Shown here: positions 1 to 64,000 of the stretch, one piece after another
How positions within the stretch are numbered: position 1 is the stretch's first letter
Layout: the number at the start of each line of letters is the position of its first letter
Notes under the pieces: model-generated
Told to the model about the DNA's origin: nothing
What the model saw: the letters and a program-made list of their open reading frames with translations, nothing else
The model's database searches: none
NCBI GenBank assembly: GCA_947644645.1
Contig: CANSAF010000006.1
Coordinates: 14,917-78,916 of the forward strand
Source of the DNA: an uncultured Sporosarcina sp.
GTDB lineage: Bacteria; Bacillota; Bacilli; Bacillales_A; Planococcaceae
Direction: 5' to 3'
Length of the DNA: 64,000 bases
Translations under genes and position numbers: made by a program

Positions 1-2
1 CA

Positions 3-620
3 GCTTTCCTTGAAGGAAAAATAACAGGTGTTGATGCACACGGAGCGCGTCCGCATCAAGGGAAGAATGTTGTTGATCCATTATTTGCGATTCACCAATT
101 TATTAAAACGCTTTATTTTTCCCCTTATGAAGCTTATTCGGCAAAAATGACGAAAATACAAGCGGGTGGCAATAATGTGAATATTATTCCGGGAACGGCG
201 ACGTTTGCTATTGACACGAGAGCGCAGTCTAATGCTGTTTTGGACGAATTAATGAAGAAAATTGAAGAGGGCATTACATCGATCGGTCAATTATATGGTG
301 TTGAGATTGAACTTGAATGGAATGATTACACGCCAGCTGCGGAAGTTTCTGAAGAAGCCGTTAAAATCGCAACAGATGCGATTTTAGCAGTTGTCGGTGA
401 AGAAGATTATGCACCGCCAGTTATTACAGCAGGGAGTGATGATTTTCATTTCTATACAATTCATAGACCAGCTTTAAAAGCCGCAATGCTAGGAATTGGA
501 GCAGATCTACAACCGGGACTCCATCATCCGAAAATGACATTTAATAAAGAGGCATTAGACATAGGTGCGCGCGTTCTTGCAGAAACGTTGAGAACAGCAT
601 TTAGAAATAGGTACGAATGA
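3..620 (+). CDS. M20 family amidohydrolase (AmhX-like), 5'-truncated by window edge
   Basis: Frame is open from position 3 (AFLEGKITGVDAHGARPHQGKN...), upstream of the ORF-track ATG; has the M20 motifs GxxAHGARPH, GGxxxNIIP, GSDDF and GLHHP. Confidence 0.85.
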   Translation, partial: AFLEGKITGVDAHGARPHQGKNVVDPLFAIHQFIKTLYFSPYEAYSAKMTKIQAGGNNVNIIPGTATFAIDTRAQSNAVLDELMKKIEEGITSIGQLYGVEIELEWNDYTPAAEVSEEAVKIATDAILAVVGEEDYAPPVITAGSDDFHFYTIHRPALKAAMLGIGADLQPGLHHPKMTFNKEALDIGARVLAETLRTAFRNRYE

Positions 621-634
621 ATCACCAACTAGGG

Positions 635-670
635 GCTGTTTAGAAAGTAGACTTTCTGAACAGCTTTCTA
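635..670 (+). terminator. Intrinsic terminator hairpin (dispersed palindrome family member)
   Basis: GCTGTTTAGAAAGT-ag-ACTTTCTGAACAGC followed by a T-rich tract. Confidence 0.75.
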
Positions 671-745
671 TTTTTGTACTTCGAAAAAAATGTGGTGGAA
701 TGACATCTATTTAACTTTTAACGCGAATTAATATTCGGAATACAC

Positions 746-774
746 TTGACACTCTGAAAAGTATGCTGTAAAGT
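746..774 (+). promoter_or_regulatory. SigA promoter for the riboswitch/methionine synthase transcript
   Basis: TTGACA (746-751), 17 bp, TAAAGT (769-774), just upstream of the S-box. Confidence 0.7.
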
Positions 775-800
775 GTTCATCAATAACTAAATAAGCAACT

Positions 801-955
801 TTCTTATCCAGAGAGGTGGAGGGACTGGCCCTTTGAAGCCTCAGCAACAGACTAGTTTAGTACTGTGCTAATTCCAGTAGCGTAAATGCTTGGAGATAAG
901 AAGAGTGACCCGCTAAACATGCATCCTCTTCTTATTCAAAGAAGAGTTTTTTTAT
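801..955 (+). ncRNA. SAM-I riboswitch (S-box) with terminator
   Basis: TTCTTATC-CAGAGAGGTGGAGGGACTGGCCC-TTTGAAGCC-TCAGCAAC...GTGCTAATTCC...GATAAGAA (801-902), then a CTCTTC/GAAGAG hairpin and T tract (926-953). Confidence 0.96.
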
Positions 956-989
956 TTTAGTTAAAAAAATAAGAAGGTAGGCATGTAAA

Positions 990-2093
990 ATGACAAAAAC
1001 AATTACAAAGGCACCATTCAAAGCGGATCACGTAGGAAGTTTATTAAGACCGGAAAGTTTAAAGAATGCGAGACAAAAATTTAAAGAAGGCGATATTACA
1101 GCGGAGCAACTTCGCACGGTAGAAACAGCAGAGATTAAAAGAATCGTCGACAAACAAATCGAAGTTGGATTGGAACTGGTGACGGACGGGGAGTTTAGAC
1201 GTACTTGGTGGCATCTAGATTTCTTGGAGCATTTAAACGGATTTGAAGGTTATGTGCCGGAGCAGGGGTATGTTTTTGCGGGCGTTGAAACGGAAAGATA
1301 TAATGTACGAAACAACGGGAAAATCTCGTTCAATCCTGAGCATCCTTTCATTCAAGATTTTGTAGAATTCAATGAAATTGTGAATGAACGCGCAGTCGCA
1401 AAACAAACAATTCCAAGTCCAAACCAGCTATTCCACCCGAATATTATTAATACAGAAATTTATCCAGACATTGAAGAGTACGCAAAAGATGTCATTGCTG
1501 CGTACCGAGATGCGCTAAAGGCATTTTATGATGCGGGAGTTCGTTATTTACAATTAGATGATGTTTATATTGCTGGTTTAGCAGCTATTAAAAATCCACA
1601 GGATCATGAAACATACTCTAGGGAATATTTAACAGATTTGGCTGTTCGCGTCATAAATGGTGTGCTAGAAGGCAAGCCGGAAGATTTAGTCGTTACAACA
1701 CATTTATGCCGTGGAAATTACCAATCTACATGGGCATTTGAAGGCGGATATGACGCGATCGCACCTACTTTATTAGGGAAAGAAAAGGTAGATGGCTTTT
1801 TCCTAGAGTATGACGACGACCGTTCAGGCGGATTTGAACCACTTCAATACGTTCCACGAGGTGGTGCACAAGTCATTTTAGGTGTCGTCACTTCGAAAAG
1901 TGGCAAGTTAGAAGACAAAGAACTGATTAAATCTCGTGTGCAAGAAGCAGCGAAATATGTGCCGCTAGACCAAATTTGCCTAAGCCCACAATGCGGTTTT
2001 GCATCCACTCATCATGGCAATAAATTAACAGAAGAAGAACAGTGGGAAAAATTGAAGTTTATTGTTGATTTGTCGAAAGAGATTTGGGGATAA
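990..2093 (+). CDS. Cobalamin-independent methionine synthase II family, core/short form (YxjG/YxjH-like)
   Basis: DHVGSLLRP, TDGEFRR, the Zn ligands HLCRGN, E(FLEYD) and SPQCGF; 367 aa covers only the C-terminal MetE domain; lies under an S-box. Confidence 0.88.
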   Translation: MTKTITKAPFKADHVGSLLRPESLKNARQKFKEGDITAEQLRTVETAEIKRIVDKQIEVGLELVTDGEFRRTWWHLDFLEHLNGFEGYVPEQGYVFAGVETERYNVRNNGKISFNPEHPFIQDFVEFNEIVNERAVAKQTIPSPNQLFHPNIINTEIYPDIEEYAKDVIAAYRDALKAFYDAGVRYLQLDDVYIAGLAAIKNPQDHETYSREYLTDLAVRVINGVLEGKPEDLVVTTHLCRGNYQSTWAFEGGYDAIAPTLLGKEKVDGFFLEYDDDRSGGFEPLQYVPRGGAQVILGVVTSKSGKLEDKELIKSRVQEAAKYVPLDQICLSPQCGFASTHHGNKLTEEEQWEKLKFIVDLSKEIWG

Positions 2094-2102
2094 ATTAAGA
2101 GC

Positions 2103-2135
2103 AGCGCATCTTCTGAAAAGGGGATGCGCTTTTAG
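2103..2135 (+). terminator. Terminator hairpin; left copy of the hairpin pair flanking the NERD gene
   Basis: AGCGCATC (2103-2110), 12-nt loop, GATGCGCT (2123-2130), TTT. Confidence 0.7.
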
Positions 2136-2279
2136 TTTGAATTATTAGATAATATAGAGGCAATTTATGGTAAAATGAATGATAATTATAGGAAAATAAA
2201 AGGGAGGTAGAGTGCATTCATTCTTAAACAAAGAGGCGCACCAGTTTTACTTGAAGGATTACGCGCCGCCATTCAACGA

Positions 2280-3179
2280 TTGCCATTCGAAGATGTTCAT
2301 ATTCAACAAAAGTATGCCGCCGTGAAAGCAGGATTTGGCGGCGAGCAACAATTGGATTATGTCTTTGAGCGTTATAAATTTCCAATGAATTACCGCGTGT
2401 TTCATGATTTGTCGTTAACATCGCCTACGCCATTTCAAATTGACACACTTTTGATCACACCATCGTATGCAATTGTTTTTGAAGTGAAGAATATTGCAGG
2501 AGAATTAAAAGTGCTGGTGAATCCTCCGCAATTGCAAAGAACACTTGGAAATGGCGAAGTAAGTGGCTTCAAAAGTCCAATTATACAAGTGCGAAATAAT
2601 TGTCAGTTACTAAAAGATTGGCTTCGCGAAAAAAATATTGACTTGCCGATATACGGCGCGGTCGTTTTGGCATATTCGAAGCAACGGATTGAATTATTAG
2701 ATACATCGATTCCATTTTTATTTCCAGAAGCTGTACCTTTGTACGTTCGAAATTTGCCCGTAACTCCTGAGCTATTGGAAGAGAATGTATTTGAAAAGTT
2801 AGCGACTGAGCTTCTGGCTAGTCATCAAGAATTTATTCCGCGGCCAATTTGTGAAATGTTTCCTTATTTGGCGAATGATTTTAGATCAGGCGTAGCTTGT
2901 CCATCTTGTCAAAAACTTACCATGGAAAGACGTCTAAGAAATTGGCGTTGTTTGTCTTGTGGCAAAATCAGTGAGGATGCGCATAAACAAGCGATTCGAG
3001 ATTGGTTTTTATTGTATGGGGGAAAAATGACAAATCGCGAATGTCGAAAGTTTTTGGGGATTACCAGTCCTGATATTGTTTATCGATTATTGAAAGATAT
3101 GGATTTAGAAGTTGAAGGAGCAAAACGAAATCGGACCTATGTGATGAAAATGGGAAAGAGTTTTCGAGAAAATAAATGA
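2280..3179 (+). CDS. NERD domain protein (PD-(D/E)XK nuclease-related, Zn ribbon, C-terminal winged-HTH-like region); true start probably upstream, about 2211-2222
   Basis: GFGGEQQLDY, FHDL..., QIDTLLITP...FEVKN (NERD core); CPSC...WRCLSC; MTNRECRKFLGI...VYRLL; frame open back to 2211. Confidence 0.85.
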   Translation: MPFEDVHIQQKYAAVKAGFGGEQQLDYVFERYKFPMNYRVFHDLSLTSPTPFQIDTLLITPSYAIVFEVKNIAGELKVLVNPPQLQRTLGNGEVSGFKSPIIQVRNNCQLLKDWLREKNIDLPIYGAVVLAYSKQRIELLDTSIPFLFPEAVPLYVRNLPVTPELLEENVFEKLATELLASHQEFIPRPICEMFPYLANDFRSGVACPSCQKLTMERRLRNWRCLSCGKISEDAHKQAIRDWFLLYGGKMTNRECRKFLGITSPDIVYRLLKDMDLEVEGAKRNRTYVMKMGKSFRENK

Positions 3180-3184
3180 GTGAG

Positions 3185-3214
3185 CAAGCGCATCTATTGG
3201 GATGCGCTTGTTTT
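3185..3214 (+). terminator. Terminator hairpin; right copy of the hairpin pair flanking the NERD gene
   Basis: CAAGCGCATC-tattgg-GATGCGCTTG-TTTT directly after the stop codon. Confidence 0.75.
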
Positions 3215-3258
3215 GGTTAGGGTAGGTTAGGGGTGAGATTGAGGTCGAGGTTGAGGTG
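3215..3258 (+). repeat. G-rich low-complexity tract: TTAGGG x2 plus four GAGRTN hexamers
   Basis: GGTTAGGGTAGGTTAGGGG then GAGATT GAGGTC GAGGTT GAGGTG. Confidence 0.75.
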
Positions 3259-3303
3259 AAAAATTGCTGTAAAAAGATGTTTTTTGTTAAAAATCTGTGA
3301 TAG

Positions 3304-3375
3304 CGCGGATAAAGTATGCTTGAGCGCGGATAACGAGTGCCTGAACGCGGATAAACTACTCTGAAGCGCGGATAA
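3304..3375. repeat. 21-bp-period tandem array 1 (core CGCGGATAA x4)
   Basis: Cores start at 3304, 3325, 3346, 3367. Confidence 0.97.
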
Positions 3376-3478
3376 AAAAGTTCCTCCCCCAAAAAATCTA
3401 ATTTCCCAAGTATTGGATTTAGTTTGAGATGAAAAACTTCTATACAATGCTGTTTTTTTTGTTAAAAATATGTCATAG

Positions 3479-3571
3479 CGCGGATAAAGTGTGCTTGAAC
3501 GCGGATAACGAGTGCCCGAACGCGGATAAACTCCCCTGAAGCGCGGATAACCCACGTCCGAGCGCGGATAA
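3479..3571. repeat. 21-bp-period tandem array 2 (core CGCGGATAA x5)
   Basis: Cores start at 3479, 3500, 3521, 3542, 3563; spacers match array 1 unit by unit. Confidence 0.97.
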
Positions 3572-3638
3572 ATTAAAACTAAGTGCTTTCACATATTCCT
3601 AGTGTAAGATAGAGCTAACGAGAAAGGTGTGTTTTGCG

Positions 3639-4325
3639 GTGGATATGAAAATTTTTGTGATTGAAGATGATGAGGCGATTTTTTCTTCATTGAAAGAGAG
3701 ATTTGGACAATGGTCGTTAGAGGTAACGGGTCCACGTAATTTTCAAGATGTCATGGCGGACTTCATAGAAGTGGAGCCGCATCTTGTTATGATTGATATT
3801 CAGCTTCCTGCATTTGATGGGTTTCATTGGTGTCGGGAAATTCGGGCAGTTTCTAAAGTGCCGATTGTCTTTTTATCGTCGCGAGATCATCCGATGGATA
3901 TGGTGATGGCGATGAATATGGGAGCGGATGACTATGTGCAAAAGCCTTTTCATTTTGATGTTTTACTTGCGAAAGTACAAGCAATTTTGAGAAGAACGTA
4001 TGCGTATGGTGAAGAGAAATCGGATCATTTGGAGTGGAATGGTGCGATGATTGATATGAAAAGATGCATGATTAGAAAAAATGGTTTAGATGTCGAGTTG
4101 ACGAAAAATGAGTTTTTCATACTTGTTGCATTGGTTGAAGCGACGGATCAGATTATTTCAAGAGACGATTTAATTCGCAAGCTTTGGGATGATGAGCGAT
4201 TTGTGAATGATAATACATTGACGGTGAATGTGACAAGACTGAGACAGAAACTTTCGGAAATTGGACTGGGGGAAGCGATTGTAACGAAAAAGGGACTTGG
4301 ATATATGGCTGTTAGGAGTGACTAA
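3639..4325 (+). CDS. bceR: OmpR-family response regulator, BceR/GraR-like
   Basis: IEDD, MIDIQLP (phospho-Asp), GADDYVQKPF, NTLTVNVTRLRQKL; sits upstream of a HK and ABC pair; start GTG 3639 or ATG 3645. Confidence 0.85.
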   Translation: MDMKIFVIEDDEAIFSSLKERFGQWSLEVTGPRNFQDVMADFIEVEPHLVMIDIQLPAFDGFHWCREIRAVSKVPIVFLSSRDHPMDMVMAMNMGADDYVQKPFHFDVLLAKVQAILRRTYAYGEEKSDHLEWNGAMIDMKRCMIRKNGLDVELTKNEFFILVALVEATDQIISRDDLIRKLWDDERFVNDNTLTVNVTRLRQKLSEIGLGEAIVTKKGLGYMAVRSD

Positions 4326-4326
4326 A

Positions 4327-5352
4327 ATGTTTTTTAGATATATGAATGATAAAAAAAGCTGGTTATTCTTTTATATTGCATCCATTGGTTTAGTCGATTT
4401 TGTTTTATTATTGGACCAAGGTATTCAAATAGAATTCGCTTCAGTGCTTTATTTGAACTTATTATTAGTGTTCGTTTTACTATTATTTATCGTCTGGCGT
4501 TATCATATGGAAACGAGATTTACGAAAGAGTTGGCGGAATTATTAGATGAAAATCATGAAGCTTGGTATGTCGCGCTTCCCAAAACAAAGTATCAGCAGG
4601 AAGAAATGACGAAAGAGTTATTGCAAAGTGCTGCCCTTCAATTTTCAAATCGATTGGCAGAAGTTCAAAATTTAAATATGCAAGCAGGAGATTATACAGC
4701 TGCTTGGATTCATGAAGTGAAAACACCGCTTACCGCAATGAAATTAATGATAGATGAACATCGTGGAGATCCACATATACGGAAAATCGAAACAGAGTGG
4801 TTGCGGCTTTATTTATTAATTGACCAACAATTATCGATTTCTCGTTTGCCTTCATTAGAAAAAGATTATGTATTAGAAAAGACGAATTTACAAACACTTG
4901 TAGCGAAAGAAGTGAAAGAACTGGCTTCTTGGTGTATGGAGAAAAATATCGCAATTGAATTTGAAGGAGAAGAAGTCGAGGTCATCTTGGATGTGAAATG
5001 GTGTCATTTTATCCTTCGTCAATTATTAACGAACGCGATTAAATATAGTCCAATCGGTGGTGTGATCACGATTGTAATGAAGGAAGATCAAACGGGACAT
5101 GCCATTTTACAAATACAAGACGAAGGACCGGGCATTCCACCGCATGATTTACCACGTATTTTTGAAAAAGGATTTACGGGGGGTGCAGGAAGAATTCATA
5201 ATGCGGCATCTGGACTCGGATTATACCTTGCTAAAACAGTGGCAGAAAAAATGAGCATAGCTTTATATGCAACAACAGAAGTAGGAAAAGGAACGTCGAT
5301 TGACATGTTATTTCCAAATGAAAATGATTTTGATAAAGTGACAAAGCTGTAA
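4327..5352 (+). CDS. bceS: Intramembrane-sensing histidine kinase, BceS-like
   Basis: Two N-terminal TM helices with a short loop; WIHEVKTPL H-box; NAIKYS, DEGPGI, GLGLYL; RBS AGGAG before ATG 4327. Confidence 0.85.
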   Translation: MFFRYMNDKKSWLFFYIASIGLVDFVLLLDQGIQIEFASVLYLNLLLVFVLLLFIVWRYHMETRFTKELAELLDENHEAWYVALPKTKYQQEEMTKELLQSAALQFSNRLAEVQNLNMQAGDYTAAWIHEVKTPLTAMKLMIDEHRGDPHIRKIETEWLRLYLLIDQQLSISRLPSLEKDYVLEKTNLQTLVAKEVKELASWCMEKNIAIEFEGEEVEVILDVKWCHFILRQLLTNAIKYSPIGGVITIVMKEDQTGHAILQIQDEGPGIPPHDLPRIFEKGFTGGAGRIHNAASGLGLYLAKTVAEKMSIALYATTEVGKGTSIDMLFPNENDFDKVTKL

Positions 5353-5412
5353 GGTTACTCGCCTCCTTTGTCATCTAAATCAAACGACCAATGATGATGT
5401 GGGTGCTAAAAT
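5339..5412 (+). promoter_or_regulatory. BceR-type binding site and promoter of the ABC operon
   Basis: TGACA-AAGC-TGTAA (5339-5352) fits TNACA-N4-TGTAA; a second half-site TGTCA lies 21 bp downstream (5369-5373); -10 TAAAAT at 5407-5412. Confidence 0.75.
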
Positions 5413-5444
5413 AAGGATAAGTTAAGCTTAAGGAGGCACTTTAC

Positions 5445-6230
5445 ATGAACGAGAAAAATATAAAAAAAACCGTATTACATGCACAAAATTTAACGAAATC
5501 TTATGGGACGCGTGGAAATGTACAAGACGTTTTAAAAGGCATTGACCTTCATGTAGATGAAGGGGAATTTGTTGGAATTATGGGACCATCTGGTGCAGGG
5601 AAGACGACACTTTTAAATGTGCTCGCGACAATCGACCGCCCGACTTTAGGCAAAATTTTAATTGACGGTGATGATATTTCACGTATGAAAGATGCTCGTT
5701 TGTCAACATTTAGACGCGATAAACTGGGGTTTATTTTCCAAGATTATAATTTGCTCGATACATTAACTGTAAAAGAAAATATTTTGCTGCCAATTTCTTT
5801 AGGAAAAGTGAAGAAGCTAGAAGCAGAGAAACGTTTTATCGACATTGCAGATATTTTAGGAATTACAGATCATGCCAATAAATATCCACATGAACTATCG
5901 GGGGGACAGAAGCAGCGGACATCTGCGGCGCGGGCTTTGATTAACGAGCCTTCGATGGTATTTGCGGATGAACCAACTGGGGCATTAGATTCGAAATCGG
6001 CTGCGGCATTATTAAAAACGATGGAAGATGTGAACAAAGAGCGTGGTGTAACGATTATGATGGTGACGCATGATGCAATTGCTTCGAGTTATTGTAATCG
6101 AGTTGTATTTTTGAAAGACGGCATGATTTATTCGGAATTGTACCGAGGGGATAAAACGAGACAAGCCTTTTTCCAAGAAATTTTAAAGGTACAAGGCGTT
6201 CTCGGGGGTGACAGCGTTGACTCTATTTGA
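5445..6230 (+). CDS. bceA: ABC transporter ATP-binding subunit, BceA-like
   Basis: Walker [28 protein letters not shown]. Confidence 0.88.
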
Positions 6231-8172
6231 TCTTGTCTTTCGGAGTATGCGGAAAAATATTAAACATTATTATTTGTATTTCTTTGCGTTAATTTTTAGT
6301 GTAACTTTGTATTTTGTATTCGCGACTTTACAGCATGATGAGTCAGTTGTTGAACGCTCAGGCGGTTCGATGGGCGCAGCGTTTTCGGCGGCAGGTATTC
6401 TTTTATTAATCATTGCGGGAATTTTTGTCGTTTATGCCAATGCAATCTTTTTAAAACGAAGAAGTCGTGAAATCGGTCTTTATCAATTAATTGGTTTATC
6501 GAAAAGCAAAGTTGTACGTATGTTTATGCTTGAAAATATTTTGTTAAGCTCAGGCGCATTGTTTATAGGCATAGGGGTAGGTATTCTAGTATCTCGTTTA
6601 TTTTTACTCCTACTTATGAAACTAATTGGTTTTGATGGATATATAACTGTAACGTTTTCGACTTCAGCAGTGCTGCAGACGGTTCTTGTATTTATGGTTA
6701 TTATCGCATTCACCTCTATTCAAATGTTATTTACAGTTTATCGCAATACATTATTACATTTATTCAATGCGGATCAAAAGGGGGAAATTCCCAAAAAGCC
6801 AAAATCGATTTTATCGGCAATTTTGGCTGGATTAGGGATTCTACTCATTGTTTTTGGTTATTGGTTATCTGGAAATATGATGAATGATTTATTATTTTTC
6901 AATATGCTTTTAGTGCTAGCGTCTACAATTTTAGGAACGTACTTACTGTTTCGTGTAACCATTGGTTGGGTTTTATATCAAGTGCGTACGAGAAAACAAG
7001 GTCATTTAGGTTTAAATAATAGTTTATCGATTGCTTCGCTCATGCATCGGATGAAAGGAAATGCGAATTCACTGACGATTATTACAGTGTTGTCCGCCAT
7101 GACGTTGACGATGTTATCGGGATCTTATTCATTGTATTATGCAACGGAACAAGAGACGCGTTATTCTTTCCCATTCGATTTTATGTTAGATGAGATTAGA
7201 TCAGAAGAACTTCCGGAAGATATGATTTCATTAGCCCAGTTTGAAGACGCATTAAAAGCTGAAGGAATTGCTTATACGAAATCGAAATTGGAATTATTAG
7301 GCGTAGAAGGCGAATACAAAAATACAAACTTCCCAGCGATTATCGGACCGCGTGATGTTTTGTGGAATAGTTATATGATAAATGCTGAACAACTCGAAGA
7401 AGCAGGGCTTGATATTGGAATACCTGAAGCGGATACAATCATTTATCATGAGGCTCAATTAGGGGTGTTTGTAAAAGATTTGAATTTACCATTTCAAATT
7501 AACGTAACAAGTAGCGAACCTCATCGAACTTTTGAAGTCGTTAAATACGGGGAAGGGGACGTTTATAACTTTAGTACAGGTCCTCAGCTTGTTGTAAATG
7601 CGACTGATTTCGAACGATATAAAAAAGAAATGGCTAAAGAAAACTTTCTGGAACTGTCTCCAGAGTGGGTTGTCAGAACTGTTTACGCATTGAATATTAC
7701 AGATCCAAAACAACTTCCTAGAGCCTCAGAAATATACGGAGGAAAAGAATCGATTTACGGGGAGGATTTTTATTCAATCTATGAAAATGCATTACGTGAA
7801 TCAGGTTTACTAATCTTCATCGCTGGTTTCTTAGGACTTGTGTTTTTAATTTCAACGGGAAGTATTTTATATTTCAAACAAATGACGGAAGCAGAACAAG
7901 AGAAACAAAGCTATAAAACATTAAGACAGCTTGGTTTTTCTGAAAAAGAATTGCTGCGTGGAATTGTACGGAAACAAATTTTTGTTTTTGGCTTGCCACT
8001 TGCAATTGGTTTACTACATTCAATTTTCGCGATTAAGGCGGCAAGTTTCTTATTTTTGTCTGATATTACAGTGCCGACAGTAATTGCGATGAGCGCTTAC
8101 GGGATTATTTATTTAATCTTTGCGGTGTTGTCAGTAGGTTATTACAGAAAAATCGTGTCGGAAGCATTATAA
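6208..8172 (+). CDS. bceB: FtsX-like ABC permease, BceB-like antimicrobial peptide resistance
   Basis: 654 aa, about 10 TM helices with a large extracellular domain; [14 protein letters not shown] and ILYFKQ..EAE motifs. Confidence 0.88.
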
Positions 8173-8176
8173 ATAA

Positions 8177-8220
8177 AAGGCTGTTTGGAGATTAACTTTC
8201 CGAACAGCCTTTTTTGTTTT
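8177..8220 (+). terminator. Intrinsic terminator (dispersed palindrome family)
   Basis: GGCTGTTTGGAGA-ttaac-TTTCCGAACAGCC-TTTTTT. Confidence 0.8.
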
Positions 8221-8355
8221 CTTAAAATATTGAATGAAGGGAATTATTTGTACGCGATTTTCCTTTGAATGTCAAGATTGTTATTCGGGTCATTTCTTAG
8301 TAAAATTAGTCAAAAGTGTTTTTTACGAAAGTAGATTTGAAAGAGAGGTTTTTAT

Positions 8356-9759
8356 ATGGTAATGGATTTTTTGAATTGGATGGTTGGACCTTTTAATAAT
8401 TTTATTTGGACATACATATTAATTGGTGTGTTATTGGTATTAGGTACGTATTTTACGATTCGGACGAAATTTGTACAAGTTCGCTTGTTTGGAGAAATGT
8501 TTCGGTTAATTTTTGAGAAGAAAGAAAGTAATGACGGCGTCTCACCTTTCCAAGCATTTACGATTAGTGCAGCTTCACGTGTTGGAACGGGAAATGTAAC
8601 AGGTGTAGCGTTAGCGATAGGAGTAGGGGGTCCCGGGGCAGTCTTTTGGATGTGGATGATTGCGGTGATCGGGATGGCAACAGCATTTATCGAAAGTACC
8701 TTGGCACAAGTTTATAAAGTAAGAGATGGCGATACTTTTCGAGGTGGTCCGGCTTACTATATGCAAAAAGCACTTGGTTTGCGTAAATTAGGGATTGTCT
8801 TTGCGATTTTATTGACCCTTTGTTTTGGTTTTATTTTCAATGCGGTGCAATCAAATACAATTAGTCAGTCATTTATGGATGTTTTTGGTGTTAAAGATTG
8901 GGTAGTCGGATTAGTTTTAGTCTTTGCAACTGCCATTATTATTTTCGGTGGCGTAAAAAGAATTGTTAAAGTGACGGAGTTAGTCGTTCCGATTATGGCG
9001 ACTTTTTATCTATTCATTGCGCTTTACATCGTCATTACAAATTTATCTGAAATTCCAGCAGTGTTTAACTTAATTATTAGTCATGCATTTGGCTTAAAAG
9101 AAGTTGTTGGTGGCGGAATTGGTGCAGCGATGATGCAAGGAATTCGTCGTGGATTATTCTCGAACGAAGCAGGAATGGGAAGTGTGCCGAACGCAGCTGC
9201 AACGGCAAACGTTTCTCACCCAGCAAAACAAGGTTTAGTACAGAGTTTAGGTGTGTTTTTTGATACGATTATGATTTGTTCTGCGACTGCGTTTATTATT
9301 ATTTTAGCTGGGCTTTATACGACTGGTGAACAAGATGGGATTATTTTAACGCAAGCATCGATGGCAGTACATGTCGGTTCTTGGGCACCATATTTTGTTG
9401 CGATTGCGATTCTTTTCTTCGCATTTAGTTCAATTATCGGGAACTATTATTACGGCGAAACGAATATTGAATTTATCAATGGCAATAAAATTTGGTTACT
9501 CATTTACCGTTTTTGTGTGTTAGGGATGGTTATGTTCGGTGCTTTAGCATCTGTCCAAGTTGTTTGGGATATGGCAGATTTATTTATGGGTATGATGGCA
9601 ATTATTAACTTACTTGTCATTGCGTTATTAGGACGTGTTGCCTTTAAAGTATTGGATGACTTCACAATGCAGCGTAAACAAGGTTTAAACCCAGTCTTTA
9701 AAGCAGAATCGATTCCGGGATTAAAAGGCGCGGAATGCTGGGAAGATGAACAGAAATAG
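8356..9759 (+). CDS. alsT: Alanine/glycine:cation symporter (AGCS family, AlsT-like)
   Basis: RVGTGNVTGVALA, GGPGAVFWMW, GGPAYYM, RGLFSNEAGMGS. Confidence 0.9.
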   Translation: MVMDFLNWMVGPFNNFIWTYILIGVLLVLGTYFTIRTKFVQVRLFGEMFRLIFEKKESNDGVSPFQAFTISAASRVGTGNVTGVALAIGVGGPGAVFWMWMIAVIGMATAFIESTLAQVYKVRDGDTFRGGPAYYMQKALGLRKLGIVFAILLTLCFGFIFNAVQSNTISQSFMDVFGVKDWVVGLVLVFATAIIIFGGVKRIVKVTELVVPIMATFYLFIALYIVITNLSEIPAVFNLIISHAFGLKEVVGGGIGAAMMQGIRRGLFSNEAGMGSVPNAAATANVSHPAKQGLVQSLGVFFDTIMICSATAFIIILAGLYTTGEQDGIILTQASMAVHVGSWAPYFVAIAILFFAFSSIIGNYYYGETNIEFINGNKIWLLIYRFCVLGMVMFGALASVQVVWDMADLFMGMMAIINLLVIALLGRVAFKVLDDFTMQRKQGLNPVFKAESIPGLKGAECWEDEQK

Positions 9760-9841
9760 TTGTTGGAAAAAAGGATTTAAATTAAGAAATGTTTTAGCAA
9801 CTATGACTGCGATGAAAAGAAAATGATGATAAAACTTCAGT

Positions 9842-9886
9842 AAAAGACGTTCAGAGAGTGATTCACTTTCTGTACGTCTTTTTTAG
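9842..9886 (+). terminator. Intrinsic terminator (dispersed palindrome family)
   Basis: AAAAGACGTTCAGAGAGTG-att-CACTTTCTGTACGTCTTTTTT. Confidence 0.75.
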
Positions 9887-9943
9887 GTTCAGTATATGAA
9901 ATTATGTTTAGAGCATCCTATGTATAAATCAGGAGGTGTGTAA

Positions 9944-10483
9944 ATGATGAAATATATTGTACCGATATTTGTAAAGTTTTTAATGATTTCATTCGTCTTG
10001 GGTGTTGTGCTTTGGACGGGAGGAATGCCATTTATTCACATTACATGGATTAGTATCCTAATCACTACATTGTCATCCATCGTAGAATGGCTTCTTTTAC
10101 CGAAATATGGCAATGTTGTTCTTACGCTGATTGACTTCGTGGTGGTATTATTAATTGTTTCAATAGGGAGTGCATTTCTATTTGGAGGTCTGCGGCAAAT
10201 AGGATTCGCTGTTTTTACACCAGCCATTATTATTGCGCTTTGGGAAGCATTTTTTCATAAGTATTTACGAAAACGTTTTTTTGAAGACGAATTTTCTTCC
10301 ATTGAAGCAACCTACCGTCATTTTGATGGAAAAACACAATTTGGACCTGATGAATTAGAACATTTACGAACAGAATTCAGTAATGAGTTTGATATTGGAA
10401 GCCCTTCCGGTGTAGAAAAAAAGAAAGAAAAAAACTATGTGCCACATAGACGAAAAAAACGTAATAAAAAAAATCCATATTAA
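9944..10483 (+). CDS. Four-TM membrane protein, probable DUF2512/YndM family, with basic C-terminal tail
   Basis: Four hydrophobic segments, E.FFHKYL and TEFSNE motifs; good RBS (AGGAGG). Confidence 0.6.
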   Translation: MMKYIVPIFVKFLMISFVLGVVLWTGGMPFIHITWISILITTLSSIVEWLLLPKYGNVVLTLIDFVVVLLIVSIGSAFLFGGLRQIGFAVFTPAIIIALWEAFFHKYLRKRFFEDEFSSIEATYRHFDGKTQFGPDELEHLRTEFSNEFDIGSPSGVEKKKEKNYVPHRRKKRNKKNPY

Positions 10484-10490
10484 GCAGTCG

Positions 10491-10521
10491 AAGCCGGTGA
10501 CAACATAGTTCCGGCTTTTAA
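10491..10521 (+). terminator. Intrinsic terminator
   Basis: AAGCCGG...CCGGCTT-TT. Confidence 0.6.
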
Positions 10522-10607
10522 TACAAATGATGTTTTACAGTTGTCTTGACACATAGGGGTGATATATTAGATAATTTATTTAAATGAAAGACTTTGGGGG
10601 ACTATAG

Positions 10608-11951
10608 ATGGCAACGAGAAAACAGTTGAAGTTAGGGACAATGATTCACGGTGTAGGCGAAAAAATATCGGACTGGAGACATCCGAATATCCCATCCGAT
10701 GCAAGTGTTAATTTTGAATTTTATAAAGAACAAGCACAAGTTTCTGAAAAAGGGAAATTTGATTTTGTTTTTATTGCTGATGCTTTATACATAAATGAAA
10801 AATCGAATCCACATTATTTAAATCGATTTGAGCCGTTAACGATTTTATCGGCACTTGCCGCAACGACATCTCATATTGGACTAGTTGGTACTTTATCGAC
10901 AACATATAGTGAGCCATTTTCAGCAGCTAGGCAATTTGCTTCGCTCGATATGATTAGTGGCGGTAGAGCAGGTTGGAATGTGGTCACTTCTGGATTAGAA
11001 AAAACAGCGTTAAATTTCAGTAAAGATATAGCAGATCATCCAAATCATGATAATCGTTATAAAATGGCTTATGAGTTCGTGGATATAATGAAGGGATTAT
11101 GGAGTTCTTGGGAGGATGATGCCTTTATTCGCGATAAAGCATCAGGTCAATTTTTTGATACAAATAAACTGCATACACTAAATTATGAAGGGGAATTCTT
11201 TTCTGTTCAAGGTCCGTTAAATATTGGACGTTCACCACAAGGGCAACCAGTTATTTTTCAGGCGGGTTCTTCAAGTGCAGGAAAAACATTTTCAGCGCGG
11301 GAAGCGGATGTTGTTTTTGCGATTATGCCAACGATAGAAGAAGCATCGGCTTATTACCAAGACATGAAACGACAAACGATTGAACATGGGCGAAAAGCTG
11401 AAGATCTTGTCGTCATTCAAGGGATTAGTCCAATTATTGGAGAAACAATGGAGGAAGCGGAAAGAAAATATGAAGAAATTGCGCGCTTAGTGACGATTGA
11501 TCAAGCGCTCGCTTTTTTAGGCCGGCATTTTGAACATCATGATTTTACGCAATATCCACTAGACGAGCTATTCCCGGAGTTAGGAAGTCTCGGAGAAAAT
11601 AGTTTTAAAAGTGATACAGACCGCATTAAGCGGATCGCAAGAGAAGAAAACTTAACGCTTCGTGAAGTTGCACTAAGAGAAGCGACACCGCGAACACCAT
11701 TCCTTGGTACACCAGAGAAAGTCGCTGATTTAATACAAGAGTGGTATGAAAAAGAAGCGGTAGATGGTTTTATGATTATCGCAAATTTACCAAGTGAGTT
11801 AACTGCATTTGTAGAGTCGGTTGTACCAATTCTTCAAGCGCGTGGCATCTTTCGGGAACAGTATGAAGGCGATACATTAAGGGAGCATTTGGAAATTGAC
11901 TACGTGAAAAATAAGCATGCAAGAGCACGTGAATATCAGCTAGAAAAATAA
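10608..11951 (+). CDS. LLM-class FMN-dependent monooxygenase, NtaA/DmoA/SoxA family
   Basis: [55 protein letters not shown]. Confidence 0.9.
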
Positions 11952-12198
11952 GAGAGTCGCTGTTCAATCGCTTTGTTATTGGATGCTTCCTATTTGTATT
12001 TTCCTTACAAGTAAAAAAACCAATAAGCAAAAAATGCAGCATTTTCACGCATATAAAAATAGAACAGTTACGCTTGAAAATGGAAGGGGAAAATTCATTC
12101 GACAAATTTTTTTGTCTGATGAATTTTTTCTTTTGTGAATGAGTTGTTTATAACTTGTCTTTTTTAATTTTGAAATGTTGAGATGTCGGTCATTTTTT

Positions 12199-12231
12199 TG
12201 TGGAGAAAGGGTATGTGGATAATGTGGATAG
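12199..12231 (-). promoter_or_regulatory. DnaA-box cluster upstream of the RNR operon
   Basis: Perfect TGTGGATAA (12214-12222), adjacent TGTGGATAG (12223-12231) and TGTGGAGAA (12199-12207). Confidence 0.65.
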
Positions 12232-12260
12232 TTTTTTATGAGAGTGAACATACTTTACGA

Positions 12261-12314
12261 TTAAAACACAATATGTTAGGGTATATGATAAGAAGTATAC
12301 ACAATATATAGTGT
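12261..12314 (+). promoter_or_regulatory. NrdR boxes and putative SigA promoter of the RNR operon
   Basis: Consensus NrdR box ACACAATATATAGTGT (12299-12314); degenerate box ACACAATATGTTAGGG (12266-12281); TTAAAA-17-TATGAT. Confidence 0.8.
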
Positions 12315-12545
12315 ATGCTAAAAGTAGACGCACAAGTTATGGGCGTGTGAATCTTTCAAAAAAGAGCATAATTTCTGTGGAAATGATCAGTCATTCCACT
12401 AGAAGTTTAACAGTTGAAATATAAAGTTTTTTAGAATAAGCGTGAAAAAAGTCGCGGGCGGATTTGGTGAAATAGAAAGTAGAAAACCATTAGGCCTGTT
12501 TTTTATTGTGAAACGCTAAAATGACAGCATTAAGGAGAGAATACA

Positions 12546-14768
12546 ATGACGACAGAAATTAAAACGACAAAAATCGACCAATTAATGAATCAGTTGCAAA
12601 ATGAATTTGGTGAAGAGAAAATTGCACCTTTACTTAAAGTGAGCGATCGTTGGCTTGAAAGAAATACCGAAGGAACAGATGCTGAATGGGCAAAGGCAAT
12701 GATTCTTGAAGCAATCAGTTTTGTGGCAGAAGACGAAACATATTGGACGTTCGTTGCTTCTCGCATTTATTTAGAGGAAGTATATCGTCATGAAGAATTG
12801 CAGCGTGGACATGCTGCTTATGAAAACTTTGCGGAGCATGTTGAAAAACTCGTTGCAGAAGGTCTTTATGCTTCATTTTTAACGGAAAAATATACACAGG
12901 ATGAATTAGAGGCACTGGGGAAATTAATCGAACCAGAACGCGATAAATTATTCACATATATTGGACTTAAAACATTTATGGATCGTTATGTAGCGGTTGA
13001 TTATAGTAAGAAGCCTGTAGAATTACCACAAGAACGCTGGTTAGTCATTGCGATGACGTTAATGCAAGATGAGAAAGAGAATCGTCTTGAGAAAGTTGCG
13101 GAATCTTACTGGGCAACAAGTAATTTATATATGACAGTGGCAACACCGACATTATCAAATGCTGGTAAACCACATGGCCAATTATCAAGTTGCTTTATTG
13201 ATACGGTAGACGATTCTTTACAAGGAATTTATGACAGCAATACAGCTGTTGCGAATCTTTCGAAATATGGCGGCGGAATCGGCGTTTATATGGGGAAAGT
13301 GCGTAGCCGTGGTTCAGCAATTCGCGGATTTAAAGGCGCGTCAAGCGGTGTTTTACCATGGATTAAACAGTTAAACAATACGGCAGTGAGTGTTGATCAG
13401 TTAGGACAGCGTCAAGGAGCAATTGCCGTTTATTTAGACGTTTTCCATAAAGATATCTTCACATTCTTAGATTTAAAATTAAATAATGGTGACGAGCGTA
13501 TGCGTGCACATGATATTTTCACGGGCGTTTGTTTACCAGACCTTTATATGGAACAAGTTGAAAAACGTGGCGAATGGCATATGTTCGATCCACATGAAGT
13601 ACGCCAAGTTATGGGCTATTCATTAGAAGATTTTTACGATGAAAAACGTGGAAATGGTTCATTCCGTGAGAAATATGAAGAATGTGTAAATAACCCGAAC
13701 TTAAGCCGTGAAACAGTGCCAGCAATTGAGCTGATGAAACGTATTTTACGTAGTCAACTTGAAACGGGAACGCCGTTCATGTTCTATCGTGATGAAGTAA
13801 ACCGTGCAAATGCAAACAAACATGAAGGAATGATTTACTCTTCAAACCTTTGTACAGAAATTGCGCAAAATATGAGCGCAACAGAATTTGAATCGGTAAC
13901 ATTAGAAGACGATATCGTTGTAACACGTTCAAAACCAGGTGATTTCGTTGTATGTAACTTATCATCGATTAACCTTGGACGTGCTGTTCCAGCGGATGTA
14001 TTAGAGCGTTTAATTAAAATTCAAGTGCGTATGTTAGATAATGTAATTGAATTGAATAAAATTCCAGTTGTTCAAGCAGCTAGAACGAATTCTAGATACC
14101 GCGGAATTGGACTTGGCACATTCGGTTGGCATCACTTATTAGCACTGAAAAACATTCAGTGGGAATCAGATGAGGCAGTTGATTATGCGGACGAGCTTTA
14201 TGAAAGAATTGCATACTTAACAATCCAATCTTCTATGGAATTATCGAAAGAAAAAGGTGCTTATCCTTTATTCGAGGGATCAGATTGGCAAACAGGTAAT
14301 TACTTTGAGTATAAAGGCTATGACTCAAAAGAATGGAATGAACTACGTGCAGAAGTTGCGGAAAACGGAATGCGTAACGGCTATTTAATGGCGGTTGCAC
14401 CGAACTCGTCAACATCAGTCATTGCAGGTTCAACAGCATCTATCGATCCAATCTTTAAACCATTTTTCCATGAAGAGAAAAAGGATTATAAATTACCAAC
14501 AGTTGCACCAGATTTAGATCATAATACGTATAATATTTATAGACGTTCGGCATATATCGTTGACCAACGTTGGTCTGTAAAACAAAATGCAGCAAGACAA
14601 AAACATATTGACCAAGCAATTTCATTTAATATTTATGTTCCGAATACGATTCGTGCTTCAGTACTTTTAGATTTGCATATTCAAGCATGGGATTCAGGTA
14701 TGAAAACATCTTATTATACGCGTTCAAGCGCGACGGATATTGCAGAGTGTGAATGGTGTCATTCTTAA
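12546..14768 (+). CDS. nrdA: Ribonucleoside-diphosphate reductase class I alpha subunit
   Basis: ATPTLSNAG, LSSCF, RQGAIAVYL, SSNLCTEI (radical Cys), YYTRS, C-terminal CEWC; the N-terminus looks like a truncated ATP-cone remnant. Confidence 0.92.
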   Translation: MTTEIKTTKIDQLMNQLQNEFGEEKIAPLLKVSDRWLERNTEGTDAEWAKAMILEAISFVAEDETYWTFVASRIYLEEVYRHEELQRGHAAYENFAEHVEKLVAEGLYASFLTEKYTQDELEALGKLIEPERDKLFTYIGLKTFMDRYVAVDYSKKPVELPQERWLVIAMTLMQDEKENRLEKVAESYWATSNLYMTVATPTLSNAGKPHGQLSSCFIDTVDDSLQGIYDSNTAVANLSKYGGGIGVYMGKVRSRGSAIRGFKGASSGVLPWIKQLNNTAVSVDQLGQRQGAIAVYLDVFHKDIFTFLDLKLNNGDERMRAHDIFTGVCLPDLYMEQVEKRGEWHMFDPHEVRQVMGYSLEDFYDEKRGNGSFREKYEECVNNPNLSRETVPAIELMKRILRSQLETGTPFMFYRDEVNRANANKHEGMIYSSNLCTEIAQNMSATEFESVTLEDDIVVTRSKPGDFVVCNLSSINLGRAVPADVLERLIKIQVRMLDNVIELNKIPVVQAARTNSRYRGIGLGTFGWHHLLALKNIQWESDEAVDYADELYERIAYLTIQSSMELSKEKGAYPLFEGSDWQTGNYFEYKGYDSKEWNELRAEVAENGMRNGYLMAVAPNSSTSVIAGSTASIDPIFKPFFHEEKKDYKLPTVAPDLDHNTYNIYRRSAYIVDQRWSVKQNAARQKHIDQAISFNIYVPNTIRASVLLDLHIQAWDSGMKTSYYTRSSATDIAECEWCHS

Positions 14769-15193
14769 TCGCTTACGCTTCTTGGAGTGGTAATACAGGG
14801 GAAGTTGCAGAACTGATTAAAGAAACTTTAGAGAAAACTGACGTGCAAGTTGTTCTCCATCGAATCGGCAGTGGTCCAATTCCGGACCCCGCCGATTTTG
14901 ATAGTTTAATGGTTGGTTCATTTACATGGGAACAAGGGGCAACCCCTGATGAAGTGAAAGATTTCGTATTAGATGTTGGTTATAAACCTGAATCGGTCTA
15001 TGTTTTTGGAACAGGCGACACGCAGTTTGGTGGCGATGCCTTATTTTGTGCGGCAGCTGTTAAACTTGCAAAATTTTACAATTCAACGTATCCACCGTTA
15101 AGAATAGAACAAAGCCCTAGAGGAACACAGGAAATTGAAGTGATTGAATGGGCAGAAGGAGCATATAAACATTGGTTACACTTAAACGCGTAA
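14753..15193 (+). CDS. Short-chain flavodoxin
   Basis: YASWSGNT FMN loop, GSFTWEQG, VFGTGDTQFGG...FCAA; overlaps both RNR genes. Confidence 0.9.
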   Translation: MVSFLIAYASWSGNTGEVAELIKETLEKTDVQVVLHRIGSGPIPDPADFDSLMVGSFTWEQGATPDEVKDFVLDVGYKPESVYVFGTGDTQFGGDALFCAAAVKLAKFYNSTYPPLRIEQSPRGTQEIEVIEWAEGAYKHWLHLNA

Positions 15194-16209
15194 AAGTAAT
15201 AGAACCAGCAAATCCAAATAAAGCAACAGCAATTTTTGGTGGGGAAGCAAGTGGAATTTTAAACTGGAATGACCTTGCATATCCACATTTTTATACATTA
15301 CGTCAAAAAATTCGTTCTTTATTTTGGACAGCTAATGAAGTTGACATGACACAAGATGTAAAGCAGTTTGCAGATTTAACAGATGCTGAACAAGATGCAT
15401 TTTTAAAGATTGTGGGACTGCTTGCCACGCTAGATGGTCCACAAACAACAATTGCTTTAAAACTTTCTGATTATACGACAGACCCATCTGTCAAATCAAT
15501 CATGGCTACAATTGCAGACCAAGAAAGTGAACATAATCATAGTTATGCTTATGTCCTTTCATCAGTAACAACATTGGATAAGCAAATTGCATCATTCGAA
15601 ATGGGGCGTACAGACGAAGTATTAATGCGCCGAAATGAAAGAATTGTGGACGTGTATAATGAATTCGCAGCTAACCCAACAATTGAAACAGCATTAAAAT
15701 CAATGGTCTATACAACGCTTTTGGAAGGACTTTTCTTTTATAGTGGTTTCGCGTTCTTCTACAACTTAGCGCGTAATCAAAAAATGGTCGGTACTTCTAC
15801 GATGATTTCTTATATTAACCGTGATGAATTACAACATGGTAAAGCAATTAGTGATATTTTCCGCGCGGCACTTGCCGAAAATCCGGAATACAATACGGAA
15901 GAATTTACAGAGTGGGTATACGATCAATTCAGACATTCTGTAGAGCAAGAAACATTATGGAGTGAGTATGTATTAAAAGACATTGACGGCATCGATTTAG
16001 AAGAGATGGCGGGCTATGTTAAATACCGTGCGAACAAAATGCTTAGAATGCTAGGTTTAAGTGAAATCTATCCAGAATACACGAAAAACCCAATGCGTTG
16101 GATCAAAGCATATGTGGATAGCTTTGATGACACGAAAACAGATTTCTTTGAGCAAGCTTCAAGACAATATGTTAAAACGAGTGATTTAAACGGTTTTGAC
16201 GATTTATAA
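15172..16209 (+). CDS. nrdB: Ribonucleoside-diphosphate reductase class I beta subunit
   Basis: FWTANEV, ligands LD, ESEH..SY (radical Tyr), LEGLFFYSGF, RDELQH; C-terminal DFFE...Y; TTG start. Confidence 0.92.
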   Translation: MVTLKRVKVIEPANPNKATAIFGGEASGILNWNDLAYPHFYTLRQKIRSLFWTANEVDMTQDVKQFADLTDAEQDAFLKIVGLLATLDGPQTTIALKLSDYTTDPSVKSIMATIADQESEHNHSYAYVLSSVTTLDKQIASFEMGRTDEVLMRRNERIVDVYNEFAANPTIETALKSMVYTTLLEGLFFYSGFAFFYNLARNQKMVGTSTMISYINRDELQHGKAISDIFRAALAENPEYNTEEFTEWVYDQFRHSVEQETLWSEYVLKDIDGIDLEEMAGYVKYRANKMLRMLGLSEIYPEYTKNPMRWIKAYVDSFDDTKTDFFEQASRQYVKTSDLNGFDDL

Positions 16210-16212
16210 GTA

Positions 16213-16270
16213 GAGTGCCTCCCGAAAAGTCTATCATTAGGCTTTTCGGGGGTACTCTATTTTTTTATTT
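16213..16270 (+). terminator. Intrinsic terminator (dispersed palindrome family)
   Basis: GAGTGCCTCCCGAAAAGTC...GGCTTTTCGGGGGTACTC then a T tract. Confidence 0.75.
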
Positions 16271-16364
16271 AAAAACATTGAAAGAGTGTTTTTCACTATA
16301 TACTTTCATAAATTGGACAAAAATCACCTGAATTCACTAAATATTAAGTTTTCATTTTAATATT

Positions 16365-16429
16365 TAGGGTACATATTCTTTGATATAGGACTTTCCCTAA
16401 TAGTAAGTCTATTCATTTATTTTTACAAT
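16365..16429 (+). promoter_or_regulatory. Putative NreC-activated narG promoter (two TAGGG/CCCTA-type boxes and -10)
   Basis: TAGGGT at 16365; TAGGACTTTCCCTA at 16386-16399; -10 TACAAT at 16424-16429; same geometry as the narK promoter. Confidence 0.7.
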
Positions 16430-16513
16430 AATAAGTAGATGAATGATTTTGAGTTTTACCACGACAAAAGCATAGGTTAACGAAAGTTATTTGAGAAGGA
16501 GCTGTTCATACAA

Positions 16514-19500
16514 ATGCAAAAGCAAAGACGTAAAAAGAAATTTGGACTAAATTACTTTAAACCGATTGAGAAGTTTTCAGGGACTTGGTCGATTTTGGAA
16601 GAGAAAAGTAGAGACTGGGAAAATATGTATCGTCAACGTTGGTCACATGACAAAGTTGTTAGAACAACGCATGGCGTAAACTGTACAGGTTCTTGTAGTT
16701 GGAAAGTATTTGTGAAAAATGGAATCATTACATGGGAAAATCAGCAAATTGACTATCCTTCTTGTGGTCCTGATATGCCAGAGTTTGAGCCGAGAGGATG
16801 TCCACGTGGGGCGTCGTTTTCATGGTATGAATATAGCCCTCTTAGAGTAAAGCATCCTTATATTCGTGGGAAACTATGGCGTATGTGGACAGCTGCTGTA
16901 TCTGAACTTCAAGATCCGGTTAAAGCATGGGCAAGTATTGTTGAAGATGAAGAAAAAGCAAATTCATATAAAAAAGCACGTGGAAAAGGTGGTCATGTGC
17001 GCGTAGATTGGCGTGATGCAACGATTATGATTGCAGCCCAGCTCATTTATACAATTCAAAAATATGGTCCCGACCGTATTGCAGGGTTTACCCCTATTCC
17101 AGCGATGTCGATGGTCAGTTATGCATCGGGTGCACGTTTTATCTCTTTACTCGGTGGAGAAATGTTAAGTTTCTATGATTGGTACGCGGATTTACCGCCT
17201 TCATCACCACAGATTTGGGGTGAACAGACAGATGTGCCTGAATCAAGTGACTGGTATAACTCTGGTTATATTATTATGTGGGGTTCTAATGTTCCACTTA
17301 CAAGAACGCCGGACGCGCATTTCTTAACAGAAGTACGTTATAAAGGAACGAAAGTCGTTTCAGTAGCACCAGATTATGCAGAAAGTGTTGTTCATGCGGA
17401 CGATTGGATTGCAGCAGAACCAGGTTCAGACGCCGCGGTTGCACAAGCAATGACACATGTTATTTTAGACGAGTTTTATCAAAAACGACAAGAGCCAATG
17501 TTTTTAAATTACGCAAAACAATATACAGATATGCCGTTTTTAATTTTATTAGATGAACATGAAGGGGCTTATAAAGCCGGTCGTTTCCTTCGCGCAAGTG
17601 ATTTAGGAAACGCTTCACAGCATGCAGAATGGAAACCAGTTATTTTTGACGAAGCGAAAAACGACATCATTGTTCCAAATGGCACGATGGGTCAACGTTG
17701 GGAAGATGATGTGAAATGGAATTTAATCTTAGAAAATGAGGATGGAACAATTGTAGAGCCTGCATTATCTATCGCAGAACATGAGGCAGAGTGGAAAGAA
17801 ATTGTTTTCCCTTATTTCGATAATGTGGCGAATGGGACATTCAAAAGACCAATTCCAGCGAAGAAAATTGTTTGTGCGGATGGAAAAGAGCGTCTTGTCG
17901 CAACGGTTCATGATTTAATGTTAAGTCAGTACGGCATCAATCGCATTAATAGTCCTTTGGAAGCTTCTGGTTATGACGATGCGGAATCGTTTTATACACC
18001 AGCATGGCAAGAAAAAATTACAAATGTGAAGCCAGAACTAGTGACACAAATTGCCCATGAGTTTGCACAAAATGCGATTGATACAGGTGGACGATCCATG
18101 ATTATTATGGGCGCGGGTATTAACCACTGGTTTAACAGTGATACGATTTATCGTTCAATTTTAAATCTCGTTACACTAACAGCTTCACAAGGCGTTAACG
18201 GCGGGGGCTGGGCGCATTATGTTGGACAAGAAAAATGTCGTCCAATTGAAGGTTGGGGAACGATTGCTTTTGCAAGAGATTGGCAAGCGCCGCCTCGTCT
18301 GCAAAATGCGACATCATTCTTCTATTTCGCAACAGACCAGTGGAAGTATGAGGAAATGGGTGCAGATTTACTGATGTCTCCAACAGCGGGAGAAGCACGC
18401 TATGAACATCCAGCGGATTATAATGTGCTCGCGGCTAGACTTGGTTGGTTACCATCTTATCCACAGTTTAATAAAAACAGCTTAATGTTCGCGGAAGATG
18501 CGGCGAAAGCAGGGAAGAAAACGACAGAAGAAATCGTTAATTATACAGTAGAACAATTAAAATCAGGCGAAGTTGAATTTGCAGCGGAAGATCCAGGTGC
18601 ACCAGAAAACTTCCCACGTTCGCTTTTCGTATGGCGTTCAAACCTTGTTTCTAGTTCGGCAAAAGGGCAGGAATATTTTATGAAGCATTTATTTGGTGCT
18701 TCTGATGGTTTACTCGCATCACCGAACGAAGATGTGAAACCAGAAGAAATGAGATGGCGTGAAGATGTTGAAGGAAAACTAGATTTACTTGTTGCGCTAG
18801 ATTTCAGAATGACAGCTACGCCGATGTATGCAGATATTGTTTTACCAGCAGCAACTTGGTATGAAAAACATGATCTATCATCAACGGATATGCATCCATT
18901 TGTACATCCATTTAATCCGGCGGTTGACCCATTATGGGAAGCGCGTTCTGACTGGGATATTTATCGTTCGATTGCGGAAGCTTTTTCTACAATGGCTAAA
19001 ACGCATTTACCAGGTGTTTACAAAGATTTAGTGACAACACCACTTGCACATGATTCAGCGCAAGAAATTGCACAACCATACGGGGAAGTAAAAGATTGGA
19101 AAACGGGAGAAGTGGAAGCGATTCCTGGAAAAACGATGCCAGCTATGACGATTGTTGAACGTGATTATACACAAGTTTACGATAAATATGTGACGCTTGG
19201 TCCACTACTTGCAACTGGAAAAGTAGGCGCACATGGCGTTAGCTTCTCTGTTGCAGAAGAATATGAAATGATGAAAGGCATTAACGGAACTTATTTCGAT
19301 GAAACGATTAAGAATGGATTACCGAAATTGCATACCGCAAAACAAGCGGCTGAAGCGATGCTTACTTTATCATCTGCTACAAATGGTCGTGTATCACAAA
19401 AAGCATTTGAAGTTGCAGAAGACTTAACAGGCGTAGAGTTAAAAGATATTTCAGCGGATAGAAGTGCAGAAAGATTTACTTTCGCTAATATTACTGCACA

Positions 19501-20203
19501 ACCACGTGAAGTAATTCCGACACCTGTCTTCTCAGGTTCAAATAAGCTAGGACGTAGATATTCACCATTTACAACGAATATTGAAAGACTTGTCCCATTT
19601 AGAACATTAACAGGTCGTCAACATTTCTATATTGATCATGAGTTGTTTTTGGACTTCGGGGAAGCATTACCAGTTTATAAACCAACATTACCGCCAATGG
19701 TTTTCGGACCGAAAGACAAACAAATTATCGGCGGACAAGATTCACTCGTTTTAAGATATTTAACGCCACATGGTAAGTGGAATATTCACTCAACTTATCA
19801 AGATAACCAACATATGTTGACATTGTTCAGAGGAGGTCCAACGGTTTGGATTTCTGATGAAGATGCAAAAGAACATGATATCGATGACAACCAATGGTTA
19901 GAAGTTTATAACCGAAATGGTGTTGTAACAGCACGTGCGGTTGTCAGTCACAGAATGCCAAAAGGAACGATGTTTATGTATCACGCACAAGACAAACATA
20001 TTCAAGTTCCGGGTTCTGAAATTACAGATGAGCGCGGTGGAAGTCATAATGCGCCAACAAGAATTCATATGAAACCAACGCAAATGGTTGGTGGTTATGC
20101 ACAACTTAGTTATGGATTTAACTATTATGGACCGATTGGAAACCAACGTGATGTTTACGTAGCAGTTCGTAAGATGAAGGAGGTTAATTGGCTTGAAGAT
20201 TAA
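16514..20203 (+). CDS. narG: Respiratory nitrate reductase alpha subunit
   Basis: THGVNCTGSCSW...EPRGCPRG FS0 motif, SFYDWYADLP, TPHGKWNIHS; 1229 aa. Confidence 0.98.
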   Translation: MQKQRRKKKFGLNYFKPIEKFSGTWSILEEKSRDWENMYRQRWSHDKVVRTTHGVNCTGSCSWKVFVKNGIITWENQQIDYPSCGPDMPEFEPRGCPRGASFSWYEYSPLRVKHPYIRGKLWRMWTAAVSELQDPVKAWASIVEDEEKANSYKKARGKGGHVRVDWRDATIMIAAQLIYTIQKYGPDRIAGFTPIPAMSMVSYASGARFISLLGGEMLSFYDWYADLPPSSPQIWGEQTDVPESSDWYNSGYIIMWGSNVPLTRTPDAHFLTEVRYKGTKVVSVAPDYAESVVHADDWIAAEPGSDAAVAQAMTHVILDEFYQKRQEPMFLNYAKQYTDMPFLILLDEHEGAYKAGRFLRASDLGNASQHAEWKPVIFDEAKNDIIVPNGTMGQRWEDDVKWNLILENEDGTIVEPALSIAEHEAEWKEIVFPYFDNVANGTFKRPIPAKKIVCADGKERLVATVHDLMLSQYGINRINSPLEASGYDDAESFYTPAWQEKITNVKPELVTQIAHEFAQNAIDTGGRSMIIMGAGINHWFNSDTIYRSILNLVTLTASQGVNGGGWAHYVGQEKCRPIEGWGTIAFARDWQAPPRLQNATSFFYFATDQWKYEEMGADLLMSPTAGEARYEHPADYNVLAARLGWLPSYPQFNKNSLMFAEDAAKAGKKTTEEIVNYTVEQLKSGEVEFAAEDPGAPENFPRSLFVWRSNLVSSSAKGQEYFMKHLFGASDGLLASPNEDVKPEEMRWREDVEGKLDLLVALDFRMTATPMYADIVLPAATWYEKHDLSSTDMHPFVHPFNPAVDPLWEARSDWDIYRSIAEAFSTMAKTHLPGVYKDLVTTPLAHDSAQEIAQPYGEVKDWKTGEVEAIPGKTMPAMTIVERDYTQVYDKYVTLGPLLATGKVGAHGVSFSVAEEYEMMKGINGTYFDETIKNGLPKLHTAKQAAEAMLTLSSATNGRVSQKAFEVAEDLTGVELKDISADRSAERFTFANITAQPREVIPTPVFSGSNKLGRRYSPFTTNIERLVPFRTLTGRQHFYIDHELFLDFGEALPVYKPTLPPMVFGPKDKQIIGGQDSLVLRYLTPHGKWNIHSTYQDNQHMLTLFRGGPTVWISDEDAKEHDIDDNQWLEVYNRNGVVTARAVVSHRMPKGTMFMYHAQDKHIQVPGSEITDERGGSHNAPTRIHMKPTQMVGGYAQLSYGFNYYGPIGNQRDVYVAVRKMKEVNWLED

Positions 20204-21800
20204 AGCGCAAGTTGCAATGGTGATGAACTTAGATAAATGTATTGGCTGTCATACTTGTAGTGTGACGTGTAAAACGACATGGACGAACCGTGAAGGTGCT
20301 GAATATATGTGGTTTAACAACGTCGAAACGAAACCAGGTATCGGTTATCCGAAACGCTGGGAAGACCAAGAACTTTATAAAGGCGGTTGGCATTTAAATA
20401 AAAAAGGTAATTTAGAACTGAAATCAGGATCGAAATTATCGAAAATCGCTTTAGGTAAAATTTTCCACAACCCAGATATGCCGGAAATGAAAGATTACTA
20501 TGAGCCTTGGACATATGATTATGAGAAGTTAACAACAGCTGGTGATAGTAAAAATACGCCAGTTGCAAGAGCAAAATCAGTGATGACGGGTGAATATATG
20601 GACTTAGAATGGGGTCCGAACTGGGAAGATCAGCTTGCGGGTGCGCATATTACAGGACCGAAAGACCCGAACATTGAAAAGATTGAAGAGGAAATTAAAT
20701 TTAATTTTGAACAAGCATTTATGATGTATTTGCCTAGACTTTGTGAACATTGTTTAAATCCAAGTTGTGTTGCATCTTGTCCATCAGGTGCGATTTACAA
20801 GCGTGACGAAGACGGAATTGTACTCGTTGACCAAGAAGCTTGCCGCGGTTGGCGTTATTGTATGACGGGTTGTCCGTATAAAAAAGTTTACTTCAACTGG
20901 AAAACAAATAAAGCGGAAAAATGTACATTCTGTTTCCCACGTGTTGAATCTGGACTTCCAACAGTTTGTTCAGAAACATGTACAGGTCGAATTCGTTATT
21001 TAGGCGTTTTATTATACGACGCAGACCGTGTGTTAGAAGCAGCTGCAACGCCAGATCCACAAGATTTATATAAAGCACAATGCGATTTGTTTTTAGATCC
21101 AAATGATCCAGAAGTGATTGAGCAAGCTAGAAAAGATGGCATTACAGATGAATGGATTGAAGCAGCACAAAATTCGCCCGTTTATAAATTAGCAATTGAA
21201 TATAAACTTGCGTTTCCATTACATCCAGAATATCGTACGCTTCCAATGGTTTGGTATGTGCCACCGTTAAGCCCGATTATGAACTATTTTGAAGGAAAAG
21301 ATTCGATTAAAAATCCGGATATGATTTTCCCGGCAATTGAAGAAATGCGAATTCCAATTCAATATTTAGCGAATATGTTAACAGCGGGAGATACAAAAAC
21401 GGTAAAAGAAGCATTACAAAGAATGGCAATGATGCGTTCTTATATGCGTGCATTATCGTCTGGAAAAGATTTTGATGAATCGAAATTAGAACGTGTTGGG
21501 TTAACTGCACATGCAACGCAACAAATGTATCGACTATTGGCAATCGCGAAATATGAAGATCGCTTTGTTATTCCGACATCTTCAAAGAGAGGTCATATGA
21601 ATGCGTATCGTTCACAAGGTTCTGCAGGTTATGAAGAAATGGGCGATTACAGTATGGGTACAACAGAAAGTCCATACAATTATGCAACAGCAATTCCTGT
21701 AGCAGACGGTAGTTGTGATGGTTGTGGACCTGCGACACCGCAGAAAACAGGTAAGCAAATTTACGAAGAAAATTTCTACGGGGGGATTTGGCGTGATTGA
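20193..21800 (+). CDS. narH: Respiratory nitrate reductase beta subunit
   Basis: CIGCHTC...C, CEHCLNPSC..SCP, CRGWRYCMTGCP, CTFC...CSETC Fe-S motifs. Confidence 0.98.
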   Translation: MKIKAQVAMVMNLDKCIGCHTCSVTCKTTWTNREGAEYMWFNNVETKPGIGYPKRWEDQELYKGGWHLNKKGNLELKSGSKLSKIALGKIFHNPDMPEMKDYYEPWTYDYEKLTTAGDSKNTPVARAKSVMTGEYMDLEWGPNWEDQLAGAHITGPKDPNIEKIEEEIKFNFEQAFMMYLPRLCEHCLNPSCVASCPSGAIYKRDEDGIVLVDQEACRGWRYCMTGCPYKKVYFNWKTNKAEKCTFCFPRVESGLPTVCSETCTGRIRYLGVLLYDADRVLEAAATPDPQDLYKAQCDLFLDPNDPEVIEQARKDGITDEWIEAAQNSPVYKLAIEYKLAFPLHPEYRTLPMVWYVPPLSPIMNYFEGKDSIKNPDMIFPAIEEMRIPIQYLANMLTAGDTKTVKEALQRMAMMRSYMRALSSGKDFDESKLERVGLTAHATQQMYRLLAIAKYEDRFVIPTSSKRGHMNAYRSQGSAGYEEMGDYSMGTTESPYNYATAIPVADGSCDGCGPATPQKTGKQIYEENFYGGIWRD

Positions 21801-22350
21801 TTTACAAATGCTTTATGAAGAAAGACCACTCTTTGGTTTTTTTGCAAATCAACTCACATACCCTGAAAAATTAACGTATCATCCGGCGGTATTTGAAGAG
21901 TCTGTGTACTCTTCAGATCCGGCGTATGAAAGTTTAAAAACGTATTGGGATAAAATGCATGAATATAGTCTTGAAGAAATTCAGGAAATGTATACGAATA
22001 CATTTGATTTTCAAAAAGAAACGACTTTGTTCATGACATATGTAAAGTATGAAGATGCAAAAGACCGTGGTCAAATGTTAGCAAAGTTGAAAGTCCTTTA
22101 CGAAATGTTTGGTTTAAATATGGGCGATAATGAACTATCCGATTATTTACCATTAATGTGTGAATTTATTTATGCGGCAGAATGGTTAGGTGATGACCGT
22201 GCGCCACAAAGTTTTGGCATGCTTTTAGCAGTTATGGAAGACGGCACCTATCATCTATTAAAAGCATTGGAAAAGCAAAACAGTCCTTACTTCCATTTAA
22301 TAAAAGGATTACGAGAAACGTTTAAGTCTTGTATTCGTCAGGAGGCGTAA
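21793..22350 (+). CDS. narJ: Nitrate reductase molybdenum cofactor assembly chaperone
   Basis: GTG start overlapping the narH stop; YTNTFDF, ELSDYLP motifs; operon position. Confidence 0.92.
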   Translation: MIDLQMLYEERPLFGFFANQLTYPEKLTYHPAVFEESVYSSDPAYESLKTYWDKMHEYSLEEIQEMYTNTFDFQKETTLFMTYVKYEDAKDRGQMLAKLKVLYEMFGLNMGDNELSDYLPLMCEFIYAAEWLGDDRAPQSFGMLLAVMEDGTYHLLKALEKQNSPYFHLIKGLRETFKSCIRQEA

Positions 22351-23036
22351 TGACAATGGTCGATCAATTTTTATGGGTGATTTTTCCTTATTTATGTATT
22401 GCCACGTTCATCGTTGGGCATGTTTTTAGGTATCGTACAGATCAATTTGGTTGGACGGCAAAATCGAGTGAATTTCTTGAGAAAAAGCAGTTAATGATTG
22501 GTAGTCTTTTATTCCATATCGGGATTATTCCCGTCATCGCGGGGCATGTTGTGGGTTTAGGTGTACCCAAAGAATGGACACGTGCGGTAGGAATTAGTGA
22601 TCATCTTTACCATATGGGGGCTATTTGGGTTGGTGGATTTTTTGGAGTAGTTACATTTTTAGGAATGTTTATTTTAACATCACGCCGTTTTACGATTAAA
22701 AGCGTTCGAAAATTATCATCGACATCCGATTTAATTGTCAATGCGTTATTATTATTTATCGTTTTTATCGGCATGTACAGTGTCATTGGAACGAGTGTTA
22801 CGCAGCCAGATTTTGACTATCGTGATTCGATTTCAATTTGGTTCCGTTCATTATTAATCTTCCGGGCAGATGCAAGTTTTATGTCACAAGTGCCGTTAGC
22901 ATTCCAATTACATGTCATTTCTGGCTTTTTAATCACAGCAATGTGGCCATTTACGAGACTCGTTCACGTATGGAGTGTGCCATTGAACTATGTTGGTAGA
23001 AGTTATATCATATATAGAAAGCATCGTTCGGAATAA
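22350..23036 (+). CDS. narI: Respiratory nitrate reductase gamma subunit (cytochrome b)
   Basis: WTAKSSEFLE, FHIGI...GH, LHV...PFTRLVH heme ligands. Confidence 0.95.
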   Translation: MTMVDQFLWVIFPYLCIATFIVGHVFRYRTDQFGWTAKSSEFLEKKQLMIGSLLFHIGIIPVIAGHVVGLGVPKEWTRAVGISDHLYHMGAIWVGGFFGVVTFLGMFILTSRRFTIKSVRKLSSTSDLIVNALLLFIVFIGMYSVIGTSVTQPDFDYRDSISIWFRSLLIFRADASFMSQVPLAFQLHVISGFLITAMWPFTRLVHVWSVPLNYVGRSYIIYRKHRSE

Positions 23037-23083
23037 TGACTGGAAAAGAACAGCTTACTTTTCCGATTTTAGGAGTAAACGCT

Positions 23084-23551
23084 ATGTATGAACAACAAAC
23101 ATTTAATTTTGAACAAGCGATTCAAAAAATTAAAGAGCAATTTCAATTTGACTTTGTCGCATTAGCTCTTGTGCAATCCGTGCAGTTTCATTTCGTTTTA
23201 AAATGGGAATATGTGCTGGGTAATCGCAGTATGCGTTATAAAAGAATCATTTTGCAAAAAGGAAAAGGTATTGCCGGAAATGTATTTAAGACAGGAAAAC
23301 CCATGTTAATGACAAATGTTGAAACAGAACTAAGTAAAGGTGATTTATTTAATTACCCAATTGTTGTTGCAGAAGGTCTGACGAGTTTTGGTGCAACCCC
23401 ACTTTATAGAGAAGGGCGAGTTGAAGCGGTAATTTTAGCGGCTTTTCGAAATACAAGAAAGATGACACCAGAGCGATTTGACCAATTTGAGATTGCTGTA
23501 ACGGAAGTATTTGGGACGTATTACAACAAGGAAATGGTGAAGGAAATATGA
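23084..23551 (+). CDS. nreA: GAF-domain nitrate receptor NreA
   Basis: GKGIAG.V.KTGKP...YPIVVAEGL.SF; RBS AGGAG before ATG 23084; order narI-nreABC as in staphylococci. Confidence 0.85.
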   Translation: MYEQQTFNFEQAIQKIKEQFQFDFVALALVQSVQFHFVLKWEYVLGNRSMRYKRIILQKGKGIAGNVFKTGKPMLMTNVETELSKGDLFNYPIVVAEGLTSFGATPLYREGRVEAVILAAFRNTRKMTPERFDQFEIAVTEVFGTYYNKEMVKEI

Positions 23552-24600
23552 CACAAACGGATTTTCAATTAACAGATTTGTTGATGAAAATGTACAATCA
23601 TTCAGTTGAAGCGATTTTCTTTTTTGATCAATCTAAAAAGGTGATTTCCATGAATAAAGCCGCTGAACAAATTTTAGATAAAGAAATTGTTCAGAAAATG
23701 ATTCAAGGAGAAGAAAAGGCAATTTGTCTTTCGTGTAAAGGCTATACGAGTCCACATGAATTGCAAACATGTTTTTCCTGTTATTTAGAAAATCCGATAG
23801 GTGATTTCAGCTCATTTCAAGTTTATTTGGATACGTTAGGAAAAGGTGTAGTGCCTTATACAGCAAGCTATCAAACAATTGATGAGGAAAATGGCATCAG
23901 AATGTTTATGTTGAGAGACTTAACAAGTCAGTTTAAAACACAGGAAGCTTTGCATCAAAATATGATGACAAAGCGTGTGATTCAAGCGCAGGAAGATGAG
24001 CGGAAAAGAATATCACGAGAGTTGCATGATAGCGTTGCACAAGAAATGTTAAGCGCACTTGTCGATTTACGCGTCTTAAAATATATGAATGTTGGGGAAG
24101 AGGCCATGGCGAAAATTCAACAGACCGAAGTTTCGCTTATGCGCTTGCTCGATGATATACGTCATCTCTCAGTAGAACTAAGACCTGCAACCCTCGATGA
24201 TCTCGGTTTAGAAGCAGCATTCAGAACACATTTTAAATGGATTGAAAAAAATTATGGTTTGGTTATCGACTTCAAATCGACCTTAAAGGCGAAACGTTAT
24301 GAAGAAGAACTAGAAACAGTCGTTTATAGAGTTTGCCAAGAAGCGGTTTTCAATGCTTTAAAATATGCTGAAACGGAAGAAATTCGAGTAGAAATAGTAG
24401 AAGAACATGAGCATTTAATTTTATTTGTGGAAGATTCTGGTGTCGGTTTTGATCAGGCGGAAGGTGGACCTCGTGGTACAGGTTTAGGACTCTACGGGAT
24501 GAGGGAAAGAGCTGAATTAGTTGGCGGCCGTCTAATCATTCGAACAGCACTAGGGCACGGCACAAAAATTATTTTAAGATTACCGCTTCAGTTTAAATGA
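23548..24600 (+). CDS. nreB: O2-sensing Fe-S histidine kinase NreB
   Basis: C-X2-C-X11-C-X2-C (CLSC...CFSC); [15 protein letters not shown]; [11 protein letters not shown]; [11 protein letters not shown]. Confidence 0.9.
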
Positions 24601-24614
24601 AAGGAGGGCATTAT

Positions 24615-25262
24615 TTGAAAATTATTATTGCGGATGATCATGCGGTCGTTAGAAGTGGCTTCATGCATATTTTAAACTATCAAGAAGATATGGAAGTTGT
24701 AGCAACGGCCGCGGACGGTTTAGAAGCTTATGCACTCGTTGCTAAATATGAGCCGGATGTTTTATTGATGGATTTAAGTATGCCACCAGGGGAAAGCGGC
24801 TTAATTGCAACTGGGAAAATCCATGAAGATTTTCCGAATACGAAAATTTTAATTTTAACGATGCATGACGATGAGGAATATTTATTTCATGTTTTGAAAA
24901 ATGGTGCTGCTGGATACGTTTTAAAAAATGCGCCAGATGCTGAATTATTGTCGGCAATTCGTACCGTACATAATGGTGGCACATATATTCATCCAACGAT
25001 GGCTACATCACTCGTACGCGAATTTGTTAAGCATGACACAATGGGATCTGAAGATGATCCGTTTCAAATTTTAACGAAACGAGAAATCGAAGTTTTACCG
25101 CTCGCTGCAAAAGGATATGGCAATAAAGAAATCGCCGAGAAACTATTTATTTCAGTAAAAACGGTCGAAGCGCATAAAGCAAAAATTATGGAAAAGTTAA
25201 AATTGAAAAGTCGTCCAGAATTAATCGAATATGCCCTTCGAAAAAAACTTTTAGATTTTTGA
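24615..25262 (+). CDS. nreC: NarL-family response regulator NreC
   Basis: [21 protein letters not shown], LuxR HTH LTKRE...[16 protein letters not shown]; TTG start after AAGGAGG. Confidence 0.9.
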
Positions 25263-25281
25263 GTGGAAAGGTGCGTTTAAT

Positions 25282-25821
25282 ATGGCTGAAGTAGCGAATT
25301 TTAAGTTTTCATTGCCAGCGCTGCGCGTGTTGGAAAATGAACATCAATATTTAACTTATTTAATGGAAGAGTGGCATCTTATCGTATTGGCATTTGAACG
25401 TAATGTTTATACAGTGGAAGAAGGTAGAGAAGCGCTTGGCACATTAAGAAAATTAATCGTTAATTTTATTGAACCATTGAAAAATCATACCGATAAAGAG
25501 GAAACATTTTTATTTCCAATGTTGTCGAAATATGTAGGAGATGAGCAAGGTCCTGTAATGGCAACGGAAGAAGAACATGAAGAAATTGATGCGTATATCG
25601 GTCATTTTTTGCATCATACATTGGGTGATTTAAGTCAATTTACAATGGAAGATATGCAAAAAGTTGTTGGGGATGCGGCGGAAGCTTTTGAAGTGATTAC
25701 CGTCCATTTTGTGAAAGAAGAATCGATTTTATTTCCAATGGTAGATAATGTTTTACGAATTGAAGAACAAGATCAGCTTTATGAGCAATTGTATACACCG
25801 ATTATAAAAATGGATTCTTAG
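25282..25821 (+). CDS. Hemerythrin (HHE cation-binding) domain protein
   Basis: EHQYL, HTDKEE.FLFP, EEHEEI, HFVKEE.ILFP. Confidence 0.85.
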   Translation: MAEVANFKFSLPALRVLENEHQYLTYLMEEWHLIVLAFERNVYTVEEGREALGTLRKLIVNFIEPLKNHTDKEETFLFPMLSKYVGDEQGPVMATEEEHEEIDAYIGHFLHHTLGDLSQFTMEDMQKVVGDAAEAFEVITVHFVKEESILFPMVDNVLRIEEQDQLYEQLYTPIIKMDS

Positions 25822-25827
25822 AAGATA

Positions 25828-25892
25828 CAGGTTTTCCCCTTAAACGAATAGGGAAATCCCCGATTTAGGTATGAAAGAATAAAAGATATAAT
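25828..25892 (+). promoter_or_regulatory. Putative NreC-activated narK promoter
   Basis: CAGGTTTTCCCCTT at 25828; TAGGGAAATCCCCG at 25849; -10 TATAAT at 25887-25892. Confidence 0.7.
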
Positions 25893-25941
25893 GAAATAGA
25901 ATCTCAATCATTCATTACTATAAAATAAGTAGGTGGTTTGC

Positions 25942-27432
25942 TTGATCAAAAAAGTTCAATTACCATTACAAACATTAAACTTAACGATAGGCTTTGCGGT
26001 TTGGGTATTAATTTCATCTTTATTACCGTTTATTGTTGAAGATATTACGATACCTGCTGAGAAACTCGCAATCGTTACAGCTGTACCGATTGTTCTTGGA
26101 TCTGTTTTACGAATTCCTTTTGGATACTATGCAAATATTATTGGTGCGAGACTTGTTTTTCTCATTAGTTTTCTTTTATTGTTATTTCCAGTTTTTTATA
26201 TTAGCGCTGCATCATCATTTATGGATCTCATTATTGGTGGAACATTCCTAGGGATTGGAGGCGCTGTGTTTTCAGTTGGTGTAACGTCTTTACCAAAATA
26301 TTACCCGAAAGAAAAGCATGGGCTCGTCAATGGGATTTACGGAATGGGGAACTTAGGGACTGCGGTTTCCACGTTTTCTGCTCCTATCATTGCAGCGCAA
26401 ATTGGTTGGTCTGCAACAGTTAAGTTATATCTAATTGTTCTATTAGTCTTCGCGGCACTAAACTTTTTCTTAGGCGATAAAGACGAACCAAAAGTGAAAA
26501 CTTCTATTACTGAGCAGATTAAAAGTGTTTATAAAGATGAAAAGCTATGGTTCTTTTCATTATTCTATTTTATTACATTCGGTTCGTTCGTCGCATTTAC
26601 AGTTTTTTTACCAAACTTCTTAGTATCTTACTTTGCCATTGATAAAGTAGATGCGGGAATGCGAACGGCTGGATTTATTGTCCTTGCAACATTTATGCGT
26701 CCTCTTGGTGGTTGGTTAGGTGATAAATTCCCACCGTTAAATTTATTAATGGCTTGTTTCGCAGGGTTAACTGCGGCGGCGGTGGTCCTTGCATTTTCAC
26801 CGTCAATTGCTTTGTATACTGTCGGATGTTTAATTATCGCAGTTTGTGCCGGTCTTGGAAATGGCTTGATATTTAAATTAGTACCGATGTATTTTAATAA
26901 ACAAGCGGGGATTGTGAATGGGATTGTCTCAATGATGGGTGGACTTGGTGGATTTTTCCCACCATTATTACTAGCGGCTGTCTATTCCATGACAGGTTCA
27001 TATTCAATTGGATTTATGGCATTTTCCCAAGTAGCACTCGTTAGTTTTGTCCTTGTTATTTGGCTGTACTATATGGATCGTCTAAAACTCTCTTCAGAAG
27101 TATTCGAGTCTACTGGTCAAGGAATTCTTGTAACGAATGCGGAAGGAACGATTGAAACGGTTAACCCAGCATTCACTGAATTGACGGGTTATTCTGAAGA
27201 AGAAGTCGTTGGACGAAACCCAAATATACTCAGTTCAGGAAAACAGTCTTCTGACTTTTACACATCGATGTGGAGCCAAATTGGTCAAGAAGGTGAATGG
27301 GAAGGCAAGTTGTGGAATAAACGAAAGAACGGCGAAGAATACTTAGAGTTACTAACGATTCATACGATTAAAGATAAATCTGGGGAAGTCGTTCGTTATG
27401 TAGGAACATTTACAGATATTACACCAGAGTAA
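25942..27432 (+). CDS. narK: NarK/NarT nitrate-nitrite MFS transporter with a C-terminal PAS domain
   Basis: GSVLRIPFG, FYFITFGSF, MRPLGGWLGD, GLGGFFPP; C-terminal GILVTNAEG.IETVNPAF..LTGYS.EEVVGRNP...WEG...NKRKNG PAS; probable TTG start. Confidence 0.9.
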   Translation: MIKKVQLPLQTLNLTIGFAVWVLISSLLPFIVEDITIPAEKLAIVTAVPIVLGSVLRIPFGYYANIIGARLVFLISFLLLLFPVFYISAASSFMDLIIGGTFLGIGGAVFSVGVTSLPKYYPKEKHGLVNGIYGMGNLGTAVSTFSAPIIAAQIGWSATVKLYLIVLLVFAALNFFLGDKDEPKVKTSITEQIKSVYKDEKLWFFSLFYFITFGSFVAFTVFLPNFLVSYFAIDKVDAGMRTAGFIVLATFMRPLGGWLGDKFPPLNLLMACFAGLTAAAVVLAFSPSIALYTVGCLIIAVCAGLGNGLIFKLVPMYFNKQAGIVNGIVSMMGGLGGFFPPLLLAAVYSMTGSYSIGFMAFSQVALVSFVLVIWLYYMDRLKLSSEVFESTGQGILVTNAEGTIETVNPAFTELTGYSEEEVVGRNPNILSSGKQSSDFYTSMWSQIGQEGEWEGKLWNKRKNGEEYLELLTIHTIKDKSGEVVRYVGTFTDITPE

Positions 27433-27437
27433 AGAAG

Positions 27438-27482
27438 AGGGCATTCGGTCATATTACCGGACGCCCTTACTCTATTCTTTTA
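27438..27482 (+). terminator. Probable terminator
   Basis: AGGGCATTCGGT-catatt-ACCGGACGCCCT. Confidence 0.55.
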
Positions 27483-27500
27483 AGAAATGAGGGATTTGGG

Positions 27501-28520
27501 TTGGAAGAACGTTATTCCCGGCAAATATTATTTTCACCAATTGCTGAAGAAGGTCAGCGTCATATTTCAAAATCGACGGTACTGATCATCGGTTGCGGTG
27601 CGCTTGGTACGGCAATATCAGAAACGCTTGTCCGTGCGGGTGTGAAGAAAATAATACTCGCAGATCGTGATTACGTCGAAGCGTCTAATTTGCAAAGACA
27701 ACAATTGTTTACAGAAGAAGACGCGCGCCAAAAAATACCGAAAGTCATTGCAGCTAAACGGCGACTTGTAGAAATTCGTTCAAATGTTGAAATTGAAGTC
27801 GTATTGGATCATATTGATGGTGAAAAAATGGCGAAACTTGTAAAAGGCTGCGATTTATTACTCGATGCAACGGATAATTTTGAAACGAGATTAACGATGA
27901 ATGATATTGCATGGAAATATAAAATTCCATGGATTTACGGCGCTTGCGTTGGAAGTACGAGCATTAGTTTTTCATTTATCCCCGGAAAAACACCTTGTTT
28001 TCAATGTTTACTGCCTGCATTGCCATCCGTGAATGAAACATGCGATACAGCGGGCATTATTGCACCGGCTGTTCAAATTACAGCATCACATCAAAGTGCA
28101 GAAGCATTGAAATGGTTATCAGGTAATCACGATGCAATGCGTACAAAAATGTTAACGTATGATTGTTGGCATAATACAAGCATTGAAGTAGGGATTTCCC
28201 GTTTACAAAAGTCGACTTGTCCAACATGTGGGGAAACGCCGAGTTATCCAGCATTAAACAGAGAGCATGAGACGAGTTTTGCTGTACTTTGTGGAAGAAA
28301 TACAGTACAAGTGATTCCAGAGAAAAATCGTCTTCTAACACTTGAGGAAGTTGCAACAGTCGCGAACCGTTTAAATAAATCTTATAAAAAAACACCTTAT
28401 TTTATAGAAATGATGATGAATGATTATCGAGCGATCATATTTAAAAATGGACGATTACTGATTCATGGTTTAAAAGATGTTCAAGAAGGAAGAAAAATTT
28501 ATCATCAATACTTTGGATGA
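27501..28520 (+). CDS. moeB: Molybdopterin-synthase adenylyltransferase (MoeB/ThiF family)
   Basis: RYSRQ, GCGALG, DRDYVE.SNLQRQ, DATDNF, CFQC and CPTC Zn motifs. Confidence 0.9.
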   Translation: MEERYSRQILFSPIAEEGQRHISKSTVLIIGCGALGTAISETLVRAGVKKIILADRDYVEASNLQRQQLFTEEDARQKIPKVIAAKRRLVEIRSNVEIEVVLDHIDGEKMAKLVKGCDLLLDATDNFETRLTMNDIAWKYKIPWIYGACVGSTSISFSFIPGKTPCFQCLLPALPSVNETCDTAGIIAPAVQITASHQSAEALKWLSGNHDAMRTKMLTYDCWHNTSIEVGISRLQKSTCPTCGETPSYPALNREHETSFAVLCGRNTVQVIPEKNRLLTLEEVATVANRLNKSYKKTPYFIEMMMNDYRAIIFKNGRLLIHGLKDVQEGRKIYHQYFG

Positions 28521-29050
28521 ACAAGGAGGATAAAATGGCTAAGGAACATGAGTATTCAAAGAATCAATCATTAAAAATTGCTGTACTAACAGTGAGTGAC
28601 ACGAGACAAATGGAAACCGACCGCGGTGGAGATACGATTCGAGAGTTGCTGCGAGAATCGGGACATCAAATACTTACATCATTGATTTGCAAAGATGAAC
28701 GTGTGGAGATTCAGCATGCCGTTGAATCATTAACGAATGATGAAAGCATTGACGCCGTTATTACGACAGGTGGTACGGGACTTGGTTTTCGGGATGTAAC
28801 TGTTGAAGCCATTGAGCCATATTTCACAAAGAAGATTGTTGGCTTTGGAGAGTTATTTCGCATGTTAAGTTACACGGAAGATGTCGGTTCGAAAGCTTTA
28901 TTAAGCCGTGCGGAAGCAGGCATTGTAAGGGAAAAAGCAGTATACATATTGCCGGGTTCGGTAAAAGCAGTACAACTTGCGATGAATAAATTGGTGTTAC
29001 CGGAGTTACATCATATTGTTCATGAAATTACAAAGCATCGGAGTCGCTAG
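28517..29050 (+). CDS. moaB: Molybdenum cofactor biosynthesis protein B
   Basis: VLTVSDTR, TTGGTG...RDVTVEA, GFGELFR, LPGS. Confidence 0.9.
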   Translation: MNKEDKMAKEHEYSKNQSLKIAVLTVSDTRQMETDRGGDTIRELLRESGHQILTSLICKDERVEIQHAVESLTNDESIDAVITTGGTGLGFRDVTVEAIEPYFTKKIVGFGELFRMLSYTEDVGSKALLSRAEAGIVREKAVYILPGSVKAVQLAMNKLVLPELHHIVHEITKHRSR

Positions 29051-29118
29051 TAAAATCGACTTCAGATTTTACTAACACATCGCGATGCCTTGTAGTGATT
29101 TTGATATAATTAGTCTGT

Positions 29119-29604
29119 TTATCTTTCGTAGTCGCCGTTTTTTCCGCCTGTTTTTTTCATTAACATCGTTTGACCGATAATCATTTCTTTGCCGACTGCT
29201 TTACACATATCGTAAATAGTCAGTGCGGCAGCAGAAGCAGCTGTTAATGCTTCCATTTCAACACCTGTAAAGCCTTTTGTTTTCACTTCAGATTGAATCA
29301 AAATTTCGAAATGATTCGTTTCACGGTCAATAAACCAATCGAATTGTACATCGATTCCCGTTAGAGGGAGTGGATGGCACATTGGAATGATTGTTGCAGT
29401 ATTTTTAGCTGCCATGACAGCGGCAATTTGTGCGACTGCAAAAACATCACCTTTTTTATTTGTTCCTTCGGCAATTTGGTTGTAAATTTCTTCATTAACA
29501 ATAATTGATGATTTTGCGATAGCGACACGTACTGTTTCTTCTTTATGAGAAACGTCTACCATTTTGGCGCGACCTTGTTCATTAAAATGCGTTAGTTTAG
29601 ACAA
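29119..29604 (-). CDS. moaC: Cyclic pyranopterin monophosphate synthase
   Basis: LTHF...[42 protein letters not shown]. Confidence 0.96.
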
Positions 29605-29670
29605 ATCACTTCAATCCTTTCGAGAAGATTTACTTAAAGTATAGCAGAAATAGAGGGGGAAATTATAGCA

Positions 29671-30930
29671 ATGCAGTCATTGATGAGAAAACCAATTCCA
29701 GTAAAAGAAGCCATTCAAAAAGTGATAGAATCCACAAGTTTAATAGGCATTGAAAAAGTGAAATTGGAAGAAGCTTATGGCCGTGTGTTAAGAGAACCAA
29801 TTATTGCTAAACATGATGTGCCACCATTTGACCGTTCACCTTATGATGGCTTTGCAATTCGAGCAGAAGATTCTACTGGGGCATCAGGAAATCAACGGAT
29901 TGAATTTCAAGTCATTGATGAAATTGGTGCGGGATATGTTGCGCGTCGCGGCCTTGAAAAAGGTGAAGCGATTCGTATTATGACAGGTGCGCCTATTCCA
30001 GAAAATGCGGATGCTGTTGTCATGTTAGAACAAACGGTTGAAGCGGAAAATACATTTACATTAAGAAAGCAATTTGAAGCTGGAGAAAATATTTCTGTTC
30101 AAGGAGAAGATGCGAAAGAAGGCGAAGTGTTAATTGAAGAAGGTGAAGTTATTCATCCAGGTACAACCGCTTTACTTGCCACATTCGGTTATGCGGAAGT
30201 AACTGTTGCTAAGAAGCCAGTTGTCGGTATTTTATCAACAGGTACTGAACTTCTTGAAGTAGATGAACCGTTAACACCAGGAAAAATTCGAAACTCCAAC
30301 GGTCCGATGATTGCAGCACAACTGAAGCGTATGGATATTCCTTATCAATCTTACGGAATGCTTGGAGACGATTTGGAAGCTTGTTTAAGTACTGTAAAAA
30401 AAGCTTTGGCAGAAACGGATGTACTCATTACAACAGGCGGCGTTTCCGTCGGTGATTATGATTATTTACCGGCGATTTATGAGCGATTAGGTGCCGAAGT
30501 TTTATTTAATAAAGTGGCGATGCGTCCTGGCAGTGTAACGACAGTTGCGGTTTTAGGTGAACAAGTATTATTTGGTTTATCGGGAAATCCTTCCGCTTGT
30601 TTTACTGGTTTTGAATTATTTACACGTCCTGCATTACTCAAGATGATGGGGGCTAATAAGTTATATATGCCGAGAATGCAAGCGATACTTGGAGATGATT
30701 TTTCGAAGCCGAATCCGTTTACGCGTTTTATTCGCGCGGTTTTGGAAATGACTGATGAAGGGATGATCGCTACACCAGCAGGGTTCAATAAATCGAGTGC
30801 GGTTTCATCGATTGCTCGGGGAAATTGTATCATTGTTTTACCAAGTGGTACGCGAGGTTACACGAAAGGTGCGACGGTTGATCTTTTACTTCTCGGAAGT
30901 GAGACCGGTGTTTCGACATGGGATCTATGA
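29671..30930 (+). CDS. moeA: Molybdopterin molybdenumtransferase (gephyrin-like)
   Basis: PPFDRSPYDGFA, IMTGAP, STGTEL, TGGVSVGDYD, GLSGNPSA. Confidence 0.95.
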   Translation: MQSLMRKPIPVKEAIQKVIESTSLIGIEKVKLEEAYGRVLREPIIAKHDVPPFDRSPYDGFAIRAEDSTGASGNQRIEFQVIDEIGAGYVARRGLEKGEAIRIMTGAPIPENADAVVMLEQTVEAENTFTLRKQFEAGENISVQGEDAKEGEVLIEEGEVIHPGTTALLATFGYAEVTVAKKPVVGILSTGTELLEVDEPLTPGKIRNSNGPMIAAQLKRMDIPYQSYGMLGDDLEACLSTVKKALAETDVLITTGGVSVGDYDYLPAIYERLGAEVLFNKVAMRPGSVTTVAVLGEQVLFGLSGNPSACFTGFELFTRPALLKMMGANKLYMPRMQAILGDDFSKPNPFTRFIRAVLEMTDEGMIATPAGFNKSSAVSSIARGNCIIVLPSGTRGYTKGATVDLLLLGSETGVSTWDL

Positions 30931-31409
30931 AGGTTTTACAAGTCGTCGGCTTTAAAAATAGTGGCAAAACAACATTGATTTCACGTTGGATTCGTTTATT
31001 AAAAGAACAAGGGAAAACAGTTGCTGTCATCAAGCATCATGGACATCCTTCGGCGCTAGAACGTCCAGCCGAGCATACAGATGGTGTACAATATATAGAC
31101 AATGGTGCTCAATCTTCAGTCGTTGCTGGAGGTGGCGGTGCGCAAATATTATTGAATGAAGAACCGAATTTCACACAGTTAATGGCGTACGTCAAAATCA
31201 ATGAACCAGATGTTTTATTGATAGAAGGATTTAAAAAAGAACATCAACGAAAAGTAGTTTTATTGCGACAACAAGAAGATTGGGACGATCTACAGCAATT
31301 AACGAATATCGAAAAAGTTTTTCCGCATCGTGAAAAAGAAGGTTTTCCTTATTTGACAGACGAAGAGATAGATAAGTGGTTTTTACAATGGGTAAGGGAG
31401 CAATTATGA
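30927..31409 (+). CDS. mobB: Molybdopterin-guanine dinucleotide biosynthesis protein B
   Basis: VVGFKNSGKTT, VIKHHGH, LIEGFK; ATGA overlap with moeA. Confidence 0.9.
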   Translation: MKVLQVVGFKNSGKTTLISRWIRLLKEQGKTVAVIKHHGHPSALERPAEHTDGVQYIDNGAQSSVVAGGGGAQILLNEEPNFTQLMAYVKINEPDVLLIEGFKKEHQRKVVLLRQQEDWDDLQQLTNIEKVFPHREKEGFPYLTDEEIDKWFLQWVREQL

Positions 31410-31858
31410 TGAAAGCGTTTGAAATTGTCGAAGAACCAATTGAAATTCAAAAATATGCAGATTATGTACTCCATGCAGGTGCGGGTGCTGTAACAATTTT
31501 CACAGGAAATGTGCGCGAGTGGACACATGGCGTACGCACATTATATTTAGCTTATGAAGCATATATTCCAATGGCAGAGAAAAAACTTGCTGAGATTGGT
31601 GCTGAAATGGAAGAGAAATGGCCAGACATAAAAGTTTCGATTGTGCATCGAATTGGCGAACTCAAAATTTCCGATATTGCTGTTTTAATTGCAGTGTCAT
31701 CACCCCATAGAAAAGCGGCATATGAGGCCAATGAATATGCAATTGAGCGTATTAAAGAAGTTGTGCCAATTTGGAAAAAAGAAATTTGGGAAGACGGGGA
31801 AGAATGGATTGGTGCTCAGAAAAAATATCCGACGAAAGGAAAAAAATCAAATGATTAA
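31406..31858 (+). CDS. moaE: Molybdopterin synthase catalytic subunit
   Basis: F.GNVRE, YEAY.PMA, HRIG, SSPHR, IKE.VPIWKKE. Confidence 0.94.
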   Translation: MMKAFEIVEEPIEIQKYADYVLHAGAGAVTIFTGNVREWTHGVRTLYLAYEAYIPMAEKKLAEIGAEMEEKWPDIKVSIVHRIGELKISDIAVLIAVSSPHRKAAYEANEYAIERIKEVVPIWKKEIWEDGEEWIGAQKKYPTKGKKSND

Positions 31859-32084
31859 AGTATTTTATTTTGCACGTTTAAGAGAATTAACGGGAAAAGC
31901 AGAAGAAATTATCGAAGAAAAAGCCATGACTGTTGAACAACTTTTAGATTGGGCGGAAGAAAAATATCCTGGGTTTGGCAAAGATATGATCCATGTCGCG
32001 GTCAATGAAGAATATGCGCTTCAAGAAGATATCATTCAATCAGGCGATACTTGTGCATTTATTCCGCCAGTGAGTGGTGGATGA
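31851..32084 (+). CDS. moaD: Molybdopterin synthase sulfur carrier subunit
   Basis: MIKVFYFARLRE...AVNEEY...IPPVSGG (C-terminal GG); the ORF track over-extends the start to 31689. Confidence 0.94.
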   Translation: MIKVFYFARLRELTGKAEEIIEEKAMTVEQLLDWAEEKYPGFGKDMIHVAVNEEYALQEDIIQSGDTCAFIPPVSGG

Positions 32085-32659
32085 AAACGATTGGAATTGT
32101 ATTAGCTGGAGGATTATCGAGAAGATTTGGCTCGCCAAAAGCATTTGCAGAGCTAAATGGCAAACACTTCTATGAATATGCAGTTGAAGCGCTTATACCT
32201 TATTGTGACGACATTATAATTGTGACAAGACCGGATTTTATAAATCGGTTTCCAAAGCAATTCAATGTCATCACAGATGAACCAGATTATTTCGGGGAAG
32301 GTCCACTTGCTGGAATTTATAGCGCAATGAAAAATGAAGAAGCGACGCGCTATATTGTGCTACCTTGTGATATGCCTTATATGAACGCTTCTTTAATTGG
32401 TAAATTCATCGAGTATGCTGAAGGAAATATTATCGCAGTAAAACTAAATGGTCAATATCACCCACTTGTATCGATTTGGCCGCACGGGATCGTAAAAGAT
32501 TTAAAAAACACATTAGATCGGAAACAACTTCGTGTGACACCATTTTTGGAAAGCGTTCAAGTAAAGTGGATAGATGGGGATCTGCTTGCGAAAGATTCAA
32601 CCATCAGACTGAAAAATATTAATCGTCAAACGGATTTAGAAAGAGGTGATAAAAGATGA
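32081..32659 (+). CDS. mobA: Molybdenum cofactor guanylyltransferase
   Basis: [29 protein letters not shown]. Confidence 0.92.
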
Positions 32660-33666
32660 ATGCAATTGTCGATAAGCTTGGCAGACCTATTCGAGATTTA
32701 AGAATATCGGTTACAGATCGTTGTAATTTCCGTTGCACATATTGTATGCCGAAAGAAATTTTTGGCGATGATTATGCATTTTTGCCGAAAAATGAGCTTT
32801 TATCATTCGAGGAAATTGAACAATTTGCACGGATCTTTGCAAGACTAGGCGTAAGAAAACTTCGTATTACAGGTGGAGAACCACTGATGCGTAAAGACAT
32901 TGCAAAACTGATTGAACGTCTTTTAAAAATTGAAGGCATTGAAGATATCGGACTGACGACAAATGCCGTTTTATTACGTCAACACGGAAAAGCGCTTTAT
33001 GAGGCGGGACTCCGTCGATTAAATATTAGTTTGGACGCATTAGACCCAGAAGTATTTGGCACTATAAATGGTCGTGGTGTAAAGCCAGACTTCATTTTGA
33101 AAAATATTGAGTATGCACAGCAATTAGGCTTTGAAATTAAAGTCAATATGGTTGTTGAAAAAGGTGTTAACGAACAAGAAATTATTCCAATGGCAACTTA
33201 TTTTAAAGAACGTGGTATTATGCTAAGGTTTATTGAGTTTATGGATGTTGGCAATGACAATGGATGGAGTTTTAAAAAGGTCGTCACAAAACAAGAAATT
33301 TATCGTCTTTTAAAAGAGACATTTCATATAGAACCAGCTGAACAACATTATTACGGAGAAGTTGCAAAACGTTATCGATACAAAGATAATGACGTAGAAG
33401 TAGGTTTTATCACTTCTGTTTCAGAGTCATTTTGTTCGACTTGCACAAGAGCGCGATTATCTTCTGATGGAAAACTATTTACTTGTTTATTTGCTTCAGA
33501 TGGCTTCGATTTAAAGTCTTTAATTCGCAGTGGGCAGACAGAAGAAGCATTGGCTGAAGCGATTCAGAAAGTTTGGGCAGGACGTGCGGATCGTTATTCA
33601 GATGAAAGAACCGAACAAACGGCAAAAAATCGTAAAAAAATTGGTATGGGTTATATTGGTGGATAA
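32656..33666 (+). CDS. moaA: GTP 3',8-cyclase (radical SAM)
   Basis: [23 protein letters not shown]...C, C-terminal IGG. Confidence 0.97.
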
Positions 33667-33702
33667 GCATTCTTAAAAAAGAGAAAAAGCGGGGGATTGG
33701 CG

Positions 33703-34665
33703 ATGAAGCAAATTGTATATATTACAAGAAAACTACCAGAAGAAGTCGTTGCACCGTTACGAGAGAAGTTTACCGTACGCATGTGGGAAGAAGAGGAGAT
33801 TGTTGTCCCAAAAGAAATATTACTAGAAGAAGCAAAGTCAGCACATGCGTTATGGACAACAATTACTGACCAAATTACGCGAGAAGTAATGGAAAATGCA
33901 CCGAATTTAAAAGTCGTCTCTAATTTTGCAGTTGGCTTTAATAATATTGATATTAAAGCAGCTAAAGAGCTTGGCATTACGGTAACGAATACACCAAATG
34001 TTTTAACGGAAACAACTGCGGACCTTGCATTTGCTTTACTGCTTGCATCTGGTCGTCGAATTACAGAAGCCGAAGCGATGTTACGTGGTGGCAAGTGGAC
34101 GTCTTGGTCACCGATGCAATTAACGGGCATGGATGTCTTTGGCGCTACGCTAGGCATTGTTGGAATGGGGAGAATTGGCGAAGCCGTTGCGAAACGCGCA
34201 AGAGGCTTTGAAATGAATATTTTGTATCATAACCGCACGCGTAAAATGGATACAGAAGAAATGTATGGCTATGAGTATGTGGATTTAGATGATTTATTAA
34301 AGCGTGCTGATTTTGTGTTAATTTTAGCGCCATTAACGGAAAAGACGAAGAACTTAATTGCCAAAAGAGAATTAAGTTTAATGAAGGAAACGGCTGTTTT
34401 AGTAAATGCTTCACGTGGAGGCATTGTCAATGAACAGGATCTGTATGAAGCGCTTAAAGCGGGAGAAATTTGGAGTGCAGGCTTAGATGTATTTGAAACG
34501 GAACCAGTTTCTGTCGATCATCCACTGTTGACACTGCCGAATGTTACCGCACTTCCGCATATTGGAAGCGCTAGTATTCAAACGCGATTAGCAATGATGA
34601 AATTAAATGAACGAGCAATTGGTGATGTATTAGAAGGTCGCGTCCCAAATCATATTGTCGTTTAA
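33703..34665 (+). CDS. D-2-hydroxyacid dehydrogenase (glyoxylate/hydroxypyruvate reductase-like)
   Basis: AVGFNNID, NTP.VLT.TTAD, GMGRIG, NASRG, LDVF..EP, PHIGSA. Confidence 0.88.
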   Translation: MKQIVYITRKLPEEVVAPLREKFTVRMWEEEEIVVPKEILLEEAKSAHALWTTITDQITREVMENAPNLKVVSNFAVGFNNIDIKAAKELGITVTNTPNVLTETTADLAFALLLASGRRITEAEAMLRGGKWTSWSPMQLTGMDVFGATLGIVGMGRIGEAVAKRARGFEMNILYHNRTRKMDTEEMYGYEYVDLDDLLKRADFVLILAPLTEKTKNLIAKRELSLMKETAVLVNASRGGIVNEQDLYEALKAGEIWSAGLDVFETEPVSVDHPLLTLPNVTALPHIGSASIQTRLAMMKLNERAIGDVLEGRVPNHIVV

Positions 34666-34676
34666 TTCCGAAAGAG

Positions 34677-34722
34677 GCATTCAGAAAAAGTGTTTTTTAT
34701 CACTTTCTGAATGCTTTTTTTC
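34677..34722 (+). terminator. Intrinsic terminator (dispersed palindrome family)
   Basis: GCATTCAGAAAAAGTG...CACTTTCTGAATGC-TTTTTTT. Confidence 0.75.
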
Positions 34723-34800
34723 TTGGAAAAAGGGAATGGTTCATTAATTAGAGAATAGGCTATAGAAGGTCATTTTATATTCATGAAAGGGGTGTTTTCA

Positions 34801-36000
34801 TTGGATTTTACATTTACTGAAGAGCAAAACATGTTGCGTAAGACCGTTCGTACTTTTGTTGACAAGGAAATTATGCCCAATATTGCAAAATGGGATAGAG
34901 AAGGGGCATTTGATCCAAAAATTTATAAAAGGCTGGCGGATCTTGGGTTAATGGGTGTTTGTGTTCCGACAAAATATGGTGGGAGTGGGATGGATTATAA
35001 CGCGCTTGCCATTGTTTGTGAAGAATTAGAACGTGGAGATACGGCTTTTCGAACGGCGGTTTCCGTTCATATCGGATTAAATAGTTTATCACTTTTACAG
35101 TGGGGAAATGACATGCAAAAAGAAAAGTATTTAATTCCACAAGCAAAAGGAAAGAAAATCGGTGCATTCGGCTTAACAGAACCTGCTGCAGGTTCGGATG
35201 TTGTCGCTTTACAAACGACTGCTGTCAAACAAGGGGATTATTATCTTTTAAATGGACAAAAAACTTGGATTTCTCTATGTGATGTGGCCGATCATTTTTT
35301 AGTTTTTGCTTATACGGGAGATCGGGCGAAAAAGCATCAGTCAATCTCTGCATTTATTGTTGAAAGGACTTGGGAAGGTTTTTCATCTGTTGCGACGAAA
35401 GGGAAACTCGGAATACGTGCAGGAAATACAGGGGAATTATTTTTTGAAGATGTCAAAGTTCCAAAAGAAAATTTACTTGGAGAAGAAGGAGAAGGTTTTA
35501 AAATTGCCATGTCTGCGCTTGATAATGGACGTTTCACAGTTGCTGCTGGAGCGGTTGGGCAAATCGAGGCTTGTATAGAAGCGAGCATTCAGTACTGTAA
35601 AACAAGAAAAACATTCGGTAAAGAAATTGGCAAACATCAACTTGTCCAACAAATGCTTGCCAATATGGAAGCAGGTTATCAAATGAGTCGTCTTCTAGTT
35701 TATAAAGCTGGAGAAATGAAAAATAAAGGCATTCGCAATACAAGAGAAACTTCTTTAGCTAAATGGCAAGCTTGTAATTTTGCCAATCAAGCAGCAGATG
35801 ATGCAGTGCAAATTCATGGTGCATATGGCTTTTCAGACGAGTATCCAGTGGAACGTTATTTAAGAAATTCTAAAGCACCTGTCATTTATGAAGGAACAAG
35901 AGAAATTCATACAATTATGCAAGCAGAGTATTTATTGGGAGAGCGGGAAGATAAAGTATTAAATAAAATGTTACCTTCTTGGGAAAAGGAGATTCAATAA
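34801..36000 (+). CDS. Acyl-CoA dehydrogenase family protein
   Basis: GAFGLTEPAAGSD, NGQKTWIS, KLGIRA, LDNGR, HGAYGF, YEGTREIH; TTG start after GAAAGGGG. Confidence 0.9.
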   Translation: MDFTFTEEQNMLRKTVRTFVDKEIMPNIAKWDREGAFDPKIYKRLADLGLMGVCVPTKYGGSGMDYNALAIVCEELERGDTAFRTAVSVHIGLNSLSLLQWGNDMQKEKYLIPQAKGKKIGAFGLTEPAAGSDVVALQTTAVKQGDYYLLNGQKTWISLCDVADHFLVFAYTGDRAKKHQSISAFIVERTWEGFSSVATKGKLGIRAGNTGELFFEDVKVPKENLLGEEGEGFKIAMSALDNGRFTVAAGAVGQIEACIEASIQYCKTRKTFGKEIGKHQLVQQMLANMEAGYQMSRLLVYKAGEMKNKGIRNTRETSLAKWQACNFANQAADDAVQIHGAYGFSDEYPVERYLRNSKAPVIYEGTREIHTIMQAEYLLGEREDKVLNKMLPSWEKEIQ

Positions 36001-36073
36001 TTCAGACTTTTTACGCAAAAATAAAAATATTTGAAGAAAATGTGACGTAAAAAGAATGTTGTCATGAGAACAT

Positions 36074-36162
36074 TGTAAGCGGATTCAGCAAATGTTAATT
36101 ATTCCAAATTGACATTCAATTCAAAGAAATCAGTTGACTATAAATTGAATACGGGGTAAGAT
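36074..36162 (+). promoter_or_regulatory. cre site and SigA promoter of the ilv-leu operon
   Basis: TGTAAGCGGATTCA (36074-36087); TTGACT (36134-36139), 17 bp, TAAGAT (36157-36162). Confidence 0.75.
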
Positions 36163-36261
36163 AGCATCAATCACAAACGAGCACGATATTTATTTTATCG
36201 TTCTCAAACAAAAATAAAATTTAAAGGACAATGAATCGTTCATATCCTTTATGATAAAAGA

Positions 36262-36548
36262 AATCGTTGATGAGGTTAAAGTAAATAGATTCTTGTATTT
36301 CCAGAGAGTCGGTATTGGTGTGAACCGACAATACAACTATTTGCGACATCCCCTCGGAGAGAATGGCTGAATGAAATATTCTACTAGGTCATTCCGGGCG
36401 TAACAGTTTACGCTCGTTAACAAAGAATAGAGTCATTGATTCTATTCACGAGGCAGTGTAATTTTGCTGCAAACAAGGGTGGTACCATGAAAGCTTTTTC
36501 ATCCCTGTGTAAAGAATATCTTTGCGCGGGGTTTGAGAGAGCTTTTTT
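36262..36548 (+). ncRNA. T-box riboswitch leader (specifier probably AUC/Ile)
   Basis: Stem I with GA motif, AGTA, CAGAGAG and GGTGTGAA; T-box AAGGGTGGTACCATG (36475-36489); terminator with T tract ending about 36548. Confidence 0.93.
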
Positions 36549-36588
36549 ATATTGACTGGTTAAAAAATACGTCAGGAGGAGTTTTGCA

Positions 36589-38339
36589 ATGAATACTGGA
36601 GGTCAGGCAGTGAAAGTATTAAATGATGAACCTAAACATGTCGAGGAAAACAAGCAAGTGATTGATGGGTCAGCAGTACTCATTCAAGCTTTAAAAGATC
36701 AAGGGGTAGACGTTGTCTTTGGCTATCCTGGCGGTGCGGTACTTCCAATTTACGATGCATTATATAAAAATCCAATTAAACATATACTTGCTCGTCACGA
36801 ACAAGGCGCGATTCATGCAGCAGAAGGATATGCACGTGTTTCAGGAAAAACGGGTGTGGTCATTGCGACATCTGGACCGGGTGCTACGAATCTTGTAACA
36901 GGAATTACAGATGCAATGATGGATTCTTTGCCACTGGTTATTTTCACAGGGCAAGTTGCTCAAGGCGTTATTGGAACAGATGCATTCCAAGAAGCTGATA
37001 TTATCGGAATTACGCAACCTATTACAAAATATAATTGCCAAGTTACAAGTTTGAAAGACTTGCCAAGGATAGTTAAAGAAGCTTTTCATATTGCGTCTAC
37101 AGGTCGAAAAGGTCCTGTGCTCGTAGATATACCAAAAAACATTGCTACTGAATTATTTGAACCAACGGAAGATGATAATTCTGATGAAGTGAATTTACCA
37201 GGCTATCAACCGACGACGAAACCAAATTTCTTACAAGTTCAGAAAGCAGTGAAAGCATTAAGTGAAGCGAAGAAGCCGCTCATTCTTGCAGGTGCAGGAA
37301 TCCTTCATGCAGGTGCTGTAGAAGAATTTAAAACATTTGTTGAAGAACATCAAGTTCCTGTCGTAAATACATTACTTGGTTTAGGAAGTATTCACGGTGA
37401 GCATGACCTGTTTTTTGGAATGGCAGGTATGCATGGGATGTATACGGCGAATAAGGCGCTAAGCGAATGTGATTTACTTCTTAATATTGGTGCAAGATTC
37501 GACGATCGACTTACAATGAACTTGGATAGATTTGCACAAAACGCAAAAGTGATTCACATAGATATTGATCCAGCTGAAATTGGTAAAAACGTTGAAACAG
37601 CTATTCCAATCGTTGCAGACGCAAAAGAAGCATTGAAAGAACTAATTAAACAACAAACAGCATCACCAAGTGCAAAGGAATGGATTGCAGAGTTGCAGCA
37701 ATCAAGGGAAGAATATCCACTTTGGTATAAAGAAGATGCTGAAAATTTATTGCCGCAACAAGCATTAGAGCATATTCACCGCATTACAAAAGGTGAGGCG
37801 ATTGTTACAACAGATGTTGGGCAACATCAAATGTGGACGGCGCAATACTATTCATTAAATAACCCAGATCATTGGGTGACATCTGGTGGACTTGGAACGA
37901 TGGGCTTTGGCTTTCCAGCTGCAATTGGTGCCCAACTAGCGAAGCCAGAAAAAACAGTAGTTTCAGTTGTAGGGGATGCGGGCTTCCAAATGACCGCACA
38001 AGAACTATCTCTACTTCAAGAACTCAGAATACCTGTAAAAGTCGTAATATTGAATAACAGAAGTCTTGGTATGGTGCGACAATGGCAGCAAACATTTTAT
38101 GATGAAAGATATTCGGAGTCACTGATTCCGGTACAACCGGACTTCATAAAATTAGCGGAAGCCTATGATTTAAAAGGTTATCGCATTGAAACAGCTGAAG
38201 AAGCAGAGGCTATTTTCAAAGAAGCACTTCTGTCTGATGAACCTGTTGTCATCGATTGTCGCGTCAAACAACTTGAAAATGTTTATCCAATGGTTGCGCC
38301 AGGTAAAGGGTTGGATGAAATGATTGGGGTGAAAGCATA

Positions 38340-38340
<1 letters not shown>
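36589..38340 (+). CDS. ilvB: Acetolactate synthase large subunit
   Basis: [42 protein letters not shown]...NN...GMVRQWQ. Confidence 0.96.
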
Positions 38341-41455
<3,115 letters not shown>

Positions 41456-41479
41456 TACAACAAGGAAGGAATGGTCGAT

Positions 41480-42580
41480 ATGAGAAAGAAAGTAGCGGTT
41501 TTACCAGGTGACGGAATTGGTCCAGAAGTGATGGAAGCGGCGGTAAAAATTCTACAAGTCATTGGAAGAAGATATAAATGGACATTCGACGTAGAATTCG
41601 GTGCAATTGGTGGAGACGCGATTGAGAAATATAATTCGCCATTCCCGGAAGAAACACGTACGCTTTGTGAAAATAGTGATGCAGTTCTGTTAGGTGCTGT
41701 AGGCGGTCCGAAATGGGATCAAAACCCACCAGAAATGCGTCCGGAAAAAGGATTACTTGCACTGCGAAAACATTTTGATCTGTTCGCAAATTTAAGACCT
41801 GTAGACGCAATTCCTGCGCTTTTAAAAGCATCACCCTTAAAAGAAGAAGTGGCACGAGAAGTTAATTTATTAATCGTTCGTGAATTAACAGGCGGATTAT
41901 ATTTCGGAGAACCGAGTCGAAAAACAGAAAAGTCAGCTGTTGATACACTTGTTTATACGAGAGAAGAGATTGAAAGAATCGTTGATAAAGCATTTGAATT
42001 TGCGCGTCTGCGTAAAGGGAAACTAACGTCGGTTGATAAAGAAAACGTTCTACAATCGAGTAAATTATGGCGTGAAGTTGTGAAGGAAAAAGCAAAAGGT
42101 TATCCAGATGTAGAAGTTGAACATATGCTTGTCGATTCAGCAGCGATGCAGCTTGTCACAAACCCGAGTGCATTTGATGTTGTCGTTACAGAGAATATGT
42201 TTGGCGATATTTTAAGTGATGAAGCATCTGTCATCACGGGATCACTTGGTGTCATGCCATCCGCAAGTTTAGGTGCAGATGGATTTGGCGTTTACGAACC
42301 AGTCCATGGTAGTGCACCACAACTTACAGGACTAGGAAAAGCAAATCCAGCAGCTTCAATTTTATCAGTTGCTATGATGTTAAAATATTCATTTGGTTTA
42401 GAAGAAGCAGCTTCAGCAGTAGAGGAAGCAGTGTATGCAGTGTTTAATGATGATTGCTTTACAGAAGATGTAGCATCGGAAGATCAACGCGCACTTTCAA
42501 CAGCAGAATGGACGGAGAAAGTCATCCATGAACTAGATTTACAATCTGTTTCAGATGATATTATGTTCACTTATATTTAA
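41480..42580 (+). CDS. leuB: 3-isopropylmalate dehydrogenase
   Basis: [43 protein letters not shown]; alternative start 41471. Confidence 0.96.
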
Positions 42581-42596
42581 GAAGGGGAAGGGTAAA

Positions 42597-44009
42597 ATGG
42601 CAAAAACAATTATCGAAAAAGTCTGGAATCAACATATTGTACATGAAGAACAAGGGAAGCCTGATTTGCTCTATATCGACCTTCATCTATTACATGAAGT
42701 GACATCGCCGCAAGCTTTTGAAGGATTGCGTCTTGCGAATCGTAAAGTGCGTCGCCCAGATTTATGCTTCGCTACGATGGATCATAATGTTCCGACTAAA
42801 AACTTGCCATTTTTCAACGATCCAATCGCGAAAAAGCAAGTAACGACATTAGAGAAAAACTGTGAGGAATTTGGGATTCAGTTAGCGAATATGGAGCATC
42901 CTGACCAAGGAATTGTGCATATTATTGGTCCGGAACTCGGCTTAACACAACCGGGCAAAACGATTGTTTGTGGAGATAGTCATACATCAACACATGGTGC
43001 GTTTGGTGCGATTGCTTTTGGTATCGGAACGAGTGAAGTTGAACATGTGCTGTCAACGCAAACTTTATGGCAAGCACGTCCAAAAACGATGGAAGTTCGG
43101 ATTAACGGAGAACTAGGTTTTGGCGTAACTGCAAAAGATATTATTTTAGCAATCATTGCCAAATTTGGTATCGATATGGGGAATGGCCATATTATCGAAT
43201 ATACGGGTGAAGCGATTCGCAATTTAACAATGGAAGAACGAATGACCATTTGTAATATGTCTATTGAAGCGGGAGCGAAAGCAGGGTTAATCAGCCCGGA
43301 TGAAACGACAATTGCTTATTTAAAAGGTCGTAAATATGTTCCGTCAGGTGAAGCATTTGACGAAGCTGCGAAAGATTGGTTAGCACTTGCGACAGATGAA
43401 GGCGCAGTTTATGATACCGTCGTTGAAATAGACGCTGATGAAATTGAACCATTTGTCACTTGGGGAACGAATCCGTCAATGGGTTCAGGTATTTCAAATC
43501 GTGTACCTTCAACTAATGATTATTCAACTGAAATTGAGAAAGAAACATTAACGAAAGCGCTCGATTACATGGGACTTGAAGAAAATATGCCGTTAACATC
43601 AATTGATATTCAACATGTCTTTATTGGCTCTTGTACGAATGCGAGATTAAGTGATTTACGCGCTGCTGCAAAAGTAGTAGAAGGCAAAAAAGTGCATCCA
43701 AATGTTACAGCGATTGTTGTACCAGGTTCTCGTACCGTGAAAAAACAAGCTGAAGAAGAAGGATTAGATCAAGTTTTCTTAGAAGCGGGTTTTGAATGGC
43801 GTGAGTCGGGATGTAGTATGTGTTTAGCCATGAATGATGATGTTGTCCCAGCAGGAGAACGTTGTGCTTCGACTTCGAATCGAAACTTTGAAGGACGACA
43901 AGGTACGGGCGCTAGAACACATTTAGTCAGTCCACCAATGGCTGCGGCTGCTGCGGTAAAAGGTCATTTTGTAGATGTAAGAGAAATGAGCGTCACGCAT
44001 GCTGAATAA
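42597..44009 (+). CDS. leuC: 3-isopropylmalate dehydratase large subunit
   Basis: [38 protein letters not shown]. Confidence 0.97.
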
Positions 44010-44033
44010 ATATTTGAAGGGAGCGGCTGATGA

Positions 44034-44624
44034 ATGGAACCTATTAATCAAGTGAAAAGTGTCATTACGCCATTAAATCGAACGAATGTCGATACCGATC
44101 AAATTATTTCTAAAGAGTTTTTAAAAAGAATTGAAAGAACCGGTTTTGGACAATATTTATTTTATCATTGGCGCTTCGATGCTGAAGGCAATGAAAGAAA
44201 AGATTTCGTACTAAATGATGAACGTTTTAAAGATTCTACTGTTTTAGTTGCACATGAAAACTTTGGTTGCGGTTCTTCAAGAGAACATGCTCCTTGGTCA
44301 ATTTATGATTATGGGTTTAAAGTAGTCATTGCACCAAGTTTTGCGGATATTTTTTATAATAACTGCATGAAAAATGGATTGCTGCCAATTACTTTATCAG
44401 TAGAGCAAGTGGAAGAATTACTGAAAAAAGGTCAACAAAGTCAATATTCGATAGAAGTAAATTTAGCTGACCAAAAAGTAACGACAGAAGACGGCGCAAC
44501 CTATGCTTTCTCTATCGATCCTTATTATAAAAAGATGTTATTAAACGGTTGGGATGAAATCGAATTGACAATTCAATATGAAGATGCAATTCGTGCATAC
44601 GAACAAAAACAACAGGCAATTTAA
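44034..44624 (+). CDS. leuD: 3-isopropylmalate dehydratase small subunit
   Basis: NVDTDQII.K.FL, NFGCGSSREHA, SFADIF. Confidence 0.97.
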   Translation: MEPINQVKSVITPLNRTNVDTDQIISKEFLKRIERTGFGQYLFYHWRFDAEGNERKDFVLNDERFKDSTVLVAHENFGCGSSREHAPWSIYDYGFKVVIAPSFADIFYNNCMKNGLLPITLSVEQVEELLKKGQQSQYSIEVNLADQKVTTEDGATYAFSIDPYYKKMLLNGWDEIELTIQYEDAIRAYEQKQQAI

Positions 44625-44672
44625 AAACCATCTACTAAAATGACGGGGCTCATTTTAGTAGATGGTTTTTTG
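44624..44672 (+). terminator. Terminator of the ilv-leu operon
   Basis: AAAAACCATCTACTAAAATGA...TCATTTTAGTAGATGGTTTTTT. Confidence 0.88.
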
Positions 44673-44858
44673 TTGAGTACAAAGACTTTTTTATGCATAG
44701 TTTATTAAAGGGGGTTAATTTTTTGATTATTAAAAATAAATGTAAGCGCTTTATGTAAAGTTATTGTATAATTAAAGGTGAACTATTGTAAATTATATAT
44801 TAAGAATTTGTAAAAGTTAGTTATCTCGAAGGGCTCAGCAATAAAAGATGGGAGGTTA

Positions 44859-45770
44859 ATGAAAATGAAAAACGAGAAGTTTGTTTCAATGGTCCAGAAA
44901 GCATTACAAAAACCAGCGGCTGTTGTGGAGAATCTTGGAATCATTGGTGGGATGACAAATTTAAATTATTTAGTCGATGTAGATGGAAAATCGTATGTTG
45001 TAAGGATTCCGGGACATGGTACATCTTCACTGATTGACAGAGCGAGAGAAATCCAAAACTTGAAATTAGGTTCAGCACTAGGGATTAATCCAGAACTTGT
45101 TTATTTTAATATTGAGTCTGGCATGAAAATTACGGAGACAATTGAAGATGCACGTCCTTTAACGAAGGAAGAAAATATGAATCTAGATCTACTACAAAAA
45201 GTTACAACAATTTTTAGAACCTTGCATCATTCGGAAGAGAAAATGAATCATGCTTTTCATTTATTTGCGATGATGGAAGAATATGAAATGCTTGCTATAG
45301 AAGCAGGGAGCGATTTTTATAAAGGATTTGAGAAAGTAAAAAACGAAGTCAAACTTTTGCAACATGAATACAGTCAAATGCCTATTGAGCAAGCACCCTG
45401 TCATATTGATCCGGCATGTTCTAACTTCTTAATCGCAAAAGATGAAAAAATGTATTTGATTGATTGGGAATATGGTGGAATGTTCGATCCATTATGGGAT
45501 ATTGCGGCATTTTCTTTAGAGGCAGGACTTGGGATTAAAGAGGAAAAAGATTTTTTTGAATTGTATTTTGGTCGAACTGTAACGGAAGAAGAGCAAGAGA
45601 GAATTTTTATGCATAAAATTTTCCAAGATTACTTATGGAGTTTATGGACATTATTTAAAGAAGAGCAAGGAGACAATTTTGGTCTATATGGGCGACATCG
45701 ATTTGAACGCGCCAAAACAAATATTCAATTATATAAACTTCGTTATGGCATGAAATTTACTGCTCAATAA
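44859..45770 (+). CDS. Choline/ethanolamine kinase-like phosphotransferase (LicA-like, APH superfamily)
   Basis: GGMTNLNY, VRIPG, Brenner-like CHIDP..SNF, IDWEY, DPLWDIA. Confidence 0.8.
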   Translation: MKMKNEKFVSMVQKALQKPAAVVENLGIIGGMTNLNYLVDVDGKSYVVRIPGHGTSSLIDRAREIQNLKLGSALGINPELVYFNIESGMKITETIEDARPLTKEENMNLDLLQKVTTIFRTLHHSEEKMNHAFHLFAMMEEYEMLAIEAGSDFYKGFEKVKNEVKLLQHEYSQMPIEQAPCHIDPACSNFLIAKDEKMYLIDWEYGGMFDPLWDIAAFSLEAGLGIKEEKDFFELYFGRTVTEEEQERIFMHKIFQDYLWSLWTLFKEEQGDNFGLYGRHRFERAKTNIQLYKLRYGMKFTAQ

Positions 45771-46027
45771 ATCGTGAAAAGGAATGAAGATAGAGAAATG
45801 GATTGTGACGAAAATCATTTGAAAAAAGCTCTACTATAGAAGCAATGGAAAAATCTCCAATCATTCCATTGCTTTTAGTGTGGATAAAAATAGGAAAGTG
45901 TAAATTCCGAACTTTAAGTATCAGTATACAGGTAATCCTCCGAAAGTTTTGTAACATCTGTAAAAGGTTTACCTTTTGTGATAAAGATGTTATCTTGATA
46001 AAGTCTAAAAAAATACAGTTACGGCTA

Positions 46028-46041
46028 TGAAAACGCTTCCT
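46028..46041 (+). promoter_or_regulatory. Candidate cre site upstream of the symporter
   Basis: TGAAAACGCTTCCT, 12 of 14 positions match the cre consensus. Confidence 0.45.
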
Positions 46042-46184
46042 GCCTATTTTCAGTGAAGTGATTTTTTCTTTTATTTTGTATGAATAGTGAAATATAAAAA
46101 TAACAGTAATTGATAATTTAGCATTCAAAAAGATTCTAGATATAGCCGACTACACATTTACAAATTTTAAAGGAGGATATATAT

Positions 46185-47522
46185 ATGGATTTTTCACCTT
46201 GGGTTTTATTCACAGATATCGGATTAATCTCGTTGCTATTGCTAGCAGGAACAATTATTCGAGCGAAAGTTAAAGTCGTTCAGCAAATGTTTTTGCCTGC
46301 CAGTATTATCGCGGGACTTCTAGCTTTAGCATTTGGTCCAAATGGTTTAGATTGGCTGCCATTCTCTGATCAAATGGGCACATATCCAGGCATTTTAATT
46401 GCCATTATTTTTGGTACATTGCCTTTACTTTCTCCACGTATTGACTGGAAAGCGATTAAAACAAGAGTTGGAAGTATGTGGGCATATTCACAACTTGCAA
46501 TGGTCTTAATGTGGGGTAGTGGTTTATTATTCGCTATGTTATTTTTAAATCCATTTTGGGATGATTTGCATAATGGATTTGGTTTATTATTAGCGGCTGG
46601 ATTTGTTGGTGGTCATGGTACTGCAGCAGCAATCGGTGATACGTTTGCGCAAAATGGTTGGGAAGAAGCTAAATCCCTAGCAATGACTTCTGCAACAATC
46701 GGGATTATTAGTTCGATTTTAATCGGAATTTTATTTATCAAACGTGGTTCTGCAAAAGGGCATACATCATTCCTTGCTTCTTTCTCAGAATTACCGAATG
46801 AATTAAGAACGGGTCTAATCCCTCCAGGACAACGTGTGAAATCAGAAACAGATACGGTTTCATCGATTTCAATTGATCCTTACGTATTTCATTTGTCAAT
46901 TGTGACAATTATCGCATTAGGCGGATATTATTTAAGTCAACTTGGAGAATCATTACTGCCAAACGTTGCAATTCCGGCATTCTCATTAGCATTTTTAGTG
47001 GGACTTGTTGTGAAGAAGATTATGAACGTTACAAATACGGATAAATATATGAGTACAGCGGTAGTCGATCGCATTAGTGGAAGTGCAACTGATATATTGG
47101 TTGCTTTCGGAATTGGGTCGATTAGTATTTCAGTCGTTGTTGATAACGCAGTACCACTTATTCTATTATTTATTTTTGGTTTGTTTTATGCGTTTATGTT
47201 CTTCTCGATTTTCTCGAAACGCTTTTTCGAAGAATTTTGGTTTGAAAAAGGAATTTTTACATGGGGATGGACGACAGGTACAGTCGCGATGGGAATGGCA
47301 TTACTTCGAATTGTTGACCCAAAATCTGAAAGTAAAACACTTGATGATTATGGTTTAGCTTATATTCCAATTGCACCTGTTGAAATTTTATTGGTGACAT
47401 TTGCACCAATCTTTGTGCTAAATTCACAAGGCTGGGTATTCTTATCAATCGTTGCTGCATTCTCGGCAGTTATTGTCTTTATGTCTTGGCGTTATAAATG
47501 GCTTACAAAAGCCGCAAAATAG
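46185..47522 (+). CDS. Sodium:glutamate symporter family (GltS/ESS-like) transporter
   Basis: About 12 TM helices; PASIIAG, GFVGGHGTAAA, G.GWTTGT...G...LR.VDP. Confidence 0.75.
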   Translation: MDFSPWVLFTDIGLISLLLLAGTIIRAKVKVVQQMFLPASIIAGLLALAFGPNGLDWLPFSDQMGTYPGILIAIIFGTLPLLSPRIDWKAIKTRVGSMWAYSQLAMVLMWGSGLLFAMLFLNPFWDDLHNGFGLLLAAGFVGGHGTAAAIGDTFAQNGWEEAKSLAMTSATIGIISSILIGILFIKRGSAKGHTSFLASFSELPNELRTGLIPPGQRVKSETDTVSSISIDPYVFHLSIVTIIALGGYYLSQLGESLLPNVAIPAFSLAFLVGLVVKKIMNVTNTDKYMSTAVVDRISGSATDILVAFGIGSISISVVVDNAVPLILLFIFGLFYAFMFFSIFSKRFFEEFWFEKGIFTWGWTTGTVAMGMALLRIVDPKSESKTLDDYGLAYIPIAPVEILLVTFAPIFVLNSQGWVFLSIVAAFSAVIVFMSWRYKWLTKAAK

Positions 47523-47525
47523 GAA

Positions 47526-47565
47526 GGCGGTCTCGAAGAATTTCTTCGGGACGCCTTTTTATTTT
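47526..47565 (+). terminator. Intrinsic terminator
   Basis: GGCGGTCTCGAAGAA-TTTCTTCGGGACGCC-TTTTT. Confidence 0.75.
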
Positions 47566-47665
47566 TCGCTGAAGATATGGAGAGCCGGAAATAATCGATT
47601 TTTAACTTTCGAGACAAGTCCAGTGTTATAATTAAGAGAGGAAATTTGATGTGAGGTGATCGGAA

Positions 47666-48298
47666 ATGCTGTCTATATTTAATATTGGAAAGACTTTACG
47701 GAAAGTCAAACTTAGAAACCAACAACTGAATTTATATTATCCACAAGATATTTATGATCCAATTGCAAGACGTGAAATGAAAGCAATTTTAATGCGTTTT
47801 AATGACTTATTTTATGAAGCTTATCCCGAAGCACTAAAAGGAAAGGAACCAAATTTTATAGAGGTTCAGCCACGCAAGCATTCTAAAAAATATGAAGTCC
47901 AACGCGATTTAATGCTTTATAAATCGCAAAAAGTACGAAAAAAAGAACTTGCCAAAATAGAAGAGTTTTTGAATTTAAAATATAATGTTGAAGAACAAAT
48001 TGCGTACTATAGCGATATCCTTCAAAAATCGATGTATACGAAACGTCAAATGAGAGAAGAGGACTATTCCGAATACTTTCCACAGTTATTTGAAAAACGT
48101 ATAAACGCTTTAGAAGCGATTGAATTACGTTGTCTAGAGAAATTAGAACATTTAATGAAAGATAAAAAAGTATTTGAACAATCAATCGAAACATTATTAA
48201 CGCATCCACAAAGCTTTTGGGAAGAAGCGGGGCGCTTAATTTCTGATTCGGTGAAACAAGTTGTCGATACAATCGATCAATCTTTCCGGAAAAAATGA
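47666..48298 (+). CDS. Hypothetical charged alpha-helical protein
   Basis: 210-aa ORF with RBS GAGGTGA and an upstream TATAAT; no family recognised. Confidence 0.65.
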   Translation: MLSIFNIGKTLRKVKLRNQQLNLYYPQDIYDPIARREMKAILMRFNDLFYEAYPEALKGKEPNFIEVQPRKHSKKYEVQRDLMLYKSQKVRKKELAKIEEFLNLKYNVEEQIAYYSDILQKSMYTKRQMREEDYSEYFPQLFEKRINALEAIELRCLEKLEHLMKDKKVFEQSIETLLTHPQSFWEEAGRLISDSVKQVVDTIDQSFRKK

Positions 48299-48372
48299 GG
48301 TTTATCATTTAATTTGTTACTATTGAAGAAACGGATGATTATGAGAAAATGACCTTCGATGGAGGGAATACA

Positions 48373-50184
48373 ATGGTGAAGAGAAATGACCCATGTCCTT
48401 GTGGAAGTGGGAAAAAGTATAAAAAATGTTGCGGTTCTTCAGGTGTAGATTTAATGGAGATGATTGTCAATGAAGAATTGGACCGTGTGTTAACAAAGTA
48501 TTTTGACACGTATCCATTACCGCAAGATCAAGAAGCGATGCAAAAGTTGATGAGAAAATGGCTGAATCATTTATCGGATAGCTGGGATAAAGAACATATT
48601 GAGGAAGCGTCTAGTGAGTATTATCTGTTTATTGAAAACAGTTCGAACTGGAAAACTTATTTGCAGCGAGAACGACAAGTGATTGAACGGACTGCTGTTT
48701 TAAATGTGTTAAAAGAATGGGATGAGCCAATATTTTTACTTGGTGAAGTTGTTAAAGCAGATGAGCAATTTCTGTATATTGATGCGTTACTTGGGACGGA
48801 AACTTATAAAATGGCAAGAAATGAACAAATGCCTGCTGATGTGGGAACACTCATTTTCGGTATCGCATTAAAGGATATTAGAAAAGGTCCTAACGCAATT
48901 GCGCCAATTTCATCGATGCTCTTTTTAGCGAAGTGGAGTAAACAAACGAAAAAATCATTAATTGAAATGAGAGAAGCGGATCCTGAAAAAGAAATTTCTT
49001 TGTTTTTAAAAGAACAGGCATTAATGATTTATGAACTTTTTATTCAACGTAGTATGGCAACGCTCAATGAATTGGTTGAGGAAGTTTTAGCGAAAAAAGA
49101 ATTAGAAATTCTAAGCGCGATTGAAGAGGAGTTATATAAGCGGGAACAAGCCTCAAATACGCGTGAAATGATGCATAAATTAGCAGTGGCTTATTTCTTA
49201 AATGAAGAAGCAAAAGTCCAAGATTCGAATCGATTTTTAGCAGCAATTTTTATCGTTGGGATGAAAATTGGTATCATTCAAAAAGCATTTTCGGATGAAG
49301 AAGATGTCTTGAAGCAATTCAATGTTGAGCGAATAGATATTCATACATATGAAAAAGAATTATTGGCTTTATATGAAAATATGATGCAAAGCGGCGATGA
49401 GCCAAATGCAGAAAAACATTATGCGGTCGGAACAGATCCACGTCCGACGGAAAAATCATTATGGGAAACGTCTATGACAACAGGTGGTGTTGTGCTTCCC
49501 GAACGAAAACCGACTGTTGCAGGAGGTCGCGCACAGCTTTTGGCGTATGAAGCTTATTTAGCGGAAACAGAAGAAAAGCGTAGAACATTGGCGAAGAACG
49601 CCTATGAAATGGATCCAAATAATTCTGATGCTTTATTACTTCAAACTGAAATTGCAGAAGATGGTGAAGTAATTGCTTTATTTGAACGTGCCATTCGTGA
49701 AGCGAGTCGAACATTCGAAGCAGGTGAAAATCCTTGGGAAAACATCCCGAACCGACCATTTATGCGCGCAGCATTTGCATATGGAGTTTATTTATTTGAA
49801 AAAGGTCAATATGATGATGCGGCATCTTTATTTCTCGATTTAATCAAAATGAATCCAACTGATCATCAAGGCGCGCGTTATGAAGCAGTTGCTTCTTTAA
49901 TTCATGCGAAAAGATTTGAAGAGGCTGCTGAAATTTTAATCCGTTATGAAAAGGGTTCCGCGAATGATGCGACGTATCTATATTTAGACTGGAAATTAGA
50001 GCATGCTGGTTCAAATGGGGAATCTGAAAGTGCGGAAGAAATGTTAAAGACGGCTGAACGGGCAAATGGTCATGTGCTTCATCTGCAAACGTTTCGTGTT
50101 GCGCCAATCGCGTATCCGAGGTTTCAAGAGCTTGAACCGGGAAGTCAAGAAGAAGCACGCTATATTTGGTTATTAATTAAATAA
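48373..50184 (+). CDS. SEC-C motif protein with C-terminal TPR-like region
   Basis: [17 protein letters not shown]; RPFMRA...[14 protein letters not shown] helical repeats; RBS GGAGG. Confidence 0.85.
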
Positions 50185-50199
50185 AAGGGGGAGAAAACC

Positions 50200-51099
50200 A
50201 TGCAAACAATTAGCTATGAAGAAGGCATTATTTACGAATTTAATAAAGAAAATACGCCGATTCGAACAGTTGAATCAGGTACAACCATTCGGATTGAAAC
50301 GTATGATTGTTTCCAAAATCAAATTCAAACGGCAGATACAGAAGTTGCGACAATCGATTGGGATAAAATTAATCCAGCGACAGGTCCGATTTATGTAAAC
50401 GATGCATTACCGGGAGATATTTTAAAAGTAAAAATCGAGAAAATTGAAATCGGTGAACAAGGTGTCATGGTTGTCGGTCCAGATTTAGGGGTGATGGGAC
50501 ATCGTATTGAGCAAATGGAATCGAAAATATTGCCGATTAAAGATGACCATATATTATTCAATGAACTGGAATTACCGCTAAATAAAATGATCGGCGTCAT
50601 TGGCGTTGCACCTGAAGGCGAAGGAGTCAATTGTGGAACACCTGGTGCACATGGTGGGAATATGGACAATAAAATGGTTGCTGAAGGCGCAACTTTATAT
50701 TTTCCAGTTTTCGTAGAAGGTGCATTGTTTAGTTTAGGCGATTTTCATGCGGCAATGGGGGACGGCGAAATTAGTGTATCGGGCATTGAAGTTCCAGGTG
50801 CCGCAACCGTTACCTTAGAAGTAATCAAAGGGGAATCCCTGGATCATCCGATGTTGGAAAACGAAGAAGTATTTACGCAAATTGTTTCAGCTGAAACTTT
50901 AGATGAAGCCATTCGAACGGCAACAAGTGAAATGGTGGAGCGCATTGCTGTAAAATCCAATTTATCCATTAGCGAAGTGACGATGTTAATGAGTGCGATT
51001 GGCCAAGCTGAAATTTGCCAAATTGTAGATCCGTTAATGACGGCAAGATTTGTTGTCCCGAAATGGTTATTACAAAAATTAAATGCCCAGTTAATCTAA
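50200..51099 (+). CDS. Acetamidase/formamidase family protein
   Basis: NPATGPIYV, GVIGVAP, PGAHGGNMD, GDFHAAMGDGE. Confidence 0.9.
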   Translation: MQTISYEEGIIYEFNKENTPIRTVESGTTIRIETYDCFQNQIQTADTEVATIDWDKINPATGPIYVNDALPGDILKVKIEKIEIGEQGVMVVGPDLGVMGHRIEQMESKILPIKDDHILFNELELPLNKMIGVIGVAPEGEGVNCGTPGAHGGNMDNKMVAEGATLYFPVFVEGALFSLGDFHAAMGDGEISVSGIEVPGAATVTLEVIKGESLDHPMLENEEVFTQIVSAETLDEAIRTATSEMVERIAVKSNLSISEVTMLMSAIGQAEICQIVDPLMTARFVVPKWLLQKLNAQLI

Positions 51100-51106
51100 A
51101 AAGTAA

Positions 51107-51152
51107 GAGCGTCCAGAAAGTCTGAAAAAGGCTTTCTGGACGTCTTTTTGCT
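51107..51152. terminator. Bidirectional terminator between convergent genes (dispersed palindrome family)
   Basis: GAGCGTCCAGAAAGTC...GGCTTTCTGGACGTC-TTTTT. Confidence 0.75.
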
Positions 51153-51153
51153 T

Positions 51154-52044
51154 TTATGCGCGCTCTTCATGTTGGATGAAAAGCCAAATTTCTGAAGCAA
51201 TCGTAAAGGCAATTTGTTCATAAGCTGTTTCCTTATAAGCTGCTCTAAAAGATTGGGTAATGGCTTTAAGTAATTGTAAACGCGGTGTTTCGACTTTTAT
51301 TTCGTCTAATAAAAAGGCGATATATTCACAATCTGTACTTGTCTTATCTTGTTTGATTTGTTGTTGCAATGTCGCTAAATTTTCAAGTAGTTGCAGTTTA
51401 AGATTCGTTTCTTCATTTTCTTGTGAAAACATTAAATCGAACAGTTCATCATTAAATAATGGTTGTTCTTGCCCGACCAATGAAGGAAATATTTTATCCA
51501 TTCGGCGTACTAAATAATCGATGAGTTGTATAAGATCGATTTTTTGTGCGATGCTTTTCTTTCTGAAGAAGAGTGCATGTTGCAACATTCCCGTAAACAA
51601 AACGGAACAGTCAATTGCATAAAGACGCGCATCTTCGCCGTATACTTCAATAAAACGATCCGCGAGCCAGCGTACTTCTTTTAAATGGAGGTTTTTGGCG
51701 AAAAGACTTAATTCAACATCTTCCGAATGAAAAATGGCTTCAATCAGTGGAAGTAGATTATGATCGGCATTAATTTGAAGACGTACGGCAATTTGTTCTG
51801 TTAAAACAGCACGATCTTGTTTGCTTTTCCCAATGAGTAATTCTTGTCGACGAATATAGGTTGTTTCATCTCCTAAAATTAGAATGGCTTTTAAACATTC
51901 ATTTTTTGAAGGGAAATAATTATAAAATGTTCCTTTTGAAATATTGGCTTTCGTTAAAATATCTTGAATGGAAGTAGCCATAATTCCTTTTTCAACGAAA
52001 AGTTGTTGGGCATGTTTAAGTACTTGCCTTTTTTTTATATTCAA
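51154..52044 (-). CDS. TetR/AcrR family transcriptional regulator
   Basis: LF.EKG..ATSIQDI...ANISKGTFYNYF.SK; divergent from an MFS pump. Confidence 0.9.
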   Translation of the reverse strand: MNIKKRQVLKHAQQLFVEKGIMATSIQDILTKANISKGTFYNYFPSKNECLKAILILGDETTYIRRQELLIGKSKQDRAVLTEQIAVRLQINADHNLLPLIEAIFHSEDVELSLFAKNLHLKEVRWLADRFIEVYGEDARLYAIDCSVLFTGMLQHALFFRKKSIAQKIDLIQLIDYLVRRMDKIFPSLVGQEQPLFNDELFDLMFSQENEETNLKLQLLENLATLQQQIKQDKTSTDCEYIAFLLDEIKVETPRLQLLKAITQSFRAAYKETAYEQIAFTIASEIWLFIQHEERA

Positions 52045-52057
52045 GTTTTACACTCCT

Positions 52058-52157
52058 TGAACTCATAGTATAATAAATTTTACCTTTTAAACGTCTGTAA
52101 ATCAAGTTTGTTAGAAAGTTAGTATAATAATATTGCCTTTTTTGGACTCTCAGTATA
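52058..52157. promoter_or_regulatory. Two candidate TetR operators in the divergent intergenic region
   Basis: TGAACTCATAGTATA (52058-52072) and TGGACTCTCAGTATA (52143-52157). Confidence 0.6.
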
Positions 52158-52212
52158 AACTATAGAACATGAGAAAATATGGGGATAGTAAATTGGAATG
52201 AGGAGGAATTTT

Positions 52213-53721
52213 ATGGAGACAAAAGAAATGCATGCAAAGCCACCTTATGCGATGATTGCGATTTTATTTGTAGGAGCTTTTATTGCTTTTTTAAATAATA
52301 CTTTATTAAATATTGCATTACCGACAATTATGGAAGAATTTTCAATTATGCCATCTACCGTTCAATGGTTGACGACAGGATATATGCTAGTAAACGGGAT
52401 TTTAATTCCGGCAAGTGCTTTTTTTGTGACCAAATTTACAAATAGAAATTTATTTATCGTAGCGATGTCATTATTTTCATTGGGGACTTTACTCGCGGTC
52501 ATTACGCCGAATTTCTCACTTTTAATTGCAGCGAGAATGATTCAAGCATCGGGCTCTGCAATGATGATGCCTCTTCTAATGAATATTATGTTAGCCGCAT
52601 TTCCAATTGAACGTCGTGGAACAGCAATGGGGATGTTTGGCCTTGTTATGTTTACTGCGCCTGCAATTGGTCCAACTTTATCAGGATGGGTCATTGAGCA
52701 TTACTCTTGGCGTACTCTATTTGGGATTGTTTTACCATTTGCAGTTTTAACGTTAATTTATGCGATTTTCAGATTGAAAAACATTACGCCAAACCGCGAT
52801 ATGAAATTAGATATATTCTCTCTAATTCTTTCTTCTATCGGTTTTGGTGGATTGCTTTACGGATTTAGTACGGCAGGGGAAAAAGGTTGGACGTCACCAT
52901 TTGTTTATGGAACGATTTTACTCGGTGCGATTACTTTAATCGTATTTATTCTTCGTCAATTAAAAATGGAAGATCCAATGCTTGATTTTAGAATTTATAA
53001 ATATCCAATGTTTGCCTTGGCATCGACGATTTCTATCGTTTTATCAGTTGCGATGTTTTCTGCGATGATTTTGACGCCACTTTATGTGCAAAGCGTGCGC
53101 GGCATATCGCCATTTGATGCAGGTATTTTAATGTTACCAGGGGCAATTGTAATGGGAATTATGTCTCCTGTTACAGGAAAATTATTCGATAAATATGGTG
53201 CTCGGATTATGGCAATTACTGGTTTATCAATTACAATTATTACGACGTTTTACTTAAGTAGATTAAATATGGATTCAGGTTATTATTATATTATGATGCT
53301 TTACACGGTTCGCATGTTTGGGATTTCAATGGTCATGATGCCAGTTATGACGAATGGATTGAATCAATTACCGATGGTTTCAAACCCGCATGGTACAGCG
53401 ATGAATAATACATTGCAACAAGTTTCCGGTGCAATTGGTTCGGCTGTTTTATTAACCGTGATGACGAAGCGTATGGAATCTTCTGGTGCCAATTTATTTA
53501 CGGAAGCACAATCACAAGGAACGATACCAACAGGAGCTGAAGAATTAGCGATATTTGAACAACAACTTAGTTTACAAGCGATGTTAAACGGCATTAACTT
53601 TGCCTTCTTCGTTTCAACAGTGATTGCTTTTATTGCGCTTATCTTAACTTTCTTTATTAAACGTGTTGAACCACCAAAAAGCGACATCGGTGTCGAAAGT
53701 ATTAAAACCAATCAATCATAA
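52213..53721 (+). CDS. DHA2 family (LmrB/EmrB-like) 14-TM multidrug efflux MFS transporter
   Basis: LNNTLLNIALP, QWLTTGYML, ARMIQA.G, APAIGPTLSG, HGTAMNNTLQQV.GAIG. Confidence 0.92.
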   Translation: METKEMHAKPPYAMIAILFVGAFIAFLNNTLLNIALPTIMEEFSIMPSTVQWLTTGYMLVNGILIPASAFFVTKFTNRNLFIVAMSLFSLGTLLAVITPNFSLLIAARMIQASGSAMMMPLLMNIMLAAFPIERRGTAMGMFGLVMFTAPAIGPTLSGWVIEHYSWRTLFGIVLPFAVLTLIYAIFRLKNITPNRDMKLDIFSLILSSIGFGGLLYGFSTAGEKGWTSPFVYGTILLGAITLIVFILRQLKMEDPMLDFRIYKYPMFALASTISIVLSVAMFSAMILTPLYVQSVRGISPFDAGILMLPGAIVMGIMSPVTGKLFDKYGARIMAITGLSITIITTFYLSRLNMDSGYYYIMMLYTVRMFGISMVMMPVMTNGLNQLPMVSNPHGTAMNNTLQQVSGAIGSAVLLTVMTKRMESSGANLFTEAQSQGTIPTGAEELAIFEQQLSLQAMLNGINFAFFVSTVIAFIALILTFFIKRVEPPKSDIGVESIKTNQS

Positions 53722-53951
53722 TTTGTGGTAAAATAGAATAGACGACGAAATAGAATGATGAAGCAGTTGTATAGGCTGAAAAATAGGTTTACTTGATTTT
53801 TGGTGGGTATATATGTTCTCATTAGATGAGAAGCGGATTGTCTCATGCATCTGGATGGATTTTCAGGCATGATTATAGATGAAAATATTTTTATTGGCAA
53901 TTAACTCGAAAATGAGAAATAATGATACAATGTAAACGAAAATAAAAAAGG

Positions 53952-53994
53952 GAGGCGCCCAAAAAGTCCGCTCTTAGACTTGCTGGATAGCCTC
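53952..53994. repeat. Degenerate member of the dispersed palindrome family, upstream of a gene
   Basis: GAGGCGCCCAAAAAGTC...GACTTGCTGGATAGCCTC. Confidence 0.5.
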
Positions 53995-54038
53995 TGTTTT
54001 AATTTTTGGATGTAAAGGAAGGAAAAGGTGTAAACGAA

Positions 54039-55073
54039 ATGATTGGAAGAAACGATCCATGTCTTTGTGGAAGTGGAAAGAAATATAAAAAATGTTGCTT
54101 AGGGAAAAACGAAGAATCACTTGAAACATTAATCGGTGATGAGTTAGAGCGTATTATTCGTGGAATCTATGAGCAGCCAAGAATGCGTGAAGAATTGGTT
54201 CAATATGAAAAACATCGTGATGAGTGGCTTAATAAATTAGGTCAACATTGGGATGAGAAAAGTATAAACGTAGCGACGACAGAATTTTTCTTATTCGTCG
54301 AGCAGCGCCAATTATGGCAACAATATATCGAGGATGTTTTAACAACGCCTTTACGCGATGCAGTCCGTTCGATTGTAGAAACTTGGAAAGAACCGGTTGT
54401 CTTATTCGGTAAAGTAGAAGGCGATCAAGACGGATTTGTCCAAGTGAAAGAAGTATTAGGCGAAGAAACATTTGAATTAGAAATCGGACAAGAGTTAGAA
54501 AAAGAGAAAGATGTCATCGTATTTGGCGTTGGATTACGTGACGCACGTAACGGGAAAAATGGCCTTTATACATTAACATCATTCATGTTCTTAAAAGATG
54601 TGAACCAAGCATTTGAAAAAGACGTTGTCAATTTAGTGGAATCAAGCAAGCTAGGCGCTAGTTTAGCATTTTATGAAAAACATATGGTAGATGTATATGC
54701 ATTGATGTTCGACCAAGATGCGACATCTGTAGATGATTTAATTAGCACGAAGCTGACAGAAGAGCAGCAAGAAGCTTTAACGATGATTCAAGAAGCTTTA
54801 GAAGATGTGGACGCGATCGCAGAAGTGAAAGAATTACTTCAAAATATCGGAATCACATACTTCTTAAAAGAGAAACCAAGATTTAGAAAGCCAAACGTCA
54901 TTGCAGCAGCGGTATTTAACGTAGCGCTAGATCTCCAAATTTTAGGGGAGTTATCAATGACGAATCGTGAAGTGGCAGAGCGTTTCGACGTGTCAACTTC
55001 TTCGATTAAAACACATGCAGAAAGAATTCGCGTTTTTGTTGAACAAATGTTAGCACAAACAAAAGCTGAATAA
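54039..55073 (+). CDS. SEC-C motif protein (shorter paralogue of 48373-50184) with C-terminal HTH-like segment
   Basis: [20 protein letters not shown]; TNREVAERFDVSTSSI. Confidence 0.85.
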   Translation: MIGRNDPCLCGSGKKYKKCCLGKNEESLETLIGDELERIIRGIYEQPRMREELVQYEKHRDEWLNKLGQHWDEKSINVATTEFFLFVEQRQLWQQYIEDVLTTPLRDAVRSIVETWKEPVVLFGKVEGDQDGFVQVKEVLGEETFELEIGQELEKEKDVIVFGVGLRDARNGKNGLYTLTSFMFLKDVNQAFEKDVVNLVESSKLGASLAFYEKHMVDVYALMFDQDATSVDDLISTKLTEEQQEALTMIQEALEDVDAIAEVKELLQNIGITYFLKEKPRFRKPNVIAAAVFNVALDLQILGELSMTNREVAERFDVSTSSIKTHAERIRVFVEQMLAQTKAE

Positions 55074-55079
55074 TAAATG

Positions 55080-55120
55080 AAGATGTCCAAAAGCTTAACG
55101 GCTATTGGGCATCTTTTTTT
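55080..55120 (+). terminator. Intrinsic terminator (dispersed palindrome family)
   Basis: AAGATGTCCAAAAGC...GCTATTGGGCATCTT-TTTTT. Confidence 0.7.
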
Positions 55121-55205
55121 ATGACAAGGGTTTTATCAGCTTTTTGTAGAATGTTATAAGAAGGAGAAGCATATTTGTAACTGATTAAGAAAGGGGATTA
55201 GTAGG

Positions 55206-56684
55206 ATGCGCTTACGAAACTATATCGATGGAAGTTGGCAAGAAACTGAGCATGCGACTTATACAACGGTTTTAAATCCGGCAGATGGAGAAGAACTTGC
55301 GAAGGTTCAGTTATCGACAAAAGAAGATGTTGCTTATGCGGTACAAAAGGCTAAAAAAGCACAGCAAAAATGGGCGCTCGTTCCAGCTCCAAAACGTGCA
55401 GATTACTTATATGAAATTGGACGTCTTATGAAAGAACGGAAAGAACATTTGGCACAAGTGTTAACGAAGGAAATGGGAAAAGTGATTGAAGAAGCAAGAG
55501 GAGAAGTGCAAGAAGGTATTGATATGGCATTTTATATGGCTGGAGAAGGAAGAAGGCTTGTGGGCGAAACAGTTCCATCAGAATTACAAAATAAATTTGC
55601 GATGAGTGTCAGGGCGCCGGTTGGTGTTGTTGGGCTTATTACACCATGGAATTTTCCACTAGCGATTGCCACATGGAAGTCATTTCCGGCGATTGTTGCA
55701 GGGAATACATTTATTTGGAAGCCAGCAACTGAAACACCGATGATGGCTTATGAAATGGCGTTAATATTTGAAGAGGTAGGACTTCCAAATGGTGTTGCTA
55801 ATATCGTATTTGGAAGCGGCAATACTGTTGGAACGGCGATGATTGAACATCCAGATATTCGAGTGATTTCATTTACAGGATCGACTGAAACAGGACGTCA
55901 TGTTGCGGAAACTGGCGGACGCCACTTGAAAAAAGTATCACTAGAAATGGGTGGAAAAAATGCTGTCATTGTTATGGAGGATGCTGATTTAAACTTGGCT
56001 GTTGAAGGGATTATTTGGAGTGCTTTTGGAACGGCGGGACAACGCTGTACGGCATGTAGTCGTGTGATCGTGCATAAAGATATTAAAGAAGCACTTGAAC
56101 AACAATTGCTCGAACAAATGACAACATTAACGATAGGCAATGGTTTAGATGAAGCAGTGAAAATCGGTCCTGTCATTAATGGAAAAGCGCTACAGAAAAT
56201 TTCAGCGTATATTGAAGTTGGTCAAAAAGAAGGTGCGACATTACTAGCGGGTGGGAAAGTATTAAAAACGGGACAATTTCAACAGGGGTATTATTTTGAA
56301 CCGACTTTATTTACAAATGTAAAATGGGATAGCCGTTTAGCGCAAGAAGAAATATTTGGACCAGTTTTATCGCTTATCGAAGTTGACAGTTTGGAAGAAG
56401 CAATCGAAGTGAATAACAGTGTGAAGTACGGCTTATCGAGTTCGATTTTTTCGCAAGATATCAATAAAGTTTTTCAAGCACAAAGAGATCTAGATACTGG
56501 AATTGTTTATGTCAATGCAGGAACGACAGGTGCAGAAATTCATTTACCTTTTGGGGGAACAAAAGGTACTGGAAATGGTCATCGGGATTCTGGAATTGCT
56601 GCGCTAGATGTTTTTACAGAGTGGAAAAGTATATATGTAGATTTTAGTGGAACATTACAACGCGCACAAATTGACAATAACTAA
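55206..56684 (+). CDS. NAD-dependent aldehyde dehydrogenase (probable aminoadipate-semialdehyde/P6C dehydrogenase)
   Basis: ITPWNFP, FTGST.TG, LEMGGKN, GQRCTA (catalytic Cys), EEIFGP; coupled to lysDH. Confidence 0.88.
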
Positions 56685-56706
56685 ATATAGAGAGGGGATG
56701 GGAAAT

Positions 56707-57858
56707 ATGAAAGTCGTTGTGCTCGGTGCAGGTTTAATGGGGAAAGAAGCGGCGCGTGATTTAGTGAAAAGCGATGCGGTTGAACAAGTCTATTTAGCAG
56801 ACCTTAATGTGCGGCAGGCGGAAGATTTTGCGGCAGAATTAATGTCTTTTAAATTAGATATTTTATGGCTAGATGCGACCAATGAAGAACAATTGGCTGA
56901 TGTAATGAGTTTAGGGGATGTTGTGATTAATGCGCTTTTTTATACATTTAATGAAACAGTTGCGCGAATTGCAATTGAAAAAGGCGTTCATGCAATCGAT
57001 TTAGGCGGACATATTGGAGGAGTTACTGATAAAGTTCTCACTTTACATGAAGCTGCTAAAGAAAAAGGCGTCACAATTATTCCAGATTTAGGCGTTGCAC
57101 CAGGGATGATTAATATATTAACAGGGTACGGTGCAAGTCAATTAGATGAAGTGAAAGAGATAAAATTATTTGTAGGCGGAATTCCAGTGAAGCCCGAGCC
57201 ACCTTTAAATTATCATCTCGTTTTTTCGCTAGAAGGTGTCTTTGATCATTATACAAAACCATCAACGATCATTCGCGATGGCCAATTAACAGTTATGCCT
57301 TCTTTATCGGAAATTGAGACAATTGATTTCGAAGATTACGGGGAACTTGAAGCATTCCACACATCGGGCGGCACATCAACTTTACTAAAATCATTTTCAA
57401 ATGTGAAAGCATTAGAATATAAAACGATTCGCTATAAAGGGCATGCAGAGAAGTTTCAGTTATTCGTTGATCTTGGCATGTTATCACCTGATGAAACAGT
57501 CACATTAAAAGGTCATGCATTTAAAATACGTGAAGTGATGAAATCCTATTTAACGCCAAAATTAGCCCTTGGTGATAAATCGGATGCCGTTTTACTTCGT
57601 GTCATCATCAGTGGGACAAAAAATCAAGCAGACAAAACATTTGAATATAATTTAATTACAGAAAAAGATGTGCAGAAAAACATAACAGCAATGGCTCGTG
57701 CAACTGCAAGTACGATTTCAATTGTTGCACAAATGATTGGCACGGGGGAAATTAAGAAACGTGGCGTTTATCCACCTGAAAAAATTGTGCCAGGGAAATT
57801 ATACATTGAAAAACTCGAAAAACGTGATGTGTTCATCAAGGAGAAAAGTTACGGATGA
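56707..57858 (+). CDS. lysDH: L-lysine 6-dehydrogenase-like protein (saccharopine dehydrogenase family)
   Basis: [71 protein letters not shown]; as I recall it, this follows the Geobacillus LysDH sequence closely. Confidence 0.8.
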
Positions 57859-57924
57859 AATGAATCTTTCTGTCTTTGGTTCCGTATATAAGTAAAACGG
57901 TGAAACAGGAAGGTGTGGATTTTT

Positions 57925-58623
57925 ATGGGGAAATATTCATTAAATGAATTCATTCAAAATACACAACAAGATGACAAGAACAACGAGTTTTTTGAACTGG
58001 AAACACCAAGGATATTAGAAGTGAATTTAAATGATCTTGTTTGGGCGAAAATGGGCTCGATGATCGCTTATACTGGGGAGATTAAGTTTGAACGTGAAAG
58101 AGTATTAGAGCATGGTATCGGAAAAATGTTTAAAAAGGCTTTCACAGGCGAAGGCACTGCATTGATGAAAGCAGCGGGCAATGGACAGCTTTATTTAGCC
58201 GATCAAGGAAAGAAAATTACGATTTTCGATTTAAAAGATGAAGAGATTACGGTCAATGGAAATGATTTACTAGCTTTTGAACCGAGCATCGAATGGGATA
58301 TTCAATTAATGCGTAAAATGGCAGGGATGATGTCGGGTGGTTTATTTAATGTTCATTTAAGAGGGCGTGGAAAAATTGCCATTACTTCACATTATGAACC
58401 ACTCACTTTGCTCGTAAAACCTGGTCAACCAGTGCTAACCGATCCAAACGCGACCGTTGCTTGGTCTGGAAACCTGCAGCCAGAGTTCCGAACAGATATT
58501 AGTGTGCGCACGTTTTTAGGAAGGGGAAGTGGTGAGTCGATTCAAATGGAGTTTACAGGTGAAGGGTTTGTCATCGTTCAACCATTTGAAGAAGGACTTG
58601 CGACTGGAGAGCCTTCTTCGTAA
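57925..58623 (+). CDS. AIM24 family protein
   Basis: GSMIAYTG.IKF, KAFTGEG, GGLFN..L.G.G, GESIQM.F.GEGFV.VQP. Confidence 0.85.
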   Translation: MGKYSLNEFIQNTQQDDKNNEFFELETPRILEVNLNDLVWAKMGSMIAYTGEIKFERERVLEHGIGKMFKKAFTGEGTALMKAAGNGQLYLADQGKKITIFDLKDEEITVNGNDLLAFEPSIEWDIQLMRKMAGMMSGGLFNVHLRGRGKIAITSHYEPLTLLVKPGQPVLTDPNATVAWSGNLQPEFRTDISVRTFLGRGSGESIQMEFTGEGFVIVQPFEEGLATGEPSS

Positions 58624-58650
58624 GAGGAAGTTAAGCTTATTGAATCAAAG

Positions 58651-58696
58651 AAAAGAGTCTTCCGATTGCATATTTATCAATCAGAAGACTTTTTTT
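58651..58696. terminator. Bidirectional terminator between convergent genes
   Basis: AGTCTTC-GATTG...CAATC-GAAGACT-TTTTTT. Confidence 0.65.
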
Positions 58697-60359
58697 AGTT
58701 TACATCGATAGAATTTAAAATTGCTTCTTTTGTAATTGGATGACCGATGTAATATCCTTGTAATCCATCAACACCAAATTCTTTTAGTAAATGAGCTTGT
58801 TCTTCAGTTTCTACCCCTTCCGCAACAACGAACATATTCATTGATTTTCCGAATTGAATCATGCCACGGACAAGTTGTGTCGTCTGTTCATGTGTTGTTA
58901 AAGAGTTGATAAATAATTTATCAATCTTTAATTTATCAATGGGTAAAGTTTGCATATAACGGAATGATGCAAAGCCTGTTCCAAAATCATCTAGCGCAAA
59001 TTTAATCCCCGCGTCATTTAAATCTTTCATTTGACGTGAAACGGAGGTTTCTTCCTCAGCTTTAAAAGCAAACATCTCGGTAATTTCCAACTGTATAAGT
59101 TCTGGTGGACAAGCAGAAGCTTCTAGAATTTTTAAGATTTGCTTGTTCCTTTTCGGATCGGTAAATTCTCTAACAGATGTATTAACCGAAAAGATGGTTG
59201 GTTCTTCCGCTTTATATAAAGTGGAAGCAAGTTTTGCAGCTTCAGATAAAACAAATGCTCCAATACGTTGAATAAGTCCATTTTCCTCCGCAATCGGAAT
59301 GAGTTCATCAGGCGCAATGGTTCCAAGTTCTTCATCTTCCCAACGTACGAGCGATTCATAGAGTAAAATTTTACCTGTTTGGCTATCAATTTGTGGTTGA
59401 TAGGCGACTTGTAAATGTTCGTGGTCAATTGCTGAAAGCATTTTTTGGCTAATTAAAGCTTTTCGATTGAGCGTCTTATGCGAGGCTGTGGAAAGCGTTG
59501 TAAATCTGCCACCACCAAGCTCTATCGCTTCTTTCGTTGCAACAACCGAAGTTGTCATAAGTCCAGTATACGTTTTTTGGTTTTCAGGGTAACGAATAAT
59601 CCCACCACTTGTCGAAATAGGAATTGAAACGTTTTCGATATAAATCGGATGACGCTTTAAAAAATCATTAAATCCTTCAATAAACCAATCTCCAAAATTC
59701 GTTAAAATGACAAACTCATTTACACCAATTCTAGCAATTTGGCTGTTTTGAAAAAATCTTTTCATTCGATTGACGAAAGCTTTAATGATTTCCGTGCGCG
59801 ATTCATTTGAATGAAAGCCTTGTAAAGTGTAAAATCGATCAATTGCAATGTTTACGAAAGCAAAACCATCTTTTTTCTCGATAAGCTGATTAACAGTCGT
59901 TTCTAAATTATGGCGACTCATTAGTCCCGTTTCATAGTCAAAAGAGGCGATTTCTTCAAGTTTTTGCTGAAGTTGGACGTCTTTTGTCATATCCATTTCA
60001 AAAGAAATGACAGAAATAAGTTCGTCATTTGAATGGATAACAGGAATCATTGTCATATTTACATAATATGGTTCATTTAATCGGGAGATTTTTTTGACAG
60101 TCCCCGACCACGGTTTACCTTTCATCACATGTCGCCAAATTTTATCGGCTTCTTGTTGGTCAGCATCATCATTTGAAAACATTTGCCAAAAAGTTTTTCC
60201 GATGACACGTTTGGGTGTCCATTTACTAGTTTCCAAAAATTCTTTATTTGTATAGGTAATAGAGCCGTTTTTATTTAGATGGGTCACCATGTAAAATTGT
60301 TCAAGTTGCATAAGTATATCTAGTAGTTCAGGCTTAATTTTTTCATAATGTGAAAACAT
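58695..60359 (-). CDS. PAS - degenerate GGDEF - EAL protein, probable c-di-GMP phosphodiesterase
   Basis: PAS (ITYTNKEF...WSG); the GGDEF position reads RIGVNEF; EAL domain ESLVRW, DDFGTG, KIDKLF, EGVE. Confidence 0.88.
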   Translation of the reverse strand: MFSHYEKIKPELLDILMQLEQFYMVTHLNKNGSITYTNKEFLETSKWTPKRVIGKTFWQMFSNDDADQQEADKIWRHVMKGKPWSGTVKKISRLNEPYYVNMTMIPVIHSNDELISVISFEMDMTKDVQLQQKLEEIASFDYETGLMSRHNLETTVNQLIEKKDGFAFVNIAIDRFYTLQGFHSNESRTEIIKAFVNRMKRFFQNSQIARIGVNEFVILTNFGDWFIEGFNDFLKRHPIYIENVSIPISTSGGIIRYPENQKTYTGLMTTSVVATKEAIELGGGRFTTLSTASHKTLNRKALISQKMLSAIDHEHLQVAYQPQIDSQTGKILLYESLVRWEDEELGTIAPDELIPIAEENGLIQRIGAFVLSEAAKLASTLYKAEEPTIFSVNTSVREFTDPKRNKQILKILEASACPPELIQLEITEMFAFKAEEETSVSRQMKDLNDAGIKFALDDFGTGFASFRYMQTLPIDKLKIDKLFINSLTTHEQTTQLVRGMIQFGKSMNMFVVAEGVETEEQAHLLKEFGVDGLQGYYIGHPITKEAILNSIDVN

Positions 60360-60680
60360 ATTTTTCGTCCTCCTGGGTTTACTATACTATGATTATAACT
60401 GTATCTAGTGGAAAATTCATTAAAAGCCGCACAAAAAGTCTAAGGGCATGATTTTTTAATTGCTTTACTGTGTTAGGTTCGTGTAGTTGGTGTGCTTTTC
60501 GGCTTGCTTCGAGTTGTTTTCGGGTGGTTTTTTTAAAAGTATGTAGTACTTTGGAGGAAGTCGACTTTGTCTTTATTGAAAATTTGGGTATGTATATGAG
60601 ACGATTAATTAATAGATAAAATAAAAGTTGTGCAATGGCTGACTTCGTGATTGATTACGTGTAAAGAAGGGGGATCCGAA

Positions 60681-61604
60681 ATGGAGAGATTAAAAGGAAT
60701 TGCGATGATTGTTTCGGGCGCGACATTTTGGGGCGCGACTGGTCCGATGATGGAGTGGTTATTAGCCACTACCGAAATGTCGGTTTCATTTATGTTGACG
60801 ATTCGTTTATTGCTTGCCGGTATAATTTTATTAACAATATTAAAGTTGCAAGGAAAGAATATTGTATTGCCATGGCGCCAAAAAGTTTGGGCACGACAAT
60901 TATTGATTTTCGGTATTTTCGGGATGCTCGGTGTGCAGTTCACTTTTGTTTCTTCAATTGAGACGAGTAATGCAGTAATCGCCACTTTGTTTCAATTTTT
61001 AGCGCCGATTTATATCATTATTTTCGTTTCATGGATGCACCGGAAATTCCCGCCTATCGTACAAGTACTTGGGATGCTTGTCACATTGGTTGGTTTATTT
61101 TTATTATTAACAAATGGATCACTTTCAGGTTTTACTTTAAGTACAATTGCTATATTTTGGGGGATTGCTGTGGGCTTAGCATTTTCTTTTTACACATTAT
61201 ATCCCGCCCATTTAATGCAAGTGTGGGGTGTACTCGTTTCAGTTGGCTGGGCGATGGTGATTGGTGGACTGGTGTTGCTCATCGTTCAATTTGTTCCGAT
61301 TATGAAGCAGTTGCCATTATTAGCTAAGTGGGATGTCCTTTTGATGTTAATATTGGTAATCATTATCGGAACAGCCGCATTTAGTTTATTTCTTGGAAGT
61401 ATGAAATATATTAGCGCAATTGAGGCGAGTATTTTATCGAGCTTCGAGCCATTAACAGCGATGGTCATTTCGGTCATTTGGTTTGGGCAAGCACTTGGGA
61501 TTTGGCAATTTGTCGGCGCAATTACAATGCTTCTCGGTGTCACTTGGATATCAGTTTCAGGAAGTAAAATTGATACGGGTGGGGAAGATTTGATTAAAGA
61601 ATGA
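60681..61604 (+). CDS. DMT/EamA family transporter
   Basis: 10 TM helices, duplicated EamA domains; ATFWG..G, ATLFQFLAPI, SSFEPLTA. Confidence 0.9.
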   Translation: MERLKGIAMIVSGATFWGATGPMMEWLLATTEMSVSFMLTIRLLLAGIILLTILKLQGKNIVLPWRQKVWARQLLIFGIFGMLGVQFTFVSSIETSNAVIATLFQFLAPIYIIIFVSWMHRKFPPIVQVLGMLVTLVGLFLLLTNGSLSGFTLSTIAIFWGIAVGLAFSFYTLYPAHLMQVWGVLVSVGWAMVIGGLVLLIVQFVPIMKQLPLLAKWDVLLMLILVIIIGTAAFSLFLGSMKYISAIEASILSSFEPLTAMVISVIWFGQALGIWQFVGAITMLLGVTWISVSGSKIDTGGEDLIKE

Positions 61605-61652
61605 AATTATGTCTATGTGAAAACTTTAGAAGGTATTTTTGCAGTATGGATC

Positions 61653-61704
61653 AAACAGCTTTAGAAAAGGTCACCATGTCGACTTTTTCTAAAGCTGTTT
61701 TTTA
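61653..61704. terminator. Bidirectional terminator (long near-perfect palindrome)
   Basis: AAACAGCTTTAGAAAAGGTC...GACTTTTTCTAAAGCTGTTT. Confidence 0.8.
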
Positions 61705-61714
61705 TTGTTCATAT

Positions 61715-62410
61715 TTAATCTTCATCAAAAGATACATATTCAAGATCGCCATCAATTTTCAAATCTTTTGGGACGATAAGACGAATTGTCATTGGACGAC
61801 TACCCGAAGAAAATCCACTAAATAAATCATAATTTTCTTCGCCCGTAAATTGGTTCAGTATAAAAGAGCCTGTATAATAAGCAAAATTAAATTCGAATGT
61901 TGGTTGCTTCGAGAAAGTCACAGCATTCCCTTGCCATTCAGGTAAAGCAATATCAACTTCATTTGATAAATCATGGTTATTTACCATATAAAGAGGCTTC
62001 GTAATATACTCTTCTACAATGCCGTCATTAACATCTTTCCGTTCAATCCAAATATCAGCTCCACTATAATCAGCATCGTCATGATAGATCGTTAACTGAT
62101 TTTCAATTTCATGCGTTCTTTTAGTGACTGGTTCTGATTCGTCAATTGAATCAATTTTTTCTGCGCTGCTACCAATAACGACATCGTCAAATGCATTTTC
62201 ATTCAATGGAAGCTGTCGAACTTCACTGCTCGGAAAAAGCACCTCGACGATGATTGTCATAATGAAAAGAAGTGCGATAAAACTAAAGGCAATTGTATAA
62301 TGAACTTTGCTTGTGATATTGAAGAACTTTCCAGTCAATTTACTTGAAAAGAATATACCAATTACTAAGACAATTATTAAAGTAGATAATAAAAGAGTTG
62401 TGAAGATCAT
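61715..62410 (-). CDS. Hypothetical membrane protein (two TM helices plus acidic extracellular domain)
   Basis: RBS GGAGGTGA before ATG 62410; coupled to the upstream permease-like gene. Confidence 0.7.
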   Translation of the reverse strand: MIFTTLLLSTLIIVLVIGIFFSSKLTGKFFNITSKVHYTIAFSFIALLFIMTIIVEVLFPSSEVRQLPLNENAFDDVVIGSSAEKIDSIDESEPVTKRTHEIENQLTIYHDDADYSGADIWIERKDVNDGIVEEYITKPLYMVNNHDLSNEVDIALPEWQGNAVTFSKQPTFEFNFAYYTGSFILNQFTGEENYDLFSGFSSGSRPMTIRLIVPKDLKIDGDLEYVSFDED

Positions 62411-63165
62411 GATTTTCTCACCTCCAAATGACTTGTAACTAAGGTTGAAATCGCAAATAAAATGGTACATAATCCAATTATTTTTATTAAGAAGAAAGGT
62501 AAATAGCTTTCATTGAATAGAAAAAGAATAGATGCACCAATCATTTGGAAGCCTAAAATGAATGTAATGAAAAAGATGATGCTCAAGAAAAAAATCATCA
62601 CTAGACCGCCATAGCCATTTAGTGTTTGCGAGAAACTTCCCATCATATAGCCAATCATGAATAATAATAATGTATAACAAACAACGGTTATAAACTGTAA
62701 AGGCAAGTGAAGGGGCGCTTCTGTAATCGTTGATGTTAAAGTATCGATTTCTTCGTATCGTAAATTTGCTAATAATCTTAGAGCAGGTCCGATAAGGATA
62801 ACCATAAATCCTGCTAAAAAGGAAGCTAATAACATAAAAAGTAAGTTTGATAAATGATGTGTGAGTCTCGTTGATACGAATGAAAAAGCTTCGTTCCATT
62901 TCGATTGATTGGCAAGTCGAACCCCAATGAAAAATGCCCATGCGATCATAAAAGTAATATGAGGGGTACTTGTAACAGCATTGATTGAAATATAGGATGT
63001 TTCATCAAAGTAATGGCTTGAAGAACTACTTGAAAAACTAAATAGTAAAGCAAACAACTGAAAGGCAATCAATATCGTAAAAGCACTTGCATTTGAATTA
63101 AGTTTAAAGCGTAATTGTTGTTTTAGAATATCAAGTTGGCGCGGTTCATTTAAATACATCATCAA
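62407..63165 (-). CDS. Six-TM ABC transporter permease-like membrane protein
   Basis: Hydrophobic profile; overlaps the ATPase gene. Confidence 0.7.
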   Translation of the reverse strand: MMMYLNEPRQLDILKQQLRFKLNSNASAFTILIAFQLFALLFSFSSSSSSHYFDETSYISINAVTSTPHITFMIAWAFFIGVRLANQSKWNEAFSFVSTRLTHHLSNLLFMLLASFLAGFMVILIGPALRLLANLRYEEIDTLTSTITEAPLHLPLQFITVVCYTLLLFMIGYMMGSFSQTLNGYGGLVMIFFLSIIFFITFILGFQMIGASILFLFNESYLPFFLIKIIGLCTILFAISTLVTSHLEVRKS

Positions 63166-64000
63166 TTCCTCCTTTTGTTCTTTGCGTCAATGCGACATAC
63201 GCTTCATTGGCGGAAATTGGCGAAATTCGAATATTGTCTTTTCGCATTGCTTCAAGTGTGTCGTCTGTTAATTGGTTTTTTACCGTCAAAATGACATAAG
63301 GACCTGTCTCTTTTGTCGCAATAATATCTTCTCTGCTAATATGTTTTAAAATAAGTTGTTCTTTTCCAGTAATATGGAGAAAGGTTTCTTGTAAAGCAGT
63401 AATTGAGTCATGAAAAAGCACTTTATGATTATCAATTAATAACACATCTTCCAATAAATGTTCAATTTCTTCCACATGATGACTTGATAATAAAATAGTT
63501 CTTGGATGTGCAATATAATCTTTTAAAAGGGCACGATAAAAATCTTTTCGCACAACCGCATCCATTCCAGTCGTCGGTTCATCGAAAATTGTTAATGGAC
63601 TTCGAGAAGAAATTCCGATAATCGCATTAAAGGTGCTTCTTTTTCCTTTTGATAAAACACGAATTTTCAATTGTGGATGTAAGCTAAAATAATTCATTAA
63701 TCGAAGCGCCAAATCATGGTCCCAGCGAAAATAAAATCGCCTACATTCATTTAAAATATCGTTCATTGTCATACTTTGAGGAAAAGGCATTAAATCATCT
63801 ACAAAAATCGAGTTACTGGAAACTTTTAAGCTGTTAAAAGGACGTTCTGAGAACACTTCAAAGCTCCCGCTACTTTCTTGAACAAACCCTGCAATCATTT
63901 TCATCAATGTTGTTTTCCCAACACCATTTCTCCCGATAATTCCAGTTAAAGAATTTTCTTTTATCGTAAAGTTCAACTCATTGAAAATCGTTTTTGAACG
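63146..64000 (-). CDS. ABC transporter ATP-binding protein, 5'-truncated by window edge
   Basis: Frame open to 64000 (RSKTIFNELNF...); GRNGVGKTT, LSKGKR, IFDEPT.GMD, SSH. Confidence 0.9.
   Translation of the reverse strand, partial: RSKTIFNELNFTIKENSLTGIIGRNGVGKTTLMKMIAGFVQESSGSFEVFSERPFNSLKVSSNSIFVDDLMPFPQSMTMNDILNECRRFYFRWDHDLALRLMNYFSLHPQLKIRVLSKGKRSTFNAIIGISSRSPLTIFDEPTTGMDAVVRKDFYRALLKDYIAHPRTILLSSHHVEEIEHLLEDVLLIDNHKVLFHDSITALQETFLHITGKEQLILKHISREDIIATKETGPYVILTVKNQLTDDTLEAMRKDNIRISPISANEAYVALTQRTKGGIDDVFK

What the first reader, a model, noticed from the sequence alone, without database searches (positions are those of the whole stretch)
3252..3571. Duplicated leader plus array module with position-specific 12-nt spacers
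The two arrays are 175 bp apart and each is preceded by a conserved AT-rich leader (TGAAAAA...TTTTTTGTTAAAAAT-TGT-ATAG). Spacers match by position: AGTATGCTTGAG/AGTGTGCTTGAA, CGAGTGCCTGAA/CGAGTGCCCGAA and ACTACTCTGAAG/ACTCCCCTGAAG. Array 2 has an extra unit (CCCACGTCCGAG). The 9-nt core is invariant in 9 of 9 copies while spacers within an array differ at many positions. That pattern suggests selection on the core and on the two-helical-turn period rather than simple slippage. The leader/repeat/spacer layout resembles a miniature CRISPR or TIGR-like array, but the units are much shorter.
Basis: partly seen in the sequence, partly recalled or inferred. Interest (0 to 1): 0.72.

Follow-up and report, generated by a model that had tools for sequence, protein, structure and literature searches.

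The report
Phased DNA repeats with NERD partner
The two small repeat arrays are one site of a large, apparently undescribed set of repeats spaced exactly 21 bases apart between the genes of this Sporosarcina genome. Each repeat family sits beside its own NERD-type nuclease gene, which points to a repeat-plus-enzyme partnership like REP/RAYT rather than a CRISPR-like memory of invaders.

Summary
CGCGGATAA occurs 4 + 5 times at an exact 21-nt period (3304-3375 and 3479-3571), each array behind a conserved AT-rich leader.

It is not a local oddity. The genome, a Sporosarcina, holds 16 such arrays at 13 loci. At least six further 21-bp-period families with other cores bring the total to 84 arrays, all intergenic.

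- Cores are about 99.6% identical, while the middle of the "spacers" is about 33% identical.
- The period never varies.
- The core strand is the G-rich, leading strand at 15 of 16 family A arrays.
- Related species carry arrays at the same site upstream of the response-regulator gene, each with its own core (CGGTGATAA, CGGTGGTAA).
- Strains differ only by in-register loss or shuffling of units. No new spacers appear.

CRISPR and TIGR readings fail: there is a single 9-nt repeat, no Nop or Cas gene, and the spacers are related by descent.

Key result: all four NERD-Zn-ribbon-winged-helix genes of the genome lie within 350 nt of an array, each of a different core family (chance about 2e-6). The same pairing recurs in Neobacillus, Bacillus and Planomicrobium.

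Best reading: the arrays are two-turn-phased docking sites for their cognate NERD nuclease, a REP/RAYT-like partnership. Binding and cleavage are inferred, not shown.

The parts
2100..2133 (+). Terminator hairpin after the MetE-like gene (stem GCGCATC/GATGCGC), left member of the twin hairpins flanking the NERD gene
   Evidence: Sequence read. It has the same stem as the hairpin at 3186-3214.
2280..3179 (+). NERD - Zn-ribbon - winged-helix protein gene (299 aa as listed; the reading frame is open from 2211). Proposed cognate partner of the CGCGGATAA arrays.
   Evidence: Pfam NERD, E = 9e-17. D55/E68/K70 and C207/C210/C224/C227 are invariant in 42 homologues. The AF2 model has pLDDT 85, with a Zn ribbon and winged helix at 200-290. 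Foldseek gives weak hits to restriction-endonuclease-like nucleases. It is one of four paralogues, each next to a different array family.
3186..3214 (+). Terminator hairpin plus T-run of the NERD gene (right twin hairpin)
   Evidence: the AbsR25 'hit' is only this terminator-like hairpin.
3215..3257 (+). G/T-rich stretch of hexamer-like repeats (GGTTAG GGTAGG TTAGGG GTGAGA TTGAGG TCGAGG TTGAGG)
   Evidence: period-12 row at 3235-3257. Conserved with small changes in other strains. Role unknown.
3258..3303 (+). Leader 1. The conserved part TTTTTTGTTAAAAATCTGTGATAG abuts the first core.
   Evidence: The same leader sits at a fixed distance before the first core in 16 of 16 family A arrays.
3304..3375 (+). 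Array 1: four CGCGGATAA cores, 21-nt period, spacers AGTATGCTTGAG / CGAGTGCCTGAA / ACTACTCTGAAG
3376..3432 (+). Inter-module segment, not conserved at other loci
3433..3478 (+). Leader 2 (TTTTTTTTGTTAAAAATATGTCATAG)
3479..3571 (+). Array 2: five CGCGGATAA cores, 21-nt period, spacers AGTGTGCTTGAA / CGAGTGCCCGAA / ACTCCCCTGAAG / CCCACGTCCGAG
3645..4325 (+). OmpR-family response-regulator gene of a Bce-like RR-HK-ABC module. This is context: arrays lie directly upstream of its orthologue in three other Sporosarcina species.
   Evidence: Pfam. Orthologous loci are L112 (G016), L134 (G067) and G006:C12:22922-23035.

Best explanation
What it is. The two arrays are one locus of 'family A', which has 16 arrays at 13 loci. 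Family A is one of at least seven families, 84 arrays in all, of dispersed intergenic arrays in this Sporosarcina genome. In every family a 9-14-bp core recurs every 21 bp, so all cores lie on one face of the double helix.

Proposed mechanism. I propose that the arrays are double-stranded-DNA docking platforms for the protein encoded just upstream (2280-3179). That protein has a PD-(D/E)XK (NERD) nuclease domain, a Zn ribbon and a C-terminal winged helix. Each NERD paralogue would recognise the core of its own array family, one protomer per 21-bp unit, and line up along the array. The partnership works like REP/RAYT: a chromosomal nuclease or transposase-like gene flanked by its cognate repeat, with many non-autonomous copies of that repeat spread through intergenic DNA. 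Here the copies lie mostly just after terminators. Strand-asymmetric binding or nicking, or copying through the lagging-strand template, would explain why the cores point with replication.

Shown:
- the anatomy of the arrays;
- invariance of core and period;
- genome-specific cores at syntenic sites;
- polarity relative to replication;
- strain dynamics;
- the gene-array pairing;
- the domain make-up of the protein.

Inferred:
- that the protein binds the core;
- that it cuts DNA;
- that it maintains or spreads the arrays;
- any benefit to the cell.
For: 1. Constraint on core and phase. Cores are invariant in 77 of 78 family A units, against 33% identity in the unit middle, and every interval is 21 nt. 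The 21-nt period is kept in 28 of 61 congeners and in 17 of 21 genera of the family, while cores differ between genomes: CGGTGATAA, CGGTGGTAA, CGCGGGTAW, GGCGGATAW and others.
2. Non-coding and unstructured.
   - In Siminovitchia the period drifts between 20 and 21 and the apparent frame slips.
   - RNA folds are no better than shuffles, except for a marginal z = -2.0 on the minus strand of array 2.
   - Rfam finds nothing.
   - All 84 arrays are intergenic.
   - 10 of 13 family A loci start 32-85 nt after a co-oriented terminator.
3. Syntenic arrays with genome-specific cores. Arrays lie upstream of the same response-regulator gene in G000, G016, G006 and G067. G067 even has two modules of 4 + 5 cores.
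4. Pairing with NERD genes.
   - The genome has four NERD-Zn-ribbon-wHTH paralogue regions.
   - All four have an array within 350 nt, against a background of 3.8% of genes, so p^4 = 2e-6.
   - Each is paired with a different family: C6-A, C10-B, C36-D, C50-E.
5. The same pairing elsewhere.
   - Starting from NERD homologues: N. soli (core CGCAAGTTGG), B. xiapuensis (CGCTAGTTG), B. salipaludis (CGCYAGTT) and a metagenome contig (CGACAGTTG) all have an array beginning shortly after the NERD stop codon (13 to about 90 nt). In S. luteola and Sporosarcina sp. UB5 the CGGTGATAA arrays lie downstream, behind an inserted IS3 or GNAT gene.
   - Starting from arrays: 5 of about 60 loci of 8 kb from other genera hold a NERD gene, and 4 of these lie within 400 nt. 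In Planomicrobium Y74 the gene is bracketed by arrays on both sides.
6. The core next to the NERD gene equals the genome-wide core, both in this genome and in UB5.
7. The protein. The catalytic D55/E68/K70 and the four Zn cysteines are invariant in 42 homologues. A confident winged helix is predicted, and the nuclease fold gives weak Foldseek matches.
8. Polarity. The core strand is the G-rich strand at 15 of 16 family A arrays, with similar ratios in families B, C, D, F and G. In complete genomes, 15 of 17 loci in UB5 agree with the dnaA position and 6 of 7 in G090. In other genera 46 of 54 agree with GC skew.
Against: - No binding, cleavage or expression data exist.
- Families C, F and G (38 arrays) have no NERD partner in this draft assembly.
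- The family B partner is truncated at its Zn ribbon.
- The family A partner is frameshifted in two strains and deleted in a third, while the arrays persist.
- One Sporosarcina orthologue has no adjacent array.
- The identical core CGCGGATAA is paired in Neobacillus and Planomicrobium with NERD proteins only 24-31% identical to this one. The 60%-identical Sporosarcina orthologues pair with CGGTGATAA instead. No clean recognition code emerges: only an S-P-D/N start of the putative recognition helix is shared, by 3 of 5 CGCGGATAA-linked proteins.
- Family E shows no clear polarity, 6 of 14.
- Within Sporosarcina, part of the adjacency could be inherited synteny.
Confidence: 0.5

Rival explanations
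1. The arrays are docking sites for some other, unidentified DNA-binding protein, such as a nucleoid-associated protein, an insulator, or a polar roadblock at operon boundaries like the stoperators of mycobacteriophage L5. The NERD genes would be neighbours only because the NERD gene and an array travel together as a cassette, or through inherited synteny.
For: Two-turn phasing, an invariant asymmetric core, intergenic position just after terminators and upstream of promoters, and polarity all fit such a protein. Families C, F and G have no NERD partner. Arrays persist where the NERD gene is broken.
Against: All four NERD paralogues sit next to arrays, each next to a different family. The pairing recurs across three families of Bacillales with yet other cores. 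That is hard to explain unless the gene and the core are functionally matched.
Confidence: 0.17
2. The arrays are transcribed and act as RNA. The leader would be a promoter, and the RNA would either present repeated protein-binding motifs (a sponge or rut-like platform that deals with read-through transcripts) or be cut into about 21-nt units.
For: The conserved leader sits at a fixed distance from the first core, and the core plus its next bases is -10-like (GATAAAGT; TGATAAAGT in relatives). The + strand RNA is predicted to be unstructured. The arrays are co-oriented with replication, as highly expressed genes are. Many follow co-oriented terminators.
Against: The consensus scan finds no sigma-70-type promoter. 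Leaders are not conserved in the family's larger-genome genus g30 (genome G200), where arrays start 0-16 nt after the terminator T-run. Three family A arrays are antisense to both neighbours. An exact 21-nt period kept across genera with different cores points to helical phasing of duplex DNA. Rfam has no match.
Confidence: 0.12
3. The arrays are a selfish or neutral minisatellite-bearing element of the MITE, BOX, BrickBuilt or STAR type. It would spread and expand by slippage and recombination with no dedicated trans-acting factor and no function.
For: Distribution among congeners is patchy. The ileS-lspA array is a lineage-specific insert of about 300 nt, absent from 29 congeners. Unit number varies between strains. 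Long arrays of identical units occur in relatives.
Against: Cores are 99.6% identical while neighbouring positions are near-random. The period is fixed. Cores change in concert at syntenic loci. Polarity is strong. The arrays pair with NERD genes. No terminal inverted repeats or conserved tail were seen.
Confidence: 0.08
4. The arrays are miniature CRISPR- or TIGR-like guide arrays whose 12-nt spacers target foreign DNA.
For: Only the leader-repeat-spacer layout.
Against: The repeat is 9 nt. No Nop gene was found in six genomes, and no cas-like neighbour. The spacers have constrained ends and belong to a few classes shared between arrays, strains and species. The arrays occur as 84 dispersed short arrays rather than one long array beside an effector gene. 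No phage or plasmid similarity was found. A 12-mer is also too short to be specific: about 270 chance hits per spacer would be expected in 2.3 Gb of phage DNA.
Confidence: 0.02

Closest known systems
REP / REPIN elements and their RAYT (TnpA_REP) genes of Proteobacteria
   Same: Both are short intergenic repeats present in tens to hundreds of copies, often at gene ends. Both have genome-specific sequence variants. Several repeat families can share one genome, each matched to its own paralogous nuclease or transposase-like gene, and that gene is itself flanked by the repeat. Repeats persist after the gene decays.
   Different: REPs are palindromic hairpins recognised as single-stranded DNA by an HUH Y1 enzyme. 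Here the repeats are non-palindromic direct repeats at an exact 21-bp period, and the partner is a PD-(D/E)XK (NERD) protein with a Zn ribbon and a winged helix. No Y1 transposase (PF01797) is present in this genome or in several array-rich relatives.
STAR elements of Staphylococcus (PMC3532100)
   Same: Both occur in Bacillales and are interspersed intergenic direct repeats (14 bp in STAR) separated by recurring spacers. Loci expand and contract, spacers are conserved by lineage, genomic sites are species-specific, and the function is unknown.
   Different: STAR repeats are at least 40 bp apart and not phased at two helical turns. No partner gene is known for them. Polarity to replication has not been reported.
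BrickBuilt minisatellite-MITE of Porphyromonas gingivalis (PMC4596501)
   Same: Both have a leader followed by a tandem repeat of about 22-23 bp, are strictly intergenic, have about 20 copies per genome and are species-specific.
   Different: BrickBuilt has no variable spacer inside the unit. It has leader and tail subunits with inverted-repeat ends (a MITE) and is reported to have promoter activity. Our arrays have no conserved tail or inverted ends.
Iteron arrays of theta-replicating plasmids (RepA, pi, TrfA)
   Same: Both have 4-7 direct repeats of 19-22 bp on one helical face next to an AT-rich stretch, with one protomer of a winged-helix protein per repeat, and the gene for that protein lies adjacent.
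   Different: Iterons lie in one or two places on a plasmid and fire replication. Here there are 84 chromosomal arrays, no Rep-family gene and no plasmid matches.
Stoperators of cluster A mycobacteriophages (L5 gp71; from my own knowledge)
   Same: Both are asymmetric protein-binding sites of about 13 bp scattered in short intergenic regions, in one orientation relative to a polar process.
   Different: Stoperators are single sites, not phased arrays. They are phage-encoded repressor targets, and their orientation follows transcription.
TIGR-Tas and CRISPR-Cas arrays
   Same: Both have a repeat-plus-variable-segment layout behind a leader.
   Different: See the membership tests: the repeat architecture, the effector gene, the spacer origin and the genomic distribution all differ.

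Membership tests
CRISPR-Cas | Repeats of about 23-55 nt separated by unique spacers of similar length | tested here: not met
   The repeat is 9 nt (about 14 nt with semi-conserved flanks) and the variable part is 7-12 nt.
CRISPR-Cas | Spacers acquired from foreign DNA; new spacers differ between strains | tested here: not met
   Spacers fall into classes shared between arrays and species. Strains show only in-register loss or shuffling. No phage or plasmid similarity was found for the locus.
CRISPR-Cas | cas genes next to the array | tested here: not met
   The neighbours are a MetE-like gene, the NERD gene and an RR-HK-ABC module. The other 12 loci are flanked by housekeeping genes. A genome-wide cas search was not run.
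TIGR-Tas | Two distinct alternating 8-12-nt repeats (edge and loop) with two spacers per 36-nt unit (PMC12045711) | tested here: not met
   There is one core per 21-nt unit.
TIGR-Tas | An adjacent Nop-domain Tas gene | tested here: not met
   PF01798 was not found in this genome or in five array-rich relatives. Caveat: a very divergent Nop domain could escape the Pfam model.
REP/RAYT | Palindromic (hairpin-forming) repeat units | tested here: not met
   The units are direct repeats, and their folds are no more stable than shuffles.
REP/RAYT | A Y1 HUH transposase (RAYT) gene flanked by the repeats | tested here: not met
   No PF01797 match in G000, G013, G016 or G020.
REP/RAYT | One cognate gene per repeat family, with the gene flanked by its own repeat (the logic of the system) | tested here: met
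   Four NERD paralogues sit next to four different array families. In Planomicrobium the gene is bracketed by arrays on both sides.
Plasmid iteron origin | An adjacent Rep initiator gene, with the element on a replicon that depends on it | tested here: not met
   There are 84 chromosomal copies, the neighbours carry no Rep domain, and there are no plasmid hits.
MITE (for example BrickBuilt, BOX) | Terminal inverted repeats or conserved boxA/boxC ends, and target-site duplication | tested here: inconclusive
   The leader is conserved but there is no conserved tail or inverted end. The one filled-versus-empty site comparison (ileS-lspA) suggests a duplicated flank of about 25 bp, but it is too diverged to be sure.
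DnaA-box cluster / Chi / KOPS-type polar words | The word is over-represented and skewed genome-wide, also outside arrays | tested here: not met
   There are 20 singleton 9-mers, close to chance, almost all (19 of 20) inside ORFs, with weak skew. The core differs from TGTGGATAA at two positions, and it varies between species, unlike the DnaA box.

The most novel reading that the evidence does not exclude
NERD-Zn-ribbon-winged-helix proteins and 21-bp-phased direct-repeat arrays form a previously unrecognised, widespread class of chromosomal repeat/enzyme systems in Bacillales. A PD-(D/E)XK nuclease would bind, and probably nick, its own core, maintain and disperse the arrays through a replication-coupled route, and mark operon boundaries. 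Several orthogonal protein/core pairs would coexist in one genome. This would be a non-HUH, non-palindromic counterpart of REP/RAYT, and a natural set of orthogonal sequence-specific DNA binders or nickases.
Probability: 0.4. Interest if true: 0.9.

Novelty: new variant of a known kind. Interest (0 to 1): 0.8.

Why it matters
If the pairing is functional, it assigns a role to a large orphan protein family, the stand-alone NERD proteins of Firmicutes.

It would also explain a conspicuous but unremarked genome feature: about 7 kb of phased repeats in this 3.4-Mb genome, and hundreds of units in some Sporosarcina, Neobacillus and related larger-genome Planococcaceae genomes.

It would show that the repeat-plus-domesticated-nuclease logic known from REP/RAYT evolved independently with a different enzyme fold and a different repeat architecture.

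Several questions become directly testable:
- how a genome changes the core of dozens of dispersed arrays in concert;
- why the arrays point with replication;
- whether they insulate transcription units.

The coexistence of several core/protein pairs in one cell suggests a toolbox of orthogonal DNA-recognition modules.

In practical terms, such arrays break short-read assemblies and can be mistaken for CRISPR-like elements.

Tried and rejected
- **Known RNA family.** Rfam at E <= 10 gave only a terminator look-alike and noise.
- **Protein-coding heptad repeat on the minus strand (LSAxxxx / YPRxxxx).** These frames are nearly stop-free. I rejected the idea because all nine core bases, including would-be third positions, are invariant. 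The frame also slips where the period drifts in Siminovitchia, and the arrays lie between terminators.
- **Cross-phylum conservation.** Exact-core hits in Actinomycetota, Omnitrophota, Oscillospiraceae and others are plain satellites of identical 21-mers, as expected by chance among 21-nt satellites.
- **RAYT/IS200.** Absent.
- **TIGR.** No Nop gene.
- **Plasmid or phage origin.** No hits.
- **Spacer matches to phages.** Not attempted, because 12-mers are uninformative.
- **DnaA boxes, Chi or KOPS.** The word is not enriched outside arrays.
- **Origin-proximal clustering.** Seen in Sporosarcina sp. UB5 but not in G090, so not general.
- **Sigma-B or sigma-D promoter reading of leader plus first core.** The spacing is marginal or off by two, and the g30 genome G200 has no leader, so I dropped it.
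- **Functional link to neighbouring genes.** Neighbours are unrelated housekeeping genes. LytTR-type 9+12 sites and BceR sites were considered only from memory and not pursued.
- **A trans-acting RNA carrying the anti-core.** None was found among the singleton 9-mers.
- **PADLOC.** No defence-system model matches the NERD protein.
- **Recognition code.** I looked for one between the winged-helix recognition helix and the core. There is only a weak S-P-D/N signal.
Full report
**1. The observation**

CGCGGATAA occurs nine times in the window, all on the + strand. The starts are 3304/3325/3346/3367 and 3479/3500/3521/3542/3563. Shuffles give 0.54 expected, and none of 100 reached nine. Tandem Repeats Finder gives period 21 for both arrays.

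Each array abuts the leader TTTTTTGTTAAAAAT(C/A)TGT(G/C)ATAG. The two modules are 77% identical, and the spacers correspond by position.

The locus lies between the terminator of a NERD-domain gene (2280-3179) and an OmpR-type response-regulator gene. That gene heads a Bce-like RR-HK-ABC module.

**2. It is a genome-wide family, not a local duplication**

The window is contig C6 of a 3.36-Mb draft genome with 37.7% G+C. Homologue names identify the genus as Sporosarcina.

The same core at the same period forms 16 arrays of 3-6 units at 13 loci. Three of these loci carry tandem modules. All have the same leader at a fixed distance from the first core, and none has a conserved tail.

The per-position profile of 61 full units shows this pattern:
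- positions 1-9 are invariant, with a single exception (CACGGATAA);
- positions 19-21 and 10-11 are semi-conserved (R-A-R ... M-S);
- the seven middle positions are variable and almost free of A at positions 14-18.

Pairwise identity is 0.996 in the core, 0.54 in the flanks and 0.33 in the middle. The spacers are not random. Classes such as AGT(A/G)TGCTTGAR, CGAGTGCC.GAA and ACT(A/C)C... recur between arrays.

The neighbouring genes are unrelated housekeeping genes: topB, ileS/lspA, pyrE, pckA/dps, pstB/pstS and others.

**3. Not coding, not a known or structured RNA**

Two minus-strand frames are nearly stop-free. Three things exclude a protein repeat:
- every core base is invariant, including would-be wobble positions;
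- in Siminovitchia a 20/21 drift of the period shifts the apparent frame (LSA to YPR to IRG) with no consequence;
- the arrays sit between terminators.

Rfam finds nothing. RNA folds of the arrays are not more stable than shuffles: z = +1.1 and +0.6 on the + strand, and +0.1 and -2.0 on the - strand. The simple consensus scan finds no sigma-70-type promoter.

**4. Distribution and evolution**

*Exact core.* It is absent from 24 sampled congeners. It is present in Neobacillus species, Planococcus, Planomicrobium, Siminovitchia and several 'Bacillus' species. Exact-core hits in other phyla are satellites of identical 21-mers, compatible with chance.

*Relaxed core.* This reveals the real extent of the family.
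- 28 of 61 Sporosarcina species carry arrays with CGGTGATAA, CGGTGGTAA or our core.
- A still looser pattern hits 70 of 151 genomes in 17 of 21 genera of the family. Cores are genome-specific: CGCGGGTAW, GGCGGATAW, CCGAGATAA, CCGGTAAGTAAA and others.
- The period is always 21.

*A syntenic site.* Arrays lie directly upstream of the orthologous response-regulator gene in G016 (CGGTGGTAA) and in G006 and G067 (CGGTGATAA). G067 has two modules of 4 + 5 cores, as here. Coding DNA between these species is only about 70% identical. So a syntenic array keeps its layout while all its cores follow the genome's own core type.

*A lineage-specific gain.* The ileS-lspA array is absent from all 29 congeners examined. 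It appears as an insert of about 300 nt between the ileS terminator and the lspA promoter.

*Strain variation.* Logan contigs encoding the identical response regulator show three layouts:
- 4 + 5 units, as in the window;
- a single module of 5 units whose spacers are a mosaic of the window's two modules;
- 4 + 4 units.

Only in-register loss or shuffling is seen, and no new spacers.

**5. Polarity and placement**

GC skew in this genome is strong, ±0.1-0.2. The core strand is the G-rich, leading strand at 12 of 13 loci. This includes two loci whose flanking genes lie on the other strand.

Complete genomes agree:
- In Sporosarcina sp. UB5 (G067; dnaA at 1.10 Mb), 15 of 17 loci follow the replichore.
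- In G090, 6 of 7 loci follow it.
- In other genera, 46 of 54 loci agree with the local skew, against 43 of 58 that agree with the upstream gene.

Outside arrays the 9-mer occurs at chance level, almost always inside ORFs. It is therefore not a Chi- or KOPS-like word.

10 of 13 family A loci begin 32-85 nt after a co-oriented intrinsic terminator. In G200, a 5.3-Mb genome of genus g30 in the same family, arrays begin 0-16 nt after the T-run. Where a co-directional gene follows, its own -10 element lies between the array and the gene. The arrays thus occupy the gap between transcription units.

**6. The partner gene**

I clustered all ORFs in the 8-kb loci around same-core arrays from other genera. 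Apart from spurious 'ORFs' through the arrays, the most recurrent family was a NERD protein with the same architecture as the window's gene:
- L046: array 53 nt upstream of the gene;
- L074: arrays about 380 nt upstream;
- L076: array 13 nt after the stop codon;
- L089 (Planomicrobium): the gene is bracketed by arrays on both sides.

A core-agnostic scan of the own genome for 21-nt periodicity then revealed six more array families:

| Family | Core |
|---|---|
| B | GCACTGAAA |
| C | AATGTCCGC |
| D | TGTGCCCG |
| E | CCTAAAGT |
| F | GAGTTCTC |
| G | GAGTTTACA |

In total there are 84 arrays, about 356 units and 67 loci, none of them inside a long ORF. All families but E show the same polarity.

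The genome has exactly four NERD paralogue regions. Every one lies within 350 nt of an array, each of a different family:
- C6 with family A, downstream of the gene;
- C36 with family D, downstream;
- C10 with family B, downstream;
- C50 with family E, three modules upstream.

Only 3.8% of gene proxies have an array that close, so four of four has a chance of about 2e-6.

Starting instead from NERD homologues gives the same result:
- In N. soli, B. xiapuensis, B. salipaludis and a metagenome contig, arrays with yet other cores (CGCAAGTTGG, CGCTAGTTG, CGCYAGTT, CGACAGTTG) start soon after the stop codon (13 to about 90 nt) and before an M20 peptidase gene.
- S. luteola and UB5 have CGGTGATAA modules downstream, behind a secondarily inserted IS3 or a GNAT gene.
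- One Sporosarcina orthologue has none.

In this genome and in UB5, the core next to the NERD gene is the same as the genome-wide core.

**7. The protein**

- In 42 homologues, D55, E68 and K70 (the PD-(D/E)XK motif) and C207/C210/C224/C227 are invariant.
- The AlphaFold2 model has mean pLDDT 85, and 93-97 over residues 200-290. It shows an N-terminal alpha/beta nuclease domain, a Zn ribbon and a helix-helix-helix-wing module.
- Foldseek gives only weak matches (E about 0.01), all to restriction-endonuclease-like nucleases: the R2 RLE domain, Bax1, BspD6I, Cas4 and Hjc.
- Pfam adds sub-threshold IS1595- and Cas12f-type Zn-ribbon hits. PADLOC has no match.
- I found no paper linking NERD proteins to repeats, and none describing these arrays.

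**8. Interpretation**

Five facts argue for recognition of duplex DNA by a sequence-specific protein that lines up on one helical face:
- an exact two-turn period kept across genera;
- an asymmetric invariant core of 9-14 bp;
- concerted, genome-specific core changes at syntenic sites;
- location between transcription units;
- the absence of RNA structure.

The one-to-one pairing of NERD paralogues with core families identifies the likely protein. It also gives the system the logic of REP/RAYT, with a different enzyme fold and a different repeat architecture.

Strand-asymmetric binding or nicking, or spread through the lagging-strand template, would account for the polarity. That step is inference.

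Weak points:
- three orphan families;
- decaying NERD genes beside intact arrays;
- the same core paired with distantly related NERD proteins;

The CRISPR/TIGR reading is excluded on every defining feature tested.

**9. Verdict**

The guide-array analogy is not.

The most likely nature is cognate docking arrays of a NERD-family nuclease, part of a widespread and apparently undescribed repeat/enzyme system of Bacillales. Confidence is about 0.5.

Noticed in passing
Own genome outside the window, e.g. C2:68519-68774, C23:5329-5442, C61:4561-4710, C113:4110-4222: There are six further families of 21-bp-period intergenic arrays, with cores GCACTGAAA, AATGTCCGC, TGTGCCCG, CCTAAAGT, GAGTTCTC and GAGTTTACA. 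They total 68 arrays. Families C, F and G have no NERD partner in this draft assembly.
   Followed up: partly
window 2100-2133 and 3186-3214: The terminators on either side of the NERD gene share the stem GCGCATC/GATGCGC. This is compatible with the NERD cassette having duplicated, or inserted into, a terminator.
   Followed up: partly
L120/L122 (1469-2366) and L121 (1290-1510), other strains of the same species: The NERD gene of this locus is frameshifted in two strains. In a third it is lost by an internal deletion between two copies of TTGAAGGA. The arrays are kept in all three.
   Followed up: partly
window 3215-3257: A G/T-rich run of hexamer-like repeats (GGTTAG / GGTGAG / ATTGAG / GTCGAG / GTTGAG) lies between the NERD terminator and leader 1. 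It is conserved with small changes in other strains. Its role is unknown.
   Followed up: no
own C26:17157-17522 versus L139-L167: The ileS-lspA array is a species-specific insert of about 300 nt. Both junctions resemble the empty-site sequence TTTTTTTGTGGTAATATTAAAAGTGAA, which suggests a long duplicated flank.
   Followed up: partly
G067 (Sporosarcina sp. UB5) 1.33-1.48 Mb; L118/L119: Twelve array loci are crowded into 150 kb. The region is rich in two-component, Lia-like and transporter genes and lies 0.23-0.38 Mb from dnaA. Two loci there point against the replichore, in a patch of locally inverted skew.
   Followed up: partly
L190 3946-5309 (S. luteola): An IS3-family transposase gene is inserted between the NERD gene and its arrays.
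   Followed up: no
window 3627-8172: There is a Bce-type module: an OmpR-family response regulator, a histidine kinase, an ABC ATPase and an FtsX-type permease. In G015 and G003 an array ([TC][GA]CGGATAT) lies between the kinase gene and the ABC genes instead of upstream of the regulator.
   Followed up: partly
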